In this document: one piece after another, positions 1 through 64,000 of the stretch
How the letters are laid out: each line of letters starts with the position of its first letter
Numbering within the stretch: position 1 is the stretch's first letter
Origin: Escherichia phage ECML-359
Direction: 5' to 3' (one strand)
Length of the DNA: 64,000 nt
Sequence record: OL631482.1
Made by a program: the position numbers and the translations under genes
Notes under the pieces: model-generated
What the model was told of the DNA's origin: nothing
The model's input: the letters and a program-made list of their open reading frames with translations, nothing else
The model's database searches: none

Positions 1-1
1 A

Positions 2-2236
2 TTATTCCTTATTGGCCGCTTCCACGGCCTTCATGATTTGAGCAACGTTCTGTACTTGTTCAGTTGACATGGCGTTACGGTTATATAAAAAGTGTGAAAC
101 AATCGGGTGATTCTTTTCAAATTCCAAAACCATTTTATCGCTTGTTACCGAAGCGTTTTTGGTCAGGTCGTCATAAATCTTATTACAAAGGACCAGAGTT
201 TCCTGCATGGTCTTATCAACCGTTCCACTGTTATATGCGTTATAAGCAAAGAACTTATTGAACTGCATTAATTCGGCATAGTCAGTATTCACATCTTTCT
301 GAACATCTTTTGCATAAAAATACTTGAACATAAAATTCAGTTCTGCATATTCAGACAGGATAGGAATATAATAACGCGAACGGCTTGAAGCGGCAATGTA
401 CTGGTCCGCATCAACCGCATCAATCAATTCCACATAACGATTGACTGCAGCTTCAATCAGACAATCACACTGCGCCAGCTTGGTAATCTTTTTCTGAAGC
501 TGTGGACGAATAACACAGAATTCATTGATTTCCAACAGGTTTGCCAGTTTACACAATGTCTGGGTCCCGAAGGTCGTGGTACCATAATCCTGATTCAACG
601 GTGAAATGCTACTGCGGTTAATGAATACAGCATAACCATCGATTTCCTCTGCATCAGCTGCACATGTAAATTCTTCAACAGACTGCCATTTGCCATTAGT
701 TTTAGTCCAACGAATCACCGATGGAGTCTTTGACTTAACACGCTCTTTCGGGTCCGCAACCGGAATCCAGTCTTTTACAAGGGCAGTCAGTTCAGACGTA
801 CGATAGATATTAACCGTATCGCCTTTAAATCGTTCCTGGAGTTGAACCATCAACCGTGTTTGAATTTCGCTGGTTGGGTCAACGAACAATAGACTACTAC
901 CTTGTACAGTCGGGACTTTACCAGATGCTTTGAGCTTTTTGGCTTTCGCGCTGGTGTCATACAGCATTGTACTGATGCCACGAATCATCGCAATTCGCCC
1001 TTTAGCATCGTCAATAACAATGTTCAAGGTATTATTCTGAATACCAAACATGCTCGTCAGACTTGCAGTATTCGTATTCGAGCTTGAGTTACGCAGACGT
1101 TTCAGGCGGGTCGTGCTATAGATATCATAGACAACCCCGGCATTAATAAGGTCTTTATCCAGCTCGAACATTTCGTACATCTGGTTAAAAGTCAATTGTG
1201 ATTTTGTAAATTTCGTTTCAGCATTACGAGCTTTCAGAAAATTACGAGCTTCATAACTCAGACTCTGCAATTCGCGATACGTGTGGCGGATACATTCTGA
1301 TTCCTGCCATTTCTTACAATCATCTTCCATGACCTTCTTATCAAGCGATTCAATACGTTCAACGATATTTGCTACCGTACGTTTGTCCAGTGATAATGCT
1401 TCGCGAGAAGGTGCAATATCCAACGAACCCATCGGGAACTTAATAAAGACAACATCATTTTTGGCGGTCATCCAGGTTTTCTTTGTATAACCGTCGGCAA
1501 TTGGATAAACAATTCCACCGTAAATTGCATAAAGACCATAACGTTCTGGGCTACTATAATCAATACGCGCTGGAGCATAATAATCATCAAATTCCGGGAA
1601 GTAATTAATTTCGTTCACGCCTTGTACTTCAGCCAGTCCAGCAAATGGGCGCATGATATATGCAATCTCGTGGCGGAACTTACCAAAATCATTACTATCA
1701 ACCGGGACAACAACTTCAATCCCTGTGCGGTCGCCAGGTTTCATTGGTTCGCTAAAGGTTGGCTTAATCTGTGGACCATCACCATCCATATAAGCGACAT
1801 AACCATTAACTTGACCATCATGATACGAAATCAGGCTAAACGTCTCTGTATAACTGAACGGAGATTTAGAACCCAGACCAAAGCCACCAATAAAATCATT
1901 GGATTCAGCCTTGGATGATGCAAAGAAACTGTTATACAGACCTGGGGTATTTTCATCACCACGAATCTGGAAATCACTCATACCCGGACCAAAGTCACGA
2001 CACACAAAACGTGGGTCCAGTTCACCAGGAGCCTGGACAATGAATTTATCCTGACAACCATTGAGCATATGAGCATCAATCATATTGGTAATCAGCTCAC
2101 GAACAACCGCACGCACCTTGTTTGTATAAAGGTCGCTGGTCAGAATCTTAAATACCTTTGGAGATGCCTGGATTGTGAATGCTGATGCCTTGGCACCATT
2201 ACCAAGGATTGTTTCCTTTTCAGTTTCTAAAATCAT
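2..2236 (-). CDS. rIIA: rIIA membrane-associated protein (744 aa), complete; stop codon at 2-4
   Basis: Long minus ORF; N-terminus MILETEKETILGNG and ATPase-like region resemble T4 rIIA; sits at map origin next to gp39. Confidence 0.85.
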   Translation of the reverse strand: MILETEKETILGNGAKASAFTIQASPKVFKILTSDLYTNKVRAVVRELITNMIDAHMLNGCQDKFIVQAPGELDPRFVCRDFGPGMSDFQIRGDENTPGLYNSFFASSKAESNDFIGGFGLGSKSPFSYTETFSLISYHDGQVNGYVAYMDGDGPQIKPTFSEPMKPGDRTGIEVVVPVDSNDFGKFRHEIAYIMRPFAGLAEVQGVNEINYFPEFDDYYAPARIDYSSPERYGLYAIYGGIVYPIADGYTKKTWMTAKNDVVFIKFPMGSLDIAPSREALSLDKRTVANIVERIESLDKKVMEDDCKKWQESECIRHTYRELQSLSYEARNFLKARNAETKFTKSQLTFNQMYEMFELDKDLINAGVVYDIYSTTRLKRLRNSSSNTNTASLTSMFGIQNNTLNIVIDDAKGRIAMIRGISTMLYDTSAKAKKLKASGKVPTVQGSSLLFVDPTSEIQTRLMVQLQERFKGDTVNIYRTSELTALVKDWIPVADPKERVKSKTPSVIRWTKTNGKWQSVEEFTCAADAEEIDGYAVFINRSSISPLNQDYGTTTFGTQTLCKLANLLEINEFCVIRPQLQKKITKLAQCDCLIEAAVNRYVELIDAVDADQYIAASSRSRYYIPILSEYAELNFMFKYFYAKDVQKDVNTDYAELMQFNKFFAYNAYNSGTVDKTMQETLVLCNKIYDDLTKNASVTSDKMVLEFEKNHPIVSHFLYNRNAMSTEQVQNVAQIMKAVEAANKE

Positions 2237-2243
2237 GTTTTTC

Positions 2244-2453
2244 TCACTTTATGTTACGTTTGATTAATTCTGCAACTTCAAGAAGTTCATCCTTTGTTGC
2301 GGTGTCTGAAGCTATTTTAATACGGATTTCTTTGAAGCGTTCTTTAAACTCTTCAGCTTCTCTTATATCAAAAAATCGTTGGATAACACGGTATTCTTTG
2401 TGGACAGCTTTATCAAACAGTTCCATATTAACTTTGAAGTTTGTCATTTCCAA
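2244..2453 (-). CDS. small hypothetical protein (rIIA.1 position)
   Basis: 69 aa minus ORF immediately upstream of rIIA; may start at internal Met near 2426. Confidence 0.4.
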   Translation of the reverse strand: MEMTNFKVNMELFDKAVHKEYRVIQRFFDIREAEEFKERFKEIRIKIASDTATKDELLEVAELIKRNIK

Positions 2454-2712
2454 TCTCCTGCAATATTTTTCTCATACTACGCATGGTAGCTTTATGTTCT
2501 TGGCCATGGTATATCAATGCAAGGAGTGCTTCAATTCGCTCCTCAGGAACCTTCTGGCCAGCCTTAATGCTCATGGCTGATGCTCTTACAGCCAACAAGT
2601 AACTTCGCTTCCTGTCGCTATCTGGGAGCTCCTGTACCTTCCTCAGACCTGCTTCCATAATACAACGTGCAACATTCTGCAGATTAACTAAACTTCCGTC
2701 AGACATAATCAT
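2428..2712 (-). CDS. hypothetical protein (94 aa)
   Basis: Minus ORF preceded by GAGGTG ribosome site and promoter-like TGTACA/TTAAGAT element. Confidence 0.4.
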   Translation of the reverse strand: MIMSDGSLVNLQNVARCIMEAGLRKVQELPDSDRKRSYLLAVRASAMSIKAGQKVPEERIEALLALIYHGQEHKATMRSMRKILQEIGNDKLQS

Positions 2713-2724
2713 ATGTTCACCTCA

Positions 2725-2760
2725 AGGATATCTTAACGCAATTTTTGTGGCTTGTACATA
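2725..2760 (-). promoter_or_regulatory. early promoter-like element (TGTACA -35-like, TTAAGAT -10-like)
   Basis: Same -35 word as the PeSL cassettes, directly downstream of the terminator at 2762-2790. Confidence 0.35.
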
Positions 2761-2761
2761 A

Positions 2762-2790
2762 TAAAAAAAAAGGACCCGAAGGTCCTTTTG
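2762..2790 (-). terminator. intrinsic terminator hairpin GGACC-cgaa-GGTCC with 9-nt T run on minus strand
   Basis: Perfect GC stem flanked by A9 (plus) and T4; read directly. Confidence 0.7.
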
Positions 2791-2791
2791 G

Positions 2792-2944
2792 CTACTCAAC
2801 TTTATAGACTTGCCCATATGCGGTATAGTATTCGCCATCCCAAGTCTCGCACATAATGGTGACAAAGGATGCAAACAGAGGTTTAGTATCGGCCCACAGA
2901 TAACCGTATTCGCCATTTGACAACGTAACCCACCACTTTTTCAT
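2792..2944 (-). CDS. small ORF (50 aa, MKKWWVTLSNGEYGYLWADTK...)
   Basis: ATG preceded by AGGAGAAG, ends just before the terminator, late promoter TATAAATA upstream; not in ORF track (<60 aa). Confidence 0.4.
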   Translation of the reverse strand: MKKWWVTLSNGEYGYLWADTKPLFASFVTIMCETWDGEYYTAYGQVYKVE

Positions 2945-2983
2945 GGACTTCTCCTATAAGACGGGAGAATATTCTCCCACATC

Positions 2984-2991
2984 TATTTATA
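2984..2991 (-). promoter_or_regulatory. T4-type late promoter TATAAATA (minus strand), followed by inverted repeat GGGAGAATATTCTCCC
   Basis: Exact octamer on minus strand overlapping the gp39 stop, upstream of small ORF 2792-2944. Confidence 0.5.
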
Positions 2992-4819
2992 GTGTCGCAT
3001 TCATCCAATCTTTACGCTGCTGGGAATCTTTACCGAAGAGCATTTCGAACAGTTCTTTCCAGTTGTCGGGCAATTGAACAACTTCGAATACAGGTTCGAG
3101 CAATACGCGTTTGTACTCAGCATCTTCCAGAGAACCAAGTCCCTTTATATATCTGATAGTATGCTTCGGAAGTTTATCCTTAGCTTCTTCATAATCAGGA
3201 AGAGAATAAAACCATTCTTGTTTATCTTTGAGCTGCGCAATAATAACAGGAGTTTTCACAAAGCGAATTCGTCCTTCATGGAACAGCTCTGGCCAGTTAC
3301 TGAAAAACGCCAATAACGATGGATAGATACTACCGACACCATCCACATCCGCATCTGTCATGATAGCAATGTTTCGGTAATTCATATTCTCGGCCGGTTG
3401 TCCAATCGTTAACCCAGTAATTGCACACACATCAAAGGCTTCGGCGTTCTTCATAACATCAACAGCTTTCAGGCCCCATGTGTTTTTAAACTTACCACGT
3501 AACGGATAAGCACCTTGCAATTCACGGTCGCGAACCTTGATAAATGGCCCGGTTGCAGAATCACCTTCGGTCAGGAACAGAGTCGTTTCCAGCTTATCAT
3601 TGCCCCATTCGTTGGCCTTGATATGCTTTTGCACCTTGGCCTTTGAAGCTTTCTTATTCGCCTTGGTCTCTGCTGCTTTCTCTGCAGCCAATTTACGGGC
3701 TAATGCAGCTTCAACAATCGGCATAATCAGCGGTTCATTTTTCAGAATAGCTTGCGCGATTTTCTTGGCATCAATCTTAATGTGATTTCGAATTTCACCA
3801 GCCGGAGAAGTCAATCGCTCCTTAGTCTGGGAATCAAATCGCATGTTGCTCATATCGCGAATGAACATAAGCATGGTGAGGCATTCCTTAACTCGTGCCT
3901 TTGTCACCTCAATGCCTTTATATTTGCGTTTAATGGCTGGCTGAAGATGTTCACAGATATCATCCATAACACATTCAACGTGGTGTCCACCATTCTTTGT
4001 ATGAATGTTGTTGACATAAGTCAACTGGCGGAAACCATCCGGGCTAGTCGTAAAGGCCATCGATACTGTATCAGTTTCCTGGATAACAACTTCGGTTCCG
4101 AATTGCTTGGCGAACTTCTTGAAATTGCCATCAACCTTTTTACCATTAAAGGTAAACTGAATATCTGGATAAACAACCGCAAGAGTCTGCAGACGGTCCA
4201 ATGTAATATCCAGATAAATCCGGGACAGGCTATTTTCTTCAAAGTGACTGAAGTCCGGAACAAAAATAACAGTTGTACCTTTACCCTTAGATTTCTTGGT
4301 AGACCAACCTTTGTTTTCCATACCATTGGAGCAGTTAACGGTGATTTCATTTGCGCCGTCGGCGGTAATCCCGGTGAACAATACAGAGAAAATATTGGTC
4401 AGAGAAGACCCGACGCCATTCATCCCACCAGTTTTACGTTCAGCATCATCACCGAAGTTACCACCTGCTTTTGGAATAGTCCATGCTGCAACCGGGCCAG
4501 GGATTTGTTCACCGTTTTGGTCTGTAACCATTGCTTGTGGAATACCACGGCCATTATCGGAAACCGAAATCTGATTATCTTTAATTTGGACATCAATTTT
4601 ATTGGCAAATTTAAAACTGGTGCGAATTGCTTCATCAACAGAGTTATCGATAATTTCATCAATCAGTTTTACAATACCAGGAACATAGCTTACGGACTTA
4701 TATTCACCAAACAAGAATCGCTCATGCGCTTCATTTGAACTGGAACCAATATACATCCCGGAACGTTTTTTGATATGCTCGACGTCCGAGAGTACTTTAA
4801 TTTCATTATTAATCATCAT
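2987..4819 (-). CDS. 39: DNA topoisomerase II large subunit (gp39 with gp60-equivalent region fused, 610 aa)
   Basis: GyrB-like ATPase/TOPRIM motifs (GMYIGSS, DNGRGIP); single uninterrupted ORF. Confidence 0.9.
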   Translation of the reverse strand: MMINNEIKVLSDVEHIKKRSGMYIGSSSNEAHERFLFGEYKSVSYVPGIVKLIDEIIDNSVDEAIRTSFKFANKIDVQIKDNQISVSDNGRGIPQAMVTDQNGEQIPGPVAAWTIPKAGGNFGDDAERKTGGMNGVGSSLTNIFSVLFTGITADGANEITVNCSNGMENKGWSTKKSKGKGTTVIFVPDFSHFEENSLSRIYLDITLDRLQTLAVVYPDIQFTFNGKKVDGNFKKFAKQFGTEVVIQETDTVSMAFTTSPDGFRQLTYVNNIHTKNGGHHVECVMDDICEHLQPAIKRKYKGIEVTKARVKECLTMLMFIRDMSNMRFDSQTKERLTSPAGEIRNHIKIDAKKIAQAILKNEPLIMPIVEAALARKLAAEKAAETKANKKASKAKVQKHIKANEWGNDKLETTLFLTEGDSATGPFIKVRDRELQGAYPLRGKFKNTWGLKAVDVMKNAEAFDVCAITGLTIGQPAENMNYRNIAIMTDADVDGVGSIYPSLLAFFSNWPELFHEGRIRFVKTPVIIAQLKDKQEWFYSLPDYEEAKDKLPKHTIRYIKGLGSLEDAEYKRVLLEPVFEVVQLPDNWKELFEMLFGKDSQQRKDWMNATL

Positions 4820-4841
4820 CTTTCCTCTTGTGTATGGAGGT

Positions 4842-4867
4842 ATTATAAGTCACATATTTTAAAGCAA
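4842..4867 (-). promoter_or_regulatory. MotA-box middle promoter (tTGCTTTA, 12 nt, TATAAT) upstream of gene 39
   Basis: Minus-strand reading TTTTTGCTTTAaaatatgtgactTATAAT; box overlaps terminator T tract. Confidence 0.5.
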
Positions 4868-4886
4868 AAAGGCCCGAAGGCCTTTT
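4866..4886 (-). terminator. hairpin GGCC-cgaa-GGCC with flanking A/T runs
   Basis: Perfect stem between gene 39 start and upstream gene stop. Confidence 0.55.
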
Positions 4887-5286
4887 ATTTGAATCGAAGC
4901 TGCTCTAACATTTTAATAGCTTGTAGGCGCCCGGCTTCAGTTTTAACCGTAATAATAACATCGCCACCGGTAACAACGATATCCTCTTTTGATTCCTGTT
5001 CGGTTATTTCAGAATCACATTCCTTTGGGGTTTCTTCAAAATATTTAAATTCATCACCAAAAATAAGACCGGTTCCATTACGACTATGGAAAGAAAATCC
5101 AGTTCCATCGATAGTACTAAATTCCGTCACAACATTTGCTTCCATCTTGGTGACTGAAAACTCTTTGGTAGTAATCAAATCAATGATAGAGGTTCCTTGC
5201 TGGTTCAAAATGCAACCGGGCATACCGACATGTTTAAGGAAGCCATCTAAATCTTTAATGCAATAACTCTTTCCAATTTTAAACAT
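4885..5286 (-). CDS. hypothetical protein (about 133 aa from MFKIGKSYC...)
   Basis: ORF-track ORF 4885-5463; start moved to internal ATG with GAGGA site just after the lipoprotein stop. Confidence 0.45.
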   Translation of the reverse strand: MFKIGKSYCIKDLDGFLKHVGMPGCILNQQGTSIIDLITTKEFSVTKMEANVVTEFSTIDGTGFSFHSRNGTGLIFGDEFKYFEETPKECDSEITEQESKEDIVVTGGDVIITVKTEAGRLQAIKMLEQLRFK

Positions 5287-5293
5287 AATATCC

Positions 5294-5554
5294 TCATTCA
5301 AATCGGATGGTTGAATTCTTGAACAACAAACCAGAACAAACAGTTCCTTCAACTTTCTTACCAGTTGGACCCACGGCCGTAAAGCCTGTGTGTTGGAAAT
5401 CATCTTTACCACAAGAGAACCAATTATATCCGGTGATTTGGATTTGCTCATAGCCGTTTGCATCTAATACACGAATGGCGTTATCTGCATCAGTACAACC
5501 AGCTAATGAAACCGCCAGCACCAGCGCTGCAATAGAACGATTAATGTATTTCAT
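5294..5554 (-). CDS. putative lipoprotein (86 aa)
   Basis: N-terminal signal peptide with lipobox LAGC (MKYINRSIAALVLAVSLAGC). Confidence 0.55.
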   Translation of the reverse strand: MKYINRSIAALVLAVSLAGCTDADNAIRVLDANGYEQIQITGYNWFSCGKDDFQHTGFTAVGPTGKKVEGTVCSGLLFKNSTIRFE

Positions 5555-5560
5555 AATTTC

Positions 5561-5737
5561 TCACTTAGTCAGCAGGTCGTAAAAACCGCCATTAACATGT
5601 TTAGGGGCCGAGACTAACCGAACAGCCAGCCGATGGCAATCAGGACAAACATCATTATCTCTTTCAGAGATTTTCTTGATTTTTTCGTATTCTTTCGCGC
5701 AGTCATTGGATTGACATTTGTAATCATAAAGTGGCAT
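5561..5737 (-). CDS. small zinc-ribbon protein (58 aa, CxxxxC...CxxC)
   Basis: Translation MPLYDYKCQSNDCAKEYE...CPDCHR; AAGGAA ribosome site; fits exactly between flanking genes. Confidence 0.5.
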   Translation of the reverse strand: MPLYDYKCQSNDCAKEYEKIKKISERDNDVCPDCHRLAVRLVSAPKHVNGGFYDLLTK

Positions 5738-5738
5738 G

Positions 5739-6110
5739 TTATTCCTTAAAGTGTGCTTTCAACATCTGGTAAACGGTCCAGGCTTCGGAGTTATTAGAGA
5801 TGGTGATTTTAGTCAAAGGGAATTCGCTTGGCTCAGATGGAGCTGCGTCTTCGCATTCATCTTCAGTATCGTCATCTTTTTCTTCTTCAAAGAAACGGAA
5901 TTCGTCTTCCTTTATGAATAGGCTCACAAATTCACCAGTTGATAATTCCATTTTATACACATCACCATCTTCAATTCTGACTGGTCTAAATCCCTCGCCA
6001 TTGATTATAGCATTGGCTATATTATCATTATCTGTGCATAACAAACGGAATCTGCTTTCAGCAACATTATCTTTAAAATAATACCACTTATCAGTTTCAA
6101 ATTTAGACAT
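5739..6110 (-). CDS. acidic hypothetical protein (about 123 aa from MSKFETDKW...)
   Basis: ORF 5739-6233 trimmed to ATG with AAGGAG site; overlaps upstream stop by 8 nt. Confidence 0.45.
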   Translation of the reverse strand: MSKFETDKWYYFKDNVAESRFRLLCTDNDNIANAIINGEGFRPVRIEDGDVYKMELSTGEFVSLFIKEDEFRFFEEEKDDDTEDECEDAAPSEPSEFPLTKITISNNSEAWTVYQMLKAHFKE

Positions 6111-6327
6111 TATAAATCTCCTTCCAAAAATCTGTACCATCTTCTGATTCTTCGCGGAACAGCGCATAGCTAGGTAATTCTGCGTCTTTGTCTGCATACA
6201 CATAAATGATATCAGTGGTGCAAAGAAATTCATTGATGTTTTTCTTCACAATCACTTTATCACTTTCAGCAGTGTCCCAAAACTCTTCAGCGGTCAGGGA
6301 AGTGGTTACACAATCTTCATTAAACAT
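6103..6327 (-). CDS. hypothetical protein (about 74 aa)
   Basis: Minus ORF with GAGGAG site before internal ATG (MFNEDCVTT...). Confidence 0.4.
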   Translation of the reverse strand: MFNEDCVTTSLTAEEFWDTAESDKVIVKKNINEFLCTTDIIYVYADKDAELPSYALFREESEDGTDFWKEIYNV

Positions 6328-6372
6328 AATATTCTCCTCATTGATAGGGCAAAACCCTATCATTTTTATAAT

Positions 6373-6864
6373 TTAGGCAAAATGAATATCGGCATACTCA
6401 ACGATAAAGCTCTCAGGAACAACCTTAAAGGTTCCAAGGAACACGATATTATACAGTTTGACACCTTCTTCAACCCACTGGTCTGTGATGTAACCAGACA
6501 TGCTAGTGGTTTCATAAGTCGGACCATACTGACAATTATATTCAAACGGTTTAGGTGAAACAAAAAAGACACCTTTGCCCAATTTCCATTTAAAATCAAC
6601 CCCAACATGAGACTGGTCAATAGTTTCAACTTCTTCGGCCACAGGAGCGATGTACCCAGTAAATTCGGTTGATTCCAGGAATTTAGGATGCACATAAGCC
6701 AATTGAGTTTCAGTCTGACCATTTTTAGGAATGATGCGCACTTTAACTTCTTTAATTCCACCTGCTAAATTAGTGCGAAGACCCACAACCTCAACAAAAC
6801 GACCAGCAGCTTTGGAACGAGATTCTTTAGAAACACGTACAATATCACCAGCTTCAACTTTCAT
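6373..6864 (-). CDS. hypothetical protein (163 aa), motB-region paralog family
   Basis: C-terminal ...ITDQWVEEGVKLYNIVFLGTFKVVPESFIV resembles both halves of 6942-7697; PeSL promoter upstream. Confidence 0.5.
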   Translation of the reverse strand: MKVEAGDIVRVSKESRSKAAGRFVEVVGLRTNLAGGIKEVKVRIIPKNGQTETQLAYVHPKFLESTEFTGYIAPVAEEVETIDQSHVGVDFKWKLGKGVFFVSPKPFEYNCQYGPTYETTSMSGYITDQWVEEGVKLYNIVFLGTFKVVPESFIVEYADIHFA

Positions 6865-6937
6865 AATTTTCTCTCTTGGTTAATAAGTTTATTCTCCAGT
6901 GGGGTCATTATACTCCGACCCCAAGAGTTTGTACACT
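6865..6937 (-). promoter_or_regulatory. PeSL-like early promoter cassette (GTGTACA -35, TATAAT -10 inside GGGGTC/GACCCC inverted repeat, conserved leader)
   Basis: Member of repeated about 60-70 bp cassette family; read directly. Confidence 0.6.
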
Positions 6938-6941
6938 AAAC

Positions 6942-7697
6942 TTAATTAAAAATTTGAACAACCATGGAACGTGGGACAACAGTAAATTCACCAGCATGGA
7001 CGACGTTCAGGAGTTCAACCCCATCTTCAATCCACTGGTCTGTTACCCAACCACAAATGGAACTGTTAAATGGGCGTTTGATTTGAACTGGTTTACATAA
7101 CAAGTCAATAGGGTCACCCAGTTCGCTAACTTCTTCCAGCAGTACAGATTCACGCGGATAAAGGATAGCTTCAAGATTGTCACCTGATTCATTGACCGCA
7201 GTAAATTCAAAGATGCTTTGGTGATTGTGGTACTTAACTGTTTTAACGGTAAATGGAGCAAATCCAAAAATACCTTTCAGTACCCGCCACCCGGCATGCA
7301 TTGCAACAGTCTTTCCAAACTGACTGGCATCTTCAATAAGCTGATAGGTTTTACCAACTTTGATGGGAGTTTCTTCAACTTCTTTGAAGAGTTCAATCTC
7401 AGCTTCATAAACCATAATTTTTTCTACTTCATTTGTATCAAGGCGACGTGCATGCAAAATATATGCTTTATCAAACCAGTTACTTTTTACAAAAGTTTCA
7501 ACAATAAATTCACCTTCGCCTAAAGCATCAGTCAGAGTATTATACCCAGAAACCATAGCTGCGTTTTGAATAATAGGTTCAATCAGTTGATAAGTTTTGT
7601 TAATTTCAATAGTCATATTTTGTTTCTCAAGTTTTAATGGTTTAATTGGGCGAACATACATGCTTACAACATCAAAGTCAATAAATTCTGGTTTCAT
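6942..7697 (-). CDS. hypothetical protein (251 aa) with internally duplicated domain
   Basis: Two similar segments, each ending like the C-terminus of 6373-6864. Confidence 0.5.
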   Translation of the reverse strand: MKPEFIDFDVVSMYVRPIKPLKLEKQNMTIEINKTYQLIEPIIQNAAMVSGYNTLTDALGEGEFIVETFVKSNWFDKAYILHARRLDTNEVEKIMVYEAEIELFKEVEETPIKVGKTYQLIEDASQFGKTVAMHAGWRVLKGIFGFAPFTVKTVKYHNHQSIFEFTAVNESGDNLEAILYPRESVLLEEVSELGDPIDLLCKPVQIKRPFNSSICGWVTDQWIEDGVELLNVVHAGEFTVVPRSMVVQIFN

Positions 7698-7954
7698 TAT
7701 GTAACCTTATTGAACATCGCCAGTTGGTTAGGTTGTACAACCATAATTTCACGACGGCCTTTTGCGTTTGACACGTTCAAGTAGATGCCTTTGTTCATGT
7801 CTGTTTCTTTATCATATACCGCAATTTTATTGACAGTAAAGATTTTACCACGAATATTTGTAAATGCACATTCAAACGCTTCAGTCAGACCTGCTTCAGC
7901 AGCTTGAAGAGCAGACATTTCATATTGTTGGCCAATTTCAAAAGAAGTAATCAT
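7697..7954 (-). CDS. hypothetical protein (about 85 aa from MITSFEIGQQ...)
   Basis: ORF-track N-terminal extension ...SSTTDEDNK is translation of the PeSL leader; start moved to ATG after the conserved leader. Confidence 0.45.
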   Translation of the reverse strand: MITSFEIGQQYEMSALQAAEAGLTEAFECAFTNIRGKIFTVNKIAVYDKETDMNKGIYLNVSNAKGRREIMVVQPNQLAMFNKVT

Positions 7955-8016
7955 TTTGTTATCCTCATCAGTAGTTGATGAGATGATTATGTCTCTTTCC
8001 ATTGGCCTTGTACACT
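7955..8016 (-). promoter_or_regulatory. PeSL-like early promoter cassette
   Basis: GTGTACA ... TAATCAT ... ATCAACTACTGATGAGGATAA leader. Confidence 0.55.
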
Positions 8017-8021
8017 ACTTT

Positions 8022-8705
8022 TTATCGTTTTTTCGGTAAAGATAACGGGTCTGCATCTTCTTCGGAAGGAACTTCATCCAAACCAAGAGCATAGCGCTGG
8101 GCATACTTAAGCATCAAAATATCTTTCGCGCAGTCATGCACCGAATCATGCGCCACAAATCCATCTAAAGTCCCCTTTGGTAATGGAGTTTCACACATCT
8201 TACGGACGAGTGATAGGGCTTCGATTGCTGTCCTGATATCTCGCTGGTTCCAGAATACAACCGGCTCCAGGCCATAGGTATTCAATTCACGCTCGGGAAT
8301 ACCCTCATTGCGCTGTAGGTCACGGATAAGGTCAACAAACAACGGGAAGTCAAAAGACATTCCACGACACCACATAAGGCTTTCGTATTTGTTAATTCCA
8401 TTACCATTCAGATAATCAATTGCCTGTTGGATACCGGTCAGAGTATCAACATCTTGCGCAGAAGGAGCCAAGTTAACACGGGCTTCTGCTGATTGCTTTT
8501 TCCACCAACCCATGGTTGTTGTATCGAACAGACGCTTACCTTTTTGGTATTCAAGGCTAAACTTGATACGTTTGCCGCGATTAACCAGGGTTTCGAATGA
8601 TTCCACAATAGCAGGGTCAGATTCGAATGTAATCAGAGCCAGGTCAATAACGGCTCCCTTCGAGCCGTTTCCCAGAGTTTCAAAGTCAATAATAGCATCA
8701 ATCAT
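8022..8705 (-). CDS. dexA: exonuclease A (227 aa)
   Basis: Size and position match T4 DexA; DEDD-type exonuclease-like N-terminus (IIDFETLG). Confidence 0.75.
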   Translation of the reverse strand: MIDAIIDFETLGNGSKGAVIDLALITFESDPAIVESFETLVNRGKRIKFSLEYQKGKRLFDTTTMGWWKKQSAEARVNLAPSAQDVDTLTGIQQAIDYLNGNGINKYESLMWCRGMSFDFPLFVDLIRDLQRNEGIPERELNTYGLEPVVFWNQRDIRTAIEALSLVRKMCETPLPKGTLDGFVAHDSVHDCAKDILMLKYAQRYALGLDEVPSEEDADPLSLPKKR

Positions 8706-8782
8706 CGCACATCTCTTTTAATTTTTGAATTTCACCAGCAACCATCGCACATCTCTTTTAATTTCTGAATTTCACCAGCAAC
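8703..8782. repeat. perfect-but-one 40-bp tandem duplication (2 copies) spanning the dexA start codon and upstream gene 3' end
   Basis: catcgcacatctcttttaattt[t/c]tgaatttcaccagcaac repeated head to tail. Confidence 0.85.
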
Positions 8783-9013
8783 ATAGTCGGAGATAAAAAT
8801 CCCTGGCTCTTCATTGTTAAAATATTCAATCGCGGCCATACGTTTCCGAATAAGATTCAGTTCCAGCAAAACGTAATTACCCTGCACGACGATAGTCGGA
8901 TTATCTTCGAAAAATTCAACCGCGTCCTGAATACCATAGATAAGATTATCTAAATCTTCTTTATGTACTTTATACATAATATGCGTCGTACCTCGCTCGT
9001 GTGATTCCAACAT
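8732..9013 (-). CDS. hypothetical protein (probable start at internal Met near 8977)
   Basis: Minus ORF between dda and dexA; C-terminus encoded by the tandem duplication. Confidence 0.4.
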   Translation of the reverse strand: MLESHERGTTHIMYKVHKEDLDNLIYGIQDAVEFFEDNPTIVVQGNYVLLELNLIRKRMAAIEYFNNEEPGIFISDYVAGEIQKLKEMCDGCW

Positions 9014-10298
9014 AAGCCAACTGGCTCGCTAATGAAGCTTCGGCCATATGGATGCATGGAGTATAGATGAATGCTTTGTCCACTGAAACGCCCTGTGCCT
9101 TATGGATTGTACTGACCGGAAGAGCACGGACTTTCAAGAAGGTCCTGCGCGCTTTCCAGAAGTCTTTCCACTCTGGACGTTTACCAGCGGCTTTCATCTG
9201 TTTGTATGTGTCAGCAACTTTCGCCAGATATGCCTGGAATTTTGGTTGCTGGTCTTCTGGTAAAACTTTAATGCGGTCAACCTGATATTCTTCATCTTCA
9301 TCAATTGACTCAACTTCCAGGTCCCAGTAATTAATCACTAACTGGTGCGATTCGCCTTTACAACGGAGAATGGTGGAAGTGTATTTGCAATCCTTGATGC
9401 GAACCAACTGACCATTATTAAAAATGGTTTCGCTGAATTTCTTACCTTCAAATTCCAGCTCTTTCATGTGCGGCTCTTGCATAACCAGGACTTCATACGG
9501 TAAAAATGCTTTATCCGTTTCATAGAGCTTGCGACGAATAATATTGTTCAGTTTTTCAACTGATTTATTCGTGTATGCATACATCCTGTTTTCCATCAAC
9601 ATATCAGCATCTTTTACAATACTGAAATAGTTTACCATGAAATCCTTTAAAGCGGTTTGTGAGGTGAAACCTTGCACGCCATGGCCTTCATACATACAGT
9701 CGCGAAACCAGCCGCCATTGCGAATTTCTGTCGCCACTTCAATGATAGGAGCATTGCTTCGCATGACCTCAGTCAAATGAATCTGTTTGAACTTAGGGTG
9801 CGTAAAGAATGGACTTATCTTTTGTTGTGTACTTCCTGGGTCAACCGGCTGCAGCTGGTGCATATCACCAATCCCAAGAATAGTACACCATTCAGGAACA
9901 GAGTTAAGAATAATCTTAAACAGAGACCCGTCATACATACTTGCTTCATCACAAACCAGAACATTACATTTTGACATGTCAGGCATTTCGCGCTGTTCAA
10001 AAACGTTTTGGTCTTCATATGTCGTTGGGTTAATCTTCAAGATACTATGGATTGTATTCGCTGTTTGACCAGACAATTTAGATAAAACTTTTTTCGCCTG
10101 GTGAGTTGGTGCAGCAAGCACAATTCCCATAACTCCATTACGCACTAAGTGGTCAATGACAAATTTTGTCAGAGTGGTCTTACCTGTGCCAGCTGGACCA
10201 TTCAGAGTGATACATTCCCCTGAACGTCGCTGAATAGCTTCAGTAATATAATCAAAAGCTTCTTTTTGTCCTGTGTTCAAGTCTTCAAATTTAATCAT
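8970..10298 (-). CDS. dda: Dda DNA helicase (SF1B, 442 aa)
   Basis: Walker A GPAGTGKT, Walker B-like VLVCDEASM, SF1 helicase motifs. Confidence 0.85.
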   Translation of the reverse strand: MIKFEDLNTGQKEAFDYITEAIQRRSGECITLNGPAGTGKTTLTKFVIDHLVRNGVMGIVLAAPTHQAKKVLSKLSGQTANTIHSILKINPTTYEDQNVFEQREMPDMSKCNVLVCDEASMYDGSLFKIILNSVPEWCTILGIGDMHQLQPVDPGSTQQKISPFFTHPKFKQIHLTEVMRSNAPIIEVATEIRNGGWFRDCMYEGHGVQGFTSQTALKDFMVNYFSIVKDADMLMENRMYAYTNKSVEKLNNIIRRKLYETDKAFLPYEVLVMQEPHMKELEFEGKKFSETIFNNGQLVRIKDCKYTSTILRCKGESHQLVINYWDLEVESIDEDEEYQVDRIKVLPEDQQPKFQAYLAKVADTYKQMKAAGKRPEWKDFWKARRTFLKVRALPVSTIHKAQGVSVDKAFIYTPCIHMAEASLASQLAYVGITRARYDAYYV

Positions 10299-10594
10299 GC
10301 CAATTTTACTCGCTTAACATATAAAGTATCTAAAATTAATTTCAATTCTCGTGCGTGTTCTTCAGTAGGAAAAACAGTTTTTGTTTCCCACTTATCAAAC
10401 CACCATTTTCTAGGTGTGCATACTGTTTCAATACGTCCCATGCGTAAATAGCGGCTTGTAGTATATGAATAGTTAGCAAGTTCATATTCTGCGCCCACTT
10501 TTGTGGTGTATAAGGTAACCTTTCCATCATACTCCAATGGGTGTTCAAAACCATCTTTATCTTTGTGGACCAGCACATATGCGTAGTACATCAC
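10295..10594 (-). CDS. hypothetical protein (dda.1 position)
   Basis: 99 aa minus ORF overlapping dda start. Confidence 0.45.
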   Translation of the reverse strand: MMYYAYVLVHKDKDGFEHPLEYDGKVTLYTTKVGAEYELANYSYTTSRYLRMGRIETVCTPRKWWFDKWETKTVFPTEEHARELKLILDTLYVKRVKLA

Positions 10595-10595
10595 A

Positions 10596-11339
10596 TTAAC
10601 CTCTAATCAGTTTAAAAATTGACGCGTTCAAAGGCAGACCACGTTTCAGTTTAAGGCGGTCAATGAATGACAACTTATCTAAACGCTCCAGACCTTGAAT
10701 AATTTTATCATACATATCGTAACGCGTTTCAGCGTCAGATGATTTCATTTTCAGACGCCAGTCAGGACCACCCATAACCATTTTCAGCCCACGTTGACTA
10801 GTTCCGATGGAAGCCATTTGTCCATGGATACGAGCCTTGACTGCAATCACAGAAGGGGTGGTATCTTTAGCGCCACTTTTATAAAGCTCTTTTAAATGTT
10901 TTTGACGCTTCTTGATTCCACGCTCGGTATCTTTAATATTTTTAACAATTTTGCGAATTTTATAATAGTCAGCGGGAGTTACTTTAAAACTATTGGGCAT
11001 CTTAGAACCGCCATTAATACGCACCGCCAAACGAGTCTGTGCACGTTTAAGTTCATCAAGAGATAAATCAGCACGTAAACCGTTGTACTTAGTTTTGACA
11101 GGGATAACATTGCCTTCAATATAACCTATATCATTGTTAAAGCGTTCAAAGGAAACTTTATCTTGAGTTGAATTTTCATCAAAACGTTCACCAGAATACG
11201 CACAGAATTCTTGTTTCAAAAGATTGGCGATATACTTACTAGACAGATTGAAATCCTTGTTACGACGTTTTGCAGACGTTTTGGTATGCTCGCGACGTTT
11301 GTAAACTTTTAATTCAAACTCTTCTTTTGACATATTCAT
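10596..11339 (-). CDS. srd: Srd-position protein (247 aa) with degenerate HNH-like motif
   Basis: Position between dda.1 and modA as in T4; motif CAYSGERF...SFERFNNDIGYIEGNVIPV resembles HNH core lacking Cys/His ligands. Confidence 0.45.
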   Translation of the reverse strand: MNMSKEEFELKVYKRREHTKTSAKRRNKDFNLSSKYIANLLKQEFCAYSGERFDENSTQDKVSFERFNNDIGYIEGNVIPVKTKYNGLRADLSLDELKRAQTRLAVRINGGSKMPNSFKVTPADYYKIRKIVKNIKDTERGIKKRQKHLKELYKSGAKDTTPSVIAVKARIHGQMASIGTSQRGLKMVMGGPDWRLKMKSSDAETRYDMYDKIIQGLERLDKLSFIDRLKLKRGLPLNASIFKLIRG

Positions 11340-11414
11340 GATATTTTTCTCATCTTACGGACGTGAATAACTCAGTACGGAATCATTATATACTATTCAT
11401 CTTTCATGTACACC
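11340..11414 (-). promoter_or_regulatory. PeSL-like early promoter cassette (variant B leader)
   Basis: GTGTACA ... TATAAT followed by GATTCCGTACTGAGTTA leader. Confidence 0.55.
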
Positions 11415-11472
11415 ACTTTTTCGCCTTTAACGCTTTTATTTTTACTGTGTATAATGGTTCTAAGGTCTTTGG

Positions 11473-12087
11473 TTAGTTCAAAACAGTCAAATGCCAAACA
11501 GTATACAGGGTATTCAATGGGTGTGTTTCAATCAAGTCTACGCGGAGCGTAGTCCCAGCGGGAAACATAAACTCATCTTCATCATTAACCAGGTGCAAGT
11601 TTGACTTCCTGGTTGCTTCTGGATATGCACCATTGAACTCTTCAGGAGGAGCACCGCAAATCATTTTGAAGATTGCTTCCTGATAGTTATACGCATATGG
11701 TGCATTGTTTATACAGAAAATGTTCCTTGTGCCATAGAAACTGTATGATGCGAAATTTCTTGCAACTTGCCAGTCCCTGGAAAAACTCATTACACGATTG
11801 AATTCAATTGTTGCACCAACATATCTTAAATCTTCCAGGTATTCCATGGTTTTCTTTGATATACCACGGAACAATGCTGCCGGCGGTGCAGTATTCAGAT
11901 TGTTGCGGATAATCCTGGACAAGTCTTCTTGAATCAGGTCAGGTTTATTTTCCATACACTGCCAGAGTACTGATTGCTCATTATTTGTGTAAAGAGCATC
12001 AATCTCCGCTTGACATTGGTTACGAAAAGACTCACTAGAAGCGGCAGTGTCAATAATTCCATTCAAAACGTCATCAGTGTACAGCAT
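11473..12087 (-). CDS. modA: ModA-like ADP-ribosyltransferase
   Basis: R-S-E type motifs (FRGISKK, MSFSRD, EDEFMF); N-terminal ...STTDEDNK of track ORF is PeSL leader, start set to MLYTDDV. Confidence 0.6.
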   Translation of the reverse strand: MLYTDDVLNGIIDTAASSESFRNQCQAEIDALYTNNEQSVLWQCMENKPDLIQEDLSRIIRNNLNTAPPAALFRGISKKTMEYLEDLRYVGATIEFNRVMSFSRDWQVARNFASYSFYGTRNIFCINNAPYAYNYQEAIFKMICGAPPEEFNGAYPEATRKSNLHLVNDEDEFMFPAGTTLRVDLIETHPLNTLYTVWHLTVLN

Positions 12088-12149
12088 TTTATTATCCTCA
12101 TCAGTAGTTGATAGGAACATCTTAACGTGTCTTATTGCTCTTGTACACA
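12088..12149 (-). promoter_or_regulatory. PeSL-like early promoter cassette
   Basis: GTGTACAAG (overlaps modB 3' end) ... CTATCAACTACTGATGAGGATAAT leader. Confidence 0.55.
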
Positions 12150-12692
12150 GTCAAGAACATAATAATCATCAATAAATCCAGCATCAACTACCACGAATTT
12201 CTGGTCAACTGGAACAAACCATTCAAGCTCAGAATCAATCATGTCCATGTATTCTTCGCGCCTTAATGTAGCTGCCCGGGCGGAACCAGAAGCTGTATTG
12301 AAGAATTCCAGTGGAACGTCAAGCGCGATTTTGCGCATTGCATCATGGTAGCAAAAAGCTTTGGTCTGATTCAATCTGACGATAGTCCTAGTCACATATT
12401 CCATTGCAGCAAAATCCCTGGCAATACCATAGTCTTCTGTAAAGGAGGTTACCCGTCCAAATTCAAAAGGTTGCATTGATTCTTTTGCTTCATCTAATAA
12501 ATCAATCTCTTGCTGGGTTACTCCGCGCCACAAGACTGTATCGGGTATAGACAACCTTGACTTGATGATTGAGTTGACATTTGAATGCAAGGTCTTATCA
12601 ACCTTTGATGTGCGGCATTCAAATAATGAAGCTATCTCCATTTCACTAAATTTTAACTGGTTGGGTTCGGTATCAGATTTGATGATGTTCAT
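12132..12692 (-). CDS. modB: ModB-like ADP-ribosyltransferase (186 aa)
   Basis: R-S-E motifs (WRGVTQQ, TSFTED, ELEWFVP); paralog of modA in tandem. Confidence 0.6.
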   Translation of the reverse strand: MNIIKSDTEPNQLKFSEMEIASLFECRTSKVDKTLHSNVNSIIKSRLSIPDTVLWRGVTQQEIDLLDEAKESMQPFEFGRVTSFTEDYGIARDFAAMEYVTRTIVRLNQTKAFCYHDAMRKIALDVPLEFFNTASGSARAATLRREEYMDMIDSELEWFVPVDQKFVVVDAGFIDDYYVLDCVQEQ

Positions 12693-12749
12693 AATGGTCT
12701 CTCTGTTGTAAGAAAGACCATTATGTCATTAGGAGGGGAGTAAGTAAAC
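12693..12749 (-). promoter_or_regulatory. early promoter (GTTTAC -35, CATAAT -10) with stem-loop GGTCTTTCTT...AGAGAGACC
   Basis: Read directly upstream of modB. Confidence 0.5.
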
Positions 12750-13024
12750 TACTTAAACACTCCAAGTGGAACGCCAAAGACTGCAATGTCTACGGCCATG
12801 CCAATAGGAGATTGATATGATGAGTTAGGAGATTGATATGATGAGTAAGAACTTTTCGATTCTGTCGGTCGTTCGGCTTTAATTGTCTCGGATTCAGTCT
12901 TAAGCCTTTGTAACCGATTAATTTTTTGTTGCTCGATTTCCTTATGAGCATGTTTACGGTCGATATCCAGCGCCGATGTGGGAATATTTGTTAACCAGTT
13001 CATTGTTTCACCCATGGTGCCCAT
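12749..13024 (-). CDS. hypothetical protein with Ser/Tyr-rich repeat and C-terminal hydrophobic segment
   Basis: ...SSYQSPNSSYQSPIGMAVDIAVFGVPLGVFK; contains 21-bp tandem repeat. Confidence 0.4.
   Translation of the reverse strand: MGTMGETMNWLTNIPTSALDIDRKHAHKEIEQQKINRLQRLKTESETIKAERPTESKSSYSSYQSPNSSYQSPIGMAVDIAVFGVPLGVFK
12805..12846. repeat. perfect 21-bp tandem repeat x2 (taggagattgatatgatgagt)
   Basis: In-frame duplication encoding SSYQSPN/SSYQSPI. Confidence 0.8.
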
Positions 13025-13178
13025 GGAGGTGGGTCGTCATAATATGAGGCCAGGTCGCGTAGAACTTCCAAAGGGAGGCTAAAACCGTGCTTCTGTATAA
13101 TCGCATCAAGTTCGTCAACTAGGTCCACACGGGCTTCCGTAGGAGCTTTAGGCTCTTCAAAAAGTTCAAATAAATCCA

Positions 13179-13661
13179 TTAGTAACCACCGATAGGGCCG
13201 TAACCATACATACGAGCTCGGACTTTAGTATCGTGCATAGCTTCTTCTGTTAAAGTAAAGCGCAGACCAATATCAAAGTGTTTCCAAATCTGACGTTCGA
13301 CTTCAGCAAGGTCGTCGGTAGTGGAAATCAGATATGTGCGACCTTGAAGACGTTCAGTGGCCATTTTATCTCTATCTTTATAGAAAATGGTATCTTCTCC
13401 ATAAAGGTCTGGGTGACGATAGCCTTTGATGTGCAGAGCTTCAGAAACAGTAAACGGACACCCTTCGGCAACATCAACGTTTTTTCTATGAAATACCTTC
13501 AGCATAACGTTTTCTGGCATCGTCAATTTCATTAATTTTGTTTCCAATGCAGTGACCGAATCCATGCCATTGTAAACCATGATAAGGCATGCGGTAGCAT
13601 CGTAAGGTCGTGTTTGACCTGCCGAATCACGGACATAGAATTCTAATTCATATACTTTCAT
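13179..13661 (-). CDS. hypothetical protein (160 aa, mrh position)
   Basis: Minus ORF in modB-soc interval. Confidence 0.45.
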
Positions 13662-13803
13662 AATGTTTTCCTCTTACCAACTAATGGACCATCAGGAACT
13701 TTATTTTCCTTGATGTACTTTTCGTTTTCTTCCATCATTTTACTGCCAATTTTCAAAAGCAAATCCAGTGCTTCTTTTGCCCGGCGTTCAGCATCTTCTT
13801 GTG

Positions 13804-13998
13804 TCATGATTTATCTCCGTAGATATCACGCATCAGTTTAAGCGCTGCTCGTTCAGTCTTCTTTTCCTGCATGGCTTTAAGCCCGTTAACGGCCCATTCT
13901 TCGGCTTCGCGCTGCATTTCTTCCTCGGCTCTGGCCACCCAGGAATCATCAATCCCTGGAGTAACCAACCAATCTTTAAGCCAACTTGTAATTCTCAT
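13804..13998 (-). CDS. hypothetical protein (64 aa)
   Basis: Minus ORF; stop overlaps start of a further 48-aa ORF downstream. Confidence 0.4.
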
Positions 13999-14340
13999 TT
14001 AATCACACGAGCTGGAAGACGAATCACAGCTTCCTGAATCATAGGAGGAATAAGACGAATCACCGGTCCACGAACTAACTGCGGCAGCGGTGACCACAAT
14101 CGAAGTAGTATCGATACTACTTTGCGCTTGGGCTCTTTGTTCTTGCAGTCGAGTTAAACGTTTTTGTAAGTCTTCTTCTGACATTGTAGAATATAGGTCT
14201 TTTGATTTCGATTTGACCACTTCTTCCATCATGCCGTCACCCATGTAAACATATTCTCTTAGCTTAACATCCGGCAGGCTAACCGGAACCACACCTTCGC
14301 CAGGTTTAGTCTTGAATAAATTCTTGAGCCAACTAATCAT
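13999..14340 (-). CDS. hypothetical protein with Ser-rich C-terminal tail
   Basis: ...TGDSSYSSYDSGSCDSSSSSCD low-complexity tail. Confidence 0.4.
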   Translation of the reverse strand: MISWLKNLFKTKPGEGVVPVSLPDVKLREYVYMGDGMMEEVVKSKSKDLYSTMSEEDLQKRLTRLQEQRAQAQSSIDTTSIVVTAAAVSSWTGDSSYSSYDSGSCDSSSSSCD

Positions 14341-14534
14341 AGGAAACCTCGTTTAAATTCAACTTGACCATCATCATAACGGATTTCAATATTGAATTCT
14401 AAAGAGTCATCGTCATGCATCATGAATGAATGTACGATAACTTCATCAAACACACCCAGACCATACTTAAAATGGACATCATGAGCAATAATTTCATCTA
14501 AAGCTTTGTTTGGTTTAATCCAACGGTTTAACAT
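14337..14534 (-). CDS. hypothetical protein (65 aa)
   Basis: Minus ORF overlapping downstream start by 4 nt. Confidence 0.4.
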   Translation of the reverse strand: MLNRWIKPNKALDEIIAHDVHFKYGLGVFDEVIVHSFMMHDDDSLEFNIEIRYDDGQVEFKRGFL

Positions 14535-14582
14535 AGTATTCTCCTCTGTAATTGAAATAATTATACCGCTTCTATTAAAAGC

Positions 14583-14605
14583 AAAAAGGGAACCCGAAGG
14601 TTCCC
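14583..14605 (-). terminator. terminator hairpin GGGAACC-cgaa-GGTTCCC with T run (minus)
   Basis: Immediately downstream of soc. Confidence 0.7.
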
Positions 14606-14610
14606 TATAA

Positions 14611-14844
14611 TTAAACTACTGGGGTAGGCGTAAACATCGCCGCGTTCTTAGTTCGCCAATCAGCTGCACTAGACGCTACGGTGACATAAGCGGCCTTTTC
14701 GGAAGGAAAAGTCTGATAGTGTGCATTCGCAATACGATGCTCATTTGAATAGATTTCAAACGGAACAGATACTTCAACACCTTTAACTTCTTTACCTTCA
14801 CCAGCTGGATGCGTAAAGGTTTTGATATTAACGAAACCACCCAT
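14611..14844 (-). CDS. soc: small outer capsid protein Soc (77 aa)
   Basis: VNIKTF...HYQTFPSEKAAY matches T4 Soc; late promoter upstream. Confidence 0.75.
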   Translation of the reverse strand: MGGFVNIKTFTHPAGEGKEVKGVEVSVPFEIYSNEHRIANAHYQTFPSEKAAYVTVASSAADWRTKNAAMFTPTPVV

Positions 14845-14875
14845 AATTAACTCCTTTGTTGTTTAATTACGGGTG

Positions 14876-14883
14876 TATTTATA
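14876..14883 (-). promoter_or_regulatory. late promoter TATAAATA for soc
   Basis: Exact octamer on minus strand about 30 nt upstream of soc ATG. Confidence 0.6.
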
Positions 14884-14885
14884 AC

Positions 14886-15404
14886 TTAATAACCCCGGTC
14901 CTGACGAGCGAAGTTTTCAGCATTTTTCAGGTAATACAGTTTAAAGATTTCTTCTGCTGACAGACCAAGACCATGGAACATGTTCAGAACAAAGTGCAGG
15001 ATGTCAATCATCTCAAATTTAATTTCGAGCTGGTCTTCAGGAGACAACTCATCAATACGACGATTACGGAATTCAGCATGTTGGGCTTTCCACGGTTTCC
15101 AACAACTTGAGGCTGCTTTCTCGCCATTAGACATACCCCCGAGAGAAGTCAGAAGTTCACGGAATTCGTCGTCGACATAATCTTTCTGGTTACGAAGCCA
15201 TGCAACAACATCACCTGCAGTAGCCAATTCATCTGGATGTGAGTTATATTCTGGTTTTTCAGTAGCCAGACGAACTTGCAATGATTTCTGCATATCAAGC
15301 ATAATCTGCAGCGGGTCAATACCTTTTGTAATTGCATTGTCATAAGCCAGAGCAGCTTTATCAACGCCAGCAATCAGTTGGGAACACTCGTTAAAATGAG
15401 CCAT
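14886..15404 (-). CDS. 56: MazG-like NTP pyrophosphohydrolase (gp56 position, dCTPase-like)
   Basis: ExxE...ExxD-type motifs (DEFRE, EIKFEMID); size 172 aa similar to T4 gp56. Confidence 0.55.
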   Translation of the reverse strand: MAHFNECSQLIAGVDKAALAYDNAITKGIDPLQIMLDMQKSLQVRLATEKPEYNSHPDELATAGDVVAWLRNQKDYVDDEFRELLTSLGGMSNGEKAASSCWKPWKAQHAEFRNRRIDELSPEDQLEIKFEMIDILHFVLNMFHGLGLSAEEIFKLYYLKNAENFARQDRGY

Positions 15405-15442
15405 TATATTTTCCTTATCAATTCATGTTATTTTGTATGTTA

Positions 15443-15467
15443 ATTATATCATATTGGTTTGAAGCAT
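15443..15467 (-). promoter_or_regulatory. MotA-box middle promoter (aTGCTTCA, 11 nt, TATAAT) upstream of gene 56
   Basis: Read on minus strand. Confidence 0.5.
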
Positions 15468-15488
15468 AAATACACAGAAGGAGGATAT

Positions 15489-15686
15489 ATGCTCAAACTA
15501 TCTAGTCTAATTCAAGCCATCAAAGGCAGTCGTAAGCGAACGATTCTGGTCCTTTCGATACTCTGTTTAGTTCTACTCTGGAACTTCGTTGTTGCCCCTG
15601 TTGCATTGACACATGGTGTTATATTACCAGTCATTGCACTCGAATCAGTTGTAGATATTTTACTGGCATTAATCGGCCTTATATAG
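15489..15686 (+). CDS. plus-strand small hydrophobic protein (about 65 aa, two predicted TM helices)
   Basis: AGGAGG 4 nt before ATG; MLKLSSLIQAIKGSRKRTILVLSILCLVLLWNFVVAPVAL...; only non-overlapping plus ORF here. Confidence 0.35.
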   Translation: MLKLSSLIQAIKGSRKRTILVLSILCLVLLWNFVVAPVALTHGVILPVIALESVVDILLALIGLI

Positions 15687-15688
15687 AT

Positions 15689-15712
15689 GGAATAATGTGA
15701 ATATTATTCCAT
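15689..15712. other. perfect hairpin GGAATAAT-gtgaat-ATTATTCC
   Basis: Directly after the plus-strand small ORF stop; no clear U tract. Confidence 0.5.
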
Positions 15713-15804
15713 CGGATTTGGAAATTAACCAGTAAGAAAGACAAAAAACATCATGGGCTTTTTAGCTCTTGATGTTTTTCTGCGGAACTTACCGGAATTC
15801 CTTC

Positions 15805-16833
15805 CTAAACTTTTGCGTACTTCGAAAGTCGCATTCTCGCCATCAACCCTTGAGCAACGTTATCGGCCATATATGATTCGATTTGTTCAGGGGTTGCGCC
15901 CTCCGATTTAACCATCTCATTTATGTCTTTCGTATGCCATGGTGCATTGTCCCAGAACATAACGGCTTCACCCGCTTCAACGAGCTTCTTCATACGTTTA
16001 ATCGTATCCGGATGTCTTGGCTCGTTGTCCATTACCCATACTCGGGTTTCAGCATAAGGAACGGCTTCCAATGCTAATGTTCCACCGGTTATCGCAATGC
16101 TGTTAGGGATAAACAAACTATCAATCGGACCTTCCATTACCCACACACGTTTGCGCTCATCAATCTTGTCTACTCCGTAGACTTTGGAAGCTTCTGGGTG
16201 AGCTTTGATTGTGATATATTTTTGTGGTGCATCTTTGCGAAGAGCTCGTCCTTGGAAAGATTCGATTTCTTTTTTGCCGTTGAAGATAGGAATAACCAAG
16301 CGTGGTTCATTCGTTTCATTCTTATACGTCCCAGGATTAACGGAGTTAACTAATGCAGGCCATTTGTTTGTAAACCATAACCGGTTCCAAACATTGCTCG
16401 GAATACACCGACTTTTTACATACTTAACTATCGGATGCTCTTCTGGTAAAGTATCGATTCTTTCGCAAAAAGCAAGCTCTTCAATAACCGGAGTTTTTTC
16501 TTGTTCTTTCGGAGCTTCTGCAACTTCATTACGTTGTCGACCGAAGGCGTTTTCCTTGTACTTCTCAACCATATATTCCCGGTGCAAATCCGGCTCAAAC
16601 TCTTTTATGTATTTGCTTATATGCGTGGAGTAGTCACAGTTAAAACATTTCACGTAAACCGCACCATCAGACGGATTGGTATACGCCCAGAATCGGGCCT
16701 TGTGTGAATCTTTCTGGGAGTCACCGCAAACCTTACAACGACAGTTTGCCTTAAATGTGCTCCCGGTGACTTCTCTATAACGTGGTTGATACGATAAAGC
16801 TCTGATTGCAAATTCTCTATCAATATATGACAT
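15805..16833 (-). CDS. 61: DNA primase gp61 (342 aa)
   Basis: N-terminal zinc-binding CRCKVCGD...CFNCDY, TOPRIM-like region; T4 gp61 size. Confidence 0.9.
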   Translation of the reverse strand: MSYIDREFAIRALSYQPRYREVTGSTFKANCRCKVCGDSQKDSHKARFWAYTNPSDGAVYVKCFNCDYSTHISKYIKEFEPDLHREYMVEKYKENAFGRQRNEVAEAPKEQEKTPVIEELAFCERIDTLPEEHPIVKYVKSRCIPSNVWNRLWFTNKWPALVNSVNPGTYKNETNEPRLVIPIFNGKKEIESFQGRALRKDAPQKYITIKAHPEASKVYGVDKIDERKRVWVMEGPIDSLFIPNSIAITGGTLALEAVPYAETRVWVMDNEPRHPDTIKRMKKLVEAGEAVMFWDNAPWHTKDINEMVKSEGATPEQIESYMADNVAQGLMARMRLSKYAKV

Positions 16834-17053
16834 AGTTTCCTCATTTCAATGGCCCCGAAGGACCATTATACTGTAGGTTTATCGTCTTTATTCTTACGCT
16901 TTTTTGATGGGATTTGTTCAGGGCCTTTATTGACAACTGCCCCGGAAGTGGTACCTGTTGCGATATTAGTTGGGTTTCCACCTGCATCACCGGCAACCAT
17001 ATCTTCATTGATAAAATCTTTGAATGTTTTCATAACAACCCCCTTTCCGCTAT

Positions 17054-17245
17054 TTATACAACGAAGATAGCTTTATCGCCATTTGCATCAGTCACTTCAT
17101 AGGTGTCTTCATGATACAACGGAATAATCCAGGTAACACCATCATCAGCGATAACATGGATTGCTTCTTGGTCTTGCGACACGATTTCATATTCTTCAAA
17201 AATCTGGAAGACCGAAATCTTAGAGCCCGTACACATTGCAGTCAT
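17054..17245 (-). CDS. hypothetical protein (63 aa)
   Basis: Minus ORF in 61.x cluster. Confidence 0.35.
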   Translation of the reverse strand: MTAMCTGSKISVFQIFEEYEIVSQDQEAIHVIADDGVTWIIPLYHEDTYEVTDANGDKAIFVV

Positions 17246-17246
17246 A

Positions 17247-17615
17247 TTAACCTCGCTTCATGAAAGCATTAAAAATCTGGTCATCAATATCAGTAGGCGG
17301 TTCTTGAGATTTAACCCAGCCAGCATCCAGAATGTCATTTGCTTCAGTAGATAGCATGACCCCAATTTCAGGATTTCCGGTTATCCACGCTGCACAATCG
17401 CGTACATTCTTTTTATCAAATGGATAGCCACGAGTATCTTCATAAGGCCCATTCATTATCATAAATGAGCGAGCCTTTATGATAACGCCATCTTTAACAA
17501 TAATATAACCAATCGCCTGATTATAACGAGGCTCGCGGAATTCATAATGAGCATTACCATCATTATTTTTAACTAATTCAAAATTCAGATAAGACAAATC
17601 GCTTTGAATATACAT
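17247..17615 (-). CDS. hypothetical protein (122 aa, 61.1/61.2-like)
   Basis: C-terminus ...DDQIFNAFMKRG shared with neighbouring gene. Confidence 0.45.
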   Translation of the reverse strand: MYIQSDLSYLNFELVKNNDGNAHYEFREPRYNQAIGYIIVKDGVIIKARSFMIMNGPYEDTRGYPFDKKNVRDCAAWITGNPEIGVMLSTEANDILDAGWVKSQEPPTDIDDQIFNAFMKRG

Positions 17616-17616
17616 A

Positions 17617-18054
17617 TTAATCTCGCTTCATAAAGGCATTAAAAATTTGGTCGTCAACTGAATATACAGGGGTTTCCAGAAGTTTCAAAAGACTGTTTTT
17701 AATGTACTTACCCGGGATACCCATATTAACAATACTGTCATTCAATTCATTGTTAGGATTGATGTCTTTAAATTCAAACCCATCAAACTCAACCTTGTCA
17801 GGAATACCATCAGCGAAAAAATAAACCAATTGGTGCATTGTATTGCGCGAAAATAATTTAGACTTGACTGCAATAAGTTCTTGCCAATGGTTTAATTCTT
17901 TGTTAAGAAGCTTATGAGCAAACGTAATTCTATCATCACTATCAACAAGAAAATAACCCAGGTATTGAATTTCGTCGCTCCAAAACACCCGGTATGCCTG
18001 TGTATTTGGATTTTTACAGCGAAGTTTTTTGATAACTAAATTTCTGTTAATCAT
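17617..18054 (-). CDS. hypothetical protein (about 145 aa), paralogous C-terminus
   Basis: Ends ...VDDQIFNAFMKRD; start moved past spackle stop. Confidence 0.45.
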   Translation of the reverse strand: MINRNLVIKKLRCKNPNTQAYRVFWSDEIQYLGYFLVDSDDRITFAHKLLNKELNHWQELIAVKSKLFSRNTMHQLVYFFADGIPDKVEFDGFEFKDINPNNELNDSIVNMGIPGKYIKNSLLKLLETPVYSVDDQIFNAFMKRD

Positions 18055-18055
18055 T

Positions 18056-18349
18056 TTATTCACCTGTAACCCATTGAACAATTTTGCTATTGTCAAATGA
18101 AGCATCGCAATACAGAACATAGTTATACTGCATAACGTCACCAGAAGTCAATTTGTCAGATACTTCTTTAACCATATCAGGGCGGTCACGTTTAGTTATG
18201 TTCATAATATCAGCATAAATCTGATGTTCAACATCAGTCTGGTCAGCAGTCATAGACCACTCACAAAGGTCTTTATCAAGTCCAGCAGTAACTGGAGCTG
18301 TACCACATGATGCTACGGTAAGAATTGCCGCGATTAATAACTTTTTCAT
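18056..18349 (-). CDS. sp: spackle-like periplasmic protein (97 aa)
   Basis: Signal peptide MKKLLIAAILTVASC; T4 Sp size and 61.3 position. Confidence 0.55.
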   Translation of the reverse strand: MKKLLIAAILTVASCGTAPVTAGLDKDLCEWSMTADQTDVEHQIYADIMNITKRDRPDMVKEVSDKLTSGDVMQYNYVLYCDASFDNSKIVQWVTGE

Positions 18350-18417
18350 TTCAATCTCCTCAGTAGTTGATAGGGATAATATACAGCATTATCCCTTTGT
18401 TGTACACTATTTTAATG
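18350..18417 (-). promoter_or_regulatory. PeSL-like early promoter cassette
   Basis: GTGTACA ... TATATT within GGGATAAT/ATTATCCC inverted repeat ... ATCAACTACTGAGGAGATTGA. Confidence 0.6.
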
Positions 18418-18646
18418 CATCTTCCAGATAAATTTTGCGGAATTTGCGTTTTGTCTGACGAATCTGACGCTTGGTAGGTTTCACAGGAAATTCGAAGAAC
18501 TCTACGTATTCTTGTTCATAATCATTGTGGCCGACTGAAAGAACTAGTTCCCAGCTGCTTACGGTGCGTTGGATAAACATATTATGCTTACCAAAAGATT
18601 TATTCCAAAAAGAACTAGGGGTAGGTTTCATTAATGCGATATTCAT
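18407..18646 (-). CDS. hypothetical protein (79 aa, 61.4 position)
   Basis: Minus ORF. Confidence 0.4.
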   Translation of the reverse strand: MNIALMKPTPSSFWNKSFGKHNMFIQRTVSSWELVLSVGHNDYEQEYVEFFEFPVKPTKRQIRQTKRKFRKIYLEDALK

Positions 18647-18850
18647 TTAAATTTCCTCAATGCGGGCATCATATTCAAAAACTTTATTGTCATTAACAAA
18701 GGCTTTAACCAGCGCATTATTCACTTCTGCATACTGCACTGTAACCCATTCAATCATATTTTGGTCACTAACATCCAGCGCGGTTTCTTTGGTAAACATA
18801 TTACCATTTTCAAACCAACCAATAAATACTACGTTCTCTAATTTATACAT
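18647..18850 (-). CDS. dmd: Dmd-like protein (67 aa)
   Basis: Position between 61.4 and gene 41; N-terminal VVFIGWFENGNMFTKE reminiscent of T4 Dmd (from memory, unverified). Confidence 0.4.
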   Translation of the reverse strand: MYKLENVVFIGWFENGNMFTKETALDVSDQNMIEWVTVQYAEVNNALVKAFVNDNKVFEYDARIEEI

Positions 18851-19168
18851 TTAGATTTCCTCACAGAAGGCCCAGGCAGCGTGATAAACTGTTGCGCCTT
18901 TAGTATCATTTAAACAAACCACGTCAACCGGTGCAATCACACGATAAAGACGGGGTTCTCCTCCATATGAGCGAGCTGCTCTTCCTGCATAGATACGCGC
19001 CAAACCAATATCTTCAGTAAAAAACACACGCCCTAAATTTTTCTTACGTCCAACTTCTGACAGAACACCAGTTGCATCAGGAGGACAAAGCATATTTTGG
19101 ATTCCAGCATTAGAGCTTGACCCATGATAATAAACTTTGTATTCTGCCTTGCAATCAATGGTTTTCAT
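18851..19168 (-). CDS. hypothetical protein (105 aa) with own early promoter
   Basis: Minus ORF between dmd and gene 41; GGAGAATAAA site. Confidence 0.45.
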   Translation of the reverse strand: MKTIDCKAEYKVYYHGSSSNAGIQNMLCPPDATGVLSEVGRKKNLGRVFFTEDIGLARIYAGRAARSYGGEPRLYRVIAPVDVVCLNDTKGATVYHAAWAFCEEI

Positions 19169-19207
19169 TTTATTCTCCAGTAGTTGATAGGGTCATTATA
19201 ACATAAG
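19169..19207 (-). promoter_or_regulatory. PeSL-like early promoter (TTATAAT + conserved leader)
   Basis: TGTTATAATGACCCTATCAACTACTGGAGAATAAA directly after gene 41 terminator. Confidence 0.55.
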
Positions 19208-19228
19208 AAAAAGGGGCTGTAAGCCCCT
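19207..19228 (-). terminator. terminator hairpin AGGGGCT-gta-AGCCCCT with T run
   Basis: Downstream of gene 41 stop. Confidence 0.7.
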
Positions 19229-19239
19229 TTTAAAATATT

Positions 19240-20679
19240 TTAAAATTTCATTTGAGCAGCAAGGTCGTCCAGGTCGCTCCTGTTGACCCTGGTTTGTCGA
19301 TTCATTTCAGCCTGGCGATTCATCTCACCGGTGGCTTCTTTAACCGTAGGACCTTGTTTAGGAGCTGAATCATCATCAACCTCGTACCAGCGCTGATTAC
19401 CTTTCTTAACACCCATCTTGAATTTATTATAGTAGTTTTTATCGCCGTAACGAGACTTAAGCTGTTTGATTAACTGCAGTCCCATTTGAGCGAATTCTTC
19501 GGTCTCAACAACACCTAACATAAAGTCAGCTGTGTGAGCAATACCAAAGGATTCTGCGATGTCAGCCATATCAATCTCGGCTGCAACGTTCGCGCCCCTG
19601 GTTGTCTGCGCTGCAGTCCACAAGACCACATTTTTCTCGACTGCCAGACCACGAAGTTCTTCTGCAACCATCTTAATCAGACCGTAACTATTTTCGGTAA
19701 ACGTTTTCAGTCTTGAGCTCGCACAGATTGCCAGGTAGTCAACAATAATCACATCCGGTACAAACCCTTGCTTCAGTTTGTATTCATTCAGCAACGCGCG
19801 GAAGGTATCTGCATGAGCACCACCAGTTGGATATTGTTTTATCTTCAGAGTCCCAAGAGTCCCGGAAGCACGCCATTTTTCCATCTTAGCTTTATATTCC
19901 GCCCATGATATATGCCCTTCATCAATATCATCCAGAGACACATCCAGCAAGTTGGCATCAATACGTTTGGCACATACTTCTTCGGCCATTTCCATGCTTA
20001 TATAAAGAACGTTATGACCAGTCTGAAGATAGTCAGCAGCTAACGAACAAAGTCCAAGGGATTTACCGACGTTGGTCCCGGCCAGTAAAACGTTTTCTGT
20101 ACCATACTCAACTCCACCCTTCGTGATTTTATTCAGGATGTTAATGCGGAATGGAACCTTTTTCGATTTGTTCAGATAAGTCTGGAATCTAGCCTCGTAA
20201 TCGTTTAACCAGTCATGGCCGAGGGCAGAATCAAAACAGATAGATAATGCATCACGCATGATATCAGGGATAGCACCAATATCCGGGATTCGTTTATCAC
20301 GTTTATCTTTCGGAAGTTCGGCATTACTCTGGATTTCGATAATCCTGGATGTGGCATTGAACATCGCAGACTTCTGTACATACTTCTCGGTTTCTCTGAC
20401 CAACCATTCCTGGTCTTCTGGAGTATCGGCCAGGACTCCTAAGAGTTTCTTTGTGCCTTCGTATTCAACTTCAGAAAGGTCAGAACTGTCGAGCGCGATA
20501 TCAAGTGCAGTCTTAGTTGGCACCGCCTGATATTCTTTTACGTGTTCGTTAATCGTATTAAAAAGGGTCTTCGCTGGACCCTTTTCAAAATATGTGCTAT
20601 TCAGATATGGCCAGACTTTAACAAAATATTCCTTGTTAAAGAGTAGCTGGGATAAAATAGTTTCTACCACTTCCACCAC
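19240..20679 (-). CDS. 41: replicative DNA helicase gp41 (DnaB-like, 479 aa)
   Basis: DnaB-family Walker A/B region (GTNVGKS, VIIVDYL). Confidence 0.9.
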   Translation of the reverse strand: MVEVVETILSQLLFNKEYFVKVWPYLNSTYFEKGPAKTLFNTINEHVKEYQAVPTKTALDIALDSSDLSEVEYEGTKKLLGVLADTPEDQEWLVRETEKYVQKSAMFNATSRIIEIQSNAELPKDKRDKRIPDIGAIPDIMRDALSICFDSALGHDWLNDYEARFQTYLNKSKKVPFRINILNKITKGGVEYGTENVLLAGTNVGKSLGLCSLAADYLQTGHNVLYISMEMAEEVCAKRIDANLLDVSLDDIDEGHISWAEYKAKMEKWRASGTLGTLKIKQYPTGGAHADTFRALLNEYKLKQGFVPDVIIVDYLAICASSRLKTFTENSYGLIKMVAEELRGLAVEKNVVLWTAAQTTRGANVAAEIDMADIAESFGIAHTADFMLGVVETEEFAQMGLQLIKQLKSRYGDKNYYNKFKMGVKKGNQRWYEVDDDSAPKQGPTVKEATGEMNRQAEMNRQTRVNRSDLDDLAAQMKF

Positions 20680-21008
20680 CTCTTTTTCATTTTAATCTTA
20701 TCAATTTCATCTTGTATTTGCATTGTAACACACTTTTCTACATGCACTGCAAGCTCCGCTTTGCGGTCTTCAGAAGGGGTGCCGAAATCAACTGAAACTT
20801 TTCCCGATGGTTCAATTTTAATTCCGGTTACGTACACAATGTGATTGGACCCATCGGGGAGTGATAACAGAATTTCCTGTCGTACGGTTCCCATGGATTG
20901 CCGGATAATCTCCAAACTTTTTTCGTAGTAAGGCACAGAAGGAGCCTTAGCTCCCTCCGCATCTTTCTCGAAATTATCTAAATCAGATAAATCGATATCA
21001 TTCATCAA
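20664..21008 (-). CDS. 40: gp40-like protein (114 aa)
   Basis: Position between uvsX and 41 as in T4. Confidence 0.45.
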   Translation of the reverse strand: MMNDIDLSDLDNFEKDAEGAKAPSVPYYEKSLEIIRQSMGTVRQEILLSLPDGSNHIVYVTGIKIEPSGKVSVDFGTPSEDRKAELAVHVEKCVTMQIQDEIDKIKMKKRWWKW

Positions 21009-22176
21009 GGTCTTCCATCATATCTAAATCGTTTTCGATATCTGCCGCAGATGGTTTTGCCTTACCTTCAGGGGCAGAGTATTTTTCAACCTTGGAGGCA
21101 ATAAGCGCATCAACTTCGGCGTCAACAACAGCATTGCTATCGATTGCACCCAGCTGGTAATGTCGTTTGATTGCATCACGGAAAGGTTCGTGCTTGAACA
21201 ACGGACCCCAGAATTCGGTACAGTTAGTATCTTTTGCACGCCATGATTTTTCTTCGCGGACCATTTCACCGGTCTCAACATCAAGATATTCACGGTTATA
21301 CCAACCAACTTTCGGTTTCACCACAAATCCGATTTCCATTGCCATATCAAGCAGGCCAGAATACGGGTCAATACCACCATCGAATTTTACATCAATGAAG
21401 AATTTACTTTTCTCTTTGACCATACGAGATTTTTCGGCGTTCAGAACAAATTGGAAACCTTCAAGTTCTTTACCAGTTTCTTTAATCTGGCGTTTGCCGA
21501 TAATGAATACGGTGTCCGCAGAATACATAACACCTGTACCACCGGTCATAACGGTTTTGCTATACATCTCAATCGTCTCGATTGTATGGTTAACCGCGAC
21601 ACAAGGAATATCCTTGATACTAAAATATGGGGTAACAATACGGAACAGAGATTTCAGGGATTTAGCACGAGTCATATCGCCAACGACTTTTTCGTTCATC
21701 GCATCTTCTGTTTCTTTTTTAGACGCCATGTTACCGATTGAGTCAATGAAGATAATGACTTTTTCACCACGCTCAATTGCTTCAAGCTGGTTAACCATAT
21801 CAACTTTCAATTGTTCAACCGACTGGATTGGTGTGTGAATAACACGTTCCGGGTCAACTTTCATTGCACGAAGATATGCTTCTGTGATACCAAATTCTGA
21901 ATCATAGAACAAACAGATTGCATCGGGGTATTTGTTCATATATGCAGAGACCATCGTTAAACCCATATTGGATTTAAAGTGTTTTGACGGACCAGCAAAA
22001 ATAGTCAAACCTGACTGCATACCACCATCTAGTGCACCGCTGATTGCAATGTTCAGCATTGGGATTTTTGTACGAACTACATCTTTATCATTAAAGAACT
22101 TGGACTTGGTAAGAGTCGCAGTCATTTTGGATGTAGAAGCTTTAATCAAACGGGATTTCAAATCTGCAATAGACAT
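20998..22176 (-). CDS. uvsX: UvsX recombinase (RecA-like, 392 aa)
   Basis: RecA-fold Walker A GPSKHFKS; T4 UvsX size. Confidence 0.9.
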   Translation of the reverse strand: MSIADLKSRLIKASTSKMTATLTKSKFFNDKDVVRTKIPMLNIAISGALDGGMQSGLTIFAGPSKHFKSNMGLTMVSAYMNKYPDAICLFYDSEFGITEAYLRAMKVDPERVIHTPIQSVEQLKVDMVNQLEAIERGEKVIIFIDSIGNMASKKETEDAMNEKVVGDMTRAKSLKSLFRIVTPYFSIKDIPCVAVNHTIETIEMYSKTVMTGGTGVMYSADTVFIIGKRQIKETGKELEGFQFVLNAEKSRMVKEKSKFFIDVKFDGGIDPYSGLLDMAMEIGFVVKPKVGWYNREYLDVETGEMVREEKSWRAKDTNCTEFWGPLFKHEPFRDAIKRHYQLGAIDSNAVVDAEVDALIASKVEKYSAPEGKAKPSAADIENDLDMMEDLDE

Positions 22177-22261
22177 TCATTTTTTCCATAGGCACCATTA
22201 TATTTTTCTCACAGGTTTAAGATAGGATAATTATATCACTGTATTTTTAGAGCAATTAATG

Positions 22262-22765
22262 TTAGTTAATACCTTGACGTGCTTTCTCTTTAGCTACACA
22301 TTTATTAATATAGCTCAGACGGTTTTGAGCAGAACGCTGATACATATCGCGATACTCATTAGCTTTTGGAGAACCAGCCTCTGCTGCCTGATAAGCTTCC
22401 GCGCGCATGATGTTTATCTGCATATTGATGTATGACATGCAGACCTGTGAAATCTGGTTAACAGTATCCAGGTCATTTTGGCGCTTGGTTTCTGCTTCCA
22501 GTTTAGCAATGATTTCGTCATGCTTCGCAGCTTGTTCGCGTTTGTACTCAATTTCACGTTGAGCATATTTCGCGCAGTTATTTCCACATTGATTGTTGTC
22601 ACGTTTGTAGATAAGTCCAGTACCACCTTTGAAATCAAAGGAACCATTATGCACCTGACGGTCTGCAGCAATTCTTGCTTTACCAATCTCACTGGCATTA
22701 ACTACATCACCCTGGTAAGCACAACCGGATAGCAGCATAACAGCTGCGATAGCTAACTTTTTCAT
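22262..22765 (-). CDS. putative lipoprotein (about 167 aa from MKKLAIAAVMLLSGC)
   Basis: Lipobox LSGC; GAGGAA site; occupies the T4 beta-gt/42 slot. Confidence 0.5.
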   Translation of the reverse strand: MKKLAIAAVMLLSGCAYQGDVVNASEIGKARIAADRQVHNGSFDFKGGTGLIYKRDNNQCGNNCAKYAQREIEYKREQAAKHDEIIAKLEAETKRQNDLDTVNQISQVCMSYINMQINIMRAEAYQAAEAGSPKANEYRDMYQRSAQNRLSYINKCVAKEKARQGIN

Positions 22766-22775
22766 TTTATTTTCC

Positions 22776-22919
22776 TCAATTAAAACATTCATAACGGGCT
22801 TGGAGTCCCAAAAATACCCAACCCAAAATTAAAGTTGGAATCATATGCGGAGTCATTATTGCCCAATAGATTGACATACTAAAAAATGCAATCAGTACAA
22901 TAATTGTAATTATCTTCAT
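22776..22919 (-). CDS. small membrane protein (47 aa, imm.1-like)
   Basis: ATGA overlap with imm stop; hydrophobic MKIITIIVLIAFFSMSIYWAIM... Confidence 0.3.
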   Translation of the reverse strand: MKIITIIVLIAFFSMSIYWAIMTPHMIPTLILGWVFLGLQARYECFN

Positions 22920-23158
22920 TTGGTTTCCTTGATGATAATTAACTGTGCGTTTGATTTACGTTCAGCAACGAGTGCCCAAATAAACGCAATAAACCACCCA
23001 ACCATTGTCCAACCTAACAGAAGGTTAACAAAGAAGATTCCGCAATTACTTTTGGTTCCACGCAGTAGCGCGATAATCCACGGTAGAAAATAGGTCAGTG
23101 CAGCCAAGAAGAAAGAACCAGCACCAAGAACAACAGTACCCGCAATTAATGTTTCCAT
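22916..23158 (-). CDS. imm: Imm-like superinfection immunity membrane protein (80 aa)
   Basis: Two TM helices; adjacent to gene 43 as in T4. Confidence 0.5.
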   Translation of the reverse strand: METLIAGTVVLGAGSFFLAALTYFLPWIIALLRGTKSNCGIFFVNLLLGWTMVGWFIAFIWALVAERKSNAQLIIIKETK

Positions 23159-23230
23159 TTTAATATCCTTAAGTTAATCATCAGTAATTGATGGAGTAAT
23201 CATACGGCAATCCTTTGCCATTGTAAACAC

Positions 23231-25945
23231 TTAAAAATCAAACATATCAAAAAGAGATGCTTTTTTCTCGTAATCAACCTTAGCTGCTTCAGAGAACCCT
23301 GTCAATGGCTTAACAAAAGTCTTCTGGAACAGTGTGTTGTAGTCCATCCACTGCAAGACTTGGTCACGAATTTCAATCGGGAGTTCAATCCCTGATGGCC
23401 ATGCAATCACGGTTTCGCCAAACGGGTTACCAACTTTAAGAGGAAGTACATACACCTTTTCCCCTTCCATGATTTGTGGAACAGTCTTCATACCTTTAGT
23501 TGCACGCATGTAAGCGAGCACGCCTTTGATATGAGCTGGGCACTTAAATCCAGGGAAACCACCCTCATTATATTTCTGGATGTTGTTAACTGATGATACA
23601 CCTGCGATGGTCATGTAGTTAAGCTCATTAAATTCCTTGTTGAATTCCTTGAAGTATGTCTGCAGAGATTCTTCACCTTCTTGCAGCATACGGCGGATAC
23701 ATTCTTTCAGAGCTTTCTGACATGCTTTTGGTGTACTCGACTTTTGAGTTTCCAGGCCCATGATTTTCAGTTTCGGAACAGCGTATCGTGTGCCTTCCAT
23801 ATCGTACACGTTCAGAGCATAACGCTTCTTCGCCGTCCAGAATCCACCAACACCTTTAGAACCAAGTGGAGGACATGCAATCGCTTCACGGTCCATAAAC
23901 ATAAGGTGCTGTTTGTTGTTCATGTATTCAGCCAGCTCACGGAAAGCTTTATCGATTGCCGGTTCCAGACGGTCTTTCGCGAACTTGTCCATGAAGTCAA
24001 CCAGGTGGTTTGTATCGCGGAATTTAGATTCGCCACCAACCTTTTTAATCAGGTTATCGCACTGGATATAAATGGAGTCAGTATCGCCATAGAATACATA
24101 TGTTTCACCACTTGTACCACAAACACTATCAAAATATTCGTTAACTTTACGCTCAATCCACTGCAATGCAAGTTGTCCGAAAGATGTAATCGCGGTTGCA
24201 TTTCGCAGGTCAAAGTAACGGAACCAGATATTACCCAGAGCGCCATAACAACTGTTGATAAGCAGTTTACGGTTAATCTGTGCGGTCATGCCTGCGACTT
24301 CTTCCATCTGCGCTTTGTACAACATACCATTCAGAACTGTTTGATTCAGACCGTGCAAGGTTGTTTTCATATTGTCATCGAAGTCATAACGATAATCAAC
24401 TTCAGGCTCGGTTGTACCAGTTCCTGGATTACGCAGGGCTTCCTTAATCAGTTCACCATTACGTTGAGCCGCAAGCATATAACCTTTGTGCTCTTTACGC
24501 TGATTAAACACCTTGGTGACTTCTGTTGGAATAATACCCGCAACATCTTTAAAATACATCATACCGTTTGGAGCACAACTAAATGTATCAGATGGACGGT
24601 CAGCAGTTCCTGCAATGTATTCATACATCGGCGCTGGTGCAAATGACCCGGCAATCGTTTCTGGACTGATGTTAATCTGTCGGATGATGCTCGGATACAG
24701 AGATGTTAAGTCACAGCTCATAACGTATTTGTATGCGTTCGGAATAGGTTCCTTAACAAATGCACCTGGGAACGATTGACGAACATGCGATTTGGTTTCC
24801 GGAATGACTTTGTTTTGAGTCTTCAGGCTGTTAAAGATAATCGCATCCCAAGTTTTGATTGGGCTGAATACAGACTGAATCTGCATTTTTGCGTAATAAC
24901 CCATTGACTGGCTAAGGTTAATAAACTGGCGCTTACGGTCAATCTGTACAACACGATAAACATCGATGATGTTATAAGAAATATACCGTTGGTGATTTGA
25001 TTCACGCAGTTTAGAAATCGGACCATCATATGGGAGTTTACCAACACCCAGCTCAGATTCCGCAACATAATCCAACGAATAAGATGGCTGGTTTGTGAAG
25101 CTGAACTTTTTATACAGGTCCAGATAATCCAGAACAGAGATACCCAGAATCTGAATGATTTCTTGTTCTTCACCGAATCCGTTGTTAATGACCTTAACTT
25201 TTGTACGACGATGTGGACTCAGACGTTTTGCTGTAGCTTCACCAAACACATTTTTAAGGCGGTTGTAGATATATGGAATATCAAACTTCTCGATGTTCCA
25301 ACCAGTTAACATAACCGGAGTTTTCTCGTTCCAGAATACCAAATACTGCTGGAGCATTTCTTCTTCTGAATCGAAAGCCATATAAACAATTTTTTCCAGG
25401 ATTTCTTCAGGGACTTCATCGCCGCCATCTTCTTGCAGCTTAGCAGCAATATCGATAGACCATTGCTCCACAGTGGCGTATGGTGAGCTCAAAAGGTCAA
25501 AGACATAGAATTTATCGTCTACCGAATCATAGTGCGTCAGGGCATCAATAGGGTGACGTGCTTCAGACGGCTCAGGGAACCCATCAGGAGATGTCACCTC
25601 GATATCGAAGTTAGCCACACGGATTTTACTTGAATCGTATTTGATTTCGTGCGGGTAACGGTCGGACAAGTATGCGAGTTTAAAGTCATCCATACCCATA
25701 GCTTCGAGACCCATGTCATTCATTCGCTTCATCCACTGGGATGCATCACGCATGGAGTCGAATTCTTTTTTCACACAACCTTTATTATAGATGTCTGTAT
25801 ACTTTGCAGCCTGGTCTTCGCGGGCATGCATAAACAAGCATGGAGCATAAGGGATTTCACGAACACGTTCATGACCGTTCTTGTCAATGTATCGTTCGAG
25901 TAGATTGTCACCGATTTGTTCGATAGTTAAATAAAATTCTTGCAT
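23231..25945 (-). CDS. 43: DNA polymerase gp43 (family B, 904 aa)
   Basis: Exo motifs (FDIE), polymerase motifs (SLYPSII, YGDTDS). Confidence 0.95.
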   Translation of the reverse strand: MQEFYLTIEQIGDNLLERYIDKNGHERVREIPYAPCLFMHAREDQAAKYTDIYNKGCVKKEFDSMRDASQWMKRMNDMGLEAMGMDDFKLAYLSDRYPHEIKYDSSKIRVANFDIEVTSPDGFPEPSEARHPIDALTHYDSVDDKFYVFDLLSSPYATVEQWSIDIAAKLQEDGGDEVPEEILEKIVYMAFDSEEEMLQQYLVFWNEKTPVMLTGWNIEKFDIPYIYNRLKNVFGEATAKRLSPHRRTKVKVINNGFGEEQEIIQILGISVLDYLDLYKKFSFTNQPSYSLDYVAESELGVGKLPYDGPISKLRESNHQRYISYNIIDVYRVVQIDRKRQFINLSQSMGYYAKMQIQSVFSPIKTWDAIIFNSLKTQNKVIPETKSHVRQSFPGAFVKEPIPNAYKYVMSCDLTSLYPSIIRQINISPETIAGSFAPAPMYEYIAGTADRPSDTFSCAPNGMMYFKDVAGIIPTEVTKVFNQRKEHKGYMLAAQRNGELIKEALRNPGTGTTEPEVDYRYDFDDNMKTTLHGLNQTVLNGMLYKAQMEEVAGMTAQINRKLLINSCYGALGNIWFRYFDLRNATAITSFGQLALQWIERKVNEYFDSVCGTSGETYVFYGDTDSIYIQCDNLIKKVGGESKFRDTNHLVDFMDKFAKDRLEPAIDKAFRELAEYMNNKQHLMFMDREAIACPPLGSKGVGGFWTAKKRYALNVYDMEGTRYAVPKLKIMGLETQKSSTPKACQKALKECIRRMLQEGEESLQTYFKEFNKEFNELNYMTIAGVSSVNNIQKYNEGGFPGFKCPAHIKGVLAYMRATKGMKTVPQIMEGEKVYVLPLKVGNPFGETVIAWPSGIELPIEIRDQVLQWMDYNTLFQKTFVKPLTGFSEAAKVDYEKKASLFDMFDF

Positions 25946-26006
25946 TTGGTTTCCTTTATAGTCGAGTGATTGACTTTTGTTTTATGACTTGATGTTATTA
26001 TACTAC

Positions 26007-26022
26007 AAAAGGACCGAAGTCC
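26007..26022 (-). terminator. hairpin GGAC-cgaa-GTCC with T run (minus)
   Basis: Between gene 43 start and upstream ORF. Confidence 0.45.
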
Positions 26023-26029
26023 CTTTGCT

Positions 26030-26257
26030 TTAAATTTCTATTGTACGCCGTTCGATGGTTGGATTACCCTTTTCATCTTTAGTTCTAACCATAGCCTGGA
26101 AGGCTCTCTGTCCAGGATGCAATAATTTATTGAGTTCCTTTTGAAATTCTATTTGAAGTTCTTCGGAAAGGTCAAAAATAGTTTGAGTTGGGGAAAGTCC
26201 ATATATTTCTTTAAGGCGTTCGCATGTTTCAATTTCATGCTTCATATCAATTACCAA
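26030..26257 (-). CDS. hypothetical protein (75 aa)
   Basis: Minus ORF between regA and 43. Confidence 0.4.
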   Translation of the reverse strand: MVIDMKHEIETCERLKEIYGLSPTQTIFDLSEELQIEFQKELNKLLHPGQRAFQAMVRTKDEKGNPTIERRTIEI

Positions 26258-26615
26258 TTGTATATTTGGCTACGAGCTTCCAGTCGTCTTTTTGTTTAAA
26301 GGAGATAACACGGAAGTTGTTTGTTACTGCGAACAATTCATTATGCTCTTCTTCTTTGATAGTGATTAAGCCCCAGTCTTCGAGCAGTTGAGCAATGGAA
26401 TCACGGCGCTGATAGTCTTCACCATCAATATCTACCTGGCGACCATCCATACGCAGCATTTCTTTGAAGTGAACAATATAGTAACGACCTTGCTTCTGGA
26501 GGATGTGGCAGCTCTGGTACAGCACACGGTCTTTATTATTTGCGATGCCCATACGGGTCAGAGTTTCTTTAACTTTCAGGAAGTCTTCAGGTTGCTTTAA
26601 TGTAATTTCAATCAT
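26247..26615 (-). CDS. regA: RegA translational repressor (122 aa)
   Basis: Size and sequence pattern of T4 RegA; position next to 62. Confidence 0.85.
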   Translation of the reverse strand: MIEITLKQPEDFLKVKETLTRMGIANNKDRVLYQSCHILQKQGRYYIVHFKEMLRMDGRQVDIDGEDYQRRDSIAQLLEDWGLITIKEEEHNELFAVTNNFRVISFKQKDDWKLVAKYTIGN

Positions 26616-26616
26616 T

Positions 26617-27195
26617 TTACCATTCCAATATTTGTTTTTTAATTTCTTTTTGTTCTTTCACATTACTGGTAACGGTCTTTAAGAATTCATCCGTTACCAG
26701 ACCTTTTGTCTTTTTCAAAACATCTTTAAGACTACCTTTGACTTTCAATGTTTCCATATACATCAAAGCATCATCTGCATTAATTGTATAATATTTCATT
26801 AAAAGCTTTAACACAAGCTGGACGTTGACCGCATCCGGCTCAGCCTTTGCCCATTTGCCATAACGCTTGCCTTGTGGAACTGCATGCAGCAAATAATTAT
26901 AATGCTGTTGGTCTGTTAACCCGGAACCGATTAAGTTCATCACATTTACCTGCATGATACAATCGACATGTTGGCTCAATGCGTTTTCCAACCAGAATTT
27001 ATTGTAGTTTTCCGATTGAATCAGGTTTCGTGGTTTTTTACTAACGGTTATATCATTAAGAATCGCGAACAATTCATTTTCTGCTTTCTCTTTGTATGAA
27101 TCGGACAATTCCTGAATTTTGTTAAAGTCGCGTGATTTCCACGCAACCTCATGTTCGTTTAATTGAACGTCATCATCAAAGAGACTTACAGCCAT
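26617..27195 (-). CDS. 62: clamp loader small subunit gp62
   Basis: 192 aa ORF between regA and 44. Confidence 0.75.
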   Translation of the reverse strand: MAVSLFDDDVQLNEHEVAWKSRDFNKIQELSDSYKEKAENELFAILNDITVSKKPRNLIQSENYNKFWLENALSQHVDCIMQVNVMNLIGSGLTDQQHYNYLLHAVPQGKRYGKWAKAEPDAVNVQLVLKLLMKYYTINADDALMYMETLKVKGSLKDVLKKTKGLVTDEFLKTVTSNVKEQKEIKKQILEW

Positions 27196-28145
27196 TTCAT
27201 TTCCCCAGCCAGTTGAGCAAACAGATAAGTCAAGTGAACTTCGGTATTAGCTGCAATGCCATGGTACTGATTATTCTCACCCACAATCTCATACATACGG
27301 ATGATGCTTGCACCAGTCAGTTTGCCGTACATTTCATCAGCCAGCTTTGCAATGAAGTTTGAATAATCATTTGCATGCTTAGGAGCCAGACCACGGAGAA
27401 CTTTAAAGTTACGGTCCTTAAGGGCATCAATCACATCATCAATTGGCGTGCGATTGTTTGTCACGATACTCAGAATACCGGAATCGATAACACCCTTTGC
27501 AGAGTAACGGTCAAGCTCATTAATTGTCTTACGCAGGTCCGGGAAGTTATGCTTAACCAGAGCAGCAACAACTTTCAGGTCTTCGATTTCAACGCCTTCG
27601 TTTTTACATATCGCGACTGCACGATGAATCATCTCTTTCATCATAGTGGTCTGGTCAGCTGGAGTTGCTTCACCAAACTTAATTACGCGACAACGAGACT
27701 GCAACGGAGTGATGATGCCATCGATATTGTTCGCGGTCATAATGATTGAACAGTTGCTCGAATAAGCTTCCATAAAGCTACGAAGGTGTCGTTGTGATTC
27801 AGCCAGCCCCGCGCGGTCAAACTCATCGATAACGATTACCTTGCGGCGGCCTTCGATTGATTTAGATGATGCAAAGCGAGTCAATTCATTACGCACAAAG
27901 TCAATTCGGCAATCGGAGCCGTTAACAAACAGCATATCGGAATTCGTATCTGCGCACATAGCTTTTGCAACTGTCGTCTTACCAGTACCAGGGGAACTAC
28001 TGACCAGAATCAAGTTAGGAATCAAACCTTTTTTAACAATCGCCTCTAATGTTTCTTTATCATGAGCCGGGAGAATACACTCTGATAATGTGCCTGGGCG
28101 GTATTTTTGTTCCCACATGAATTCTTTGTCATTAACCGTTAACAT
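27186..28145 (-). CDS. 44: clamp loader large subunit gp44 (AAA+, 319 aa)
   Basis: Walker A SPGTGKTT, Walker B VIVIDEFD. Confidence 0.9.
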   Translation of the reverse strand: MLTVNDKEFMWEQKYRPGTLSECILPAHDKETLEAIVKKGLIPNLILVSSSPGTGKTTVAKAMCADTNSDMLFVNGSDCRIDFVRNELTRFASSKSIEGRRKVIVIDEFDRAGLAESQRHLRSFMEAYSSNCSIIMTANNIDGIITPLQSRCRVIKFGEATPADQTTMMKEMIHRAVAICKNEGVEIEDLKVVAALVKHNFPDLRKTINELDRYSAKGVIDSGILSIVTNNRTPIDDVIDALKDRNFKVLRGLAPKHANDYSNFIAKLADEMYGKLTGASIIRMYEIVGENNQYHGIAANTEVHLTYLFAQLAGEMKWL

Positions 28146-28201
28146 ATATTTTCCTCATATTAGTTTCTACTTTGTACTCCATGGGGCCGAAGCCCCATTT
28201 A

Positions 28202-28897
28202 TTAATCTTGGAATTCGTGGCTAGAGCCTTGTTCCATTGCAATCACATAGCTTGCTTGTGTGCCTTCAAACTTCGTAGCAAATTTATCATCTTTCGCCCA
28301 AAGCATAACACGGTAATCAGCCGGAATCATTTTCATGTTCAGTTTGTTAATGATAAATTTAAACGCTGCATCGCCTTCGTAGTCGCCACATACCAGGGAA
28401 TACAATGGACGCGCTAACTCTTTATCTTCGAGCTGATTATAACCATGGATAACAATCTTACCGTCTTTGTTGGTGATTGCAAAAGTATCCAGAGACAAAC
28501 CACCAGCCACACGCAGAAGCTGCTGCAGGTCACTGCCTTTCAGGTCGAAAATAACCTTAGCTACTGGGAAAGGAATCTTCTTAGCAGGGAACACGATAGT
28601 GCTCGGGTCTGCTGCAGGCCAGTGAATCGTTGAACGTTGGTCTTTGATAATGATGTTTGATGCGTCTTCAGCCAGAGATACTTCAGCTTGGTCAGTTACC
28701 AGGCCCAGGATACTTAAGAAGCCGTTCAAGTCATAAATTGCAGCTTCAAAGTCAATTGTATCATTGATTTCGGCTTCGCCGTATGACGCTCCAGTTACGG
28801 AACGAGTCAGGATGGTATTACCTGGCTTAAGCATAATGCCAGAGTAAATGGAAGTGAAGTTTTTCAGAACTGCGATAGTGTCTTTAGAGAATTTCAT
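28202..28897 (-). CDS. 45: sliding clamp gp45 (231 aa)
   Basis: Size and position; T4 gp45-like. Confidence 0.85.
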   Translation of the reverse strand: MKFSKDTIAVLKNFTSIYSGIMLKPGNTILTRSVTGASYGEAEINDTIDFEAAIYDLNGFLSILGLVTDQAEVSLAEDASNIIIKDQRSTIHWPAADPSTIVFPAKKIPFPVAKVIFDLKGSDLQQLLRVAGGLSLDTFAITNKDGKIVIHGYNQLEDKELARPLYSLVCGDYEGDAAFKFIINKLNMKMIPADYRVMLWAKDDKFATKFEGTQASYVIAMEQGSSHEFQD

Positions 28898-28927
28898 TTA
28901 ATTACCTTTTATTCAAATCAAAATTAA

Positions 28928-29359
28928 TTAAGCAACAACTGCCATTTGTTTGCGGATAGCTTCCGGAAGAGATTCAATATACTCTGGAAGTTGCGCAGCA
29001 ATAATAGAACCAGCTTGCACCAGATGGTCGTCCGAGTTAACACAATAATCATCTTCAAGACGTTCGGAACCATCACGGTCGATAACCAGTTTAGCACCAG
29101 CAGCCAGTGAATCGTTGTAGTGATTACGCATCAGTTCAATCCACTTATCAGATACATCAGTATCAATCACACCGTACAGCATGAATTTAATTTCTTGCGG
29201 CAGAGACTGCAGACGGGTAGCAGATGCTTCATCACAGGCCAGAACCCAGGATTTGCGCACACGGTTTTGGTTATGCGGGTTAGCGTCAGTGCGGATGGTT
29301 TTAACTTGGATATCTTTAGCAGTTACGTTGTTCATAATATTCTCTCTATTCATTATCAA
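28928..29359 (-). CDS. hypothetical protein (rpbA position)
   Basis: 143 aa minus ORF between 45 and 46. Confidence 0.4.
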   Translation of the reverse strand: MIMNRENIMNNVTAKDIQVKTIRTDANPHNQNRVRKSWVLACDEASATRLQSLPQEIKFMLYGVIDTDVSDKWIELMRNHYNDSLAAGAKLVIDRDGSERLEDDYCVNSDDHLVQAGSIIAAQLPEYIESLPEAIRKQMAVVA

Positions 29360-29611
29360 TTAATCAAAGTATTCATATGCGAACCAGGCATTGTGTCTGT
29401 TCGCGATTATTTTAACATATTCTTCACCGAAAGCGTTTTGCAAGTCACGTTCAGTGACAAGGTGTTCATCTTTCGAAAAGGTATTAACTAACACATACCG
29501 TTTAATTTCAGGGACAGCCAGTAAATGCTGCCCGGTTAAGAAGTCAGCCATAATAGCCTCTATTATAACATCCTTGTTTAAAGCATTATTCCATAACGGT
29601 GAATCGACCAA
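29360..29611 (-). CDS. hypothetical protein (83 aa)
   Basis: Minus ORF. Confidence 0.4.
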   Translation of the reverse strand: MVDSPLWNNALNKDVIIEAIMADFLTGQHLLAVPEIKRYVLVNTFSKDEHLVTERDLQNAFGEEYVKIIANRHNAWFAYEYFD

Positions 29612-31268
29612 CTTTTTTCATCTGGAGATGTTGCCCGTATGCTTCCGGGTCATGGTCTCGGTGACTGATAATAAAAATGTTGGTGTCTTCCAATTTGTTC
29701 AGGATGGTAGCAATTGCTTTAACACCCTCTACATCAGTGGCCGAGTCAAAAACTTCATCCAGAATCAATGTGTTAATATTAACACCAGATACTTTCGCAG
29801 CAATATCGCGCCATGTAAACAGCAATGCAATATCTATACGAGCTTTTTCACCCTGGCTAAATGATGCATAGCTAAAGTCTTCACGTCCACGAGATTTAAT
29901 CGTTTCGTTGAACTCTTCATCTAACGTAAAGCTATAATCAGCTTCCATAACTTTAAGATAAGCGTTTATCTGCTTATTAAAGATGGGAATATATTTCTTA
30001 ATAATCGCGCCCTTGATACCAGAATCTTTCAACATATCCGTTAGGATACCACGTTGATATTTTTCCATCACAAGGTCAGATTTCTGTTTAACTATTTTAT
30101 CAAGCTGGTCTTGAAGCATTTTAATGTCTGCTGCATGGTCAATAAATTCTGACTTAGCTTGCTCGATTAATGCTTTAACCTTTTTAGCCTTTTCGACAGT
30201 CTGGACTAAGGTTTGTTTCTTAGTTTGAATGTCTTGAGCTATTGTACGCTGGTTTTGTCTTGCCTTGGTATACGCATCAAATTGCTCCTGAACAGCATTC
30301 TGGCGAGCTTTATGCTTATCAGCTGATGCATTACATTCTTCAATCTTTGCCTCAATCCTGGCGACAATGGGGTCTCCTGGGTGCAACTGACTGGCACAGG
30401 TCTGACAACAACCACCTTTCTCGTACAGACCAACAACCTTTCGATAATCGTCAATCTTCGATTTAATCAGGAATGATTCCTGCTTTAACTTCGTGAGTTC
30501 ATGCTCAGGGTCTTCTCCCAAGATTATCTCGGTCAGTCTGGTCGTTGCTTCTTCGATAGTCGTTTTGATTCCACGTGCTTCTGTAGCAAGTTCATCATAC
30601 ATCGTTTGCAGTCGCAACAGATTATCACCTGATAATTTTCGTTGACGGTCTTCGTTGTCCTGATAGATTTTAATCTGTTGAACGATACCGTCATGCTGTA
30701 CATCCATCACCTGGATTTGGCTATTGACTTCACGGATAAGAGATTTGTTCAGCTTATCCATATCGGCCAGTACAGAAACCTCTAAAAGGTCTTCGACAAG
30801 CTTTCTTCTGGCAGGAGTGGATAGGCCCATAAAAGGGGTATATCCAGCTGTGCCGAGTACGACAATTTGTTTGAAACTGGCGTATGACATTCCGATAAGC
30901 TGTTCAAATTCCGCTTGGAAGTCTTTACTGCTGGCAGATTCATCAAGACGTTTACCGCCACAAGAGATTTCAAAAACATTGGGTTTTTGCCCGCGTTTGA
31001 TATAGTATTCTTTTCCATCATATTCCATCCACAATTCAACGAGCATATCTTTTTTGTTGCTCGAGTTAATCAGCTGGCCTTTCTTTACATCACGGAAAGG
31101 CTTACCGAACATAGCAAAGGTAACCGCTTCAAGGAACGTAGATTTACCTGCGCCATTCTTGCCAGTTACAAGAGTTTTCTGGACTTTATCCAGTTCAACA
31201 GTAATCGGTTGAGCACCAACCGACATAATATTTTTATAGATAACTTTCTTAAGCTTAAACGTTTTCAT
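29586..31268 (-). CDS. 46: recombination nuclease subunit gp46 (SbcC/Rad50-like, 560 aa)
   Basis: Walker A GKNGAGKST, coiled-coil CxxC hook, signature/Walker B LILDEVFD. Confidence 0.9.
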   Translation of the reverse strand: MKTFKLKKVIYKNIMSVGAQPITVELDKVQKTLVTGKNGAGKSTFLEAVTFAMFGKPFRDVKKGQLINSSNKKDMLVELWMEYDGKEYYIKRGQKPNVFEISCGGKRLDESASSKDFQAEFEQLIGMSYASFKQIVVLGTAGYTPFMGLSTPARRKLVEDLLEVSVLADMDKLNKSLIREVNSQIQVMDVQHDGIVQQIKIYQDNEDRQRKLSGDNLLRLQTMYDELATEARGIKTTIEEATTRLTEIILGEDPEHELTKLKQESFLIKSKIDDYRKVVGLYEKGGCCQTCASQLHPGDPIVARIEAKIEECNASADKHKARQNAVQEQFDAYTKARQNQRTIAQDIQTKKQTLVQTVEKAKKVKALIEQAKSEFIDHAADIKMLQDQLDKIVKQKSDLVMEKYQRGILTDMLKDSGIKGAIIKKYIPIFNKQINAYLKVMEADYSFTLDEEFNETIKSRGREDFSYASFSQGEKARIDIALLFTWRDIAAKVSGVNINTLILDEVFDSATDVEGVKAIATILNKLEDTNIFIISHRDHDPEAYGQHLQMKKVGRFTVME

Positions 31269-31489
31269 GTATTGTTCTCACGAATTGTTTGTTCAGCATA
31301 TTCTAGCATTTCTTCGGAAGAAGCAAACACGTCGTCAAGTTCCATGGCCCATGAAACACCTTCAGAATATTCAGAAGTGACATACATAGTTCCGGTATAC
31401 CAAGAACCATCCACGTCCCATTCTACATTACCGAACCAGCCATCGCCAATATGAAAATCATGTTTATACATTTTCATCATTATAAGCAT
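31265..31489 (-). CDS. hypothetical protein (74 aa)
   Basis: Minus ORF (46.1 position). Confidence 0.4.
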   Translation of the reverse strand: MLIMMKMYKHDFHIGDGWFGNVEWDVDGSWYTGTMYVTSEYSEGVSWAMELDDVFASSEEMLEYAEQTIRENNT

Positions 31490-31727
31490 CCTTGATGCAT
31501 GATTCAGCCATATGAATTAATGTTTCTGGAGTATCATCTACCATTACATTAAAGCTAAATTCCACAGCCCAATCGGTGACTACATAGACTTTGATAAGTT
31601 GACCGGTTTCCCGGTCAGTGATAGCTTCAAACCAATACTTAATAGTATTCGGTTGATTATCGTCGTCAACAACATCACATTCGCGGATATGCTCAAGTCC
31701 CGCTTCATTAAAATCATAAAGTCTCAT
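31464..31727 (-). CDS. hypothetical protein (87 aa)
   Basis: Minus ORF (46.2 position). Confidence 0.4.
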   Translation of the reverse strand: MRLYDFNEAGLEHIRECDVVDDDNQPNTIKYWFEAITDRETGQLIKVYVVTDWAVEFSFNVMVDDTPETLIHMAESCIKDAYNDENV

Positions 31728-32743
31728 GGTTGTACCTCAAGATATAATTTGTTGGCCAATGCTTTAAGAGCTTTTGATTCTTTCTCATTGGTGTCAGGTA
31801 ATGCATCAATATATTCTGCCATCATATCAGTTAAGCGTTTTATGTCTAACTCTTCTTCGGAGTCAGTCGTATCAACACTGTTATCAACCTTATTGACAAC
31901 ACGCAATTCATGTACACGCTTTTCTAATTCAGATTCGAACTTGGTCAGGTCTTTATCGACTTTTTCTACAATAACACGGACTGATAGGTCTTTGAAGTCG
32001 TCGTAGTTAATAGTTTCGTTTGGATAAAAAATCTTCCGATGCCAGGTGGTTTCATTCGGAATAAATTTCATCTCTTCGGTTTCTGTATCAAATTCCCAGA
32101 ATCCGCGCGGGTCATTCTCATCACCTGCTGTTAATGTCCATGGCGTTCCTATGTACTTAACGTTCGCAGCTTCTGAAATGGTATGGAAGTGCCCAGACCA
32201 AACTTGCTTGTACTTCTTAAGGAAATCAGGCTCAAGCCCGTGGGATTTCAATCCTTTATAGAAATAAAACCCGGTTAATTCCCAGTGACCGATGCAATAT
32301 TCGGCACCAGAAGTTTTGATGTGTTGATGAATGTCAGTCGCGTTCTCGTCACACATCCATGGAATCATATCAATCTGACAACCGTCAAAATCAACAGTCG
32401 TTGGCTTGTCGTAGATTTTAACATGGTCATACTTATTCAGGAGTTCGGTGATAGCATTAGGATGAATCTTATTCTTCAGATTCATGTCATGGTTCCCGAC
32501 TATCGTGTGCATAGTAATTCCTGCTTCACGAAGGAGTTCCATAATCTCGCGGCTGAATTCCATTGTCTTATGCGTTACGGCCTTACGGACGTCAAAAATA
32601 TCACCATATTGAATCCAAACTTTAATTCCATTCGCTTTGGAATATGCAATCGCCTGTAAAATACCATCACGTTGAATGTTTTGAGCCCATGGGTCGTCAG
32701 CTTTGACACCCAAGTGCCAATCACCTAAATTTAAAATTTTCAT
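31724..32743 (-). CDS. 47: recombination nuclease subunit gp47 (SbcD/Mre11-like)
   Basis: Phosphoesterase motifs GDWHLG, GDIFD, GNHD; ORF-track start is TTG, true ATG at MKILNLGDWHLG. Confidence 0.9.
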   Translation of the reverse strand: MKILNLGDWHLGVKADDPWAQNIQRDGILQAIAYSKANGIKVWIQYGDIFDVRKAVTHKTMEFSREIMELLREAGITMHTIVGNHDMNLKNKIHPNAITELLNKYDHVKIYDKPTTVDFDGCQIDMIPWMCDENATDIHQHIKTSGAEYCIGHWELTGFYFYKGLKSHGLEPDFLKKYKQVWSGHFHTISEAANVKYIGTPWTLTAGDENDPRGFWEFDTETEEMKFIPNETTWHRKIFYPNETINYDDFKDLSVRVIVEKVDKDLTKFESELEKRVHELRVVNKVDNSVDTTDSEEELDIKRLTDMMAEYIDALPDTNEKESKALKALANKLYLEVQP

Positions 32744-32883
32744 AAGCCAAGCGCCGTTATCGCAGTGCAAAATAAAATTATTGAAATGAACCCGTCAGGA
32801 GTAGAAAAGAATCCTATCCAACAAGCTCGTGTGAATGTGTAGAATGCCATGAATAACACAACATATCCTAAAAATAATTCCAT
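32740..32883 (-). CDS. small hydrophobic protein (47 aa)
   Basis: GAGGAG site; ATGA overlap with gene 47 start; MELFLGYVVLFMAFYTF... Confidence 0.3.
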   Translation of the reverse strand: MELFLGYVVLFMAFYTFTRACWIGFFSTPDGFISIILFCTAITALGL

Positions 32884-32903
32884 ATAATCTCCTCAGTTGG
32901 TTC

Positions 32904-32928
32904 ATTTTATCATCCCGAATATAAAGCA
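32904..32928 (-). promoter_or_regulatory. MotA-box middle promoter (tTGCTTTA, 11 nt, TAAAAT)
   Basis: Overlaps T tract of terminator 32927-32949. Confidence 0.4.
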
Positions 32929-32949
32929 AAAAAGGAAGCACTAGGCTTC
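32927..32949 (-). terminator. terminator hairpin GGAAGC-ctagt-GCTTCC with T6 run
   Basis: Read directly. Confidence 0.6.
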
Positions 32950-33453
32950 CTTTCCAATTAATACACCATACAGAGGTTCATGAGAAGACCTGAACTTGAT
33001 AGGCTTATAGGTAATAGTACCTTCATTTTCTGCTTTAATACGAGCGGCTTCAAATTGAAGTATCATCTCATTTTTATCAGATTTAATCTTATCAAAATCC
33101 GTCGAATTCGTCATTCATATGACCTCTTAAAAATCAGGATGTTCGTCTTGAAATATATTACCCAATCGTTTTAATTCGTCGGAAGTAAGAATATCTACAT
33201 CATCAATAGTCATAATACACCTCTTAAACTTTTTCGTATTCGTCATTCATTAACCAGCAGTCCATGTTATCATCGTTGCCACCACTTCTTAAGTTGATGT
33301 GAATCCACCCAAACCTTGGCTACAGGCTCAATCCGAAAAATTTCATCGGAATACTGCCCAACCATTTTATATTCGGTTTCAGTCTGCTTGATACAGATAT
33401 TACCATATGAGCGAAGTCTGAAAGCGGCTCCGACAAGAAGCCGCTTAAAAGGT

Positions 33454-33765
33454 TTATTTACTAATGCCATTTACGATTTCCCAAATTTGTTTGCGAGTAG
33501 TTTCCCACATCAACTTAATCAGGTCTTCCGTAACTGGTTGGCGGTAAATTCCACGCAGTTTAACTAAAGCATATTTGTATGCTTCAAAATTGTTTTCCAG
33601 CACTGCCCCTTGAGCATGCTTATTCAGTCGTGCAATTTCACGAGCATTCTTTTTCAGAATCTTTGCCGCTTGACTCTGTGCTTCGAGTGCGTTCGCTTCT
33701 TCGAGACGTTCCTGTGCTTCTTCAATCTGCTTATCGGTCAGTTGAGAAATATCTGGAGCTTGCAT
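33454..33765 (-). CDS. hypothetical protein (103 aa)
   Basis: Minus ORF in 47-55 interval where T4 carries alpha-gt. Confidence 0.4.
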   Translation of the reverse strand: MQAPDISQLTDKQIEEAQERLEEANALEAQSQAAKILKKNAREIARLNKHAQGAVLENNFEAYKYALVKLRGIYRQPVTEDLIKLMWETTRKQIWEIVNGISK

Positions 33766-33766
33766 A

Positions 33767-34018
33767 TTAATCCTTGGGAGTTAACTCAATTGTAAAATAT
33801 AGATTAGCATTATCCACATGATAACGGTAATCAACGTTATTATCCGGCGAAGTAAATTCCAGATTCCGGACGTTTAAAGGGTCGATATCAATTGGAAGAC
33901 CTTTTATGTCTCGCAGATAAAGTTTAATGAAATATGGGAGCGCAGTAAAGTCTTCCTCGATTTTATCTAAAAAATCGGTAATATCAAATTGATGTTCCAT
34001 ATAAAAAATCCAAATCAC
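33767..34018 (-). CDS. hypothetical protein (83 aa)
   Basis: Minus ORF. Confidence 0.4.
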
Positions 34019-34541
34019 CTTCTTTATCTTTGGCGCTCTTATCAGACCCTGGCGCTTTAACTAAAGAGGATTCGTACTGTGTCATTTTGTCATAGATGTC
34101 CTGGATAAATGTTTCATCAGCCAGAGCCACCATATCGTCGTCACGTGAATCATACACGTTATGAACGAAGTAGCTATATTTCTTTGCCATTTCTTTACGT
34201 TCTTTTTTGATACGCTGAACGAAAGCATTGAAGCAAGCCATTGTTATGTAAGCATGTGGATTATCGTATTTTGTTTCGTCGAAGTTATGAAGACCTTTTA
34301 TTGCGGCCTCAATTCCGTCTGCAATCATTTCTTGCTTCCAGGATTGGGTATATCCGGAGAAGTTGAAACGTTTGCTAAGACCTTCGGCTATAAGCATAAT
34401 TGCCAGACCAATAACATCGTTCTGGCGAATAATTTTATTCGGGTCGGTGTTCGCATTCAGCTTCTGTTTCCACTCCGAAATAGCTTTCAGAAGCTCTTTA
34501 TTATTTACATAGTTATTCTTGGTTAATTTAATTTCGTTCAT
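33984..34541 (-). CDS. 55: late sigma factor gp55 (185 aa)
   Basis: Size identical to T4 gp55; sigma-like region. Confidence 0.85.
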
Positions 34542-34589
34542 ATCGCCTCGCTTAGTATATGAATATTATATCATCCTTAATACAAAGCA

Positions 34590-34856
34590 TTAGCGAAGTA
34601 AACAGTAAGCCTGAAAGACCTTCTCCATAATTGCCTTAAATTCATGAATGTCAATATAAGGAATAACCTCGGCATCACTAATGAATTCCATCAAACGGTC
34701 ATGCTCGTTGTGGTATTGTCCTTCATTCAGCATACTGATATGGGACTCCCAAGAGCCATACCCTTCTGCGTGCGGAAAGAATGTTATTTTCATGAATTCA
34801 TCCACCCAAAACGTTCCCAGGCCCTGGACGGATATCATTGTATGATTGATGTGCAT
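34590..34856 (-). CDS. hypothetical protein (88 aa)
   Basis: Minus ORF (55.x cluster). Confidence 0.4.
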   Translation of the reverse strand: MHINHTMISVQGLGTFWVDEFMKITFFPHAEGYGSWESHISMLNEGQYHNEHDRLMEFISDAEVIPYIDIHEFKAIMEKVFQAYCLLR

Positions 34857-35122
34857 CAGTACACCATCTGAGCAGCTTCTAAAACATCGTCAAGCTTATC
34901 AAACTGGTCAACATAATCAATCCCACCTACTTCATCTTTGGCATACAACCAATACTGATGGAATTCATATTCAATAATAAAGTGGTCACCTTCAATCTGG
35001 AGGACACCAACATCATTAAATTGAACTGCATAACCCGCCAGACGTACATCATTCAGGAGTTCTTCTTTCATAGTAATCATTTCCAGGTTTTTCTCATAAT
35101 GAGAGAGTTTAATTTTAATCAT
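34856..35122 (-). CDS. hypothetical protein (88 aa)
   Basis: Minus ORF. Confidence 0.4.
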   Translation of the reverse strand: MIKIKLSHYEKNLEMITMKEELLNDVRLAGYAVQFNDVGVLQIEGDHFIIEYEFHQYWLYAKDEVGGIDYVDQFDKLDDVLEAAQMVY

Positions 35123-35363
35123 TTAAGTAGTCCAGGAATTCGTCTAATGTCATGCCTTCCGCCCAAGCTATTTTAGGGTCAAGCATTTTCATATAAGTGG
35201 TCTTAGAGCTTATAGGAAGTATCCTGAAATCATAATGACTTCCACGTAGCCTCTTAGCCTCTTTTATAATAGTTTCACTATTAACCATCATAGATGTACG
35301 TTGGAAACCAGATAAAGCTTTAAGGACGATTATGGCTGATACACCTTCTGGTAAATTATTCAT
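35115..35363 (-). CDS. hypothetical protein (82 aa)
   Basis: Minus ORF. Confidence 0.4.
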   Translation of the reverse strand: MNNLPEGVSAIIVLKALSGFQRTSMMVNSETIIKEAKRLRGSHYDFRILPISSKTTYMKMLDPKIAWAEGMTLDEFLDYLND

Positions 35364-35686
35364 TTCGCACCCTTAACAATTTTCAGGTCAACAAAACCTT
35401 TCTTGCGCTGGGACTTCATACGCTTGATAGCTTTATCAGAAACTTCTTTGTTTTCGCGCAGAAGCGGCAGACCAAACGCTACTACATCAAATTCATTCAG
35501 GATATACTGGACAAGGCTTTCACGAATACGCGCTTTACCCATTGTCTGACCTTCTGCAATAATCAGTTTCTGTACATCGCCTTCCCACTGGTCCAGAATC
35601 TCAGGGGTAACAAAACCAGATTTCATCAGAGTGTTAACTTTAGCAAATGCGAAATTAGCGATGATGTTAGTGATAGATGCAGTCAT
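35360..35686 (-). CDS. hypothetical protein (108 aa)
   Basis: Minus ORF. Confidence 0.4.
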   Translation of the reverse strand: MTASITNIIANFAFAKVNTLMKSGFVTPEILDQWEGDVQKLIIAEGQTMGKARIRESLVQYILNEFDVVAFGLPLLRENKEVSDKAIKRMKSQRKKGFVDLKIVKGAK

Positions 35687-35758
35687 GATATATTCCTCAG
35701 TCTCATTAAATTAAAATTTTATTATCCTGGGGCCATTATACCATGACCCCGTTGGTTT

Positions 35759-35956
35759 TTATTGCGCTTTAGCCGCTTTCCAGCCTTCATACATCATTGC
35801 GGCTGATATTAATATCGCTCCTGAGCAACTTGAATATTTGTGATTCCAAAACCAGTTCAGAAAAACTTCGTCATCAATGCCTTGAGCTATCATATTTTCA
35901 AAGAACTGGCGACGAGATTCAGCAATTCGTTGCGATAATTTAGATTCAGGATTCAT
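35759..35956 (-). CDS. hypothetical protein (65 aa)
   Basis: Minus ORF. Confidence 0.35.
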   Translation of the reverse strand: MNPESKLSQRIAESRRQFFENMIAQGIDDEVFLNWFWNHKYSSCSGAILISAAMMYEGWKAAKAQ

Positions 35957-36088
35957 TTAAATTTTCCAGTTACCGTTTTCATCAATAAATTCAATCCAGT
36001 CATTTACTGACCACTTAGTTGTATCGCCTTTTGGAGCAGAATTTAAAGCGTATAATCCTTGTTTAAAAAGCATTCGTTTGATATTCAT
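35957..36088 (-). CDS. small hypothetical protein (ORF 35957-36181 trimmed to internal Met)
   Basis: Trimmed to avoid overlap with 36096-36389. Confidence 0.3.
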   Translation of the reverse strand: MNIKRMLFKQGLYALNSAPKGDTTKWSVNDWIEFIDENGNWKI

Positions 36089-36095
36089 GTTTTCC

Positions 36096-36389
36096 TCAGC
36101 TGTAACGATAGCACTCGTTTGATTTACGTTTTGCAACAAGATGAGAAGTATTATAATCCAAATCATCCTCAACGTATACATCTTTTTTCAACTGACGAAC
36201 TTCTTTACGCAGTTGACGATTCATCTCATTCTTGACTTCTGAATCAACGCCACGCATACGCTTCCATTTGTCTGAACGAAAGATATTTTCTTCAACTTGT
36301 TCCTGACTTACACCATCAGGCGCCTGACGACGCCCTGAATAATAAAAATCTTTTACAGACAATTCTTTACGACGGATAGTTTTACCCAT
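36096..36389 (-). CDS. hypothetical basic protein (97 aa)
   Basis: Minus ORF, Lys/Arg-rich. Confidence 0.4.
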   Translation of the reverse strand: MGKTIRRKELSVKDFYYSGRRQAPDGVSQEQVEENIFRSDKWKRMRGVDSEVKNEMNRQLRKEVRQLKKDVYVEDDLDYNTSHLVAKRKSNECYRYS

Positions 36390-36391
36390 AG

Positions 36392-36646
36392 TTACCTCAA
36401 CAGTTTGTATCCAATAAGATTTTTAATGTACTGGATATCTTTGACATCCAAATCCAACTTAAGGTCTTTCAGACGGTCGCACAGGGTCAAAAAGGTTACA
36501 TGCTTCCAATTCTTCACTGGGCAGCAATAAGTCTTAGGACCATTTGCAATTTCAATATTCTTATCAGTGACGGTGAGAAAAATTAGGCGCTCATCATCCA
36601 GATTAAGGGTAATGATATTTTTCATTGAGTGTAATTTCAGACTCAT
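36392..36646 (-). CDS. hypothetical protein (84 aa)
   Basis: Minus ORF. Confidence 0.4.
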   Translation of the reverse strand: MSLKLHSMKNIITLNLDDERLIFLTVTDKNIEIANGPKTYCCPVKNWKHVTFLTLCDRLKDLKLDLDVKDIQYIKNLIGYKLLR

Positions 36647-36818
36647 AATTTAATTTCCTTAGCTATCGAACAAAACACTCCACGGTCACAAATCATTTTA
36701 ATACCAAGGTCAATTATGGTATACCACACATCCAGGCTAGATATTTCAGTTACTAAAACAGCTTTGCCGTTGATTGAATAATACTGGTTGACTTTAATTT
36801 CTTTATCTTCAATAACCA

Positions 36819-36880
36819 TTTTGTTTTCCTCATCAGTAGTTGATGGGATAATGATACACCGTTCAAAGGGGCTTGTACAC
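36819..36880 (-). promoter_or_regulatory. PeSL-like early promoter cassette; -35 embedded in hairpin GGGGtgtacaaGCCCC
   Basis: GTGTACA ... TATCAT ... ATCCCATCAACTACTGATGAGGAAAA. Confidence 0.55.
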
Positions 36881-36887
36881 CCCTTTT

Positions 36888-37205
36888 TTAATCTTCAATT
36901 AAGTCCTGGTCGTACCCCAGGGATATCAGTTTTGTTTTAAAGGCAGGAATATTTGTCATTTTTTCATCATTGACAAAAATCACTGGGTAACGAATGTTAA
37001 GGGTAGGATATCCAGCACGCTTAGCCAAAGACACGATTAAAGGCCTGTCATAAGCGATTTCAGAGCCTTGTTTGTTAAGGACTGAATAGAATGTATAAGG
37101 AAGGTTTAAGGAGCCCAGAAGGCTCCTGACGTGCATACAACCAGGGCATCGACCGACTTCTTCGGGGATACCATAGATTTCAATCTTAGTCGAGTTTTGG
37201 CCCAC
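36888..37205 (-). CDS. nrdH: NrdH-like glutaredoxin (105 aa)
   Basis: CPGC redox motif near N-terminus; position near nrdG/nrdD. Confidence 0.55.
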   Translation of the reverse strand: MGQNSTKIEIYGIPEEVGRCPGCMHVRSLLGSLNLPYTFYSVLNKQGSEIAYDRPLIVSLAKRAGYPTLNIRYPVIFVNDEKMTNIPAFKTKLISLGYDQDLIED

Positions 37206-37485
37206 AGGAAATCACTCCTTGGTAGTTCCAGGTTTTAATAACTTCTTCATCGCTGGCGGTTGCATACGGGACATAAATCTGAATAAGGAAACCTGTGTCA
37301 TCGAAAGAGAAATAAACCGTCGGTTTGATTCCATGAATCTCAGATAGAGCATAGATATCTTTAAGGTCTTCTTCTTTATCAGCAAAGAATTTCGGGTCCA
37401 GGTCACAGTCGTGGAAGTACCATTCATCACCGAACTTGTCCCACGCGGTCCAATTAGTAGCTACATATTCTTCAAAACGTTTCAT
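37186..37485 (-). CDS. hypothetical protein (99 aa)
   Basis: Minus ORF. Confidence 0.4.
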   Translation of the reverse strand: MKRFEEYVATNWTAWDKFGDEWYFHDCDLDPKFFADKEEDLKDIYALSEIHGIKPTVYFSFDDTGFLIQIYVPYATASDEEVIKTWNYQGVISCGPKLD

Positions 37486-37721
37486 TCTTTCACCTTCATC
37501 ATTTTAGCAATAACACTATGCACAGCCTGGATTCGTTTGTCGAACTCAGACCCTTCGAGGCCCTTTTCAGTACTCAGGGCACCAATCATCACAAACAGCA
37601 ATCCAAATGGGATAACCAGGATTAAAAGGCACACAATAAACAGGACAAATGTAATATTGGCCAGGATATCAGAAACAGCATTACGAAATTTATTCATATT
37701 TACCCTTAATTGATTAACCAA
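37482..37721 (-). CDS. small membrane protein (79 aa)
   Basis: Hydrophobic core FVLFIVCLLILVIPFGLLFVMIGAL. Confidence 0.4.
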   Translation of the reverse strand: MVNQLRVNMNKFRNAVSDILANITFVLFIVCLLILVIPFGLLFVMIGALSTEKGLEGSEFDKRIQAVHSVIAKMMKVKE

Positions 37722-37811
37722 GCATTGATAAGCACTAAACTATACTGCGAATAAAATTCTGGACCAAAATGAAAAATCATATCATTTATAGTATCCATAA
37801 TATAATTAAAT

Positions 37812-38282
37812 TTAATCATGTTTCCACACCCCATTGGTATTTGACCAAAGTCGCTGATTATCTGACCCTCGCCACAGTTTTTTGGTCGGAAGATTTTTCT
37901 CATACTTCCCATCAATAATAACATCAACATATTTAAGCATTTCTAGTTGTTTAATATCTTCAAACTTATATCCTGTCCACATCCAAATGCTTTTATTTGG
38001 ATAAAGATTTTTAACAGTTTGAACCACAGAGTGAATAACATCTCGGTTATCAGGATAGAGAGGGTCTCCTCCAGTTATAGTTAATCCTTCTATATAATCA
38101 TTATTCAAACATTCAATTAATTGTTCTAGTGTTTCACCAGTGAATGGAATACCATTTCTAGCGTTCCATGTTGATTTATTATAACACCCTTCACATTTAT
38201 GCAAACAACCTGTAACGAAAAGAACGACCCTGCAACCAGGGCCATTAATAAAATCACAAGGATAAATTCTATCATAATTCAT
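37812..38282 (-). CDS. nrdG: anaerobic ribonucleotide reductase activating protein NrdG (156 aa)
   Basis: Radical-SAM CxxxCxxC (CLHKCEGC); T4 NrdG size. Confidence 0.85.
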   Translation of the reverse strand: MNYDRIYPCDFINGPGCRVVLFVTGCLHKCEGCYNKSTWNARNGIPFTGETLEQLIECLNNDYIEGLTITGGDPLYPDNRDVIHSVVQTVKNLYPNKSIWMWTGYKFEDIKQLEMLKYVDVIIDGKYEKNLPTKKLWRGSDNQRLWSNTNGVWKHD

Positions 38283-40096
38283 TGGTGTTTAACCCTATGC
38301 ATGATTTCTTTATTTTTGCCGAGATTAAATCCGCGTTCGTTCGGATTTCCCAAATAACCGCAAGTTCTTCTTATTGTGTTCATCTTTTTAGGGTCAGTTT
38401 CTCCACAAATAGAACAAACAAATCCGTTTTCAGTAGGAGTCATTTCATGGGTACTTCCACACGTAAAACATTTATCTACTGGCATGTTAACACCAAAATA
38501 ATCTAAATGTTGCGCGGCATAATCCCATACAGCCTCAAGACCTTTTAGGTTATTTTTCATATCAGGAAGTTCAACATAAGAAATGTGACCACCTGTCGCA
38601 ATGAAATGATATGGTGCTTCACGAGAAATCTTTTCAAACGGAGTGATATTTTCTTCTACTGAAACATGGAAACTGTTAGTGTACCATCCTTTATCGGTAA
38701 CATCTTTTACACTTCCATATTTTTCAGTATCAAGTTTACAGAAGCGATAACAAAGGTTTTCAGCAGGAGTAGAATACAAGCTAAAAGCAAAACCGGTTCT
38801 TTCAGTCCACTGCTTAAGACGAGCATTCATTTTAGTCAAAATTTCTTGTCCAATATCACGACCGACAAGAATATTCAATTCGTGAATACCAATGTATCCC
38901 AAAGACACTGAACTTCTACCGTTTTTAAATAACTCAATTATATCATCATCGGGTTTAAGACGAACCCCGAATGCACCTTCTTGGTAAAGAATAGGAGCAA
39001 CAGTCGCTTTAACTCCTTTTAAGGAATTAATTCTACACATCAAAGCTTCAAAACACAAATCCATTCGCTCATTGAACAATTCGATAAATTTCTGTTCATT
39101 GAACTGTGTTCCAATATAAGAATCTAACGCAATGCGAGGAAGATTCAGTGTTACAACGCCAAGATTATTACGTCCATCAAGAATTTCATTGCCAGTCGAA
39201 TCTTTCCATAAGCTCAAGAAACTACGGCAACCCATTGGAGAAACAGGAATAGATGAACCGGTGATAGCTTTGTTATTCTTAACTGAAATAATATCAGGAT
39301 ACATCCTTTTGCTTGCACACTCTAGAGCAAGCTGCTTAATATCATAGTTCGGGTCGTCTTTATAAAGATTAACACCTTCTTCAACGAACATAACAAGTTT
39401 AGGGAAAATAGGAGTTATCCCATCGCGACCAAGGCCTTTAATACGATTTTTCAGAATTGCTTTCTGAATCATTCGTTCAGTCCAGTCAGTTCCCGTGCCA
39501 AACGTAATTGTCACAAAAGGCGTTTGCCCATTTGAACTAAAGAGCGTATTTACTTCATATTCATAAGCTTGGAATGCATCGTATACGTCTTTTTCTGTTT
39601 TAGATTGGGCATAATTCAATGCATCAGTGATTTGCCATTTTTCTGCATCTTCAATATGTTTTGCGTATGTACGTTTAACATAAGGAGAAAATACTTTGTC
39701 TACATTAGCAAAAGTCGTTCCGCCATATTGGTGAGAAGCAACCTGTGCAGTAATTTGTGCCATAATTGCAGTAGCAACACCGATTGATTTAGGAGTTTCA
39801 ATCTGTGCATTACCAAGCTTAAATCCGTTCTCAAGCATTCCTTTTAAATCTACTAAACAGCAATTAGTAAATGGAAGAGCAGGGGAATAATCAATATCAT
39901 GGAAATGAATAATTCCACTTTCATGTGCTTTCATAATAAAAGACGCGACCATATTTTTGGCAATGTGTTTAGATACAATACCAGCCATAAGGTCCCGTTG
40001 AGTTGGAAAAACACGAGAATCTTTATTAGCATTCTCGTTTAAAAGGTCTTTATTAGTTTTATGAATCAATCCTTCAATTTCGTTTTCAATTGTCAT
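38279..40096 (-). CDS. nrdD: anaerobic ribonucleotide reductase NrdD (605 aa, no intron)
   Basis: C-terminal zinc ribbon and glycyl-radical motif region (CGYLG); same length as T4 NrdD. Confidence 0.9.
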   Translation of the reverse strand: MTIENEIEGLIHKTNKDLLNENANKDSRVFPTQRDLMAGIVSKHIAKNMVASFIMKAHESGIIHFHDIDYSPALPFTNCCLVDLKGMLENGFKLGNAQIETPKSIGVATAIMAQITAQVASHQYGGTTFANVDKVFSPYVKRTYAKHIEDAEKWQITDALNYAQSKTEKDVYDAFQAYEYEVNTLFSSNGQTPFVTITFGTGTDWTERMIQKAILKNRIKGLGRDGITPIFPKLVMFVEEGVNLYKDDPNYDIKQLALECASKRMYPDIISVKNNKAITGSSIPVSPMGCRSFLSLWKDSTGNEILDGRNNLGVVTLNLPRIALDSYIGTQFNEQKFIELFNERMDLCFEALMCRINSLKGVKATVAPILYQEGAFGVRLKPDDDIIELFKNGRSSVSLGYIGIHELNILVGRDIGQEILTKMNARLKQWTERTGFAFSLYSTPAENLCYRFCKLDTEKYGSVKDVTDKGWYTNSFHVSVEENITPFEKISREAPYHFIATGGHISYVELPDMKNNLKGLEAVWDYAAQHLDYFGVNMPVDKCFTCGSTHEMTPTENGFVCSICGETDPKKMNTIRRTCGYLGNPNERGFNLGKNKEIMHRVKHQ

Positions 40097-40566
40097 TTTA
40101 AACTCTTTCTAAGCTGCTTCTTAAATGAAGCCATTAATTGTGTTTTGGTGTCAGATTCATTATAAGTCATACCATTCAAAAGCATTTCCCGAATCATTTC
40201 TTCTTTCCCCAGACGACCGAACTCTTTGGCTTTGTCTGTTACAAAATTGGGGTGAATATTGTTTTCGGTATAATCAGATTTCAGATAGACAAGCAAACTC
40301 TCTAACCATTCCAGGTAGTCAACATCGCGACTTTTTAGACCTGAACGGCTGAACTTATGCTTCATTTGTCCTTCTGTTCCATTGCACAGATTGCATAGTA
40401 ACCCGCGAACCTTACCAGCTTTTGGCCCGTTCAATTCGTGGTCATGGTCAAGATGGTTGGCCTGAACATCGGTGTCCAAATCACGGTGGCAAATTGGACA
40501 CTTACCAGCTTGTGCATCATAAAGTTTTTGTTTTTCTTCTTTGTATAATTTGCCAGTCAACAACAT
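40093..40566 (-). CDS. 49: endonuclease VII gp49 (157 aa)
   Basis: Zinc-binding CPICHRD...CNLCN pattern; T4 gp49 size. Confidence 0.85.
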   Translation of the reverse strand: MLLTGKLYKEEKQKLYDAQAGKCPICHRDLDTDVQANHLDHDHELNGPKAGKVRGLLCNLCNGTEGQMKHKFSRSGLKSRDVDYLEWLESLLVYLKSDYTENNIHPNFVTDKAKEFGRLGKEEMIREMLLNGMTYNESDTKTQLMASFKKQLRKSLK

Positions 40567-40777
40567 AATAAACCCTTACCATTATTAGATAAGGGTATTT
40601 ATTAAATCTTATAAAACGCGCGGTGTAACCGTTTAAATTGACGAATCATCTTTTTAGTAGGACGAGTATACAATCCCACACAGGTGGCCATAAACTGGTC
40701 AGTAGGGCTTCCTTTGATAAGAAGTTTCCAGACCTTGTCACCGTTTAACTTTTCGGTATAGACTAATGCAGTTTTCA

Positions 40778-41050
40778 TTAAACAATCCTAAAACAAGGAT
40801 AATGGCATTCAACGTTACCATTATCAATTATCATATACTCAGTGATACAGGTCCATGACCCTTCAATTTCTATGGTATCAAAAAGGTATTCATCTGTTTC
40901 AACAACGTCCCAAACATTACATTCAACGTCAGGGTCAAAACGTTGTCTTAACGCATGGATAACATCACCATTTTTAAATCCTGCGTCTTGAAGCTCTTTC
41001 ATAAAACCTGATTGAGCAGCCGCATGAATATTAACAATTTCTAAAAACAT
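40778..41050 (-). CDS. hypothetical protein (90 aa)
   Basis: Minus ORF (49.x). Confidence 0.4.
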   Translation of the reverse strand: MFLEIVNIHAAAQSGFMKELQDAGFKNGDVIHALRQRFDPDVECNVWDVVETDEYLFDTIEIEGSWTCITEYMIIDNGNVECHYPCFRIV

Positions 41051-41340
41051 TAAAAGGCCTCATCAGCAAAGCGAAGTTGAGCTTCAAGCCAATGGATATA
41101 ATCCGCCGCGGCAAAAATTAAAGCAGATTCTTCATCAGGTAACTTACGGGAATCCGACAGTTCATAAAGTGATTTTTCAATCAGGCGGCCTTTATGACGG
41201 CCAATTTCAATTTTGGTACTCATATCCAAACTCCATATCGATTAAATCATTGTTTGAAGGTTCATTATAATCTATTTCGGAATCGTTGTAAACAGGTTCC
41301 TCTGGCTCGACAGTTTCCCATCGAGCGGTGTACCATGGTT

Positions 41341-41661
41341 TTATAGCGTAATCCATTCTCTGATAGTTTGGGTTACGACACGTTCTTGGAGCTTAACCAG
41401 TTCAACAGTCGGGACCATATGGTCCCAGTCGGTATGATAAGAACCGGTACGAGTTTCGTTTACAGCCACATGCACATTATGTTTTTTGCTGAAATAAATT
41501 GCCTGGCGATATTGGTATTTGCCGGTTTGTGTCCATTCGCCTAATTCAACCGGAACCAGGTAGTCCGAAAATTCAAACTCGTATGATTCAGTAAACGCAT
41601 CATGGTCTTCAATGATTTCGCTTAAAACAGCATCAACATCTAATTCATTTTCAATAGTCAT
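41341..41661 (-). CDS. hypothetical protein (106 aa)
   Basis: Minus ORF. Confidence 0.4.
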   Translation of the reverse strand: MTIENELDVDAVLSEIIEDHDAFTESYEFEFSDYLVPVELGEWTQTGKYQYRQAIYFSKKHNVHVAVNETRTGSYHTDWDHMVPTVELVKLQERVVTQTIREWITL

Positions 41662-41966
41662 TGGTCACTCCAATAGCTTGATACTTCAAAATCAGGCTCG
41701 CCGTCGTCCCAGTACCAGGGACCCACCGGATGCCAATCGCCATGCTTATCTTCTTCATATTCTATAGATTCAAGCCCAACGTATTGCCATTGGACTTCAT
41801 AAGCAGTGCCACCAATTACAACAGTGTTCTCGCCATACGGGTTAGCCACAGCAAAGTCAATACCTTCTTCCTTTGCCAGGGCGACCATGTATTCGTATAG
41901 TTTATATTCCAGGTCGTCTTCGTTGCCATCGCCCAGATAAATTGTTTGTCCTTCTAATTCAATCAT
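41658..41966 (-). CDS. hypothetical protein (102 aa)
   Basis: Minus ORF. Confidence 0.4.
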   Translation of the reverse strand: MIELEGQTIYLGDGNEDDLEYKLYEYMVALAKEEGIDFAVANPYGENTVVIGGTAYEVQWQYVGLESIEYEEDKHGDWHPVGPWYWDDGEPDFEVSSYWSDQ

Positions 41967-42151
41967 AATTCCACCATAAATTCAAATAACTGGTCGCGTA
42001 CACAAGTATCAGTCCAACCCCATTCGTTGGCTTCTTCTTTTAACCAATCCGGGAGATTTGCCAATACGGTTTCTTTACTAGGCGCAGGAGTATCAAACTC
42101 TCTTGCAAACTCTCTTGCGCAGGTTTTATAGGCCATATCAAATTCGGTCAT
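41963..42151 (-). CDS. hypothetical protein (62 aa)
   Basis: Minus ORF. Confidence 0.35.
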   Translation of the reverse strand: MTEFDMAYKTCAREFAREFDTPAPSKETVLANLPDWLKEEANEWGWTDTCVRDQLFEFMVEL

Positions 42152-42311
42152 TTAAAGTTCCAGAATGAAGCACCAACCAGAAATAAAGGCCAACAAATCA
42201 TAGACGTCAGCCACCAACAAAAGTCACCTGCACCGAAATCATCTAATTTAGCTAGGGTCTTAGCATAACCAATACCGATGATAAGATACAAAATACCCAA
42301 CAATAATTCAA

Positions 42312-42575
42312 TCATTTAAAATATTCTCGCAGTTCAGTGAATCCGCCAATATGACTTCCGTCAGGAGCAAATACTTGCGGCATGGTCAAACCAATTTGAG
42401 ATTCGCGACCAAGTGCAGCCAGGAGTTGGGCAATCTTCTCATCATCAAACACACCTTTTTCTGGCATAACGTTGATGAACTCGTAAGGTTGTTTTTTAAC
42501 ATCCAAAAAACGTTTTGCATTATCGCAGAATACACAGCGATGAATAGATGAATCATAACCATATACTTTAAACAT
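42312..42575 (-). CDS. nrdC: glutaredoxin NrdC (87 aa)
   Basis: CVFC active site; same length as T4 NrdC. Confidence 0.75.
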   Translation of the reverse strand: MFKVYGYDSSIHRCVFCDNAKRFLDVKKQPYEFINVMPEKGVFDDEKIAQLLAALGRESQIGLTMPQVFAPDGSHIGGFTELREYFK

Positions 42576-42576
42576 A

Positions 42577-42834
42577 TTATTCCTTAATTCCTAATACTTG
42601 TTTGAAGGTCTCAGTATAATCGGGGTATTGACCGGTTTGTTCTTTATGTTTGACCATAATACCATAAACTTCTGAACGCATATTATTATATGAACGAGTT
42701 AAAGCAGATTTCAATACTGAATAACTATCCGGAAGTTTACCGTGTTCTTTATAATAGGCCAGAGTTAATTCACGGACCGCCTTATCAGCAGCCTCAAGAT
42801 ATTCTTTACGCTTTGCCATTTTCGTCTCGCTCAA
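42577..42834 (-). CDS. hypothetical protein (85 aa)
   Basis: Minus ORF. Confidence 0.4.
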
Positions 42835-43150
42835 ATTTGTGTTTACAATGTCTGCATTTGTAACGAAGAGTACTAGTCTGCCAATGGACTAACTGGACCT
42901 GTTCAGTTCCGCATTCTGGACAGTTTGGAACACGTTTAGAAGCACGTTCACGCCGACGAACCATAGCCATTACCATATCCCAATCAGGAACCTGACTATA
43001 ATCACCACAGCCATGAATCTTTCCTAACTGCACAAGGTCAGCACCCTCAGCGTTTTCAATAAATTTTAAAAGACCTTTATTAACCCCCGCTGCGGGGGTC
43101 CATTCTGGAAATGCAGTTTCTGCAATATCTTCAGCTAAACGTTGTTTCAT
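42806..43150 (-). CDS. hypothetical protein with C-terminal zinc ribbon (CPECG...CRHCKHKF)
   Basis: Minus ORF; four-Cys pattern. Confidence 0.4.
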
Positions 43151-44136
43151 TTAAGCAGCTCCAGAGCTTGTTCCAGTTTATCCAGACGATTAGTTGATTC
43201 TTCCCAAAGTCGCTTGGCTTTGGTATAGTCTTCAGTTGCCTTTTTATTAACAGCAAGAGCTTTATTATACGCCATTTCCAGAGCAACAATTTCAGGCGCT
43301 TTTTGTTCCACTGGCTCATTATTCAGATTATCAATCAGGTCTTCAAGGGTGGTTTCTTGCGGAGCATTCATAATTTCCTCACTTTTCTTTTTATAAATTT
43401 CTGCAACAGTTGGTTGTTTTGCACATTTAACTTCACGCAATGTCGCCACAATTTTCCAACCTTTCCAACCATGAGTACTGGTGATAGGGTCTACTTTAAT
43501 TTTTTCAACAGTGCGCATATAGTTAAGGGCACACTGCAGCTGTGAAGTAAGCGTGCTCGCGGCATCAAGATACTTTTTGACATTTTCTGGAGTAGCTACC
43601 GGCGTAAAGAATTCATACTTAACTGTAATAATTACCTGGTTTTCACCAGACTCTTTAACCTTTATCATGTGCTCAGCCAAATGGGAGATAGTGCGATAAT
43701 CGCTACCCATCAATTTTGTCGCTGATTTGATGATAGACATTTTGTTATCTCTGAATTCACGAGCCCAGCAATTTGCGAATTCAGAAACAGTATAGCCTTG
43801 TTTATCAAGGTAGTATTTTTCAACATCACCAAACCAATGATATCCAATTGTACCTTTACCATGTCTGGATTCAACGCCAAACTTATTAAGAAGGTCTTTA
43901 TTAACTAGGTATGCCAGGACTCGGGAACCTTTAAAAGTTTTCTTGATATCATCTTTACCCGCACGACTCGCAATAGTCGCGATGTCTTTCTTGAAGCGAC
44001 CAGATGCAACAATCGTCGAGTCAATCTGATTTAACCAGTAATTGATAATTAAAAGGATAGCCGATTCACCTATTAATGGTTTTACTTTTGTATCAATAGT
44101 GGTGTTAAAGGCCTGGATATATTCGTTGCGCGTCAT
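43147..44136 (-). CDS. hypothetical protein (329 aa) with C-terminal coiled coil
   Basis: Heptad-like C-terminus ...[13 protein letters not shown]. Confidence 0.45.
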   Translation of the reverse strand: MTRNEYIQAFNTTIDTKVKPLIGESAILLIINYWLNQIDSTIVASGRFKKDIATIASRAGKDDIKKTFKGSRVLAYLVNKDLLNKFGVESRHGKGTIGYHWFGDVEKYYLDKQGYTVSEFANCWAREFRDNKMSIIKSATKLMGSDYRTISHLAEHMIKVKESGENQVIITVKYEFFTPVATPENVKKYLDAASTLTSQLQCALNYMRTVEKIKVDPITSTHGWKGWKIVATLREVKCAKQPTVAEIYKKKSEEIMNAPQETTLEDLIDNLNNEPVEQKAPEIVALEMAYNKALAVNKKATEDYTKAKRLWEESTNRLDKLEQALELLK

Positions 44137-44194
44137 AGTGTTCTCCTCATAAAGTAGGAATTCATTATACTCCCTCCATCCTTGGAAGTAAACA

Positions 44195-45076
44195 TTATTT
44201 TAATGCTAAAATCGCCGCCTGCAATTTATTGCGTTGTGTTTCCATATTCTTGATGCGATTCATAACATCCTGAATACTCTTTTTCTCATCTTCAATCAGA
44301 CCGTTTAAGCGGTTGACTGATTCCTGGATAGCATCAGCATGATAGCTCTCAATAGGCTTCATTGGTGGGTTAAAGATTTCAAGAGAGCTGTTTGGCTGGA
44401 TTTTCCATTGATACATATTTTTAACTTCCAGTGGTGAAATTTTAGCCTGGTCGTAAGATTTAAACTGACCTGTAACTGCTGGGTTATATGTCGCAGTAGG
44501 GATATGTTCTGCCATTTCTGGTTCCTTTTTCTCTTGATAAGGTGCATAAGACAAAAGATATTCTTTAGTTAATTTAATATCAATGACTATAGTTTTAAGG
44601 AATTTTTCCGTTTGGTGGATATAATTTGTATCTTCTTCAAACGTGTATGCTTCAACAGCATGGCGCATATAAAACAGCGCGATACCCATAACCTCTTTAA
44701 AGGTATCACAAAGAGCAACGTCGCCCTTGGTGGTTGGTTTGAACTTAATCTGTATACCATCATTCTTGATATTGATAATCAAGTTACTGGAGTTAAAATT
44801 ATAGTTCTTGATGTTAACCGGAGCCTTGCGAATACGAAGCCCGCCAGCCAGGATTTCCTTAATGCTCTTACGAACTGTGGCACCAAACAAAAACGCAGGG
44901 CGGCGACAGTAATCATTCAGAGAGTTAATTCTTACAATACGTTGTCCATACCCCTGGGTGGCAGAACCTGATTTGATTTTACCAAAGTTAACCAGAGAAT
45001 TCATCGCGATAAGACGGGTTGCACGACCTTCACGCTGTTCAAATCGAGAATATTCTTTACGTGTTTTAATGTTCAT
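44195..45076 (-). CDS. hypothetical protein with C-terminal coiled coil (ORF 44195-45127 trimmed)
   Basis: Ends ...NKLQAAILALK; start moved to MNIKTRKEY. Confidence 0.45.
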   Translation of the reverse strand: MNIKTRKEYSRFEQREGRATRLIAMNSLVNFGKIKSGSATQGYGQRIVRINSLNDYCRRPAFLFGATVRKSIKEILAGGLRIRKAPVNIKNYNFNSSNLIINIKNDGIQIKFKPTTKGDVALCDTFKEVMGIALFYMRHAVEAYTFEEDTNYIHQTEKFLKTIVIDIKLTKEYLLSYAPYQEKKEPEMAEHIPTATYNPAVTGQFKSYDQAKISPLEVKNMYQWKIQPNSSLEIFNPPMKPIESYHADAIQESVNRLNGLIEDEKKSIQDVMNRIKNMETQRNKLQAAILALK

Positions 45077-45077
45077 A

Positions 45078-45314
45078 TCATAATCCAAATAATTTTTTAT
45101 AGAGTTTAGCAAAAGGCCAGGCCACACACATTATAACAGCGACTACCCAGAATATAGGCCAGCAAAATGTTGTGAACACCGCATCATACTCGTCCCCACT
45201 TTCGTAGGGACTATCAAACTTGTGGAGCAACAGGGTAGTAATAAAACCTATCACAAGATAACCAAAAATAATGCTGATAATCAAAATAGTCATATTAATC
45301 CTTAAGCAATTCAA
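45078..45314 (-). CDS. small membrane protein (78 aa)
   Basis: Two hydrophobic helices. Confidence 0.4.
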   Translation of the reverse strand: MNCLRINMTILIISIIFGYLVIGFITTLLLHKFDSPYESGDEYDAVFTTFCWPIFWVVAVIMCVAWPFAKLYKKLFGL

Positions 45315-46140
45315 TAACGTTCATCAGTTTCTGACGTTCGGCTTTCGCCGCGTTATTCAGTCCCGACAGACGGAAAATTTCATCATCTTGCTGCTGGATG
45401 GTGATGTTAAGCTCTTCAATCTGTTTAGTGAAAAGCTCAATTTGCTCTGAATATTTTTCATTGCTTCGCACTGGAACAGGTTCCATTTTAGGAGCTTGTT
45501 CTGAAGGGCTGACTTCAAATTGGTCTTTAATTTGGCATAATTTAATACGCTGGACGCCTCCAGTTTTAACATCATAAAAGGTAAGAATACCGTGACATTC
45601 CAGTACAGACAATGCCAAACGAAGATGGAATTTCCAATTATCATATTGACATCCACTAAAAGAAGAAATACTGTATTCACCTTCTTTTTGACCTTTAATA
45701 ACATTAAATAGTTTATAATCTAAAGAATTATTGGTTTTAAAGGTCATTTGTTTATCTTGACCGCTTGCTAAACGAGCGCCTAATGCCAATAAACGGCGCT
45801 GGTTTTTCCAAAGGTCTTTAACCACTTCATCAAACGTCATGGTGTTAATCGCACGACCATAAAGGTCATAACCTTTATTATAATTTTTAAGTAAAATTTT
45901 GGCATTAGCACGAGACAACATACCTGAACGATGAAGAGATTTCATGACTCGGTCTTCTAATGTAAGAAGACCAGTGGTCTTTTCAAAGATTTTAGTGAAT
46001 TCAGCGGAATTAGTACAAACATTGAACTTATTCCACATCATATATAGAACATTTAAAACCACATCTTTGGTGCTTGGTATACGACCAAATTTAACAACTT
46101 TTTTAACTTCAGAACGAATTTCATTAATTGCTTGCGACAT
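45295..46140 (-). CDS. hypothetical protein (281 aa) with C-terminal coiled coil
   Basis: Ends ...AERQKLMNVIELLKD. Confidence 0.45.
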   Translation of the reverse strand: MSQAINEIRSEVKKVVKFGRIPSTKDVVLNVLYMMWNKFNVCTNSAEFTKIFEKTTGLLTLEDRVMKSLHRSGMLSRANAKILLKNYNKGYDLYGRAINTMTFDEVVKDLWKNQRRLLALGARLASGQDKQMTFKTNNSLDYKLFNVIKGQKEGEYSISSFSGCQYDNWKFHLRLALSVLECHGILTFYDVKTGGVQRIKLCQIKDQFEVSPSEQAPKMEPVPVRSNEKYSEQIELFTKQIEELNITIQQQDDEIFRLSGLNNAAKAERQKLMNVIELLKD

Positions 46141-46203
46141 AATAATTTCCTCAATAGATTAATCAAAGGTCAGAACCATTATACCATCCTTGGTATAAAG
46201 CGT

Positions 46204-46728
46204 TTATGCGAGAACCGTCTTTAAACGCTCTTCAAACTTCCGAAGGAGTACCTGGCGCTCTGCTCTTTGTTTGGTATAGGTTTCAATACGCTCTGAAGTG
46301 AGATTGTATTGTTCATTAACTGATTCCCTCATGAATTCAGGAATCTCTTTACATGCTTTGATTTCATTGAACTTATCAAGCACCGCTTGTTGTTCAGCAA
46401 TCAGACCATCATAATATTGGATATCTGATTTGATGTTTTGTACATCAGATTCAGTAGGCATATTTTTCTTCGCTCTTGTCGCCTGATACTCTGCATTAGT
46501 CTCTCTTGACCAGAACAAAGAGCGGTTTTTGTTGGTGTTTTTATACACATCAACAATACCTACTGAATCAACAGTCACAATCCAGTTCCAGGCGTTTTTA
46601 TAAGTTTGACCACCTGATACTGTAATCTCACCCGCACAAGCAACATCATTAAAGAACTTGCTTTGTGCTTCTGATTTAAAATTACCATTATTGTAATTAA
46701 TCAGATTAAAGATTGATTTAGCTTCCAT
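46204..46728 (-). CDS. hypothetical protein (174 aa) with C-terminal coiled coil
   Basis: PeSL promoter and GGAGAATAAA site upstream. Confidence 0.45.
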   Translation of the reverse strand: MEAKSIFNLINYNNGNFKSEAQSKFFNDVACAGEITVSGGQTYKNAWNWIVTVDSVGIVDVYKNTNKNRSLFWSRETNAEYQATRAKKNMPTESDVQNIKSDIQYYDGLIAEQQAVLDKFNEIKACKEIPEFMRESVNEQYNLTSERIETYTKQRAERQVLLRKFEERLKTVLA

Positions 46729-46794
46729 TTTATTCTCCAGTATTTGGTAACTCAGTATGGGAACATTATACGTCTATCCCCATACCATGTACAC
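46729..46794 (-). promoter_or_regulatory. PeSL-like early promoter cassette (variant B leader)
   Basis: GTGTACA ... TATAAT ... GTTCCCATACTGAGTTACCAAATACTGGAGAATAA. Confidence 0.55.
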
Positions 46795-46796
46795 AT

Positions 46797-47099
46797 TTAA
46801 TTAAAAGTTCTTTCAGTCTTTTCACCACTGAACCAGACGCTCTTAACGGCTTGCTGGGCGCGATGAAGCTGCTCTGCCATATAAACACCAAGGGCCTCAG
46901 CTTTACGTGCCCTGTGAGCTTCTGCGGCGACTATTTGCAACTTATCCATCATGATAAGAGCTTTACATTTCTCCTTCAGAGCATATCGCTTCTTCTCTTC
47001 TGGGGTTTTGACCATTCCTCTTAACTTGTGCATTTTCAACTTAAAATGGTCAGCAGATTTCAGACATGCCTCAATCATGCCAAGTTCATACTTTTTCAT
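46797..47099 (-). CDS. hypothetical protein (100 aa)
   Basis: Minus ORF. Confidence 0.4.
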   Translation of the reverse strand: MKKYELGMIEACLKSADHFKLKMHKLRGMVKTPEEKKRYALKEKCKALIMMDKLQIVAAEAHRARKAEALGVYMAEQLHRAQQAVKSVWFSGEKTERTFN

Positions 47100-47105
47100 A
47101 ATTCC

Positions 47106-47312
47106 TCACTTGCGACGACGTTTTGGTAATGGTTTAGGGAAGAACATTGCTTTACCTGCAGGGGTCAAAGTCACGCGCAAAGCATTACCAATACCAAGGG
47201 ATGCTTTAACCAGACCTTTGGCTTTTAACTCACCAAATGCTTGACGTTGTTCAGGGTCACGAGTGTTAACCATCAGACCTTTTTCACCAGCAGCTTTGAT
47301 TAATTCTAACAT
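47106..47312 (-). CDS. small protein with basic C-terminal tail (68 aa)
   Basis: Ends ...FFPKPLPKRRRK. Confidence 0.4.
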   Translation of the reverse strand: MLELIKAAGEKGLMVNTRDPEQRQAFGELKAKGLVKASLGIGNALRVTLTPAGKAMFFPKPLPKRRRK

Positions 47313-47383
47313 TTTATTCTCCGTTTGTTTATTTGGTAACTCAGTATGGAATCATTATGCATCATGACCATCTGGTTGTACAC
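47313..47383 (-). promoter_or_regulatory. PeSL-like early promoter cassette (variant B leader)
   Basis: GTGTACA ... CATAATGATTCCATACTGAGTTACCAAATAAACAAACGGAGAATAA. Confidence 0.55.
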
Positions 47384-47429
47384 ATATACTAAATAAAAAT
47401 ACTTAATAAAACCATAAAGGAGAAAGTTT

Positions 47430-48176
47430 ATGATTTTATCCGGAAGAACTGTTGATGAACTCAATGAAAAAGTCCAGGCTGCCTTGGCTAATAATTGGTA
47501 TTTGTTTGGTTCTACTATGGTGTTGCCGAATACCCCTACAGATAGCAAAGAGCGTTTTTTCCAAACTATGTCCAGCTCGGAAACTCAGATACCGGGCCCG
47601 CCTGGGCCAAAAGGAGACCCGGGTGTACCAGGACCAAAAGGAGACCCAGGCGGGGATGGAAAGTCTTCTTATCAGATATGGCTTGACTTGGGAAATACAG
47701 GAACTGTTGATGATTTTTTAACTGATACAGCAGGAAAGAGGGAAAAATCCGAGGTGTTTTGGAGTGGTATAAACGTTCTATTAACTAATGGTGTGACGTC
47801 AAACATAATTAGTGTTTTAAAGGGGATTCCGCCGACTGCAGGGACTCTATCTCCGTTTTTTAGAACCACTGATGATAAGTTGTGGCCATATAACCAAGAC
47901 AGAAGCCTAATGTTTAAACTCAACCTTATTGGTAATTTTACAGGAGCCTCGCAAGCTCGAAGTATAACATTAAATTTCGTTGGAACCAACGGAAACACTT
48001 ATATACAGAATCGTCCGGAAAATGCTACAGATATTTTGTCTTTTACAACGTTCTTTAGCATTGATAAAGATGGGGCAATGGCTACCAATGGTACAGCTAT
48101 AACTGTTATGCCAAATGGCGGCAACTTTACAATAACATCTGCATTGTTAGTAGCCGAACAAACAGTGACTTCATAA
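47430..48176 (+). CDS. plus-strand collagen-like repeat protein (248 aa)
   Basis: AAGGAG 7 nt before ATG; G-X-Y tract GPPGPKGDPGVPGPKGDPGGDG; locally GC-rich; faced by a convergent terminator. Confidence 0.6.
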   Translation: MILSGRTVDELNEKVQAALANNWYLFGSTMVLPNTPTDSKERFFQTMSSSETQIPGPPGPKGDPGVPGPKGDPGGDGKSSYQIWLDLGNTGTVDDFLTDTAGKREKSEVFWSGINVLLTNGVTSNIISVLKGIPPTAGTLSPFFRTTDDKLWPYNQDRSLMFKLNLIGNFTGASQARSITLNFVGTNGNTYIQNRPENATDILSFTTFFSIDKDGAMATNGTAITVMPNGGNFTITSALLVAEQTVTS

Positions 48177-48177
48177 A

Positions 48178-48199
48178 CAAAAAAGGGCCGTATGGCCCT
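48178..48199 (-). terminator. hairpin AGGGCC-gtat-GGCCCT with T run on minus strand
   Basis: Stops minus-strand transcription entering the plus-strand gene antisense. Confidence 0.6.
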
Positions 48200-48394
48200 T
48201 AGATTGCACTCCAAAAATTATGGAATCTTATAGTATTGATAGCCCAGTTAACAAACATGCGAGTTTGCTTGGGAGTTGGTTTGCATATGTACTTATTGTT
48301 GATTCGTCTGCCAGTTTCCCGACAGACTGCTTCGAGATACCAGCGCCGACCTTTATTAGGTCTTCCATACGATAAGAAGACCTTGATTTCCTGG

Positions 48395-49405
48395 TTATCG
48401 ATAATAGGAATTGTGGTTGTCAAGATATACCTCCTCAACAAACTTGTCCCAGAACTTCATGTCCACCTTCGCAGGCATACCATTCTTAGCAGCCTGGATG
48501 GCCAGGACTTCAACTTCATCAACAGTATTTTCCAACAGGCCTTGAACTACTTTGAAAGGCATATCACCAGCTTTTATTGCTTTAATAATAGAAGCATTTT
48601 TAAGTGGATAAACCAGGTCACCAGTTTGATAGATTTCCTTCAGCTGATATCCAGCTCGGTAAGCATGACTCAATGCTTTCCAGTCAATACCTTCATTGGC
48701 TTCAGCCTTACGAGCACGTTCACCATATTCGGCATCAAGTTTATTCAGAGATTGCTTGAGCTCGATTAAAGACAGGGTGGTTTGGTACTTACGTCCAAGA
48801 ACAGTATAGAACGTTTGAGGACCTGTTTTCTCATGGTTATGAAATACCCATTCACAGAACTCGTTTTCAGGGAGCCGGTGCTTAATATCTTCTACTTTAG
48901 TTCGACGTTGTTTAATAGAACCATCTTCTTGATAATCGACCCACTGTTCAGGAATCTGGTTAACAATTGTCAGTACACCACGCAGTGCAGCCAATCGAGA
49001 ACCTTTAACACCATATTTGGAAGCTTGCTTACGGACGTACCCCAAATAGGCTTTCATGTTAGTTGTATAGAACCGCGAACGGTTGTCTTGAATAAACTTC
49101 CATACATCTGGTAAATCGGATTTGACTACCAGGTCAGCCGGGGTGTGAATCATATCCAGGGCAACGGTTTCGCCTTCGGCAGCCAGTTTAAAGAAATATT
49201 TCAGACTGAATAATTCATGGTCGATATCGTCTTTTGTGTTTTTGGTAGCCGTGTTATTCGTGTTCAGGTTTGTATGATTCATCGCGGTTCCGAGCAGGAT
49301 ATCTCGCGGATGAGGAACAAAGATTTCTTTAAAATCAACATCAGATTCTGGGGTGCTTGTTCCATAAAGGTGGCTACCGAAGTAGCCTTTCATAATAGTT
49401 TTCAT
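48395..49405 (-). CDS. pol-beta superfamily nucleotidyltransferase (about 336 aa)
   Basis: GS-x10-DVD motif (FGSHLYGTSTPESDVDF) plus downstream acidic strand (VALDM); C-terminal helical region; GAGGA site; ATGA overlap with upstream gene. Confidence 0.6.
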   Translation of the reverse strand: MKTIMKGYFGSHLYGTSTPESDVDFKEIFVPHPRDILLGTAMNHTNLNTNNTATKNTKDDIDHELFSLKYFFKLAAEGETVALDMIHTPADLVVKSDLPDVWKFIQDNRSRFYTTNMKAYLGYVRKQASKYGVKGSRLAALRGVLTIVNQIPEQWVDYQEDGSIKQRRTKVEDIKHRLPENEFCEWVFHNHEKTGPQTFYTVLGRKYQTTLSLIELKQSLNKLDAEYGERARKAEANEGIDWKALSHAYRAGYQLKEIYQTGDLVYPLKNASIIKAIKAGDMPFKVVQGLLENTVDEVEVLAIQAAKNGMPAKVDMKFWDKFVEEVYLDNHNSYYR

Positions 49406-49854
49406 TCTTTGTCCTCGAAGTGGATTACTGGGCACATCTTAGATTTACGAGCTTTGATATATTGAATGAAAACATTTTCTTTAATTTCCTTTCCTTCACG
49501 TTTAGCTTTAATGCGTTCCCATTCTTTTTCTTCTTTACGTAAATCGTACCAGGCCCATAAATTCATTAGACCATACATTAGACCAAATGCTACCGTCAGA
49601 ATAAGAGCCAGTGTAGCTAGTCCTAAAATAAACCCTAAGCCTAAACCGACCGGGGTGCTTAATACAAAGAAATGCTCTAATACACCTGCACCCGCGACAG
49701 TTAATCCAAAAACCATACTACCGATAAAAACGGCACAAACAAAACAAGCCCAAACCATTTTCCAGAAATAAGCACACAAAGAGTGTGGACGAGAATGACG
49801 GTCATAAAAACGGTCGTGGAAACGAGCGTGCCATGAGTTTGTATTGATAATCAT
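49402..49854 (-). CDS. polytopic membrane protein (150 aa)
   Basis: His/Arg-rich N-terminus, 2-3 predicted TM helices, charged C-terminus; AAGGAAA site. Confidence 0.5.
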   Translation of the reverse strand: MIINTNSWHARFHDRFYDRHSRPHSLCAYFWKMVWACFVCAVFIGSMVFGLTVAGAGVLEHFFVLSTPVGLGLGFILGLATLALILTVAFGLMYGLMNLWAWYDLRKEEKEWERIKAKREGKEIKENVFIQYIKARKSKMCPVIHFEDKE

Positions 49855-49865
49855 AATAATTTTCC

Positions 49866-50426
49866 TTAAGAGTTCATAGTTGGGATAACAGAGTTCAGAT
49901 AAGAGACTAAAACTTTTAGCTCGTCCTTAGTAAATACCACTTCACTTTCGCCGTCATGTCTTTGGACAATAGATAACAGGTCACGGCCGTTATGTTGATG
50001 CACAGTTAATTCAGTATTATAATCTAGTTCCTCTTCATCGCCTTCAAACGTTTCACTAGAGCGAATCAGTGCATCTTGTCCCGGAACTTTCCATTCAACT
50101 TCCGGTTTACATTCTTCCTGGAAGAGTTTGAAAATACAATCAAAGAATTTATCAGAATCGCTAATGCTCAGGCATTCTATACCATTTTCCAGATTAAACC
50201 CATTTTCATTTTTATAGATATAAGCGTATAGCTCATCGTTAATATCGACAGGAGCACTATTACGTCCATTGAGATAGTCAGCTCTATCCAAAACCATTAA
50301 ATTATAAAGTGGTTTAATATCTTGGATAGTCAGTACGATTTTATCGTCTTCTTGACAAAGCTCGATTGCGTTATTAACCACTTCAGCAGTCAGTTCGCCA
50401 AACAATTCAGTTGTTTCAATAATCAT
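49866..50426 (-). CDS. acidic hypothetical protein (186 aa)
   Basis: Minus ORF directly upstream of membrane protein. Confidence 0.45.
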   Translation of the reverse strand: MIIETTELFGELTAEVVNNAIELCQEDDKIVLTIQDIKPLYNLMVLDRADYLNGRNSAPVDINDELYAYIYKNENGFNLENGIECLSISDSDKFFDCIFKLFQEECKPEVEWKVPGQDALIRSSETFEGDEEELDYNTELTVHQHNGRDLLSIVQRHDGESEVVFTKDELKVLVSYLNSVIPTMNS

Positions 50427-50436
50427 TTTCTGTTCC

Positions 50437-50721
50437 TCAACGGTTATGTTTTAAAATACTATAAAGCGCTTCTACTTGGCTTGCATCCAGGTAAATAACA
50501 TCATCATCTTGCTCAATGGAAATCCCACCAGTATTACCTGCAACAAAATTACATTCGCATACTTCAACTGGGCGGTATACGTCACCAACTGGATGCTCAG
50601 GCTCCAGAACAATCACACCATTTTCAGAATTGCCGCTTGGGTCATATAACATTACATTTTCCTCACTAACCACGAAAAGAATAAACCGATTAAAATAGGA
50701 CCTATAATCATTGTTGACCAA
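50437..50721 (-). CDS. hypothetical protein (94 aa)
   Basis: Minus ORF. Confidence 0.4.
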   Translation of the reverse strand: MVNNDYRSYFNRFILFVVSEENVMLYDPSGNSENGVIVLEPEHPVGDVYRPVEVCECNFVAGNTGGISIEQDDDVIYLDASQVEALYSILKHNR

Positions 50722-50743
50722 GCCCAGGGTTCTAAGTAATAAA

Positions 50744-51001
50744 TCATCTCATGCTCCTGTGCCAACAATTTCTTGGTTCACGTTTAAAAATTTCATCATG
50801 CATTGATTGACAACCAACACAATATATCACACCTTTAATCGCTTGTCTCCGCGCTTCAGGAATTTTTTCGTCGCAGTCAAAACAGAATTCAGCAGACTCC
50901 CTTTCAACTGCAACTTGTGCTCGTGCGTGAACGATAGCGGCTTGGACAACCGCTTCCATCTCTAACTGTTCAGCACCATCTTTTGCAAATCCAACAGCCA
51001 T
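50744..51001 (-). CDS. TraR/DksA-type C4 zinc-finger protein (85 aa)
   Basis: CFDCDEKIP...CVGCQ four-Cys pattern near C-terminus. Confidence 0.5.
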   Translation of the reverse strand: MAVGFAKDGAEQLEMEAVVQAAIVHARAQVAVERESAEFCFDCDEKIPEARRQAIKGVIYCVGCQSMHDEIFKREPRNCWHRSMR

Positions 51002-51183
51002 TATTCTTTCAACTCATTCAGATAAGCAATTAATTCTTCTTTAGAACTATTCAAATCACGCTTGCACTGTTCTATTCCAGAATATGAATAACCTTCACAA
51101 TATTCAACAGCCAGGTCATTGGATGCATTTTCAATGTGCCAGGCGAGTTTGATAATTTTTTCAATCTGTTCAGTAGTTAACAT
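51001..51183 (-). CDS. hypothetical protein (60 aa)
   Basis: Minus ORF. Confidence 0.35.
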   Translation of the reverse strand: MLTTEQIEKIIKLAWHIENASNDLAVEYCEGYSYSGIEQCKRDLNSSKEELIAYLNELKE

Positions 51184-51187
51184 AATA

Positions 51188-51424
51188 TCACCAGTATTTT
51201 TTGATGGTAGAAATTAATTCTTGGACTTGAGTGGTCTTCAGCTTACACCCACAACCTTTTAAGGTGTCTTTAAGGAGCCATGGCTCCTTGAGCTCATCCT
51301 TTTCCAGGCGGATTCTATATCCGCGGTAATCAGCAAATATGCTTCCGTCATCAAATATCTTAATTTCAAGAATATGATTATTGGTTTCATATTCCAATGA
51401 AACCATGGTATTTGTAAGTTTCAT
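51188..51424 (-). CDS. hypothetical protein (ORF 51188-51487 trimmed)
   Basis: Start ambiguous. Confidence 0.35.
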   Translation of the reverse strand: MKLTNTMVSLEYETNNHILEIKIFDDGSIFADYRGYRIRLEKDELKEPWLLKDTLKGCGCKLKTTQVQELISTIKKYW

Positions 51425-51627
51425 TATTCCACCACATATGATAATGAGAAAATTGCTGATGAAAGATGAGTAGCATCTTCTTCGCACAGTTCAAATGGAG
51501 CTTTCTGCAAGAGTTCAACCACTTCTTCATCAGTGGCACTGTCCATAAAGATTGCATAATCATTAAGATAGATAACAACCTCATCACCAGTATTAACTGC
51601 ATCAATCTTGATATTTTTAATTCTCAT
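51424..51627 (-). CDS. hypothetical protein (67 aa)
   Basis: PeSL promoter and GAGGAG site upstream. Confidence 0.4.
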   Translation of the reverse strand: MRIKNIKIDAVNTGDEVVIYLNDYAIFMDSATDEEVVELLQKAPFELCEEDATHLSSAIFSLSYVVE

Positions 51628-51686
51628 TGTATTCTCCTCAGTAGTTGATGGGATAATAGTACACCCTTTTTATGAGGATGTAAACC
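51628..51686 (-). promoter_or_regulatory. PeSL-like early promoter cassette (GTTTAC -35, TATTAT -10)
   Basis: Conserved leader ATCCCATCAACTACTGAGGAGAAT. Confidence 0.5.
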
Positions 51687-51695
51687 CCCTAAATG

Positions 51696-51726
51696 AAAAA
51701 AGGTCCACCCGAAGGCAGACCTTTTG
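51696..51726 (-). terminator. bidirectional-type hairpin AGGTC-N12-GACCT flanked by A5 and T4
   Basis: Read directly. Confidence 0.5.
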
Positions 51727-51728
51727 AA

Positions 51729-52112
51729 TTACTCTAGTGTTAACAGATACTTAGTCTGAAAGAAAACTCCAACGATATCGTCCAGAGTCGATTGAATAGC
51801 CTTAGGTACAACTTTATAGACTCTTTCCGAGCTTTTAATCATTTCATCTAAAAACAAAATTGTATCTTTCGGCAAGTCCGAGGCGGACGGTAATGCAGCT
51901 TTGTATTGTTTCCCGCTGTAACCTAACCATTGCTCACTGAACTGGTCGAGTGGACCTTGGATTTCTGTGAAGTAGAAATCATAAGCTTTATGGCGGGCGT
52001 AACTTTTGGTTTCAAGATGGGCGGATTTAAAATAAGCCAAAGAGACTAACAACCACCCAATATATGAATCCACCTCAGACCCACGACCCGTTACGAAATC
52101 ATCAAATTTCAT
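51729..52112 (-). CDS. hypothetical protein (127 aa, rI.-1 position)
   Basis: Minus ORF. Confidence 0.4.
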   Translation of the reverse strand: MKFDDFVTGRGSEVDSYIGWLLVSLAYFKSAHLETKSYARHKAYDFYFTEIQGPLDQFSEQWLGYSGKQYKAALPSASDLPKDTILFLDEMIKSSERVYKVVPKAIQSTLDDIVGVFFQTKYLLTLE

Positions 52113-52395
52113 CTTCCAATTTTACCTTCATTAATTTAGCGTATTCGACTGCAGCCGCACGGCCATCAATTTGACATGTGATTTCATTTACACATTGACT
52201 CTTATTGTTCCATTCAGTTTTAATAAAAGCCCAAAATTGTTCGGACTGCTCGACGCTGGGTTCTTTGAATTGCGAATAGATTTGCATCGCACTATCTGCA
52301 TACTGGGTAAATTTACCATCTGTAGCAGAGGACATATTTGGGCCTAAACAGCCCATTAGTAATAGACTTAGAGAAAGTCCTCGAATAAGGTCCAT
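52102..52395 (-). CDS. rI: lysis-inhibition regulator RI (about 97 aa)
   Basis: Signal anchor then ...SEQFWAFIKTEW...CQIDGRAAAVEYAKLMKVKLE resembles T4 RI; AAGGAG site; late promoter upstream. Confidence 0.6.
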   Translation of the reverse strand: MDLIRGLSLSLLLMGCLGPNMSSATDGKFTQYADSAMQIYSQFKEPSVEQSEQFWAFIKTEWNNKSQCVNEITCQIDGRAAAVEYAKLMKVKLEDEI

Positions 52396-52466
52396 AAAGG
52401 ACTCCTTATTGTTGGTCATGATTACGCTTTGCAGCCTTAACATAGCGGAATACTAGTTAGTAACTG

Positions 52467-52474
52467 TATTTATA
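52467..52474 (-). promoter_or_regulatory. late promoter TATAAATA upstream of rI
   Basis: Exact octamer on minus strand. Confidence 0.5.
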
Positions 52475-52745
52475 ATCTTTTAAATTTGAAACAATACATT
52501 GCAAATAAATCAGAAAAATGTCTATCAACCCATATTCTTTGCACTGGACTAGTAACAGTCAGCATATAATGTGATTTTTGTAAATTTATTCCATTTTTAT
52601 TCGGGCATTCTTTATTAACAGAATGGTACGTGCTTGCTACTATTTCAATTTCCCTTTCATATCTCTCGCTATCTGTTTGTGTGGGAATAAATGCAATTCC
52701 AGCAATAACAAAAATAGAGATATACGTCCAAACCTTGTATACCAT
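52470..52745 (-). CDS. membrane-anchored small protein (91 aa, rI.1 position)
   Basis: N-terminal TM helix YISIFVIAGIAFIP. Confidence 0.4.
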   Translation of the reverse strand: MVYKVWTYISIFVIAGIAFIPTQTDSERYEREIEIVASTYHSVNKECPNKNGINLQKSHYMLTVTSPVQRIWVDRHFSDLFAMYCFKFKRL

Positions 52746-52752
52746 GCGAACC

Positions 52753-53325
52753 TCAGCTTGTTAATTCGAGCCAATGTTTTCTGCATAAAGATACGTACGA
52801 TTCATTCCCACCGACTAACACTTGCTCGCCGTCCTTTACAGCAGCACCGTCGATTACTCTCGCGGTCATGGTTGCTTTCCGGCCGCAATGACAGACGCCC
52901 TTTAATTCAACCAGTTTATCCGAAATAGCCAGAAGTCTGGCTGAACCGGGAAATAATTGACCCCGAAAATCTGTTCTTAACCCGTAACACATAACGGGGA
53001 TATTGTAATTATCAACCACTTGAGCTAACTGGTCAATTTGCTCTGGTAACAAAAATTGAGCTTCATCGACCAGGACACAATGGATATCCTTTTGAGACTC
53101 GGCCCATTTATAGAATTCAAACAGGTTCATGTCGGCCGTTACCAGGTTTGCTTCCTGGCTAATACCAATACGTGATTTGATTTCAGATTCCGAGTCCCTA
53201 TTATCAATAACAGGTTTTAGCAAAAGCACACTCATTCCACGCTCTTTATAGGAATAAGCTGCAGTCAGCAATGAAGCTGTTTTGCCTGCATTCATTGCTG
53301 CGTAATGATAAATTAAACTCGCCAT
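52753..53325 (-). CDS. tk: thymidine kinase (190 aa)
   Basis: P-loop NAGKTASLL, Walker B VLVDEAQF, C-terminal zinc motif CHCGRKAT...C. Confidence 0.85.
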   Translation of the reverse strand: MASLIYHYAAMNAGKTASLLTAAYSYKERGMSVLLLKPVIDNRDSESEIKSRIGISQEANLVTADMNLFEFYKWAESQKDIHCVLVDEAQFLLPEQIDQLAQVVDNYNIPVMCYGLRTDFRGQLFPGSARLLAISDKLVELKGVCHCGRKATMTARVIDGAAVKDGEQVLVGGNESYVSLCRKHWLELTS

Positions 53326-53334
53326 ATCACCTTC

Positions 53335-53520
53335 TTAAAGCGTATTCACATAAGCTATTAATTCGTTTTCTTTCGCATCAAATCGATTAGCAAATTCTTC
53401 CTGATGGTCGGCATCTATCGGGCCATATTCATCGTAAAAAGCGTTTGCTTCTGTATGCTCATCCAAAAGCTCATGGATAAGCTCAAACAATCTACTTTTC
53501 TGACTAATACTTAAACTCAT
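53335..53520 (-). CDS. hypothetical protein (61 aa)
   Basis: Minus ORF. Confidence 0.35.
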   Translation of the reverse strand: MSLSISQKSRLFELIHELLDEHTEANAFYDEYGPIDADHQEEFANRFDAKENELIAYVNTL

Positions 53521-53723
53521 TTCGGTTCACCATATCGCACAAATTTAGGATGTTCGCAATAACCAGAATGAAAACCTTCACCCTTATGATTAGAACATCC
53601 TTTATTAGAACAGTACCACCAGTAATCAAATTCACATTCCATTTCGTCGTTGCATAAAGCTGCGATTACTGGCCATTCGCATTTTTCACATTTGGCCGTT
53701 TTAAGAATTCGGGCTTGACTCAT
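53517..53723 (-). CDS. Cys-rich small protein (68 aa)
   Basis: Multiple CxxC-like pairs. Confidence 0.4.
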   Translation of the reverse strand: MSQARILKTAKCEKCEWPVIAALCNDEMECEFDYWWYCSNKGCSNHKGEGFHSGYCEHPKFVRYGEPK

Positions 53724-53882
53724 AATTCAATTCCATCCATAGCCAAAATTCTTTTTCGTTGGGTCTTGAGAGCTTCGTTAGCCCGGTCATAATCTTCTTG
53801 ACTACCGCTAGGCTGTAAAGCCGCTACCTTTTTGGCCAAGTGAATAAGCTTATCCAAGTTTTCAACAATACGTTCTTGTTCT

Positions 53883-54347
53883 TCATTCAGGCTCATAATC
53901 CACCACTATTAAATCAATATCAGGAGTAAACATGTCGATTAATTTAGAAACCTTTTCCCAATCTCCACCTGCAATACCACAACCAATGCGAGGAATGTAA
54001 ATTACCGGTTTAAACAAAAGGGTTTCTGCTTGTAGATTTAATTCTATCATACAGTTTACTAAAGCACCATAATCAAGATTAGGACCTGGTTCATATTGAG
54101 TATACAAATTATAACACATACCAAACCCAGTAGGTTTATGTTTAAAAACAATAGACATATCGCCTAATTTATCACGAGAACCATATTCAGTAGTGGTTTT
54201 ATCTATTTCTAAAACTTTTGGATAAGCCTTCGCCAACTGTCCAGCTACACCAGAACCCATTGTGTGGAAGCAGTTGCAACCATGAGCAATAATATTGCCT
54301 TGAAGAAAGAGGGCGACGATATCGCCCTTAATATACTGGGTAATCAT
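53883..54347 (-). CDS. macro-domain protein (154 aa)
   Basis: GDIVALF...HGCNC...GSGVAG and PRIGCGIAGG match macro-domain phosphate-binding loops. Confidence 0.6.
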   Translation of the reverse strand: MITQYIKGDIVALFLQGNIIAHGCNCFHTMGSGVAGQLAKAYPKVLEIDKTTTEYGSRDKLGDMSIVFKHKPTGFGMCYNLYTQYEPGPNLDYGALVNCMIELNLQAETLLFKPVIYIPRIGCGIAGGDWEKVSKLIDMFTPDIDLIVVDYEPE

Positions 54348-54703
54348 TTAGAGTTCAATCCTCTATTATATGAATCCACTAACCTGTCAACCATACTGGT
54401 GCAGGCCGCCTTATATTTTGCACTTGAAAGAATGCAATCCATTTCAAATAATTTCTTTTCATATTTGTTGGATAATACATTCTTTTTCAAAAGTGTATGT
54501 TCAACATCATTTTGGCCATCTTTATATGCCGCGGTGAGCTTGGCACTGAACTGGATTATACAATCCACATTGCTTGCTGCGCAATAATCTTTAGCCGTCC
54601 TCGTTGCATATTCTATGATGCTGTTGTTGTCGTCGCTCTGTACTGAAGCTATTCCTCCCATGCTGAATACTAACCCTATGGCTAAAGTGATAACTCTTAC
54701 CAT
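54344..54703 (-). CDS. secreted Cys-containing protein (119 aa)
   Basis: Signal peptide MVRVITLAIGLVFSMGGIASV; 4 Cys; coupled to neighbours. Confidence 0.45.
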   Translation of the reverse strand: MVRVITLAIGLVFSMGGIASVQSDDNNSIIEYATRTAKDYCAASNVDCIIQFSAKLTAAYKDGQNDVEHTLLKKNVLSNKYEKKLFEMDCILSSAKYKAACTSMVDRLVDSYNRGLNSK

Positions 54704-54705
54704 TT

Positions 54706-55248
54706 TTAATCCACCGTTTTTAATAGGCCTCGTGATTTTAAGTAGTTAGCTTTTTCTAGGACCTGTGAAGCATACGTATTACCAGCTTTCACATTCCATC
54801 CTGCGTTATATGATGATAGTGTTTTCCTTATATCCCCCTTATGAATATTCAACCAATATGAAAGCTCAATGTAAGCCCAGCGTGCACTGTTCTCTCTCTT
54901 GCTTATCATCTTGATTATTTCTTTATCTGTCATTGTCCACCCAACCTGTTTCACGCGTTCGCGCACGGTTGGAAGATAATTTTGGAATATACCATATGCG
55001 TGATGCTTATCTTTATTTAATCCAGTATTAATCCCAGCAGAACTCTCCTGCCAGGTTAAACCAGCCATGATATATCCCAAACCATTATGTTGGTGCGGAT
55101 TTTCTTTGTACTTACCATTTTTCTGGAACTGTTCTCCAAACGCATAAGCATATTGGAGGTTTTCCATTTGTTCATTACTGAAAGTAGGCTCTACGCTATG
55201 GGCAGACATACTAACTGTCAATAGTAAGGTGGCGATTACTTTTTTCAT
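54706..55248 (-). CDS. secreted SLT-domain lytic transglycosylase-like protein (180 aa)
   Basis: Signal peptide; catalytic ES, GIFQ and YNAG motifs of family-1 lytic transglycosylases. Confidence 0.6.
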   Translation of the reverse strand: MKKVIATLLLTVSMSAHSVEPTFSNEQMENLQYAYAFGEQFQKNGKYKENPHQHNGLGYIMAGLTWQESSAGINTGLNKDKHHAYGIFQNYLPTVRERVKQVGWTMTDKEIIKMISKRENSARWAYIELSYWLNIHKGDIRKTLSSYNAGWNVKAGNTYASQVLEKANYLKSRGLLKTVD

Positions 55249-55258
55249 GAATTCCCCA

Positions 55259-55717
55259 TTAGATATAAATCACTTTTGTGCTAATTTTTCCTTCCAGACG
55301 ATTAGAGTTAACAAACGCCATACGACAACACATGGTCGGAGACTTCCCAGGAATAGCGGGGTTAACTGTCATTCCTAACCACAGGTTCTTGTCTGTAATT
55401 TCCAGACGAAGTGGACGGTAGTTCACATTCGGGTCAATTTGTGCTTCAACTTCCGGGAGTGGTTTCATCTCCAAGAATTCAACGATTTCTTTTACATGTG
55501 GTGTGATTTTTCCAAACAAGTCAAAAACATATTGTTCATCAATTTCACGTTGGATTGCACGGTCCAACAGGTGCGGACTGTACTTAATGAAGAATGCTTC
55601 AAGGCCTGCTTCTTTACAAGCCTTGTTGATAGCATTATTAATTTTGAGGAACTCCGTTTCAAAAATGCGACGAAGTTTATTGCGGCGAATGTAAACACTT
55701 GAATCGATAGTAGTCAT
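55259..55717 (-). CDS. regB: RegB endoribonuclease (about 152 aa from MTTIDSS...)
   Basis: IRRNKLRR...HLLDRAIQREIDE resembles T4 RegB; track N-terminal extension is PeSL. Confidence 0.7.
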   Translation of the reverse strand: MTTIDSSVYIRRNKLRRIFETEFLKINNAINKACKEAGLEAFFIKYSPHLLDRAIQREIDEQYVFDLFGKITPHVKEIVEFLEMKPLPEVEAQIDPNVNYRPLRLEITDKNLWLGMTVNPAIPGKSPTMCCRMAFVNSNRLEGKISTKVIYI

Positions 55718-55773
55718 GATTATCTCCTTTTGTTTGATGGGATAATCATAACTCATTTCAATCTGCTTGTACA

Positions 55774-55775
<2 letters not shown>
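55718..55775 (-). promoter_or_regulatory. PeSL-like early promoter cassette
   Basis: GTGTACA ... ATCCCATCAAACAAAAGGAG. Confidence 0.5.
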
Positions 55776-56353
<578 letters not shown>

Positions 56354-56357
<4 letters not shown>

Positions 56358-56587
56358 TTCACTTCCTCATCAGATGCATTATCATATTCTACCAAACGGA
56401 GGCCATCATATCCGCCACGAACAGAGATATATGTACTCGGATAAACAATTTCTTTACCATTCCATTGGCCACCGTCCCAACATTCCATAAAGCCTTGTTC
56501 GCCCTGTTCGTGGAACCAGTCAACAAACATCTTCAGAGCTTCTTCAGAACCTTCAATAGTCAATTTAGACATATTTTTTCCAGTCAC
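56354..56587 (-). CDS. hypothetical protein (77 aa)
   Basis: Minus ORF. Confidence 0.4.
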
Positions 56588-56864
56588 TAATTAATCGCAC
56601 ATCCTGGTCATAGGTCAGGAGGCTACGAGTTATAATACCCTTACACGGTCCAGAAATAAATTCCAGAGTAAAGTAAGGAACCAACTTCATCAAGCGAATA
56701 CTCGGAGCAGTGCAACGAAATCTGGACCCAATAAAAGGTCCAGACAAAAACACATACTCAAAGAAATTAGCTTTATTAAAGATTTCATAATTCTTTACAA
56801 AATCCTCAGACCGAACCTTTGGAATAAAATAGAGTTGGTCAAAAAGCTCTTCATGGGTCATCAT
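56565..56864 (-). CDS. hypothetical protein (99 aa)
   Basis: Minus ORF. Confidence 0.4.
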   Translation of the reverse strand: MMTHEELFDQLYFIPKVRSEDFVKNYEIFNKANFFEYVFLSGPFIGSRFRCTAPSIRLMKLVPYFTLEFISGPCKGIITRSLLTYDQDVRLISDWKKYV

Positions 56865-57388
56865 TGCATTCCTATCACAAAGAACAGGGGCAGGGGTTTA
56901 GAACCCTGGCACATAAATTTATTCATCATTGTCTGATAAGCTTCATAGAACTTATCCATCGCTGGAAGACGCATTGGCTCTTCAATAATAATCAATAATC
57001 GGGTAACAGACAGCCCACGATACTTGTGAAAATGATCTTCATCTAAAAATGAACGAACAGTATCATATACAACAAAACCAGGTCGTTCAACATTAAGATG
57101 TGGCTGTGCTTTAGAAACCCGCTTTATTATATCACAGATTTCTCGTGAGCGATGCGAAGAACTCGACATAACAATTACATCATTACCCTTAGAAACCCAA
57201 TCCGCAGCGAACTGTGCAATGGCACTTGTTTTACCTGTTTGCCTTCCGCCGTCAAGTCTAAGAGTACCAAACTCTTGCATTCTTGAAGCGGGTTCATACC
57301 AGGTGTATTGGTCTGAATCTAAGCGTTCAATGGCGCGTTCAGCGAAGGCGTGCATTAAGGTTAGATAAATGGGAGTTAAAAATTTCAT
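56861..57388 (-). CDS. small P-loop NTPase-like protein (175 aa)
   Basis: Walker A GGRQTGKTS and Walker B-like LLIIIEE. Confidence 0.45.
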   Translation of the reverse strand: MKFLTPIYLTLMHAFAERAIERLDSDQYTWYEPASRMQEFGTLRLDGGRQTGKTSAIAQFAADWVSKGNDVIVMSSSSHRSREICDIIKRVSKAQPHLNVERPGFVVYDTVRSFLDEDHFHKYRGLSVTRLLIIIEEPMRLPAMDKFYEAYQTMMNKFMCQGSKPLPLFFVIGMQ

Positions 57389-57552
57389 AATTGTCTCTTT
57401 TTAAGTTGTGGGGCCGTTCCTTGGCACATAATTCATCCGTGTATCCGTATGTAAACCCCTTACCGCACTTGGGCTCGACCTTATTACAGGTAGGGAAAGG
57501 TCCATCACTCAGAGGACGCGACGTTCATGAGGAGAGGGCCGGCTTGCCTTTA

Positions 57553-57852
57553 TTAGAAAGAACCAGAACCTTTAATTGTGTTCTGGCGACCTTTATTTTC
57601 TAATTCAGAATGGTCGATTTCGTATGCTTGTGCTACACCAAAGGCCTTTTTAACTTTAGCTAAAGAACCTTTAGATGTAACAATATTAAAAGTATTGCCT
57701 TTAGTAAAATCAACCAAATCCACTTGTACACCCTGTTTACCGAGGCTTGCTACAATAGCATCAACATATTGTTGGTCTAAAGTACCTTGGACTCCAATTT
57801 GGAATGCTTTAGGGGCTTTGGCTTCTGTGATAAATTCTTGATAAGTTTTCAT
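57553..57852 (-). CDS. internal protein (IP) paralog with capsid-targeting N-terminus
   Basis: N-terminus MKTYQEFITEA matches T4 IPII/IPIII capsid targeting sequence. Confidence 0.6.
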   Translation of the reverse strand: MKTYQEFITEAKAPKAFQIGVQGTLDQQYVDAIVASLGKQGVQVDLVDFTKGNTFNIVTSKGSLAKVKKAFGVAQAYEIDHSELENKGRQNTIKGSGSF

Positions 57853-57906
57853 TTATTCTCTCCAAGTTGATGGGATAATTATACACTATCCCATCATAAA
57901 GTAAAC
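57853..57906 (-). promoter_or_regulatory. PeSL-like early promoter cassette (GTTTAC -35, TATAAT -10)
   Basis: TGTTTAC ... GGGATAGTGTATAATTATCCCATCAACTTGGAGAGAATAA. Confidence 0.55.
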
Positions 57907-57908
57907 AG

Positions 57909-58211
57909 TTATGCTTTACCGCCAGAAACAATACCAAAGGTCTCAAAGTCCCATTCAATATCATCAACATCAACTTTCTTACCAGCAACAACAAATGCGA
58001 TTTCACGGCGTTTTGCATAGGTGACAATTTCTTTACCATCACCGCCAAAGAAAGAATACCCATTACGCTTCATGGTGCCAAAGTCTTCAGCATCGCCAGC
58101 AAAGGCGCGAACTTTAAAAGCACCAGTAGGAGCTTTGGCAGATTCAGTAATAAATTCTTGATAAGTTTTCATTTTATATTCCATTGTTTGGTTGATAAAA
58201 TCATTATACAA
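57909..58211 (-). CDS. internal protein (IP) paralog
   Basis: N-terminus MKTYQEFITES; tandem with 57553-57852. Confidence 0.6.
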   Translation of the reverse strand: MYNDFINQTMEYKMKTYQEFITESAKAPTGAFKVRAFAGDAEDFGTMKRNGYSFFGGDGKEIVTYAKRREIAFVVAGKKVDVDDIEWDFETFGIVSGGKA

Positions 58212-58220
58212 CCTTTTTAG

Positions 58221-58637
58221 TTAAGCGTACACAGCTTTCCCATAGTATTTGTACCAGGTAGGCTTTTGAGAAATTTTCTCATTCAGTCTGGCTTGACTGA
58301 TTTCAATTGACCAGATTGATGGTTGATAATCATTCTTCCATTCATCAGGAATATCATTTAAATCTTGTGTAGAAATATCTTTTATGTTAAACCCTCGCTT
58401 TAAACATTCCGCAATAAGTTCTTGATGCCGGTTTTTAAGGAACAAAAGCTTATCATAAAAGAAGGTGACATGACCAGTCCCTAAAAGAAAAGATGATGGG
58501 ATTTTAAAGTCAGACACCTTTTTACCATTTTGCACATGCTTACGAACAGCGCCAAAAACGCGAGGAAGTTCACGATATTCAGCCATAAGATGTTGGTCAG
58601 CGAGTTCAGATACCAGGGTTAAATTAATGCGAGTCAT
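58221..58637 (-). CDS. denV: endonuclease V DenV (138 aa)
   Basis: N-terminus [26 protein letters not shown] matches T4 DenV; same length. Confidence 0.85.
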
Positions 58638-58693
58638 GTTTGTTCTCCGTAGTTGATAGGGTCATTATAACCCTATCATTTGGAGATGTACAC
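58638..58693 (-). promoter_or_regulatory. PeSL-like early promoter cassette
   Basis: GTGTACA ... GATAGGGTTATAATGACCCTATC stem-loop ... AACTACGGAGAACAAA. Confidence 0.6.
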
Positions 58694-59181
58694 TAATATG
58701 CGTCAAAAGTTCCGGTACGGAACGTTTCTATAACTCGTTTGGCTCGGTTCGGAGTCTGGACTTTATACCATCTTGAGTCCGCCAGTTCCTTGGCAGCCGC
58801 TTCCCATGATTTAGCCTTCAGTAATCGCATACCCTTAGGAAAACCAGCAACACCAGCAACACCCATCTGGAATACCATATTAATGAGTGCACAACGACGA
58901 ACTTCATCCAGTACATCATAAACAGGTTTTAAGACAGGATGCCTCAAGATTCCGGCTTTAGCCTTTTCGACCGAACGGTTAAACAGTGTTTCGGCTTCGT
59001 GCTGGGTTATACGACCATTACAAACGCGACCCATGAGCTTATCGAGCTCGGCGCGAGCAACATCTTTAGATGGGTTCTTAGTTATCAGTTGCCCGATGCC
59101 AATGGTCCAATAGCCTTCAGTATCTTTATACAAATCCAACTTACAACCTTCATCTATACGTAACATTTCGAATATATTCAT
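58693..59181 (-). CDS. e: lysozyme e (endolysin, 162 aa)
   Basis: [12 protein letters not shown]...[13 protein letters not shown]...[12 protein letters not shown] matches T4 lysozyme including catalytic E11/D20. Confidence 0.9.
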
Positions 59182-59183
59182 AA

Positions 59184-59205
59184 TACCCCCTTATATAGGG
59201 GTATT
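59184..59205. other. hairpin CCCCT-tatat-AGGGG between nudE and e
   Basis: Inverted repeat immediately upstream of e start. Confidence 0.4.
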
Positions 59206-59207
59206 TA

Positions 59208-59666
59208 TTATCCGAAAATTTGAGTCATTACCTTGTACATCGATTTGCCCATCACATACTGCCATTGACTCGGTTTAATCAGAGCAAATGCATCGAACTC
59301 TGGAACCGAACTACCATCCGGGAAGGTATGATAGGCAGAGCATTTACTATGTCTGAACTGCTCATGCTCGACCGGAACCGTGTACAGAAACAGGTGAAGA
59401 TTTTTGTTATCTGAATAACGGAATTCACCCAGGTCCTTTAAGAATGCTGGGTCATATTGGGTAAACCCGGTTTCTTCTTCGGTTTCACGGATAGCAGCTT
59501 CAATCGGGGATTCACCAGCTTCAACATGACCCTTAGGGATGTCCCATTTGTGTGCAGGCATACCTGGTTTACGAGAACCAGTCACACGACCCATGAATAA
59601 CTCTTTATCTTCAGTCATGAAAATAATGCCGGCGGATAATTCTTTCACCTTGTTTTTCTTACTCAT
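59208..59666 (-). CDS. nudE: Nudix hydrolase NudE
   Basis: Nudix box GHVEAGESPIEAAIRETEEETG; e.1 position. Confidence 0.75.
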   Translation of the reverse strand: MSKKNKVKELSAGIIFMTEDKELFMGRVTGSRKPGMPAHKWDIPKGHVEAGESPIEAAIRETEEETGFTQYDPAFLKDLGEFRYSDNKNLHLFLYTVPVEHEQFRHSKCSAYHTFPDGSSVPEFDAFALIKPSQWQYVMGKSMYKVMTQIFG

Positions 59667-59895
59667 CGTCACGTTTCCATGATTGGTTAAAAATATCACT
59701 CATTAAAAATTCAAGTCTATTTTCCAATGAAGGAGATTCACTATCAGAAGTTTGAATTCTGTATTCAGAAATCGGGCGGAACATATCTAAGTCAGTTTCT
59801 AAATCATCTTTGATTTTCTCTTCTGATGTACCAGTATCATAGGAATACAGATAAGAATCACATGACTCGGATTTAATATAAATTGCAATACTCAT
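59659..59895 (-). CDS. hypothetical protein (78 aa)
   Basis: Minus ORF (e.2 position). Confidence 0.4.
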   Translation of the reverse strand: MSIAIYIKSESCDSYLYSYDTGTSEEKIKDDLETDLDMFRPISEYRIQTSDSESPSLENRLEFLMSDIFNQSWKRDDE

Positions 59896-60479
59896 TTACG
59901 GCATTCCTCAATAAAGGAGTTCAATGTATTTTTCTTAGTGATATCGTCATATACCTTTTTAACTTTAGAAATACGAAAAGGTACTTCAATAACCATAGTC
60001 CATAAAAATGATGCAATAAGCCCAGCGAGAGCAGTAGAAAAGCACGCACCCATTACAGCTACGGGTGCTTCATTTTTGCCTGTCAAGAAAAACCACAGAA
60101 ACGGTAAAAATAAGATTCCAGCCCAGGCATAAAACCTGGAACAAATTAACTTATCAAATTCATCACTCCAGGTACGAAATCCATATTTCTTGCTATAAGA
60201 AATTAATGGGTCTGGTGTCTGTTCTTTGAGCGGTTCTGGTTGATGCCCATTAATAATGTATCCCATTTTATATTCCTTAATTAAAAGCTCTTTCACATGA
60301 CGATTGCATCGCGACCAATCAACATTTTCCACCTTGATTCCTTCATCACCATCATCAAGGTTCGCCCAATATTTTTTGGTAATCATAAATTCATCTCTTG
60401 ATACAATTATACCTGCATTTTCTGCCCGGCGGATGAAGTTTACATCAACACCCATGCACCCGGGCTCATAAAGGGCCAT
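59892..60479 (-). CDS. hypothetical protein (195 aa) with two C-terminal TM helices
   Basis: Hydrophobic segments ILFLPFLWFFL and AGLIASFLWTMVI. Confidence 0.4.
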   Translation of the reverse strand: MALYEPGCMGVDVNFIRRAENAGIIVSRDEFMITKKYWANLDDGDEGIKVENVDWSRCNRHVKELLIKEYKMGYIINGHQPEPLKEQTPDPLISYSKKYGFRTWSDEFDKLICSRFYAWAGILFLPFLWFFLTGKNEAPVAVMGACFSTALAGLIASFLWTMVIEVPFRISKVKKVYDDITKKNTLNSFIEECRK

Positions 60480-61171
60480 TACCAGCCCTCCATAGGGAAT
60501 TCCAGATATACTTGAGCATTAACGCGGATTTCATTTGTAATCTTTTTAACACGGTCAGTATTACGAGACACACGACCAAACCAGCGCCACCCGTTACTTA
60601 CTGCGCGAGAACCTGTATGCCATGTCTGCCAATCAAACTGGAGCAATGTGCGGTCAGGAGCATCCCACTTGGTTAATTCATTGGACTCAATTTTTTCCAG
60701 AACTTCTTTATGCCACTGACGATAGATAAGTTCGCCTTCAGGAATCTGACTAAATTGTGCAGTTCCGGTTGCAAAATAAGTAGGACACACATCAGCGTTA
60801 ACAAGACCAAGAATATGTTCAGAATGGTAACGAGGATTATCATAATCAGGTTGCCCTGCGGTAATAAAGTGTTGACCCACCGGAATATCCGGACGTGGTA
60901 CATCGTCATGGTGATAACCTGGGATAGCAGGATACCAACCAGGCATCAGCATATGAACCCGAGAATCAAACACCAAATTATCGGGGCCATCAGTCCATTC
61001 TTTTGGTAGGTTATCAAGAAAACTGCGCGTGATTGGACCACCATGCTCATACGCAAATTCTGGATAGCAGTTAAAGAACATTGGTTCATTTTTGATTTGG
61101 TCATTTTGTACGTTATGTGCAAAACCACCAACTGCACGAGCTTGACTATTAAAAGTTTTCGGACCGTTCAT
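60479..61171 (-). CDS. hypothetical protein (230 aa) with HHDD...H cluster
   Basis: GYHHDDVP ... YHSEHILG, possible metal-binding site. Confidence 0.4.
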   Translation of the reverse strand: MNGPKTFNSQARAVGGFAHNVQNDQIKNEPMFFNCYPEFAYEHGGPITRSFLDNLPKEWTDGPDNLVFDSRVHMLMPGWYPAIPGYHHDDVPRPDIPVGQHFITAGQPDYDNPRYHSEHILGLVNADVCPTYFATGTAQFSQIPEGELIYRQWHKEVLEKIESNELTKWDAPDRTLLQFDWQTWHTGSRAVSNGWRWFGRVSRNTDRVKKITNEIRVNAQVYLEFPMEGW

Positions 61172-61228
61172 AATATTTTCCTCATTGATTGTGGGACCAT
61201 TGTGTCATAGTCCCACTTGGATGTACAC
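61172..61228 (-). promoter_or_regulatory. PeSL-like early promoter cassette with stem-loop GTGGGAC...GTCCCAC
   Basis: GTGTACA ... stem-loop ... AATCAATGAGGAAAA. Confidence 0.5.
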
Positions 61229-61230
61229 AA

Positions 61231-62190
61231 TTATTTTTCGAAAGGACGAATTAAATGCTGGTTAGCTTTGAAACGTTTAACATAGTCTTCATGACCCAGG
61301 GTGTTGTACATATTAACCACTTCCTGGTAATGTTCCCAGGCATACTCGCGGAACCATCCAGAAGTAATGGAGGTGCAGACTTTTTCCAGCGCAATATTGA
61401 AGCTCACGGATGGAGAGATATTGAACTCATTGGGAACCTGCGAACGCTCCAGAGCGAGTACACATGCTTCTTCATAAACCCCTGCCAGTTTAATAATCTC
61501 AGGGAGTGCTTCAAATTTTTCACGCGAGGTCATAACTTCTGAATCATCCTTCATATAGAACTTATATGCAGGCTTATCAGCAAGCGCCACGGCCTCGTGG
61601 ATGGAGTCATGGTCAAGGGTATAGATTGTATCATTAAAGAAAGTTTTCTTGCCCACGTCTAGTTTAGGGTGACTATATGACAATGTTTCTGCCTGGCGCT
61701 GCAGCATGATTTTATGCAGTTCGTCATTAAGAACAACACCCTTATTGCGAAGGTAATTAATATGACTCATTGTCTTCAGGAAGAATGGATTGTTCTTCAG
61801 GTAACGATGAGACAGTTTAATTGCCAGACAAATATCAGGAGTCGCCCAATAGAAACCTGTAAGACGGTCTTTCTTAATATGATTTTCAGCGTATTTCAAG
61901 AGACGATAACTTGAGGTGAAATCTTCATCTTGAAGCTCACCAGTAATTTCTCGTACGTTAGTCAGGGCACGGACAATATAAGCTTCAAAATAGGTTTCTT
62001 TTCCATTGTACATACATTTAAAAGCTTGGACATCAGGGTTATCCACAGGAACATGAGCACCGAACATACGTGCTTTAAAGTGGTTCCAGGAGCCCTGGTC
62101 AGCGATAAAGTCCCAATCAGAGTTTTCAATTTTCTGACTTTCAATCAGACCAGCGTTATGTAATGCACGAGAACCAATAACTAACATCAT
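61231..62190 (-). CDS. hypothetical protein (319 aa)
   Basis: Minus ORF. Confidence 0.45.
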   Translation of the reverse strand: MMLVIGSRALHNAGLIESQKIENSDWDFIADQGSWNHFKARMFGAHVPVDNPDVQAFKCMYNGKETYFEAYIVRALTNVREITGELQDEDFTSSYRLLKYAENHIKKDRLTGFYWATPDICLAIKLSHRYLKNNPFFLKTMSHINYLRNKGVVLNDELHKIMLQRQAETLSYSHPKLDVGKKTFFNDTIYTLDHDSIHEAVALADKPAYKFYMKDDSEVMTSREKFEALPEIIKLAGVYEEACVLALERSQVPNEFNISPSVSFNIALEKVCTSITSGWFREYAWEHYQEVVNMYNTLGHEDYVKRFKANQHLIRPFEK

Positions 62191-62381
62191 AATATTTTCC
62201 TCATTAGTAAAGACGAGTTACTTCATATTTTCCAAGTGCCGATTTTTTCGCTTCAATTCGTGAGGCAGCAAGATTGGCGGCCTCTAGTGAAGAAAATTGA
62301 ACCACTTGAGAAGTATTCTGTCTTACTCCACCTTGCGGGTGAGTGACAAAAACAATAAGAACATTATACATAATATTTTCC

Positions 62382-62582
62382 TCAAATAATACCGTATGCG
62401 TAAATATCTCTTTTAATGCAGGAAACTACTTCTTCCAAAGAATCACAAACACGTTCTGTGGCGCCTGCGTAATCACCACTGATGGTTACTTTAATACCAT
62501 CAGAAACTTCCTGGAGATTAACCTCCAGTTGGTTGACTTTGGCTTCGTTCAGAACTTTGATTAATTCGTTTGCGATAGACAT
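62382..62582 (-). CDS. hypothetical protein (66 aa)
   Basis: Minus ORF with PeSL upstream. Confidence 0.4.
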   Translation of the reverse strand: MSIANELIKVLNEAKVNQLEVNLQEVSDGIKVTISGDYAGATERVCDSLEEVVSCIKRDIYAYGII

Positions 62583-62662
62583 TTTTATTCTCCTGTTCTG
62601 ATAACGCGATTGTCATCAGTTGATAGGAGTATAGTAACACAGTTTTTTAGACTTGTATACTG
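62583..62662 (-). promoter_or_regulatory. PeSL-like early promoter cassette (divergent copy)
   Basis: GTATACAAG ... CTATCAACTGATGACAATCGCGTTATCAGAACAGGAGAATAA. Confidence 0.45.
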
Positions 62663-62991
62663 CTTCTACAATATTCTAAAAATAATTTATCGTTGTCTAC
62701 CTTATCCCAACGACGCCAAGATGGATTCCAGACCAGAGCGTTGTCACCGCAATCATTGAGCTTAAAGTGGTCGTAGTACATAGCTATATGTCTGGTTTCG
62801 TCACCAGAGAACCCCAGTATATGCTCACCGTGGGTATGATACATATGATGATGCATTGAGAGGTCGCATTTGTAAAACATCTCACGTTTACCACGAACGA
62901 ACAAGAAGGCTTGCCCATTCATATAGAATTCTTTATCTGTTTTCAAAAGATATTTGAATACCGAATCTTTATGCATAATTCCTCCTACCAC
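62647..62991 (-). CDS. hypothetical protein (114 aa)
   Basis: Minus ORF. Confidence 0.4.
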   Translation of the reverse strand: MVGGIMHKDSVFKYLLKTDKEFYMNGQAFLFVRGKREMFYKCDLSMHHHMYHTHGEHILGFSGDETRHIAMYYDHFKLNDCGDNALVWNPSWRRWDKVDNDKLFLEYCRSSIQV

Positions 62992-63006
62992 ATCCTTGTG
63001 ATTAAA

Positions 63007-63234
63007 TTATTTTCCTAACGAAATACGAGTAGGTTTTTTACCGAAATATTCTTCATAGGAACCATCTAAACGACCCGCTTTAGACCGACAATACGAATCA
63101 TACTTTTTGTAATAAGTCAACTCGTTATTATAACGTGGATGTCTATCAGCCATAATAATACTTAATGGCCAACCTTTGGCATAATCACGAAGACCATTTA
63201 TTTTACGAATATATCTTTTCTTTAATTTTAGCAT
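63007..63234 (-). CDS. hypothetical protein (75 aa)
   Basis: Minus ORF. Confidence 0.4.
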   Translation of the reverse strand: MLKLKKRYIRKINGLRDYAKGWPLSIIMADRHPRYNNELTYYKKYDSYCRSKAGRLDGSYEEYFGKKPTRISLGK

Positions 63235-63452
63235 GAGCTCGGGTGCCAGATTTTACCGTCAGGTTGAGCAACGAAGGTACGACCAGCTTCTTCACCATAA
63301 CAAGAGCTGTTCAGCCAGTCTTCAAGACGAACCTCACCATCATATTCGTCAAGCTCAATACCGAAATCTTGAGCGTTAGCCATATCTTTTACTTTCTTAT
63401 ACAATGCAGCCAGTTCAAGTGCTGCTTTTTCTAATTCATTAATATCAGACAT
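63228..63452 (-). CDS. hypothetical protein (74 aa)
   Basis: Minus ORF. Confidence 0.4.
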   Translation of the reverse strand: MSDINELEKAALELAALYKKVKDMANAQDFGIELDEYDGEVRLEDWLNSSCYGEEAGRTFVAQPDGKIWHPSSC

Positions 63453-63461
63453 TTTTATTCC

Positions 63462-63674
63462 TTAGCATTCGTAAGAGGATGATACCCAAGAGGTACCACT
63501 AATAGTAATACAACCGTTATAAAGCGTGATATGTCGTTCTAAGTCACGAACACCATCAATGTAGATATCAGCTTCTTCGCGTTCTTCTTTACAAATCTGG
63601 ATAACGTTTTCAATAGCTGCCGCGGCAGTACGGATTGCACAATCTAATTCACGAGACATATAATTCCTTAACAT
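63462..63674 (-). CDS. small protein ending WVSSSYEC (70 aa)
   Basis: Member of tandem family with conserved C-terminal tail. Confidence 0.45.
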   Translation of the reverse strand: MLRNYMSRELDCAIRTAAAAIENVIQICKEEREEADIYIDGVRDLERHITLYNGCITISGTSWVSSSYEC

Positions 63675-63949
63675 TCAGAAGAGGAGGACACCCAACCGCC
63701 ATTTTCCAGGTCAGTTGTATAGTCATGAGTGTTAACAATAGCCCATTCAGGATGACCATGTTCTTCCCAATGAGCAAGGTCAGCTTTCAAGGCGCCAGGA
63801 GAATAATAGTCACCGCCCATACCGCGAGCAGGGTATATATTAAAATGAGTCTCATATTTGTTTGCGATTTCCTCGGCACGACGAATAGCTTTATGGATAT
63901 CATTTACTGCGTTAGCCAGTTCTTTATTTTTACGGTAATCATTCATCAT
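63668..63949 (-). CDS. small protein ending WVSSSSEC (93 aa)
   Basis: Member of tandem family; a third copy (…AWVSSSAMC) begins at 63958 and runs off the window. Confidence 0.45.
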   Translation of the reverse strand: MMNDYRKNKELANAVNDIHKAIRRAEEIANKYETHFNIYPARGMGGDYYSPGALKADLAHWEEHGHPEWAIVNTHDYTTDLENGGWVSSSSEC

Positions 63950-64000
63950 AGCGTTTCCTTAGCACATTGCCGAAGAGGAGACCCAAGCACCAACTGTAAC

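Follow-up and report, generated by a model that had tools for sequence, protein, structure and literature searches.

The known product of the toxin DarT2 is thymidine-ADP-ribose (thymidine-ADPr) in DNA. Phage T4 keeps its resistance to DarTG2 in the absence of both adfA and adfN, and a further factor was predicted (2025, PMC11825919). On DarTG2 hosts, tk.4 was the single significant HIDEN-SEQ transposon match in T4, and a clean tk.4 knockout sensitised the phage to DarTG2; the gene, which is dispensable on plain E. coli K-12, was named adfM (anti-DarT factor, macrodomain), and enzymatic removal of ADP-ribose from DNA was proposed as what 'seems likely', without an assay (bioRxiv 10.1101/2025.11.20.689424). 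The A1pp ('phosphatase') motif of the tk.4 orthologs had already been remarked in 2006 (PMC1524935).

The name AdfM was given independently to T4 Tk.4 and to gp104 of phage PhiKZ. The latter removes ADP-ribose from DarT2-modified single-stranded DNA in vitro, and its N23A mutant shows reduced activity (Cell Rep 2026, PMC13309987). The macrodomain protein SCO6735 (PDB 5E3B) carries Gln85 at the position of the catalytic lysine of other macrodomains, cleaves DarT-made thymidine-ADPr DNA efficiently and rescues cells from DarT, and the Q85A and Q85E variants are inactive. In the mechanism proposed for this enzyme, the glutamine places the distal ribose, cleavage is started by a water on the Val25 backbone carbonyl, and an extended positive mobile loop (Lys89/Lys94) together with Lys34 is said to give its high activity on DNA (PMC9411070). 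In this work a gene of Escherichia phage ECML-359 (OL631482.1) is compared with these systems, the window being the whole stretch of 64,000 nucleotides that was analysed.

The tk.4 locus of a Gaprivervirus phage

The open reading frame at 53883-54347 is real and encodes a macrodomain. It lies in a row of genes that are all on the minus strand, in the order regB, vs.1, vs, tk.4, tk.3, tk.2, tk.1, tk, and are transcribed from high to low coordinates. The features around it are as follows.

55259-55774, minus strand: regB, first in the order regB-vs.1-vs-tk.4
54706-55248, minus strand: vs.1 (SLT-like), two genes upstream of tk.4; PHROG 600, E 2e-67, annotated in phage UPEC07 as SLT domain protein
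54344-54703, minus strand: vs, valyl-tRNA synthetase modifier homolog, directly upstream of tk.4; PHROG 1256, E 1.3e-32
54344-54347, minus strand: ATGA shared by the end of vs (stop codon) and the beginning of tk.4 (start codon), read directly from the sequence
53883-54347, minus strand: tk.4 / adfM ortholog, stand-alone macrodomain protein of 154 aa (open reading frame, translation, Pfam Macro, AF2 fold, T4 synteny)
53883-53896, minus strand: 14 nt in which tk.3 begins before tk.4 has ended, from the sequence
53720-53896, minus strand: tk.3, the true downstream neighbour of tk.4

The source phage is assigned to the T4-like genus Gaprivervirus: across 3.5 kb around tk.4 it shares 98.6% identity with Escherichia phages TH55 and UPEC07 of that genus, and a UPEC07 product already annotated as 'macro domain-containing protein' is 100% identical to the 154-aa protein. 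The order regB-vs.1-vs-tk.4-tk.3...tk is common to the window, T2 and T4 (it is annotated in T2 and T4), with vs in the matching position in both. T4 Tk.4 (155 aa) occupies the same slot between vs and tk.3 and aligns with the 154-aa protein over its full length (56.5% identity over 154 aligned positions; BLASTP E 2e-69), and every residue that is invariant in the family, Gln84 included, is common to both proteins. They differ in genus, T4 being a Tequatrovirus, and in loop 2, which reads GAGIGKGNW in T4 and GCGIAGGDW here. Synteny and alignment identify the window gene as the ortholog of T4 tk.4, that is, of a gene already known and named as an anti-defence factor. The first-pass annotation had suggested that the protein could counter DarT-like toxins, and the genetics of the T4 ortholog, both the HIDEN-SEQ match and the knockout (bioRxiv 10.1101/2025.11.20.689424), agree with this suggestion. 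Protection against DarTG2 was tested for the T4 protein only; at the above identity, a conserved function in the window protein is presumed.

It had also been claimed that the gene is co-transcribed and translationally coupled with two secreted proteins downstream. Coupling stands in part, as the ATGA overlap indicates translational coupling of tk.4 with vs; the direction has to be corrected, since all these genes are on the minus strand and vs and vs.1 are therefore upstream. Vs and Vs.1 have signal-peptide-like N-termini when read by eye, which is the sole basis for the word 'secreted'. In promoter and terminator scans of 52400-57000 the counts were no higher than in shuffled sequence, so that co-transcription is deduced from gene overlaps and synteny only; a late promoter (TATAAATA) was not found near tk.4. 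Searches of the window detected neither a second macrodomain nor tRNA genes, and tblastn with P. aeruginosa DarT2 detected no darT beside tk.4 or elsewhere in it.

Macrodomain class and active site

Residues 22-136 are covered by the Pfam Macro profile (PF01661; positions 2-117 of its 118) with an E-value of 5.6e-8 and 33.2 bits, above the cut-off of 22, and the protein belongs with PHROG 335 (E 1.7e-70). From an alignment of 90 sequences an AF2 model was obtained with a mean pLDDT of 95.8 and a pTM of 0.90; the model and the motifs in the sequence together contain the three-layer alpha/beta/alpha macro fold, the GxG loop 1 and the glycine-rich diphosphate loop 2. Among 171 Foldseek matches in the PDB at E<=1e-3, the 50 listed are all macrodomain structures or designed hydrolases on a macrodomain scaffold. 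TARG1 comes first (E 4e-10, TM 0.74-0.81), followed by BT1257, Poa1p, DarG (of T. aquaticus and M. tuberculosis), SCO6735 and ALC1, with TM values of about 0.71-0.80 for the best matches to TARG1, BT1257, Poa1p, DarG and SCO6735. Ranks 1-25 consist mostly of TARG1, BT1257, DarG, SCO6735 and ALC1, the remainder being Poa1p and designed hydrolases; MacroD/YmdB and coronavirus Mac1 stand further down (TM 0.66-0.70 for YmdB and Mac1), and a profile search against the PDB gave the same order. Based on the model and on these searches, the protein is grouped with the ALC1/TARG1-like macrodomains and not with those of MacroD/YmdB, PARG or viral Mac1 type. The first-pass annotation had recognised both phosphate-binding loops of a macro domain, and they are present exactly, at residues 22-36 and 119-130, in a protein that scores above the Pfam cut-off; the macro fold expected from them is borne out by the AF2 model and by its Foldseek matches.

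By sequence, the closest solved relatives are BT1257 (E 9e-11), Poa1p and SCO6735, with DarG at 4e-5 and TARG1 at 2e-3; in profile searches BT1257 reaches 3e-19 and SCO6735 2e-16. The best NCBIfam match is the macro part of antitoxin_DarG (NF048014, DarG of type II toxin-antitoxin system DarTG2), at 30.7 bits against a cut-off of 250 and over model positions 3-148 of 338. The active-site elements are located as follows.

54240-54284, minus strand: loop 1, ADP-ribose-binding/catalytic, H22-G-C-N25-C...G31-S-G33-V-A35-G (HGCNCFHTMGSGVAG, residues 22-36), from the invariant residues and the alignments
54096-54110, minus strand: motif N80-L-Y82-T83-Q84, from ungapped profile alignments
53958-53993, minus strand: loop 2, diphosphate-binding, P119-R-I-G-C-G-I-A-G-G-D-W130 (PRIGCGIAGGDW, residues 119-130), from its similarity to the BT1257 and SCO6735 loops

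Residues H22, G23, N25, C26, G33, A35, N80, Y82, Gln84, P119 and W130 do not vary among the 90 phage and metagenome homologs, and the motif NxY[TS]Q is kept in 70/71 bacterial homologs. In profile alignments, on which all active-site equivalences given here rest, N80-L-Y-T-Q84 aligns ungapped with N-F-P-T-K80 of DarG and Y-L-I-T-K84 of TARG1, so that the column of Gln84 holds the catalytic lysine of DarG (K80) and of TARG1 (K84), the essential Gln85 of SCO6735 and a glutamine of BT1257; H22-G23 aligns with H24-V25 of SCO6735, and N25 falls in the column of N23 of PhiKZ AdfM. These alignments classify Tk.4 as a Gln-type (SCO6735/BT1257-like) macrodomain and not as a DarG-type one.

With SCO6735 of Streptomyces coelicolor and BT1257 of Bacteroides (2FG1/2AFC) the phage protein shares a stand-alone architecture of about 150 aa, the H-x-C-N loop, the glutamine in the catalytic-lysine column and a nearly identical loop 2 of the form PRIGCG[IL]AGGxW (PRIGCGLAGGKW in BT1257, PRIGCGLAGGTW in SCO6735). 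Identity to the window protein is only 27-30%, however, and both relatives have an insertion of 5-6 residues, relative to the Tk.4 profile, in the mobile loop that follows the glutamine. The DNA-holding Lys34, Lys89 and Lys94 of SCO6735 are absent from Tk.4, in which Ser32 stands in the Lys34 column and the loop after the glutamine reads Q-Y-E-P-G-P-N, with no lysine; the residue after the histidine is valine in SCO6735 and glycine in Tk.4. The change from lysine to glutamine was considered as a novelty in itself and rejected, given that Gln-dependent cleavage of thymidine-ADPr is already established by SCO6735.

The DarG macrodomain (M. tuberculosis 5M3I, T. aquaticus 5M31/5M3E) is of the same class and fold (TM about 0.75), and by analogy thymidine-linked ADP-ribose on single-stranded DNA would be the common substrate; it differs in that its catalytic Lys80 is replaced by Gln84 here (in the alignments to both DarG structures) and in its C-terminal DarT-binding domain, which is absent from the single-domain phage protein. 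Human TARG1/OARD1 (4J5R/4J5S), the top Foldseek match, also reverses the thymidine-ADPr made by DarT; in place of its catalytic dyad Lys84/Asp125 the phage protein has Gln84/Ala126. Having no counterpart of the lysine used by DarG and TARG1, Tk.4 cannot catalyse by the lysine route. PhiKZ gp104, like Tk.4, is a stand-alone phage macrodomain that counters DarTG2 and keeps the loop-1 asparagine. In contrast to Tk.4, it is truly DarG-like (E 9e-25 to M. tuberculosis DarG) and retains the FPTK motif with the DarG Lys80; BLASTP aligns only 33 of its residues with the window protein (E 1e-3), and it is imported into the phage nucleus (PMC13309987).

Substrates considered for the Tk.4 macrodomain

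Based on the genetics of T4, on the analogy with SCO6735 and on the in vitro activity of PhiKZ AdfM, a protein of another macro clade, the tk.4/AdfM ortholog probably hydrolyses the thymidine-ADPr that DarT2 makes on phage DNA by the Gln-type route, and in this way lets the phage escape DarTG2; both this hydrolysis by the window protein and the catalytic details that follow are what we infer from analogy. The macrodomain would be produced from a regB-vs.1-vs-tk.4 transcription unit. Infection would free DarT2, and thymidines in single-stranded phage DNA would become ADP-ribosylated. Loops 1 and 2 of the macrodomain would then bind the ADP-ribose on the DNA, Gln84 would orient the distal ribose in the manner of SCO6735, and a water molecule bound to main-chain atoms of the H22-G23 loop would start cleavage of the N-glycosidic bond. 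Release of the ADP-ribose would restore a replicable template, allowing the phage to escape the abortive defence exerted by DarTG2.

Some features of the family run against a DNA-directed activity of this kind. The longer mobile loop of SCO6735 and its DNA-binding Lys34 and Lys89 are missing in Tk.4, the closest bacterial homologs have no DarT nearby, so that the family has no specific link to this toxin, and in sequence Tk.4 resembles Poa1p as strongly as it does DarG.

Small soluble ADP-ribose derivatives, such as ADP-ribose-1''-phosphate, O-acetyl-ADP-ribose or ADPr-based immune signals or toxins, could instead be the main substrates, with an indirect or secondary DarTG2 phenotype. Among the nearest relatives of solved structure is yeast Poa1p (6LFQ-6LFU; 180 aa), an ADP-ribose-1''-phosphate phosphatase whose substrate is a small molecule that stems from tRNA splicing. 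The likeness lies in the N-terminal half, including the H-x-C-N-C loop, in which Poa1p H23 (mutated in 6LFS) aligns with H22; TM reaches 0.80, and the sequence match (E 1.5e-9) runs mainly over residues 4-78, a similarity from which activity is not inferable. The family is annotated accordingly: 'phosphatase / A1pp motif' is the label of the T4 protein and of PHROG 335, the A1pp motif also appears in the T4 RefSeq note, and the bacterial homologs lie in housekeeping-like contexts with no toxins. However, the 'phosphatase' label of the phage Tk.4 proteins stems from homology to Poa1p only and not from an assay; tk.4 was the single DarTG2-specific match in T4 and is not required on plain K-12; and SCO6735, with its Gln-type active site, acts directly on thymidine-ADPr. 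A role confined mainly to small molecules is therefore considered unlikely.

In another reading Tk.4 would mimic an antitoxin, neutralising DarT2 chiefly through contact with the toxin itself and not through cleavage of the modified DNA. This would be in line with the in vitro inhibition of DarT by each of the dead variants SCO6735 Q85A, DarG K80A and TARG1 K84A, strongest for SCO6735 (PMC9411070), and with the phage anti-DarT factors AdfA and AdfB, which act on or bind the toxin. Yet the active site (H22, N25, G33, Q84 and loop 2) is invariant across phages of very different hosts and across bacteria without a nearby DarT, which fits selection for catalysis and not for a particular protein-protein interface, and the C-terminal domain by which DarG binds DarT is missing from this protein of 154 aa with a single domain. 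Taken with this evidence, binding as the main mode of action is quite improbable, and hydrolysis of thymidine-ADPr remains the preferred reading.

The first-pass annotation had placed the macrodomain alongside two ADP-ribosyltransferases at 11473-12692, as an eraser that could tune phage-driven ADP-ribosylation or RNAylation. Both transferases are real:

12132-12692, minus strand: modA-like ADP-ribosyltransferase; PHROG 832, E 4.3e-28
11473-12120, minus strand: modB-like ADP-ribosyltransferase; PHROG 832 'RNA polymerase ADP-ribosylase', E 1.8e-38, and 99% identity to the annotated modB of phage EAWsc9

Their functional pairing with Tk.4 is not supported. The phage does encode ModA/ModB-like enzymes together with a macrodomain, and certain proteins are substrates of SCO6735 and TARG1 too (PMC9411070). 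Nevertheless, the mod genes lie 41 kb from tk.4 in a separate transcription unit, and the phage distributions differ: ModB-like proteins occur in 1012 phage records, with enterobacterial hosts throughout among the matches listed, against 2753 records for Tk.4-like macrodomains, which include phages of Pseudomonas, Vibrio, Acinetobacter, Aeromonas and Campylobacter, so that many Tk.4-bearing phage groups are not among the ModB-like matches. The T4 ADP-ribosyltransferases modify arginine, e.g. Arg265 of the RNA polymerase alpha subunit (PMC3102197), and arginine-ADPr is removed by ARH1/DraG-type enzymes, the TARG1 and MacroD macrodomains acting on acidic residues and nucleic acids (PMC8883491); this linkage is not known to be reversed by the enzyme class of Tk.4, and T4 tk.4 is dispensable on plain K-12. 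That Tk.4 erases or tunes the modifications made by Alt, ModA and ModB is considered very improbable.

Distribution and origin of the Tk.4 type

Of 50,700 phage records, about 2750 contain homologs of Tk.4, and a motif-based scan of species-representative bacterial genomes detected a Tk.4-type macrodomain in at least 506 of them. In the best 80 bacterial loci the gene is stand-alone and encodes 147-244 aa, mostly about 151 aa. Within 5 kb of these 80 loci tblastn found no DarT2 homolog (best E 0.88), and no conserved neighbour was detected among them; the largest neighbour cluster comprises 7 loci and looks like the shared gene order of related Ruegeria genomes. The one locus described in detail, from Pelagimonas, has housekeeping neighbours. 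A plasmid search for annotated relatives of DarG returned products named 'macro domain-containing', 'SLOG family' or hypothetical only, none of them labelled DarG.

An origin of the phage gene from an orphan DarG antitoxin was considered and rejected, as the 80 loci contain no DarT2 match and no conserved neighbour and their genes are stand-alone. From its sequence and contexts, the Tk.4 type looks like a recruited general-purpose Gln-type macrodomain and not like a detached DarG. It can be proposed, tentatively and with a little less than even confidence, that the AdfM clade of T-even phages was recruited separately, from the stand-alone macrodomains of Gln type that are widespread in bacteria, and that it reverses thymidine ADP-ribosylation of DNA without the lysine of DarG and TARG1 and without the DNA-clamping loop of SCO6735; the T4 and PhiKZ proteins named 'AdfM' would then be convergent and belong to different clades.

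The only new point of this analysis is the placement of the T-even AdfM in the Gln-type (SCO6735/BT1257-like) macrodomains, apart from the lysine type of DarG and from the AdfM of PhiKZ. It follows from this placement that the T-even proteins should be annotated neither as 'phosphatase' nor as a mimic of DarG, and should not be merged with their PhiKZ namesake. If the separate recruitment is true, the Tk.4 type might cover other ADPr adducts of DNA, RNA or protein that are produced by other defences. Altogether, a function is assigned to a conserved early gene of a T4-like phage, and its homologs may confer resistance to abortive defences of the DarTG2 type, which bears on phage host range and on phage therapy.

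Sequence features within tk.4

Two short elements on the minus strand lie within the macrodomain gene tk.4:

54310-54328, minus strand: GC-rich hairpin of 8 bp, AGGGCGAUAUCGUCGCCCU, followed by CUUUCUU
54041-54066, minus strand: MotA-box middle-promoter-like site, TGCTTTA, 13 nt and TAGAAT, within the tk.4 coding sequence

The hairpin is located about 20 nt past the tk.4 start codon, in the codons for KGDIVALF. It may have no significance, because the number of terminator-like sites around tk.4 (52400-57000) was at the level expected by chance. The MotA-box-like site is oriented toward tk.3-tk, and its pattern occurs 8 times in the whole window against 1.66 expected, with six of the occurrences on the minus strand. 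In phage SA35RD, a feature annotated as "promoter" lies under the gene homologous to tk.4.

Genes flanking tk.4

The following genes surround tk.4 in the same orientation:

53517-53723, minus strand: ORF in the tk.2 position, matching Pfam PF23895 "Phage zinc binding domain" (E 1.6e-29)
54344-54703, minus strand: vs, annotated as valyl-tRNA synthetase modifier (3887-4234 in the T4 comparison stretch, L003)
54706-55248, minus strand: vs.1, SLT-like (4227-4772 in L003)

The number of small ORFs from tk.4 to tk varies between the window, T2 and T4; tk.3 (58 aa) showed only a weak, sub-threshold Pfam match to SLATT_4. Read by eye, the N-termini of Vs (MVRVITLAIGLVFSMGGIAS, ending before VQ) and Vs.1 (MKKVIATLLLTVSMSAHS, before VE) resemble signal peptides, as does that of T4 Vs (MTKILVLCIGLISFSASASA, before DT). 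If Vs were exported, binding of a cytoplasmic synthetase would be hard to reconcile with it.

Macrodomain relatives of Tk.4

In the literature, the new name AdfM has been given to two phage macrodomains from unrelated clades, T4 Tk.4, which is of the Gln type and SCO6735/BT1257-like, and PhiKZ gp104, which is of the Lys type and DarG-like (E 9e-25 to Mycobacterium tuberculosis DarG). By BLASTP, just 33 residues of gp104 were aligned with the window Tk.4 ortholog.

In the plasmid search, Tk.4-like macrodomain matches (about 30% identity) were contained in genes annotated as "SLOG family protein" (H70-H77 and H95) on Bacillus thuringiensis or B. velezensis plasmids. This annotation suggests that macro-SLOG fusions or neighbours occur on large Bacillus plasmids.

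Follow-up and report, generated by a model that had tools for sequence, protein, structure and literature searches.

Phage vs.1 and vs genes as a predicted exported pair: an SLT-type transglycosylase fold and its tightly linked, putative four-cysteine partner

Two adjacent genes of Escherichia phage ECML-359 (OL631482.1) probably encode an exported SLT-type transglycosylase and a dedicated, co-translated and likewise exported partner, acting together in the periplasm. They are the counterparts, in this phage, of vs.1 and vs, genes long known from T4. Both genes and the SLT similarity of vs.1 were already known; what is added here is the strict linkage of Vs.1 to Vs, together with a predicted location of Vs that conflicts with its annotation. 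Among the roles conceivable for the partner, restraint or direction of Vs.1 is tentatively favoured. T4-like phages are among the best-studied viruses, and relatives of vs.1 are present in ~2000 phage genomes. If the pair is periplasmic, remodelling of host murein by T4-type phages would begin early in infection and would rely on an enzyme distinct from the endolysin as well as from the tail lysozyme. The widely propagated annotation of Vs (about a thousand phage records) would then need correcting, and the minimal-medium phenotype of vs would gain a concrete alternative explanation.

The locus was analysed within a 64,000-nucleotide stretch of phage DNA (the window). ORF listing over 52–58 kb returned the vs.1 orthologue as a 180-aa ORF at 54706..55248 (minus strand) and the vs orthologue as a 119-aa ORF directly downstream at 54344..54703 (minus strand), the two consecutive reading frames given in a preliminary description of this DNA. 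The vs.1 stop codon (TAA, 54706–54708) and the vs start codon (ATG, 54701–54703) are separated by 2 nt. As read from the sequence, this TAA-AA-ATG junction (54701..54708, minus strand) is compatible with translational coupling. At its other end, vs shares nucleotides with the following gene, its stop codon overlapping the next start codon in ATGA (54344–54347). The surrounding block is tightly packed and runs in one direction, comprising regB (Pfam REGB_T4, E 3e-72), vs.1, vs, a macro-domain gene, three small ORFs, thymidine kinase and the rI antiholin gene. A promoter and terminator scan of positions 52000–57500 gave no excess of sites over shuffled controls.

Over 2 kb, the region shares 99% identity with the Escherichia phages EAWsc9, TH55 and UPEC07 (Straboviridae, Tevenvirinae, Gaprivervirus), in which the pair is annotated as an SLT-domain protein and Vs. 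The 180-aa protein matched phrog_600 (E 2e-67), a PHROGs entry without assigned function, and the 119-aa protein matched phrog_1256, 'valyl tRNA synthetase modifier' (E 1.3e-32); an NCBIfam search produced no usable match for either. The same positions in T4 are occupied by vs.1 and vs, and the comparison with these genes that had been proposed earlier identified them as direct orthologues, with protein identities of 65% for Vs.1 and ~45% for Vs. T4 Vs.1 (the '20.7 kDa protein in vs-regB intergenic region') and T4 Vs are encoded in the same order, regB-vs.1-vs-tk.4, and have the same signal peptides and four cysteines as the window pair. The 2-nt spacer of the window is an 8-nt overlap in T4, with otherwise no difference of substance. 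The regB-vs.1-vs-tk.4 region is transcribed early in T4, and T4 Vs has been characterised by 1970s biochemistry only.

Vs.1 contains the motifs WQE68S69S, G86-I-F-Q89 and S146-Y-N-A-G150. These include the ES, GIFQ and YNAG elements (E68S69, G86-I-F-Q89 and Y147-N-A-G150) from which a lytic transglycosylase had first been proposed. The codon of Glu68, the predicted catalytic acid of the ES motif, was read from the sequence at 55045..55047 (minus strand). Against Pfam SLT (PF01464) the window protein scored 14.4 bits (E 0.029) relative to a curated cut-off of 21.3 bits, so that its sequence evidence taken alone is marginal. Nolan et al. 2006 (PMC1524935) likewise described a marginal SLT match of vs.1 that was present in each of six T4-like phages, and several GenBank records already bear the label 'SLT domain-containing protein'. 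Among 42 Vs.1 relatives, 41 matched Pfam SLT at E ≤ 0.1, the best at 1.3e-7. An AlphaFold2 model built from the 42 sequences (pLDDT 88.5, with an N-terminal helix of low pLDDT) has the predicted lysozyme-like, α-helical GH23 fold. Searches of PDB sequences, by single sequence or by profile, returned nothing matching Vs.1.

Conservation was evaluated over 67 unique Vs.1 relatives spanning 31–100% identity, the FelixO1-like members being only 31% identical. Invariant residues were E68, S69, G86, F88, Q89, N90, Y147, N148 and G150, with Glu68 kept in 67/67. Alignment by hhalign placed WQE68SS of Vs.1 on RQE505SAW of E. coli Slt70 and GIFQ on GLMQ, with a weak score (E 0.21). E505 of the Slt70 precursor is presumably the catalytic E478 (Glu478) of the mature enzyme. 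Vs.1 thus combines a putative catalytic Glu in an E-S motif with G-L-M-Q-like and A-Y-N-x-G-like motifs. The 67 sequences hold no second conserved acidic residue after the FQ motif, which suggests a transglycosylase rather than a g-type lysozyme. N90, E128 and W132 are invariants specific to the family. Together, the predicted fold, the intact catalytic Glu and the Pfam matches support placement of Vs.1, at the family level, in the SLT/lytic-transglycosylase fold, in line with the original assignment. Relative to the family-1 lytic transglycosylases (Slt70, MltC, MltD, MltE and MltF; PF01464, GH23), Vs.1 is a minimal single domain of ~162 residues that lacks both a lipid anchor and accessory domains, with marginal sequence similarity (E 0.029). 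Experiments on the activity of Vs.1 or the localisation of Vs.1 or Vs were not found in the literature.

Signal peptides were called with a simple n/h/c-region heuristic on 42 Vs.1 and 28 Vs relatives. The Vs.1 N-terminus, MKKVIATLLLTVSMSAHS/VEPTF, has a predicted Sec signal peptide with a putative cleavage site after residue 18 (residues 1–18, MKKVIATLLLTVSMSAHS/V; 55195..55248, minus strand), and the Vs N-terminus, MVRVITLAIGLVFSMGGIAS/VQSDD, one with a putative site after residue 20 (residues 1–20, MVRVITLAIGLVFSMGGIAS/V; 54644..54703, minus strand). Nearly all relatives of both sets (42 for Vs.1, 28 for Vs) have a basic n-region, an uncharged h-region of 10–18 residues and a small-residue −3/−1 site. 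Since this architecture is kept while the residues themselves vary, real signal peptides are to be expected, as the preliminary description had held for both proteins. T4 Vs starts with MTKILVLCIGLISFSASASA/DTSY. The Vs orthologue of the Enterobacter phage CC31 branch starts with MKKLFVLLVVFALSGC/K, a lipoprotein lipobox (ALSGC/K). Of the window's 133 non-overlapping ORFs, only ~7, Spackle among them, passed a comparable filter. Sec export of both Vs.1 and Vs is therefore a supported prediction of the heuristic. Binding to valyl-tRNA synthetase (ValRS) presupposes a cytoplasmic Vs, which is at odds with its four invariant cysteines and with its predicted signal peptide or lipobox; the database label 'valyl-tRNA synthetase modifier' accordingly conflicts with the location predicted for the protein.

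A reading of Vs.1 as a SAR endolysin was considered and rejected. Its hydrophobic core is too short (~11–13 residues) and is followed by an A-H-S/V type site, and the gene lies in the regB-tk block, outside any lysis cassette.

Vs has exactly four cysteines (C41, C48, C90 and C101). In its AlphaFold2 model (pLDDT 77), four helices span residues 24–40, 46–69, 74–90 and 95–116, the loop between the first two helices being flanked by C41 and C48 and the third loop by C90 and C101. The four cysteines, together with G63 and G115, are the only invariant columns in a broad Vs alignment covering 19–60% identity. From this restricted conservation we infer a disulfide-stabilised, extracytoplasmic protein in which the four cysteines would form two structural disulfides. 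The C-x5-6-C and C-x8-10-C spacing on helix ends, together with the signal peptide or lipobox, makes a zinc finger less likely.

By sequence, Vs belongs to the family defined by PF26829 and phrog_1256. PF26829 was found in all detectable Vs relatives, all of them from T4-like phage contigs. Foldseek of the Vs model against the PDB gave no significant match (best E 1.2), with generic helical bundles only, and PDB sequence searches with Vs, single or by profile, gave none. When the Vs family was aligned by hhalign with the window's Spackle and RI, signal peptides alone aligned. A Spackle- or RI-like fold for Vs is thus unsupported, the PDB hits by Foldseek being generic bundles at E>1. Across PDB Foldseek, PDB sequences and hhalign, Vs showed no sequence or fold similarity to the known lysozyme or transglycosylase inhibitors Spackle, Ivy, MliC/PliC, PliG and PliI.

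Linkage of the two genes was assessed in 79 IMG/VR loci encoding a Vs.1 relative. A Vs-family gene starts −8 to +7 nt from the vs.1 stop in 51 of them. A profile-detected Vs gene was present in 48 (start −8 to +3 nt); three further loci, missed by the narrow Vs profile and recovered by a broader one, encode at the Vs position a ~110-aa signal-peptide protein with the same cysteine pattern. The reverse search found vs.1 directly upstream in all 27 vs loci, and Vs without Vs.1 was never seen among these. Adjacency alone is weak evidence, with a chance expectation of ~0.2 adjacent pairs. The pair goes beyond chance in that the same order and tight abutment recur in 51 of the 79 related loci. This synteny (51/79; 27/27) strengthens the early suggestion that the small protein is a partner of the enzyme.

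The 28 loci without Vs belong to FelixO1-like phages and four Aeromonas phages. Vs.1 is also found on its own, in FelixO1-like and Vi1-like phages and in some Aeromonas phages, and so does not depend on Vs. Vs.1 of FelixO1-like loci has two cysteines (24/24); partnered Vs.1 has none (49/51). In database records, vs.1 was found in ~2072 phages and a close vs in ~807, with Vs-family genes numbering roughly 800–1000; Vs relatives turned up in T4-like phages only. Vs.1-specific patterns detected no relative in 185,579 bacterial and archaeal genomes, and a prophage or plasmid origin of Vs.1 is unsupported at this pattern-search sensitivity.

Solo Vs.1 homologues carry signal peptides too, as at 3001–3549 of locus L003 (FelixO1), in loci L060–L084 and at 2953–3570 of locus L004 (Det7). 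In FelixO1-like loci, vs.1 is followed by a gene whose 231-aa product contains a HAD-like DIDGVLT motif. In Aeromonas T4-like phages without Vs, another exported protein, of ~140–146 aa, is encoded a few hundred bases downstream of vs.1 (L057, 3856–4296; L061, 4031–4471; L059, 4378–4800), two of these with a lipobox (MYGC and IYGC). This protein might be an analogue of Vs.

In the mechanism that we propose, Vs.1 would be synthesised behind a cleavable Sec signal peptide and set free in the periplasm, to act there as a single-domain family-1 (GH23, SLT-type) lytic transglycosylase, with Glu68 as the acid/base that cuts the MurNAc-GlcNAc bond of murein. Vs would be translated from the same message right after Vs.1 and would also be exported; in the CC31 branch it would be a lipoprotein, in most phages a soluble protein. 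Folded as a four-helix bundle with two putative stabilising disulfides, Vs would serve as the dedicated periplasmic partner of Vs.1. In the preferred version, Vs restrains or directs Vs.1, such that murein could be remodelled without premature lysis.

Published functional data bear on the direction of any such regulation. In a T4 Tn-seq study (bioRxiv 10.1101/2025.11.20.689424), both vs and vs.1 were non-essential on LB. Mean reads per site in the LB control were 26.6 for vs and 22.6 for vs.1, compared with 130–770 for flanking non-essential genes, and only these two genes in their neighbourhood were ~10-fold low in LB insertion reads. In M9 glucose, vs was the most depleted T4 gene (log2 −2.19, adjusted p ~0), and a clean deletion confirmed the effect, plaquing poorly on M9 glucose specifically; the preprint authors view the defect as a nutrient or translation effect. 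For vs.1, depletion in M9 was log2 −0.87 (p 0.0055, adjusted 0.155), and on a clinical E. coli strain its insertions were depleted at log2 −1.20 (adjusted p 0.015) in the same study. The two genes thus behaved alike and unlike their neighbours, perhaps in part because vs.1 insertions have polar effects on vs. That losing vs is costlier than losing vs.1 argues against Vs as a mere activator of Vs.1; Vs could instead have a restraining role or a function independent of Vs.1.

A bolder version of the proposal is possible, if doubtful. Vs would be a periplasmic, disulfide-bonded and in some phages lipid-anchored regulator of Vs.1, and no cytoplasmic translation factor. The ValRS link would come from a mis-assigned vs locus or from an association arising only after cell breakage, and the minimal-medium defect of vs would be an envelope effect of unrestrained or mis-directed Vs.1.

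The annotation could instead be taken at face value, with Vs a cytoplasmic ValRS-binding polypeptide, Vs.1 an independent exported transglycosylase, and their adjacency mere conserved synteny in a packed early region. We regard this, the main rival, as rather unlikely. Classical biochemistry and genetics tied vs function to cytoplasmic ValRS, and the genetic interaction between vs and valS keeps this reading alive. The purified ValRS-bound factor was reportedly ~10 kDa; if so, this size would fit a processed, and so exported, T4 Vs, with a mature mass of 11.0 kDa and a precursor mass of 13.1 kDa. The M9 results favour the cytoplasmic reading, both the specific plaquing defect of the clean vs deletion and a depletion of vs (−2.19) greater than that of vs.1 (−0.87), which points to an effect beyond simply activating Vs.1, as does the presence of Vs.1 without Vs in other phage groups. 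PMC8076793 assigns ValRS modification to the vs locus, citing Muller & Marchin 1975 and 1977. The same article reports that N-terminally His-tagged full-length T4 Vs was insoluble in the cytoplasm and formed inclusion bodies (PMC8076793), which weighs against a cytoplasmic protein. Every Vs relative moreover carries an N-terminal export signal, in one branch a lipobox, and the basic n-region should leave the protein body facing the periplasm. The invariant set of four cysteines and two glycines is typical of disulfide-stabilised extracytoplasmic proteins. Simple synteny would also have to account for linkage in 27/27 and 51/51 cases at near-zero spacing, where other neighbours vary. A tie of the sequenced ORF to the genetic vs locus was not found in the accessible literature, and several other ~10-kDa ORFs lie near vs.

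An accessory lysis or superinfection device, close to roles raised in the preliminary description, is unlikely. Here, Vs.1 would weaken murein for lysis timing or help to seal or exclude at the envelope, and Vs would hold it in check as Spackle blocks the gp5 tail lysozyme. The periplasmic location predicted for both proteins is consistent with such a device, and T4-like phages already use the periplasmic lysozyme inhibitor Spackle, encoded here at 18056..18349. The rI antiholin gene (52102..52443) lies in the neighbourhood, the FelixO1 Vs.1 homologue directly follows rIIA-rIIB, and the depletion of vs.1 insertions on the clinical strain points the same way. Vs has, however, no homology to Spackle or RI beyond the signal peptide, and the pair sits in the regB-tk block, away from t, rI and e. 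The phage does encode a separate T4 e-type lysozyme, as had been stated, at 58693..59181 (minus strand). T4 e mutants do not lyse, and Vs.1 therefore cannot replace the endolysin. Data on lysis timing or exclusion in vs or vs.1 mutants were not found in the literature.

It is very improbable that Vs.1 is a murein-binding, catalytically inactive lysozyme-fold protein in a structural or sensing pair: the weak Pfam SLT score of the window protein, the lack of a sequence match to any solved transglycosylase and a literature in which activity data were not found would fit this, but Glu-Ser, G-x-FQN and SYNAG are invariant in 67 unique sequences of 31–100% identity, a pattern of a conserved active site that aligns with the ES-motif Glu of Slt70.

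The preferred reading, an exported transglycosylase with a dedicated partner, was compared with known systems. EtgA with EscI of the type III system combines a specialised small transglycosylase with a helical partner. A secretion apparatus is involved there and none for Vs.1 and Vs, and Vs is unrelated in sequence to EscI. Vs likewise has no detectable similarity to Ivy, MliC/PliC, PliG, T4 Spackle or the T6SS muramidase-immunity pair Tse3-Tsi3. Unlike such inhibitor and immunity pairs, Vs.1 and Vs both have signal peptides and both come from the same phage.

Several neighbouring features of the window were also recorded. Directly downstream of vs, positions 53883–54347 (minus strand) encode a 154-aa macro-domain protein (Pfam Macro, E 5.6e-8), the orthologue of tk.4; T4 Tk.4 has been named AdfM, an anti-DarTG2 factor (2025 preprint). 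Upstream, the mechanically called regB ORF (55259–55774, minus strand) starts at GTG and is 171 aa long. Its annotated length in UPEC07 is 165 aa and its Pfam match runs from residue 23, and the true start is probably an internal ATG. Between tk and rI, a 91-aa ORF (52470–52745, minus strand; phrog_6298, without assigned function) has an N-terminal hydrophobic anchor, MVYKVWTYISIFVIAGIAFI, and its product looks like a membrane protein beside the antiholin gene. Further away, an internal start in the ORF at 22262–22792 (minus strand; phrog_1754, without assigned function) gives MKKLAIAAVMLLSGC/A, a lipoprotein lipobox from which another exported phage protein is predicted. This ORF had a weak, sub-threshold NCBIfam match to 'putative T6SS immunity periplasmic lipoprotein' (E 0.0085).

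The GenBank annotation of UPEC07 (MW250787.1; locus L001) contains evident propagation errors over the whole 8-kb stretch. Several small, unrelated ORFs bear the labels 'endoribonuclease', 'valyl-tRNA synthetase modifier', 'pyrimidine dimer DNA glycosylase', 'MobD' and 'internal head protein', and other records label vs outright as 'valyl-tRNA synthetase'.

Follow-up and report, generated by a model that had tools for sequence, protein, structure and literature searches.

Two small adjacent genes downstream of denV, here called ipA and ipB, raise the question of whether they are diverged copies of one gene or unrelated genes with a common 5' end, and of what their products do. They lie on the minus strand of the window, i.e. 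the whole 64-kb stretch of Escherichia phage ECML-359 DNA that was analysed. The phage is a Gaprivervirus-like relative of T4: the locus is approximately 95% identical to that of the Gaprivervirus phages VR20, VR7, VR25 and SP18, and the minus-strand gene order is nudE, e, denV, ipA, ipB, a 164-nt spacer and vs.8 (Table 1). An initial annotation had described the two open reading frames (ORFs) in 57553-58211 as paralogous, fast-evolving internal proteins that both open with MKTYQEFITE(A/S), and translation of the minus strand confirms this common beginning. The right-hand limit of 58211 holds in so far as the ipA frame is open from an upstream in-frame TTG at that position, but VR20, the closest RefSeq relative, is annotated as starting at the ATG at 58172, which gives a protein of 87 aa.

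Table 1. Features of the ipA-ipB locus, with positions in the window
Feature	Position	Strand	Basis
vs.8 homologue, P-loop NTPase-like, downstream neighbour	56861..57388	-	ORF; relatives' annotation
Conserved vs.8 leader, non-coding; fixed downstream limit of the array, separate from the ip genes	57395..57545	-	
ipB (Ip7), internal head protein precursor, 99 aa	57553..57852	-	
ipB leader codons (MKTYQEFITE), predicted cut after E10 (ITE/A)	57823..57852	-	sequence
Direct repeat copy 1, 32 nt, leader codons plus 2 nt upstream	57823..57854	.	
Perfect 10-nt inverted repeat TGATGGGATA / TATCCCATCA around the ipB -10 hexamer	57868..57896	.	repeat search
T4-early-type promoter-like site upstream of ipB: TTTACT, 16 nt, TATAAT, preceded by G (GTTTAC)	57878..57905	-	promoter scan, 10/12 matches; consensus match only
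ipA, internal head protein precursor, 87 aa; unnamed family, homologue of VR20 gp119	57909..58172	-	ORF and translation; relatives' annotation
ipA leader codons (MKTYQEFITE), predicted prohead-protease cut after E10 (ITE/S)	58143..58172	-	sequence; sole [LIV]xE site
Direct repeat copy 2, 32 nt	58143..58174	.	
Promoter-like site upstream of ipA: GTGTAC, 18 nt, TATAAT, TG just upstream; overlaps the denV stop	58203..58232	-	read from sequence
denV (endonuclease V), constant upstream border of the cassette array	58221..58637	-	ORF; relatives' annotation

MKTYQEFIAE is the opening of both ipII and ipIII in the T4 record, so that nine of the ten leader residues are shared with ipA and ipB; the leader was rightly recognised as a capsid-targeting sequence (CTS) of the T4 kind, but it is not identical to that of T4, as had been implied. 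Suppressor analysis of T4 IPIII has assigned residues 4 and 7 to targeting and residues 8 and 10 to processing (PMC9026906), and Y4, F7, I8 and E10 are all retained in both proteins. The ten-residue T4 leader alone is enough for the packaging of foreign proteins and is removed by gp21, and the T4 head holds approximately 360 copies each of IPI, IPII and IPIII (PMC9026906). A protease cleavage site had been expected after the targeting sequence, and each protein carries a single [LIV]xE motif, I8-T9-E10, which lies at the end of the leader and corresponds to the (L/I)-x-E motif cut by the gp21 prohead protease. The predicted mature forms are a near neutral protein of 77 aa for ipA (pI 6.2) and a basic protein of 89 aa for ipB (pI 9.3), as compared with a pI of 9.6-9.7 for T4 IPII and IPIII. 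At the DNA level, a 23-nt string of leader-coding sequence, ATGAAAACTTATCAAGAATTTAT, occurs exactly twice in the 64-kb window and in none of 100 shuffles, and a repeat search of the window finds a 32-nt direct repeat over the leaders, identical at 30 of 32 bases.

The similarity of the two proteins stops soon after the leader. BLASTP of ipA against ipB aligns only residues 1-21 (16 of 21 identical). Past the cleavage site the residues AKAP..AF, to residue 19-21, are also common to both; beyond these no similarity is detectable. When leader and linker are removed, hhalign comparison of the mature families gives a probability of 0.2%, or 0.4% with a broader ipA alignment, and a phmmer search with mature ipA against 1.84 billion representatives returned no member of the Ip7 family. 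A true paralogous origin would require a tandem duplication, followed by divergence past recognition that left the leader as its sole remnant. The two genes are adjacent and of similar size, a beta strand directly after the AKAP linker and then a helix are predicted in both, and without the leader both still match the PHROG family phrog_2667 (E 1.2e-33 and 5.6e-13), all of which would fit such a history. However, phrog_2667 is probably a mixed, heterogeneous cluster joined via leader and linker; we read it in this way because the exhaustive ipA search, which recovered ipA-like proteins only, returned no Ip7-family protein. Along with the profile comparison of the mature families, two further observations count against duplication: the near identity of the leader codons alongside bodies that can not be aligned suits recent homogenisation or recombination of the leader rather than uniform divergence, and the same leader type precedes 13 mutually unrelated bodies among the 40 loci or sources compared. 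We therefore consider it improbable that the genes are paralogs. By these sequence comparisons, ipA and ipB share a promoter-plus-leader module, near-identical in DNA over the leader and -10 region, and their bodies have no detectable common ancestor. Comparison with VR20, described below, identifies the leader as a recombination module and not as the trace of a duplication.

Nor does the description as fast-evolving fit these genes. In comparisons with congeners, 10-15 of the 11-16 nucleotide differences in ipA and ipB fall at third codon positions, with 0-4 amino acid changes, and the 15 differences between ipA and its VR25 homologue are all at third positions and all silent. Given this third-position bias, ipA and ipB are real genes under strong purifying selection within the genus, and Ip7 is in addition conserved across several genera. 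It follows that the diversity of the locus comes from cassette swapping and not from fast sequence change; what varies is which cassettes are present.

Sequence comparison places ipB in the Ip7 family over its whole length, as an ordinary allele. It matches phrog_2667, "internal head protein", at E 1.7e-42, and tblastn with its mature part shows that 283 phage records carry Ip7, including T2, RB32 and RB69, as well as phages of Klebsiella, Enterobacter and Citrobacter. The family is spread over Tequatro-, Mosig-, Gapriver-, Jiaoda-, Karam- and Moonvirus-type phages, genera with differing DNA modifications. Over 98-100% of the mature part, identity is 96.6% to VR7 ip7 and 46.7% to Ip7 of T2 and RB32; it is 42% to that of RB69, and mature ipB is 100% identical to a protein of phage vB_EcoM_RZ. 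The predicted fold of mature Ip7 is ferredoxin-like (beta-alpha-beta-beta-alpha-beta), which is generic and gives no functional pointer; in a structure search of BFVD with the ipB model, Ip7 is the sole significant match (E 6.9e-10).

The ipA family, which carries no name, is found in 205 phage records (tblastn with the mature part). Identity is 97-100% to the homologues in VR20 (gp119), VR25 and SP18, being 100% for VR25, and 71-75% in Tequatrovirus and Mosigvirus, where homologues are often annotated "internal head protein", as they are in VR20 and phage 212. There are just five 90%-identity clusters of ipA in a collection of 5.8 billion proteins. The phmmer search with mature ipA returned six proteins, five of them small and with CTS-like or truncated leaders; the sixth, a 572-aa repeat protein, is taken as a spurious match. 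The structure model of ipA has a pLDDT of 47 and is too poor for a structure search. Neither Pfam nor NCBIfam has a family for ipA or ipB, and a search of the PDB, which includes IPI*, with the profiles of both families gave nothing below E 0.1. Databases and the literature already contain the two proteins, the leader and the variable locus, with mature proteins of 100% identity in GenBank; since both families are already annotated in related phages, their occurrence here is real but ordinary.

The set of leader-bearing genes at this locus differs between phages. VR20 has four: ip5 between e and denV, and ip10, gp119 (corresponding to ipA) and ip7 (corresponding to ipB) past denV. Phage 212 carries the two cassettes of the window and another between e and denV, while in T4 both cassettes, ipIII and ipII, lie between e and denV, and the region past denV has none. 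The BLAST alignment of the window with VR20 consists of two blocks that overlap exactly on 58141-58172, i.e. on the leader codons. Between the blocks is a stretch of approximately 296 nt that is found only in VR20 and contains the body of ip10, the distance from leader start to leader start being 328 bp. Moreover, the 90 nt upstream of ipA, together with the first 32 bases of its coding region, are identical to the upstream region of VR20 ip10, not to that of gp119. Whereas gp119 is preceded by ip10 and has a short spacer of its own, ipA now stands behind the denV-proximal promoter and leader that belong to ip10 in VR20. The ip10 cassette is missing relative to VR20, and an indel junction that falls within the leader repeat, as here, is the mark of homologous recombination of two leader repeats, by deletion in this lineage or by insertion in VR20.

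The mapped junction is a clean illustration of cassette exchange. The hyperplastic internal-protein loci of T4-type phages, for which PMC12373910 cites Repoila et al. 1994, likewise have short conserved regulatory and leader sequences flanking unrelated ORFs, which serve as patches of homology for shuffling. The window does not differ from them in principle, and is one more example, in which the junction has been mapped. The promoter-stem-loop cassettes of T4-type phages, reportedly described by Arbiol et al. in 2010, are of the same kind. The gap between e and denV in the window (58638-58692) is 55 nt long and contains a promoter-like site. As VR20 (with ip5) and phage 212 (with an "internal virion protein") fill this slot, the window phage has two of four cassette slots occupied.

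The regulatory part of the module can be recognised upstream of both genes. The promoter-like site of ipA was not called by the promoter scan, and its sequence is the same as that preceding VR20 ip10; the -10 region is repeated upstream of ipA and ipB in the repeat search. GTTTAC...TATA sites analogous to that of ipB precede T4 ipIII, ipII and denV, and T4 ipII and ipIII have similar inverted repeats around the upstream -10. The late-promoter consensus TATAAATA does not occur within 54-62 kb of the window, so expression at the time of head assembly must depend on early or middle promoters, or else on readthrough. The head-assembly genes themselves are outside the 64-kb window; VR20 encodes gp20, gp67, gp68, the gp21 protease, gp22 and gp23.

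These early-type promoter-like sites, with no late consensus nearby, would also suit proteins that are made early, stay in the cytoplasm and are never packaged, the conserved 5' end being retained solely for expression and recombination. The gp61.1 homologue, a third ORF whose N-terminus is similar, lies in a replication gene cluster and points the same way. We regard such a role as very improbable, however, in view of the amino acid-level conservation at precisely those residues that serve targeting and cleavage, the capacity of the ten T4 residues to package foreign proteins by themselves (PMC9026906), and the presence in virions of CTS-bearing neighbours of e in a related genus. In that genus, Jiaodavirus, virion mass spectrometry detects two CTS-bearing proteins encoded next to e (PMC13119998). 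These two proteins, gp126 and gp127 of Klebsiella phage ValerieMcCarty03, are not Ip7: one is homologous to IPII, and the other is a different CTS-bearing protein. Literature searches found no virion proteomics or N-terminal sequencing of members of the Ip7 or ipA family, VR7 included. The gp61.1 homologue is a basic ORF of 55 aa just upstream of the primase gene (16866-17033, minus strand), which has the CTS-like sequence MKTFKDFINE, with I-N-E at positions 8-10, and matches phrog_1823 (unknown function).

Assignment of ipA and ipB to the internal-protein class stands: they have a bona fide T4-type leader and protease site, they occupy the known variable ip locus beside denV and e, and relatives annotate both as internal head proteins. 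By analogy with T4 IPIII, it is very probable that they are T4-type internal (ejection) proteins that follow the same packaging route. Like T4 IPI, IPII and IPIII, they are of a small, non-essential type, with a leader of the form MKTYQEFI(A/T)E cut, or predicted to be cut, after Glu10, they belong to the e-denV-vs.8 neighbourhood, and each has a T4-early-type promoter or promoter-like site, with, in the case of ipB as of T4 ipII and ipIII, an inverted repeat around the -10. Packaging, processing by gp21 and injection would be expected to be alike as well. The differences lie in the mature bodies, which have no detectable sequence similarity to those of T4 and form separate families among the 13 bodies, in position, as T4 ipII and ipIII sit between e and denV and the cassettes of the window downstream of denV, and in the near neutral charge of ipA, unlike the basic classical internal proteins.

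We propose that each gene is a cassette in which an early-type promoter and a ribosome site precede a constant leader of 10 codons, a short AKAP linker and a variable body. During prohead assembly the leader would dock the precursor on the gp22/gp21 scaffolding core, and the gp21 protease would then cut after Glu10 (I-T-E/A in ipB and I-T-E/S in ipA), with mature Ip7 and ipA remaining in the head with the DNA. Both would be ejected into the host along with the DNA, and could in this way act ahead of any phage gene expression. Their likely task would be to neutralise host defences that attack the incoming DNA, with a separate target for each protein. Cassettes would be gained and lost when repeated leaders and promoters undergo homologous recombination, which would explain the two, three or four different bodies found at the locus in relatives. 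Judged by the T4 system, packaging, cleavage, injection and an anti-defence function are the most likely course for these proteins.

Regarding the target, the T4 proteins Ip1, Ip2 and Ip3 act on GmrSD type IV restriction enzymes, each inhibiting a different one, without cross-protection (PMC12373910). As known targets are confined to these three internal proteins, each further CTS-bearing body is a candidate injected anti-defence protein. Taken on its own, an anti-defence role for ipA and ipB is about evenly balanced. A target of the GmrSD type seems unlikely. Homology of ipA and ipB to IPI*, Ip2 and Ip3 was not found, as the bodies group separately from those of the IPII and IPIII type and the PDB search gave no match to IPI*. 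Tests of ip4-10 on a panel of GmrSD enzymes gave no reproducible interaction, the apparent one between ip7 and CLS_011 included (PMC12373910 supplement), and the conservation of Ip7 across genera with different DNA chemistries also counts against a GmrSD-specific reading.

The DNA of the host genus bears on the same point. In T4 it is the hydroxymethylcytosine (hmC) and glucosylation pathway that makes GmrSD relevant, whereas the genus of the window phage is without it: gene 42 and beta-gt are absent between uvsX and gene 43 in the window, and VR20 annotates none at either glucosyltransferase position. Two papers report Gaprivervirus to be without hmC synthesis genes and yet to carry dCTPase, DenB and Alc. 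With no hmC and glucosylation genes, the classical GmrSD substrate may be absent from these phages. As a tentative suggestion, either ipA or Ip7 may be injected to inhibit some host defence different from the GmrSD enzymes that T4 Ip1-3 block. This would fit a genus that lacks hydroxymethylcytosine and keeps dCTPase, DenB and Alc, and if true, would provide both a new anti-defence protein and a pointer to the DNA modification of Gaprivervirus. With 283 and 205 records, respectively, Ip7 and the ipA family are widespread enough to merit screening against defences other than GmrSD. The region from uvsX to gene 43 in the window (22262-23158), where T4 has beta-gt and gene 42, contains only an ORF of 176 aa with a lipoprotein-like signal, MKKLAIAAVMLLSGC, and imm.

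For Ip7, a mainly structural or DNA-associated role in the head has also to be weighed, in which it would aid assembly of the core or neutralise the charge of the DNA, as has been proposed for T4 IPIII. Mature ipB is basic, as are T4 IPII and IPIII, and it is under strong purifying selection; conservation over six phage genus types with different DNA modifications would be odd for an arms-race effector, and the GmrSD panel gave no reproducible target (PMC12373910). Head assembly is also slower in T4 IPIII mutants (PMC9026906). On the other hand, T4 can do without its internal proteins on laboratory hosts, and each of the three is a restriction inhibitor (PMC9026906, PMC12373910), and many relatives are without Ip7, which is found in far fewer phage records than the neighbouring vs.8 leader (283 versus 978). 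A chiefly structural Ip7 therefore appears doubtful, and an injected protein of the T4 type remains the preferred interpretation.

The spacer between ipB and vs.8 contains a further conserved element, which has no Rfam family and is a more interesting lead than the ip genes themselves. It comprises approximately 130-150 nt of the spacer and is more conserved than the surrounding genes. A blastn search recovers it from 978 phage records spanning many genera, and in every case it immediately precedes vs.8; in one Jiaodavirus, an additional copy precedes an IPII-like gene. Elsewhere it is located at 2250-2420 of the T4 locus (L039) and at 5097-5258 and 5619-5780 of the ValerieMcCarty03 locus (L005). 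Its core of 35 nt, ACCTGTAATAAGGTCGAGC..G.GCGGTAA.GG, shows little or no variation. The element has indels of 7 and 12 nt, which break the reading frame, and as no frame is conserved it does not appear to be coding. The T4 RefSeq record hides it within a vs.8 ORF that is over-extended at the N-terminus.

Several lines of evidence suggest that this element is structured as RNA. One helix of five bases, always equally far from the core, occurs in six sequence classes, and the complement is kept in 30 of 34 distinct copies. In the RNAalifold consensus, 97.5% of cells pair, a figure that drops to 48.5% or less once the partners are shifted along the alignment; in four pairs both bases have changed, and the observed covariation score was reached by none of 500 shuffles. 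RNAalifold on sequence-based alignments gives a partial structure, in which two supported helices overlap. We consider the vs.8 leader an apparently structured candidate for a new cis-regulatory RNA of vs.8. Four variants of the element had no match in Rfam, and a text search of the literature gave no match to its core sequence. The 54 exact matches to a 16-mer of the core in bacterial genomes are attributed to chance, as none has the flanking conserved bases and approximately 280 are expected. The GC-rich spacer after ipB was also considered as a terminator, and this was rejected given that it has no T run and a single-sequence fold z-score of 0.04. In ValerieMcCarty03, the gene at 4561-5142 bears the annotation "putative IpIII internal head protein" but encodes a homologue of vs.8 rather than an internal protein; its N-terminal extension reaches into the leader element.

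What the first reader, a model, noticed from the sequence alone, without database searches (positions are those of the whole stretch)
63462..64000. Tandem small-gene family with a conserved C-terminal WVSSSxEC tail
Three consecutive minus-strand genes (the third truncated by the window edge) end in near-identical tails (…SWVSSSYEC, …GWVSSSSEC, …AWVSSSAMC) while their bodies differ. A shared C-terminal Trp-Ser-rich Cys-terminated tail suggests a common targeting, processing or partner-binding signal.
Basis: seen in the sequence. Interest (0 to 1): 0.45.

Follow-up and report, generated by a model that had tools for sequence, protein, structure and literature searches.

The report
Cys-tailed small proteins beside phage nucleotidyltransferase
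The shared Trp-Ser-Ser-Cys tail is real and marks a large, undescribed family of small acidic phage proteins that almost always lie in tandem just upstream of a MenT/ANT-like nucleotidyltransferase gene, which suggests a two-part phage system of unknown function.

Summary
The window (a VR7/EAWsc9-like T4-type coliphage) holds four tandem minus-strand members, not three: a 3' fragment (…WVSSSAMC), a 93-aa gene (…WVSSSSEC), a 65-aa gene (…WVSSSYEC) and an overlooked 74-aa gene with an internal WLNSSC and a terminal WHPSSC. With tails removed the bodies are only faintly alike, but they share one architecture: an N-terminal helix, a hairpin, then a G-x-W strand.

The tail (W-x1-3-S-S-x0-3-Cys at the C-terminus) is the hallmark of a phage-only family. 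It has about 220 clusters at 50% identity, a median pI of 4.4, and no Pfam family, no solved relative and no paper.

In 78 of 80 IMG/VR loci chosen only for a homologue of the window's 319-aa DUF7277+DUF7275 protein, one to five tail-bearing ORFs lie on the same strand upstream. That is 223 ORFs against 0.1 expected by chance. The converse test gave 29 of 29. The 319-aa protein models as a Pol-beta nucleotidyltransferase; its nearest solved folds are MenT1, ANT(2'') and TglT/MenT3.

My best reading, which is inferred, is that the exposed Ser-Ser-x-x-Cys end is the element through which these proteins engage that enzyme, as regulator or as substrate. No evidence supports a packaging or secretion signal.

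The parts
63959..64000 (-). 3' end (last 13 codons plus stop) of a type A family member, cut by the window edge; the tail WVSSSAMC is at 63962-63985
   Evidence: Translation. It is 100% identical to VR7 ORF142c (96 aa) by tblastn. The full gene is seen in L002 and L004.
63668..63949 (-). 93-aa family member (type D, a paralogue of type A); the tail WVSSSSEC is at 63671-63694
   Evidence: PHROG 899, E = 1e-19. AlphaFold2 pLDDT 82; the tail strand G84-S88 joins the beta-sheet and the last residues are of low confidence.
63462..63659 (-). 65-aa family member (type C); the tail WVSSSYEC is at 63465-63488
   Evidence: PHROG 4882, E = 2e-36. Annotated as 65 aa in JS98 and VR7.
63228..63452 (-).
   Evidence: PHROG 899, E = 2e-9. 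In 35 homologues the columns D-W-x-S-x-C-Y-G-E, F, W, S and terminal C are invariant.
61231..62190 (-). 319-aa predicted nucleotidyltransferase (Pfam DUF7277 + DUF7275), the conserved partner gene of the family
62204..63234 (-). Four small ORFs (75, 109, 66 and 55 aa) inserted between the family array and the nucleotidyltransferase gene; not family members and not conserved with the module
   Evidence: They are found in only 1-7 of 80 nucleotidyltransferase loci. PHROGs 7065 and 9796 have unknown function. No terminator-like or promoter-like signal above background separates the genes.

Best explanation
The tail marks a phage-specific family of small (about 60-150 aa), acidic proteins. They are encoded as arrays of one to five diverged paralogues immediately upstream of, and probably co-transcribed with, a MenT/ANT-like Pol-beta nucleotidyltransferase (the 319-aa DUF7277+DUF7275 protein at 61231-62190).

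Shown here: the family exists; the tail with its terminal Cys is nearly invariant; the gene linkage holds across unrelated phage groups; the partner has a nucleotidyltransferase fold with conserved catalytic motifs.

Inferred: in each small protein the G-x-Trp part of the tail is the last beta-strand that closes the fold, and the Ser-Ser-(Ser)-x-x-Cys end projects as a flexible, hydroxyl- and thiol-rich peptide. I propose that this end is the common handle by which all paralogues reach the active-site cleft of the nucleotidyltransferase. It could act as a pseudo-substrate plug that regulates the enzyme, as the small antitoxin MenA1 does for MenT1. Alternatively it could be a true acceptor whose Ser hydroxyls are nucleotidylylated or phosphorylated. 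The diverged acidic bodies would then give each paralogue its own target or timing.
For: 1. Linkage. 78 of 80 IMG/VR loci picked only by nucleotidyltransferase homology (39-97% identity) carry tail ORFs. That is 223 on the gene strand against 3 on the other strand and 0.1 expected from shuffling. All 222 ATG-called ones lie upstream, with a median gap of 883 nt.
2. Converse. 29 of 29 loci found with the type B protein have the nucleotidyltransferase gene 0.05-2.3 kb downstream, though most are contigs already in the first set. All 5 hits in genome and MAG contigs also carry tail ORFs.
3. Spread. The same arrangement occurs in Phapecoctavirus, Otagovirus and Acinetobacter T4-like phages. In Menderavirus the tail ORF lies just downstream instead.
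4. No third partner. Clustering of all neighbours shows no other gene family travelling with the pair: the nucleotidyltransferase is in 89 of 89 loci, the main tail-family cluster in 79, and the next family in 35 or fewer.
5. Tail conservation without circularity. HMMs built from bodies with the tails cut off retrieve 133 ORFs, of which 131 end in Cys. In the 1.84-billion-protein library, 130 of 143 new representatives end with the tail, and 10 of the other 13 have a tail-like motif with one extra residue after the Cys.
6. Structure. In the AlphaFold2 model G84-S88 is a sheet strand and the last residues have pLDDT of about 54.
8. Precedents. A 68-aa helical protein encoded upstream blocks MenT1 (PMC10435456). 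Ser/Thr (auto)phosphorylation controls AbiEii and MenT3 (bioRxiv 10.64898/2026.01.19.700257).
9. Charge. The family is acidic, with a median pI of 4.4, which fits docking on the electropositive tRNA-binding face described for MenT enzymes.
Against: No interaction, modification or toxicity was tested, and I could not run a complex prediction. Gene linkage shows a shared function, not that the tail is the contact.

A MenA1-type antitoxin uses its helix, not its C-terminus, to bind the toxin. Arrays of up to five antitoxin-like genes have no precedent.

Very distant homologues in Streptomyces, Gordonia, Roseobacter and Vibrio phages have no tail genes nearby. The enzyme therefore does not need them in principle.

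Type B carries a second, internal copy of the motif, which suits a structural or ligand-binding role as well as an enzyme-docking one.
Confidence: 0.45

Rival explanations
1. The tail is purely structural. The Trp strand closes the small fold, and the Ser-rich end with its Cys forms a dimer interface, disulfide or metal site. The proteins act on their own (for example as nucleic-acid mimics or sponges), and their linkage to the nucleotidyltransferase reflects a shared pathway rather than contact through the tail.
For: The AlphaFold2 model puts G-G-W-V-S into the beta-sheet. Type B has two copies of the motif, each ending in Cys (invariant C51 and C74). This suits two neighbouring strands that bring two thiols together. 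The family is acidic. About 6% of members tolerate one residue after the Cys.
Against: A merely structural strand rarely keeps an invariant S-S and a terminal Cys across bodies that have diverged beyond BLAST detection. Most members have only this one conserved Cys. The final residues are modelled with low confidence, so they look exposed rather than packed.
Confidence: 0.2
2. The small proteins are independent host-directed effectors or anti-defence decoys. For example they could mimic the tRNA acceptor end and inhibit host tRNA-targeting toxins. Their common tail would bind a conserved host target, and the phage nucleotidyltransferase would be a separate tRNA or RNA-end enzyme in the same counter-defence cassette.
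For: Tandem, fast-diverging paralogue arrays in a hyperplastic early region are typical of arms-race genes. T4 itself lacks them between e.2 and e.3. Some copies are truncated in RB69 and mar005P1. Distant nucleotidyltransferase homologues sit beside polynucleotide kinase, RNA ligase 2, peptidyl-tRNA hydrolase and tRNA genes. MenT-type enzymes act on tRNA 3' ends.
Against: The hosts range from Enterobacteria to Aeromonas, Pseudomonas, Acinetobacter and Stenotrophomonas, yet the only invariant companion is the phage's own enzyme. No host target is known. The association with RNA-repair genes is anecdotal.
Confidence: 0.15
3. The tail is a targeting signal for capsid packaging, secretion or proteolysis.
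For: A conserved terminal peptide on otherwise different proteins is how many sorting signals look. Internal head protein genes lie in the same genome region.
Against: T4-type capsid targeting sequences are N-terminal (own knowledge). The proteins have no signal peptide or transmembrane segment and are acidic. Part of the tail is buried in the fold. The only conserved neighbour is an enzyme gene, not a transporter, protease or capsid gene.
Confidence: 0.05
4. The proteins are RiPP-like precursors. The Ser and Cys of the tail would be converted to a lanthionine, AviCys or similar cross-link, and the body would act as the leader.
For: S-x-x-C at a C-terminus resembles AviCys-forming cores (own knowledge). 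An enzyme gene is linked.
Against: No dehydratase, cyclase, flavin decarboxylase or radical-SAM gene travels with the module. The spacing of Ser to Cys varies (WxSSSxxC, WxxSSC). Some members have a residue after the Cys, which is incompatible with oxidative decarboxylation. The bodies are folded domains with high model confidence.
Confidence: 0.03
5. The similarity is a by-product of a repeated DNA element, such as stop codon plus Shine-Dalgarno or a recombination scar, not of protein function.
For: A 33-nt direct repeat covers the tails, and the TAAGGAA stop plus ribosome-binding junction follows three members.
Against: The repeat is only 67-85% identical and differs mainly at synonymous sites. 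The peptide motif persists in phages with unrelated DNA sequence and different junctions. There is no Rfam match.
Confidence: 0.01

Closest known systems
MenAT1 toxin-antitoxin system of Mycobacterium tuberculosis (MenT1 nucleotidyltransferase toxin plus the 68-aa antitoxin MenA1)
   Different: This module lies in virulent phages, not bacterial chromosomes. It has one to five diverged paralogues instead of one antitoxin. It has an invariant W-x-S-S-x-x-Cys C-terminus that MenA1 lacks; MenA1 binds through its helix and its C-terminus is disordered. The enzyme is about 120 residues longer, has a large helical DUF7275 domain, and does not match DUF1814 by sequence. Toxicity was not tested.
AbiE / MenAT3 type VII systems (DUF1814 nucleotidyltransferase toxin neutralised by antitoxin-induced Ser/Thr phosphorylation)
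   Different: Those antitoxins are COG5340 proteins of 136-290 aa with a winged helix, and the modified Ser is on the toxin itself. Here the Ser-rich element is on the small partner. No AbiEi-like gene is present.
HEPN-MNT type VII systems (the MntA nucleotidyltransferase poly-AMPylates its partner HepT)
   Same: A minimal nucleotidyltransferase covalently nucleotidylylates a small partner protein encoded next to it (own knowledge). This is a model for the idea that the tail is a substrate.
   Different: HepT is a HEPN RNase with an Rx4-6H motif and is modified on Tyr. The tail family has no HEPN motif. The PADLOC and Pfam scans found nothing.
Aminoglycoside and lincosamide nucleotidyltransferases ANT(2'') and LnuA
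   Different: They are small-molecule resistance enzymes of 158-175 aa without partner proteins. The phage enzyme has an extra 190-aa conserved domain.
CitX / MdcG with citrate-lyase or malonate-decarboxylase acyl carrier protein
   Same: From own knowledge, not tested here: a nucleotidyltransferase-superfamily enzyme attaches a nucleotide-derived prosthetic group to a Ser of a small (about 100 aa) acidic carrier protein.
   Different: No sequence or fold match was obtained. The modified Ser of those carriers is internal, not in a C-terminal tail.

Membership tests
PHROG 899 / PHROG 4882 (phage proteins of unknown function) | Significant match to the family profile | tested here: met
   93-aa protein: phrog_899, E = 1e-19. 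74-aa protein: phrog_899, E = 2e-9. 65-aa protein: phrog_4882, E = 2e-36.
Pfam DUF7277 + DUF7275 (partner protein, 61231-62190) | Both domains score above the gathering threshold | tested here: met
   91.8 and 255.1 bits against a cut-off of 27.
MenAT / AbiE nucleotidyltransferase toxin-antitoxin systems | The toxin belongs to DUF1814/AbiEii (COG2253) by sequence | tested here: not met
   The Pfam scan at E <= 1 gives only DUF7275 and DUF7277. Single-sequence and profile searches against PDB sequences find no MenT or AbiEii.
MenAT / AbiE nucleotidyltransferase toxin-antitoxin systems | Pol-beta nucleotidyltransferase fold with conserved G-[ST]…D-x-D catalytic motif | tested here: met
MenAT / AbiE nucleotidyltransferase toxin-antitoxin systems | Partner (antitoxin) gene directly upstream, on the same strand | tested here: met
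   All 222 gene-strand tail ORFs lie upstream of the enzyme gene, with a median gap of 883 nt.
MenAT / AbiE nucleotidyltransferase toxin-antitoxin systems | The enzyme alone arrests growth, the partner neutralises it, and the enzyme adds nucleotides to tRNA 3' ends | not testable with these tools
   This needs expression and tRNA assays.
Phd/YefM-type antitoxin fold | Significant structural match of the small protein | tested here: inconclusive
RiPP precursors with a C-terminal Ser/Cys core (lanthipeptide or AviCys type) | A dedicated dehydratase, cyclase, decarboxylase or radical-SAM gene in the cluster | tested here: not met
   Neighbour clustering over 89 loci finds only the nucleotidyltransferase as a conserved companion.
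RiPP precursors with a C-terminal Ser/Cys core (lanthipeptide or AviCys type) | Strictly terminal Cys and fixed Ser-Cys spacing | tested here: not met
   The spacing varies (WxSSSxxC against WxxSSC). About 6% of representatives have one residue after the Cys.
T4-type internal (capsid-targeted) proteins | An N-terminal capsid targeting sequence cleaved by the prohead protease | not tested
   The conserved element here is C-terminal. No virion proteomics were available to me.

The most novel reading that the evidence does not exclude
The Ser-Ser-(Ser)-x-x-Cys tails are acceptor peptides for the co-encoded MenT/ANT-like enzyme. This would be a phage-encoded system of protein O-nucleotidylylation, or of protein-primed nucleotide addition, on a family of small acidic, possibly tRNA-mimicking, effector proteins. 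It would be a post-translational modification system with no described counterpart, present in hundreds of large virulent phages.
Probability: 0.2. Interest if true: 0.85.

Novelty: new variant of a known kind. Interest (0 to 1): 0.62.

Why it matters
A gene pair conserved in well over 700 sequenced phages has no assigned function and no literature. These phages include therapeutic and model T4-like coliphages (JS98, RB69, VR7), phAPEC8-like phages, Pseudomonas Otagovirus and jumbo phages.

The partner enzyme belongs to the fold class of MenT/AbiEii toxins, which bacteria use to block translation by extending tRNA 3' ends. A phage version with its own set of tail-tagged small partners could be one of three things: a host-shutoff device, a counter-defence against tRNA-targeting immunity, or a new protein-modification system.

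The invariant eight-residue tail gives a simple experimental handle (delete or mutate it, then look for mass shifts), and each of these possibilities is testable.

Tried and rejected
- Sequence libraries. Pfam, NCBIfam and PADLOC scans of the small proteins gave nothing.
- PDB sequence searches. Neither single sequences nor profiles found relatives of the small proteins or the enzyme.
- Literature. Searches for DUF7275/DUF7277, RB69/JS98/VR7 ORF names, motif strings and phage MenT-like enzymes found nothing relevant.
- N-terminal extensions. Long family members (125-172 aa) have no Pfam domain in their extensions.
- The 230-aa neighbour (60479-61171). I rejected it as a third component because it is present in only 23 of 80 loci.
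- DNA or RNA element. Rejected: there is no Rfam hit, the repeat is 67-85% identical, and the differences are largely synonymous.
- Promoters and terminators. The scan showed nothing above background between the array and the enzyme gene.
- Other copies. No tail ORF exists elsewhere in the window or in the first 50 kb of VR7. The remaining 100 kb of a complete relative was not scanned.
- Homology between type A and type B bodies. The body-only profile-profile comparison is weak (hhalign P = 0.008, 30 columns). Homology between these two types therefore rests mainly on shared architecture and on single-linkage through intermediates.

Full report
**1. What is in the window**

The window matches Gaprivervirus and Dhakavirus T4-like coliphages: EAWsc9 at 96.6% DNA identity, and VR7, JS98, IME08 and SP18 at 91-94%. 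The finding lies in the variable early region between e.2 and e.3. T4 itself has nothing between those two genes.

The minus strand reads as follows:
- The last 13 codons of a gene ending VTVGAWVSSSAMC (63959-64000). Its full 96-aa form is VR7 ORF142c, 100% identical.
- A 93-aa gene (63668-63949) ending GGWVSSSSEC.
- A 65-aa gene (63462-63659) ending TSWVSSSYEC.
It has an internal DWLNSSC followed by YGEE, and a terminal IWHPSSC.

VR7 and JS98 carry a fifth copy ending GFW(Y/F)xSSMSC. Three of the stops are followed by GGAA, so TAAGGAA serves as a stop plus a ribosome-binding site for the next gene. The start of the next ORF overlaps the Ser-Cys-stop codons of the 74-aa gene.

**2. Is it more than chance, and is it protein or DNA?**

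Among 451 ORFs of at least 40 aa in the window, only these end in W-x(1-3)-S-[SGN]-x(0-3)-C. Between copies, the Val, Ser and Cys codons of the tails differ at synonymous positions. The 33-nt DNA repeat over the tails is only 85% and 67% identical. No Rfam family matches. The constraint is therefore on the peptide.

**3. Are the bodies unrelated?**

With the tails removed, pairwise BLAST is weak. The 93-aa versus 96-aa pair gives E = 8e-4, the 96-aa versus 75-aa pair gives 0.025, and most other pairs are not significant. A body-only profile comparison of type A against type B gives only P = 0.008.

Alignments nevertheless show one architecture:
- a long N-terminal helix ending A-E-x-I-A-D;
- a strand and hairpin, F-x-x-G-D-Y-G-x-G-R-T-Y-Y-P-x-G in type A;
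- a second conserved Trp;
- G-x-W-[VIL]-S-S-S-x-x-C.

Single-linkage BLAST clustering joins 177 such ORFs from 79 loci into one cluster. They are diverged paralogues, and the tail is by far their best-conserved part.

**4. The family at large**

A profile search of the word-indexed database found 89 clusters. All are from T4-like phage contigs and all are named hypothetical. The exhaustive search of 1.84 billion representatives found 220 clusters at E <= 1e-3. Nearly all are 70-140 aa long, and the match runs to the last residue.

Of 143 new representatives, 130 end with the tail. Ten of the other 13 have a tail-like motif followed by one extra residue after the Cys. To avoid circularity I built HMMs from bodies with the tails cut off. 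Of the 133 ORFs they retrieve from phage loci, 131 end in Cys.

The proteins are acidic, with a median pI of 4.4; 89% are below pI 5. There is no Pfam, NCBIfam or PADLOC match, no relative among PDB sequences, and no paper. PHROGs 899 and 4882 hold them as 'unknown function'.

**5. Structure**

AlphaFold2 with a 65-sequence alignment gives the 93-aa protein pLDDT 82 and pTM 0.71:
- helix 9-32, strands 35-38 and 46-49, helix 51-64;
- G84-G-W-V-S88 as a third strand of the sheet;
- a final S-S-S-E-C turn of low confidence (about 54).

**6. The key context: a conserved partner gene**

In distant T4-like phages (RB69-like mar005P1, Enterobacter KMB19, Aeromonas 44RR2.8t.2 and AS-zj) the genomic surroundings differ. 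The order stays the same: tail gene(s), then a gene of about 300-320 aa. In the window this gene is at 61231-62190 (319 aa; Pfam DUF7277 + DUF7275).

tblastn finds it in 731 phage records, well beyond T4-like phages. The pair also occurs together in Phapecoctavirus anhysbys, Otagovirus phiPsa347, Menderavirus BUCT608 and Acinetobacter phage AM101.

I tested the linkage systematically:
- 80 IMG/VR loci were chosen only by homology to the 319-aa protein (39-97% identity; contigs from 8 kb to 371 kb). Of these, 78 carry at least one tail ORF. One exception has only 353 nt of upstream sequence, and the other has an ORF-free gap where the genes would be.
- There are 223 tail ORFs on the gene strand and 3 on the other strand. 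Composition-preserving shuffles give 0.1.
- All 222 ATG-called gene-strand ORFs are upstream of the enzyme gene. The median gap is 883 nt, and 217 lie within 2.5 kb.
- In the converse test, 29 of 29 loci found with the type B protein have the enzyme gene 0.05-2.3 kb downstream. Most of these are contigs already in the first set, so the two tests are not independent.
- Five hits in GTDB genome contigs, all of which look like phage contigs binned into MAGs, show the same arrangement.
- Clustering all neighbours shows no third conserved component. The 230-aa gene next door (60479-61171) occurs in 23 of 80 loci, and the four small ORFs between the array and the enzyme gene occur in 1-7 loci.
- No terminator-like site separates the genes.

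The linkage has a limit. The most distant homologues, in Streptomyces, Gordonia, Roseobacter and Vibrio phages (25-33% identity, mostly over the C-terminal domain only), have no tail genes nearby.

**7. What the partner is**

In 63 homologues, D25-x-D27, E69, K125, H128, D193-H-D195 and H198 are invariant, along with many residues of the C-terminal domain. G6, S7 and R129 are nearly invariant. The N-terminal G-S…D-x-D motif is the Pol-beta nucleotidyltransferase signature.

By sequence the protein is not a DUF1814/AbiEii member.

MenT and AbiEii enzymes add nucleotides to tRNA 3'-CCA ends. They are controlled either by a small upstream protein that blocks the active-site face (MenA1, 68 aa) or by antitoxin-induced Ser/Thr phosphorylation (PMC10435456; bioRxiv 10.64898/2026.01.19.700257).

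**8. How it most likely works**

Shown: a family with a nearly invariant tail, and tight, lineage-independent linkage to one enzyme gene with intact catalytic motifs.

Inferred: the small proteins are partners of that enzyme. Their one shared, exposed feature, the Ser-Ser-(Ser)-x-x-Cys end held out from a Trp-anchored strand, is what meets it.

Two versions are open. The tail could be a pseudo-substrate plug, so that the small proteins regulate the enzyme as an antitoxin would. Or it could be a true acceptor, with Ser hydroxyls nucleotidylylated or phosphorylated; ANT and Lnu enzymes modify hydroxyls, and MntA modifies its partner protein. Their acidity fits the electropositive tRNA-binding face of MenT-type enzymes. 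The diverged bodies would give the paralogues different targets or timing.

I put 0.45 on 'the tail mediates engagement with the enzyme', and about 0.85 on the weaker claim that the family and the enzyme work together.

Rivals:
- A purely structural, dimerising or metal-binding tail (0.2). The duplicated motif with two invariant Cys in type B favours this.
- Independent host-directed decoys in a shared tRNA-related cassette (0.15). Distant homologues of the enzyme sit by polynucleotide kinase, RNA ligase 2, peptidyl-tRNA hydrolase and tRNA genes.
- A sorting signal (0.05).
- A RiPP-like core (0.03).
- A DNA-level artefact (0.01).

**9. Comparison with what is known, and novelty**

The closest analogue is MenAT1: a small upstream helical protein plus a MenT-fold enzyme. 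Membership is not established, for these reasons:
- the sequence-family criterion fails;
- toxicity and tRNA activity are untested;
- the module is in virulent phages;
- there are up to five partner genes;
- the defining tail has no counterpart in any described antitoxin.

I classify it as a new variant of a known kind, namely a nucleotidyltransferase with a small partner protein. It could be more than that if the tail proves to be a modification site (probability about 0.2).

**10. Verdict**

The partner-binding interpretation is the one the evidence favours, and the partner can be named. Function remains unproven. Interest 0.62.

Noticed in passing
L128 (Streptomyces phage Muntaha), L129 (Gordonia phage Bachita), L130 (DSS3_VP1), L131 (Vibrio phage 1.081.O): The most distant homologues of the 319-aa nucleotidyltransferase have no tail-family genes nearby. 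They sit next to polynucleotide kinase, a tRNA gene cluster, RNA ligase 2 plus a metallophosphoesterase, or peptidyl-tRNA hydrolase. This is an anecdotal hint that the enzyme acts on tRNA or RNA ends.
   Followed up: partly
window 60479-61171 (-): A 230-aa protein with no Pfam or NCBIfam hit lies directly downstream of the nucleotidyltransferase gene. One relative annotates it as phytanoyl-CoA dioxygenase. It is conserved in T4-like relatives and in Aeromonas phage AS-zj, but present in only 23 of 80 nucleotidyltransferase loci, so it is probably not part of the module.
   Followed up: partly
P0030 (RB69 ORF139c) and L005 4304-4531 (mar005P1): Some family copies are truncated and have lost the tail. 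RB69 ORF139c is 71 aa and ends …SQWYEK, against 101 aa in close relatives. The mar005P1 type D copy ends …TNTTTT. Individual paralogues therefore appear dispensable.
   Followed up: no
window 63228-63234, and the stops at 63462, 63668 and 63959: The genes are tightly coupled. The ATG of the next ORF (63007-63234) overlaps the Ser-Cys-stop codons of the 74-aa gene (TCATGCTAA). Three family genes end in TAAGGAA, a stop plus Shine-Dalgarno for the following gene.
   Followed up: partly
window 62647-62976 (-): A 109-aa His-rich ORF (…MHHHMYHTHGEH…; PHROG 9796, unknown function) is inserted between the family array and the nucleotidyltransferase gene. It is found in only 7 of 80 related loci.
   Followed up: no
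L002 (Escherichia phage EAWsc9, PQ341120.1): The public annotation of the closest relative gives these tiny genes implausible names: 'malate synthase', 'transposase', 'Ig-like domain-containing protein' and 'CAZy families GH13 protein'. These are evidently automatic mis-annotations. Only the 'nucleotidyltransferase' name for the 319-aa gene agrees with my fold result.
   Followed up: partly
window 23597-24646 (+): A 349-aa stop-to-stop frame contains WTVSSSC ten residues before its end. It is not at the terminus and is not near the cluster. I took it as a chance match and did not examine it further.
   Followed up: no
L009 1-283 and 6200-6933 (Escherichia phage anhysbys): In the Phapecoctavirus locus, a NinI-like Ser/Thr phosphatase gene lies about 1.7 kb upstream of the first tail gene (about 2.7 kb from the enzyme gene), and a Sir2-like gene lies about 2.3 kb downstream of the enzyme gene. 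The phosphatase may be relevant if tail serines are phosphorylated or nucleotidylylated, but the family is seen in only 14 of 89 loci.
   Followed up: no
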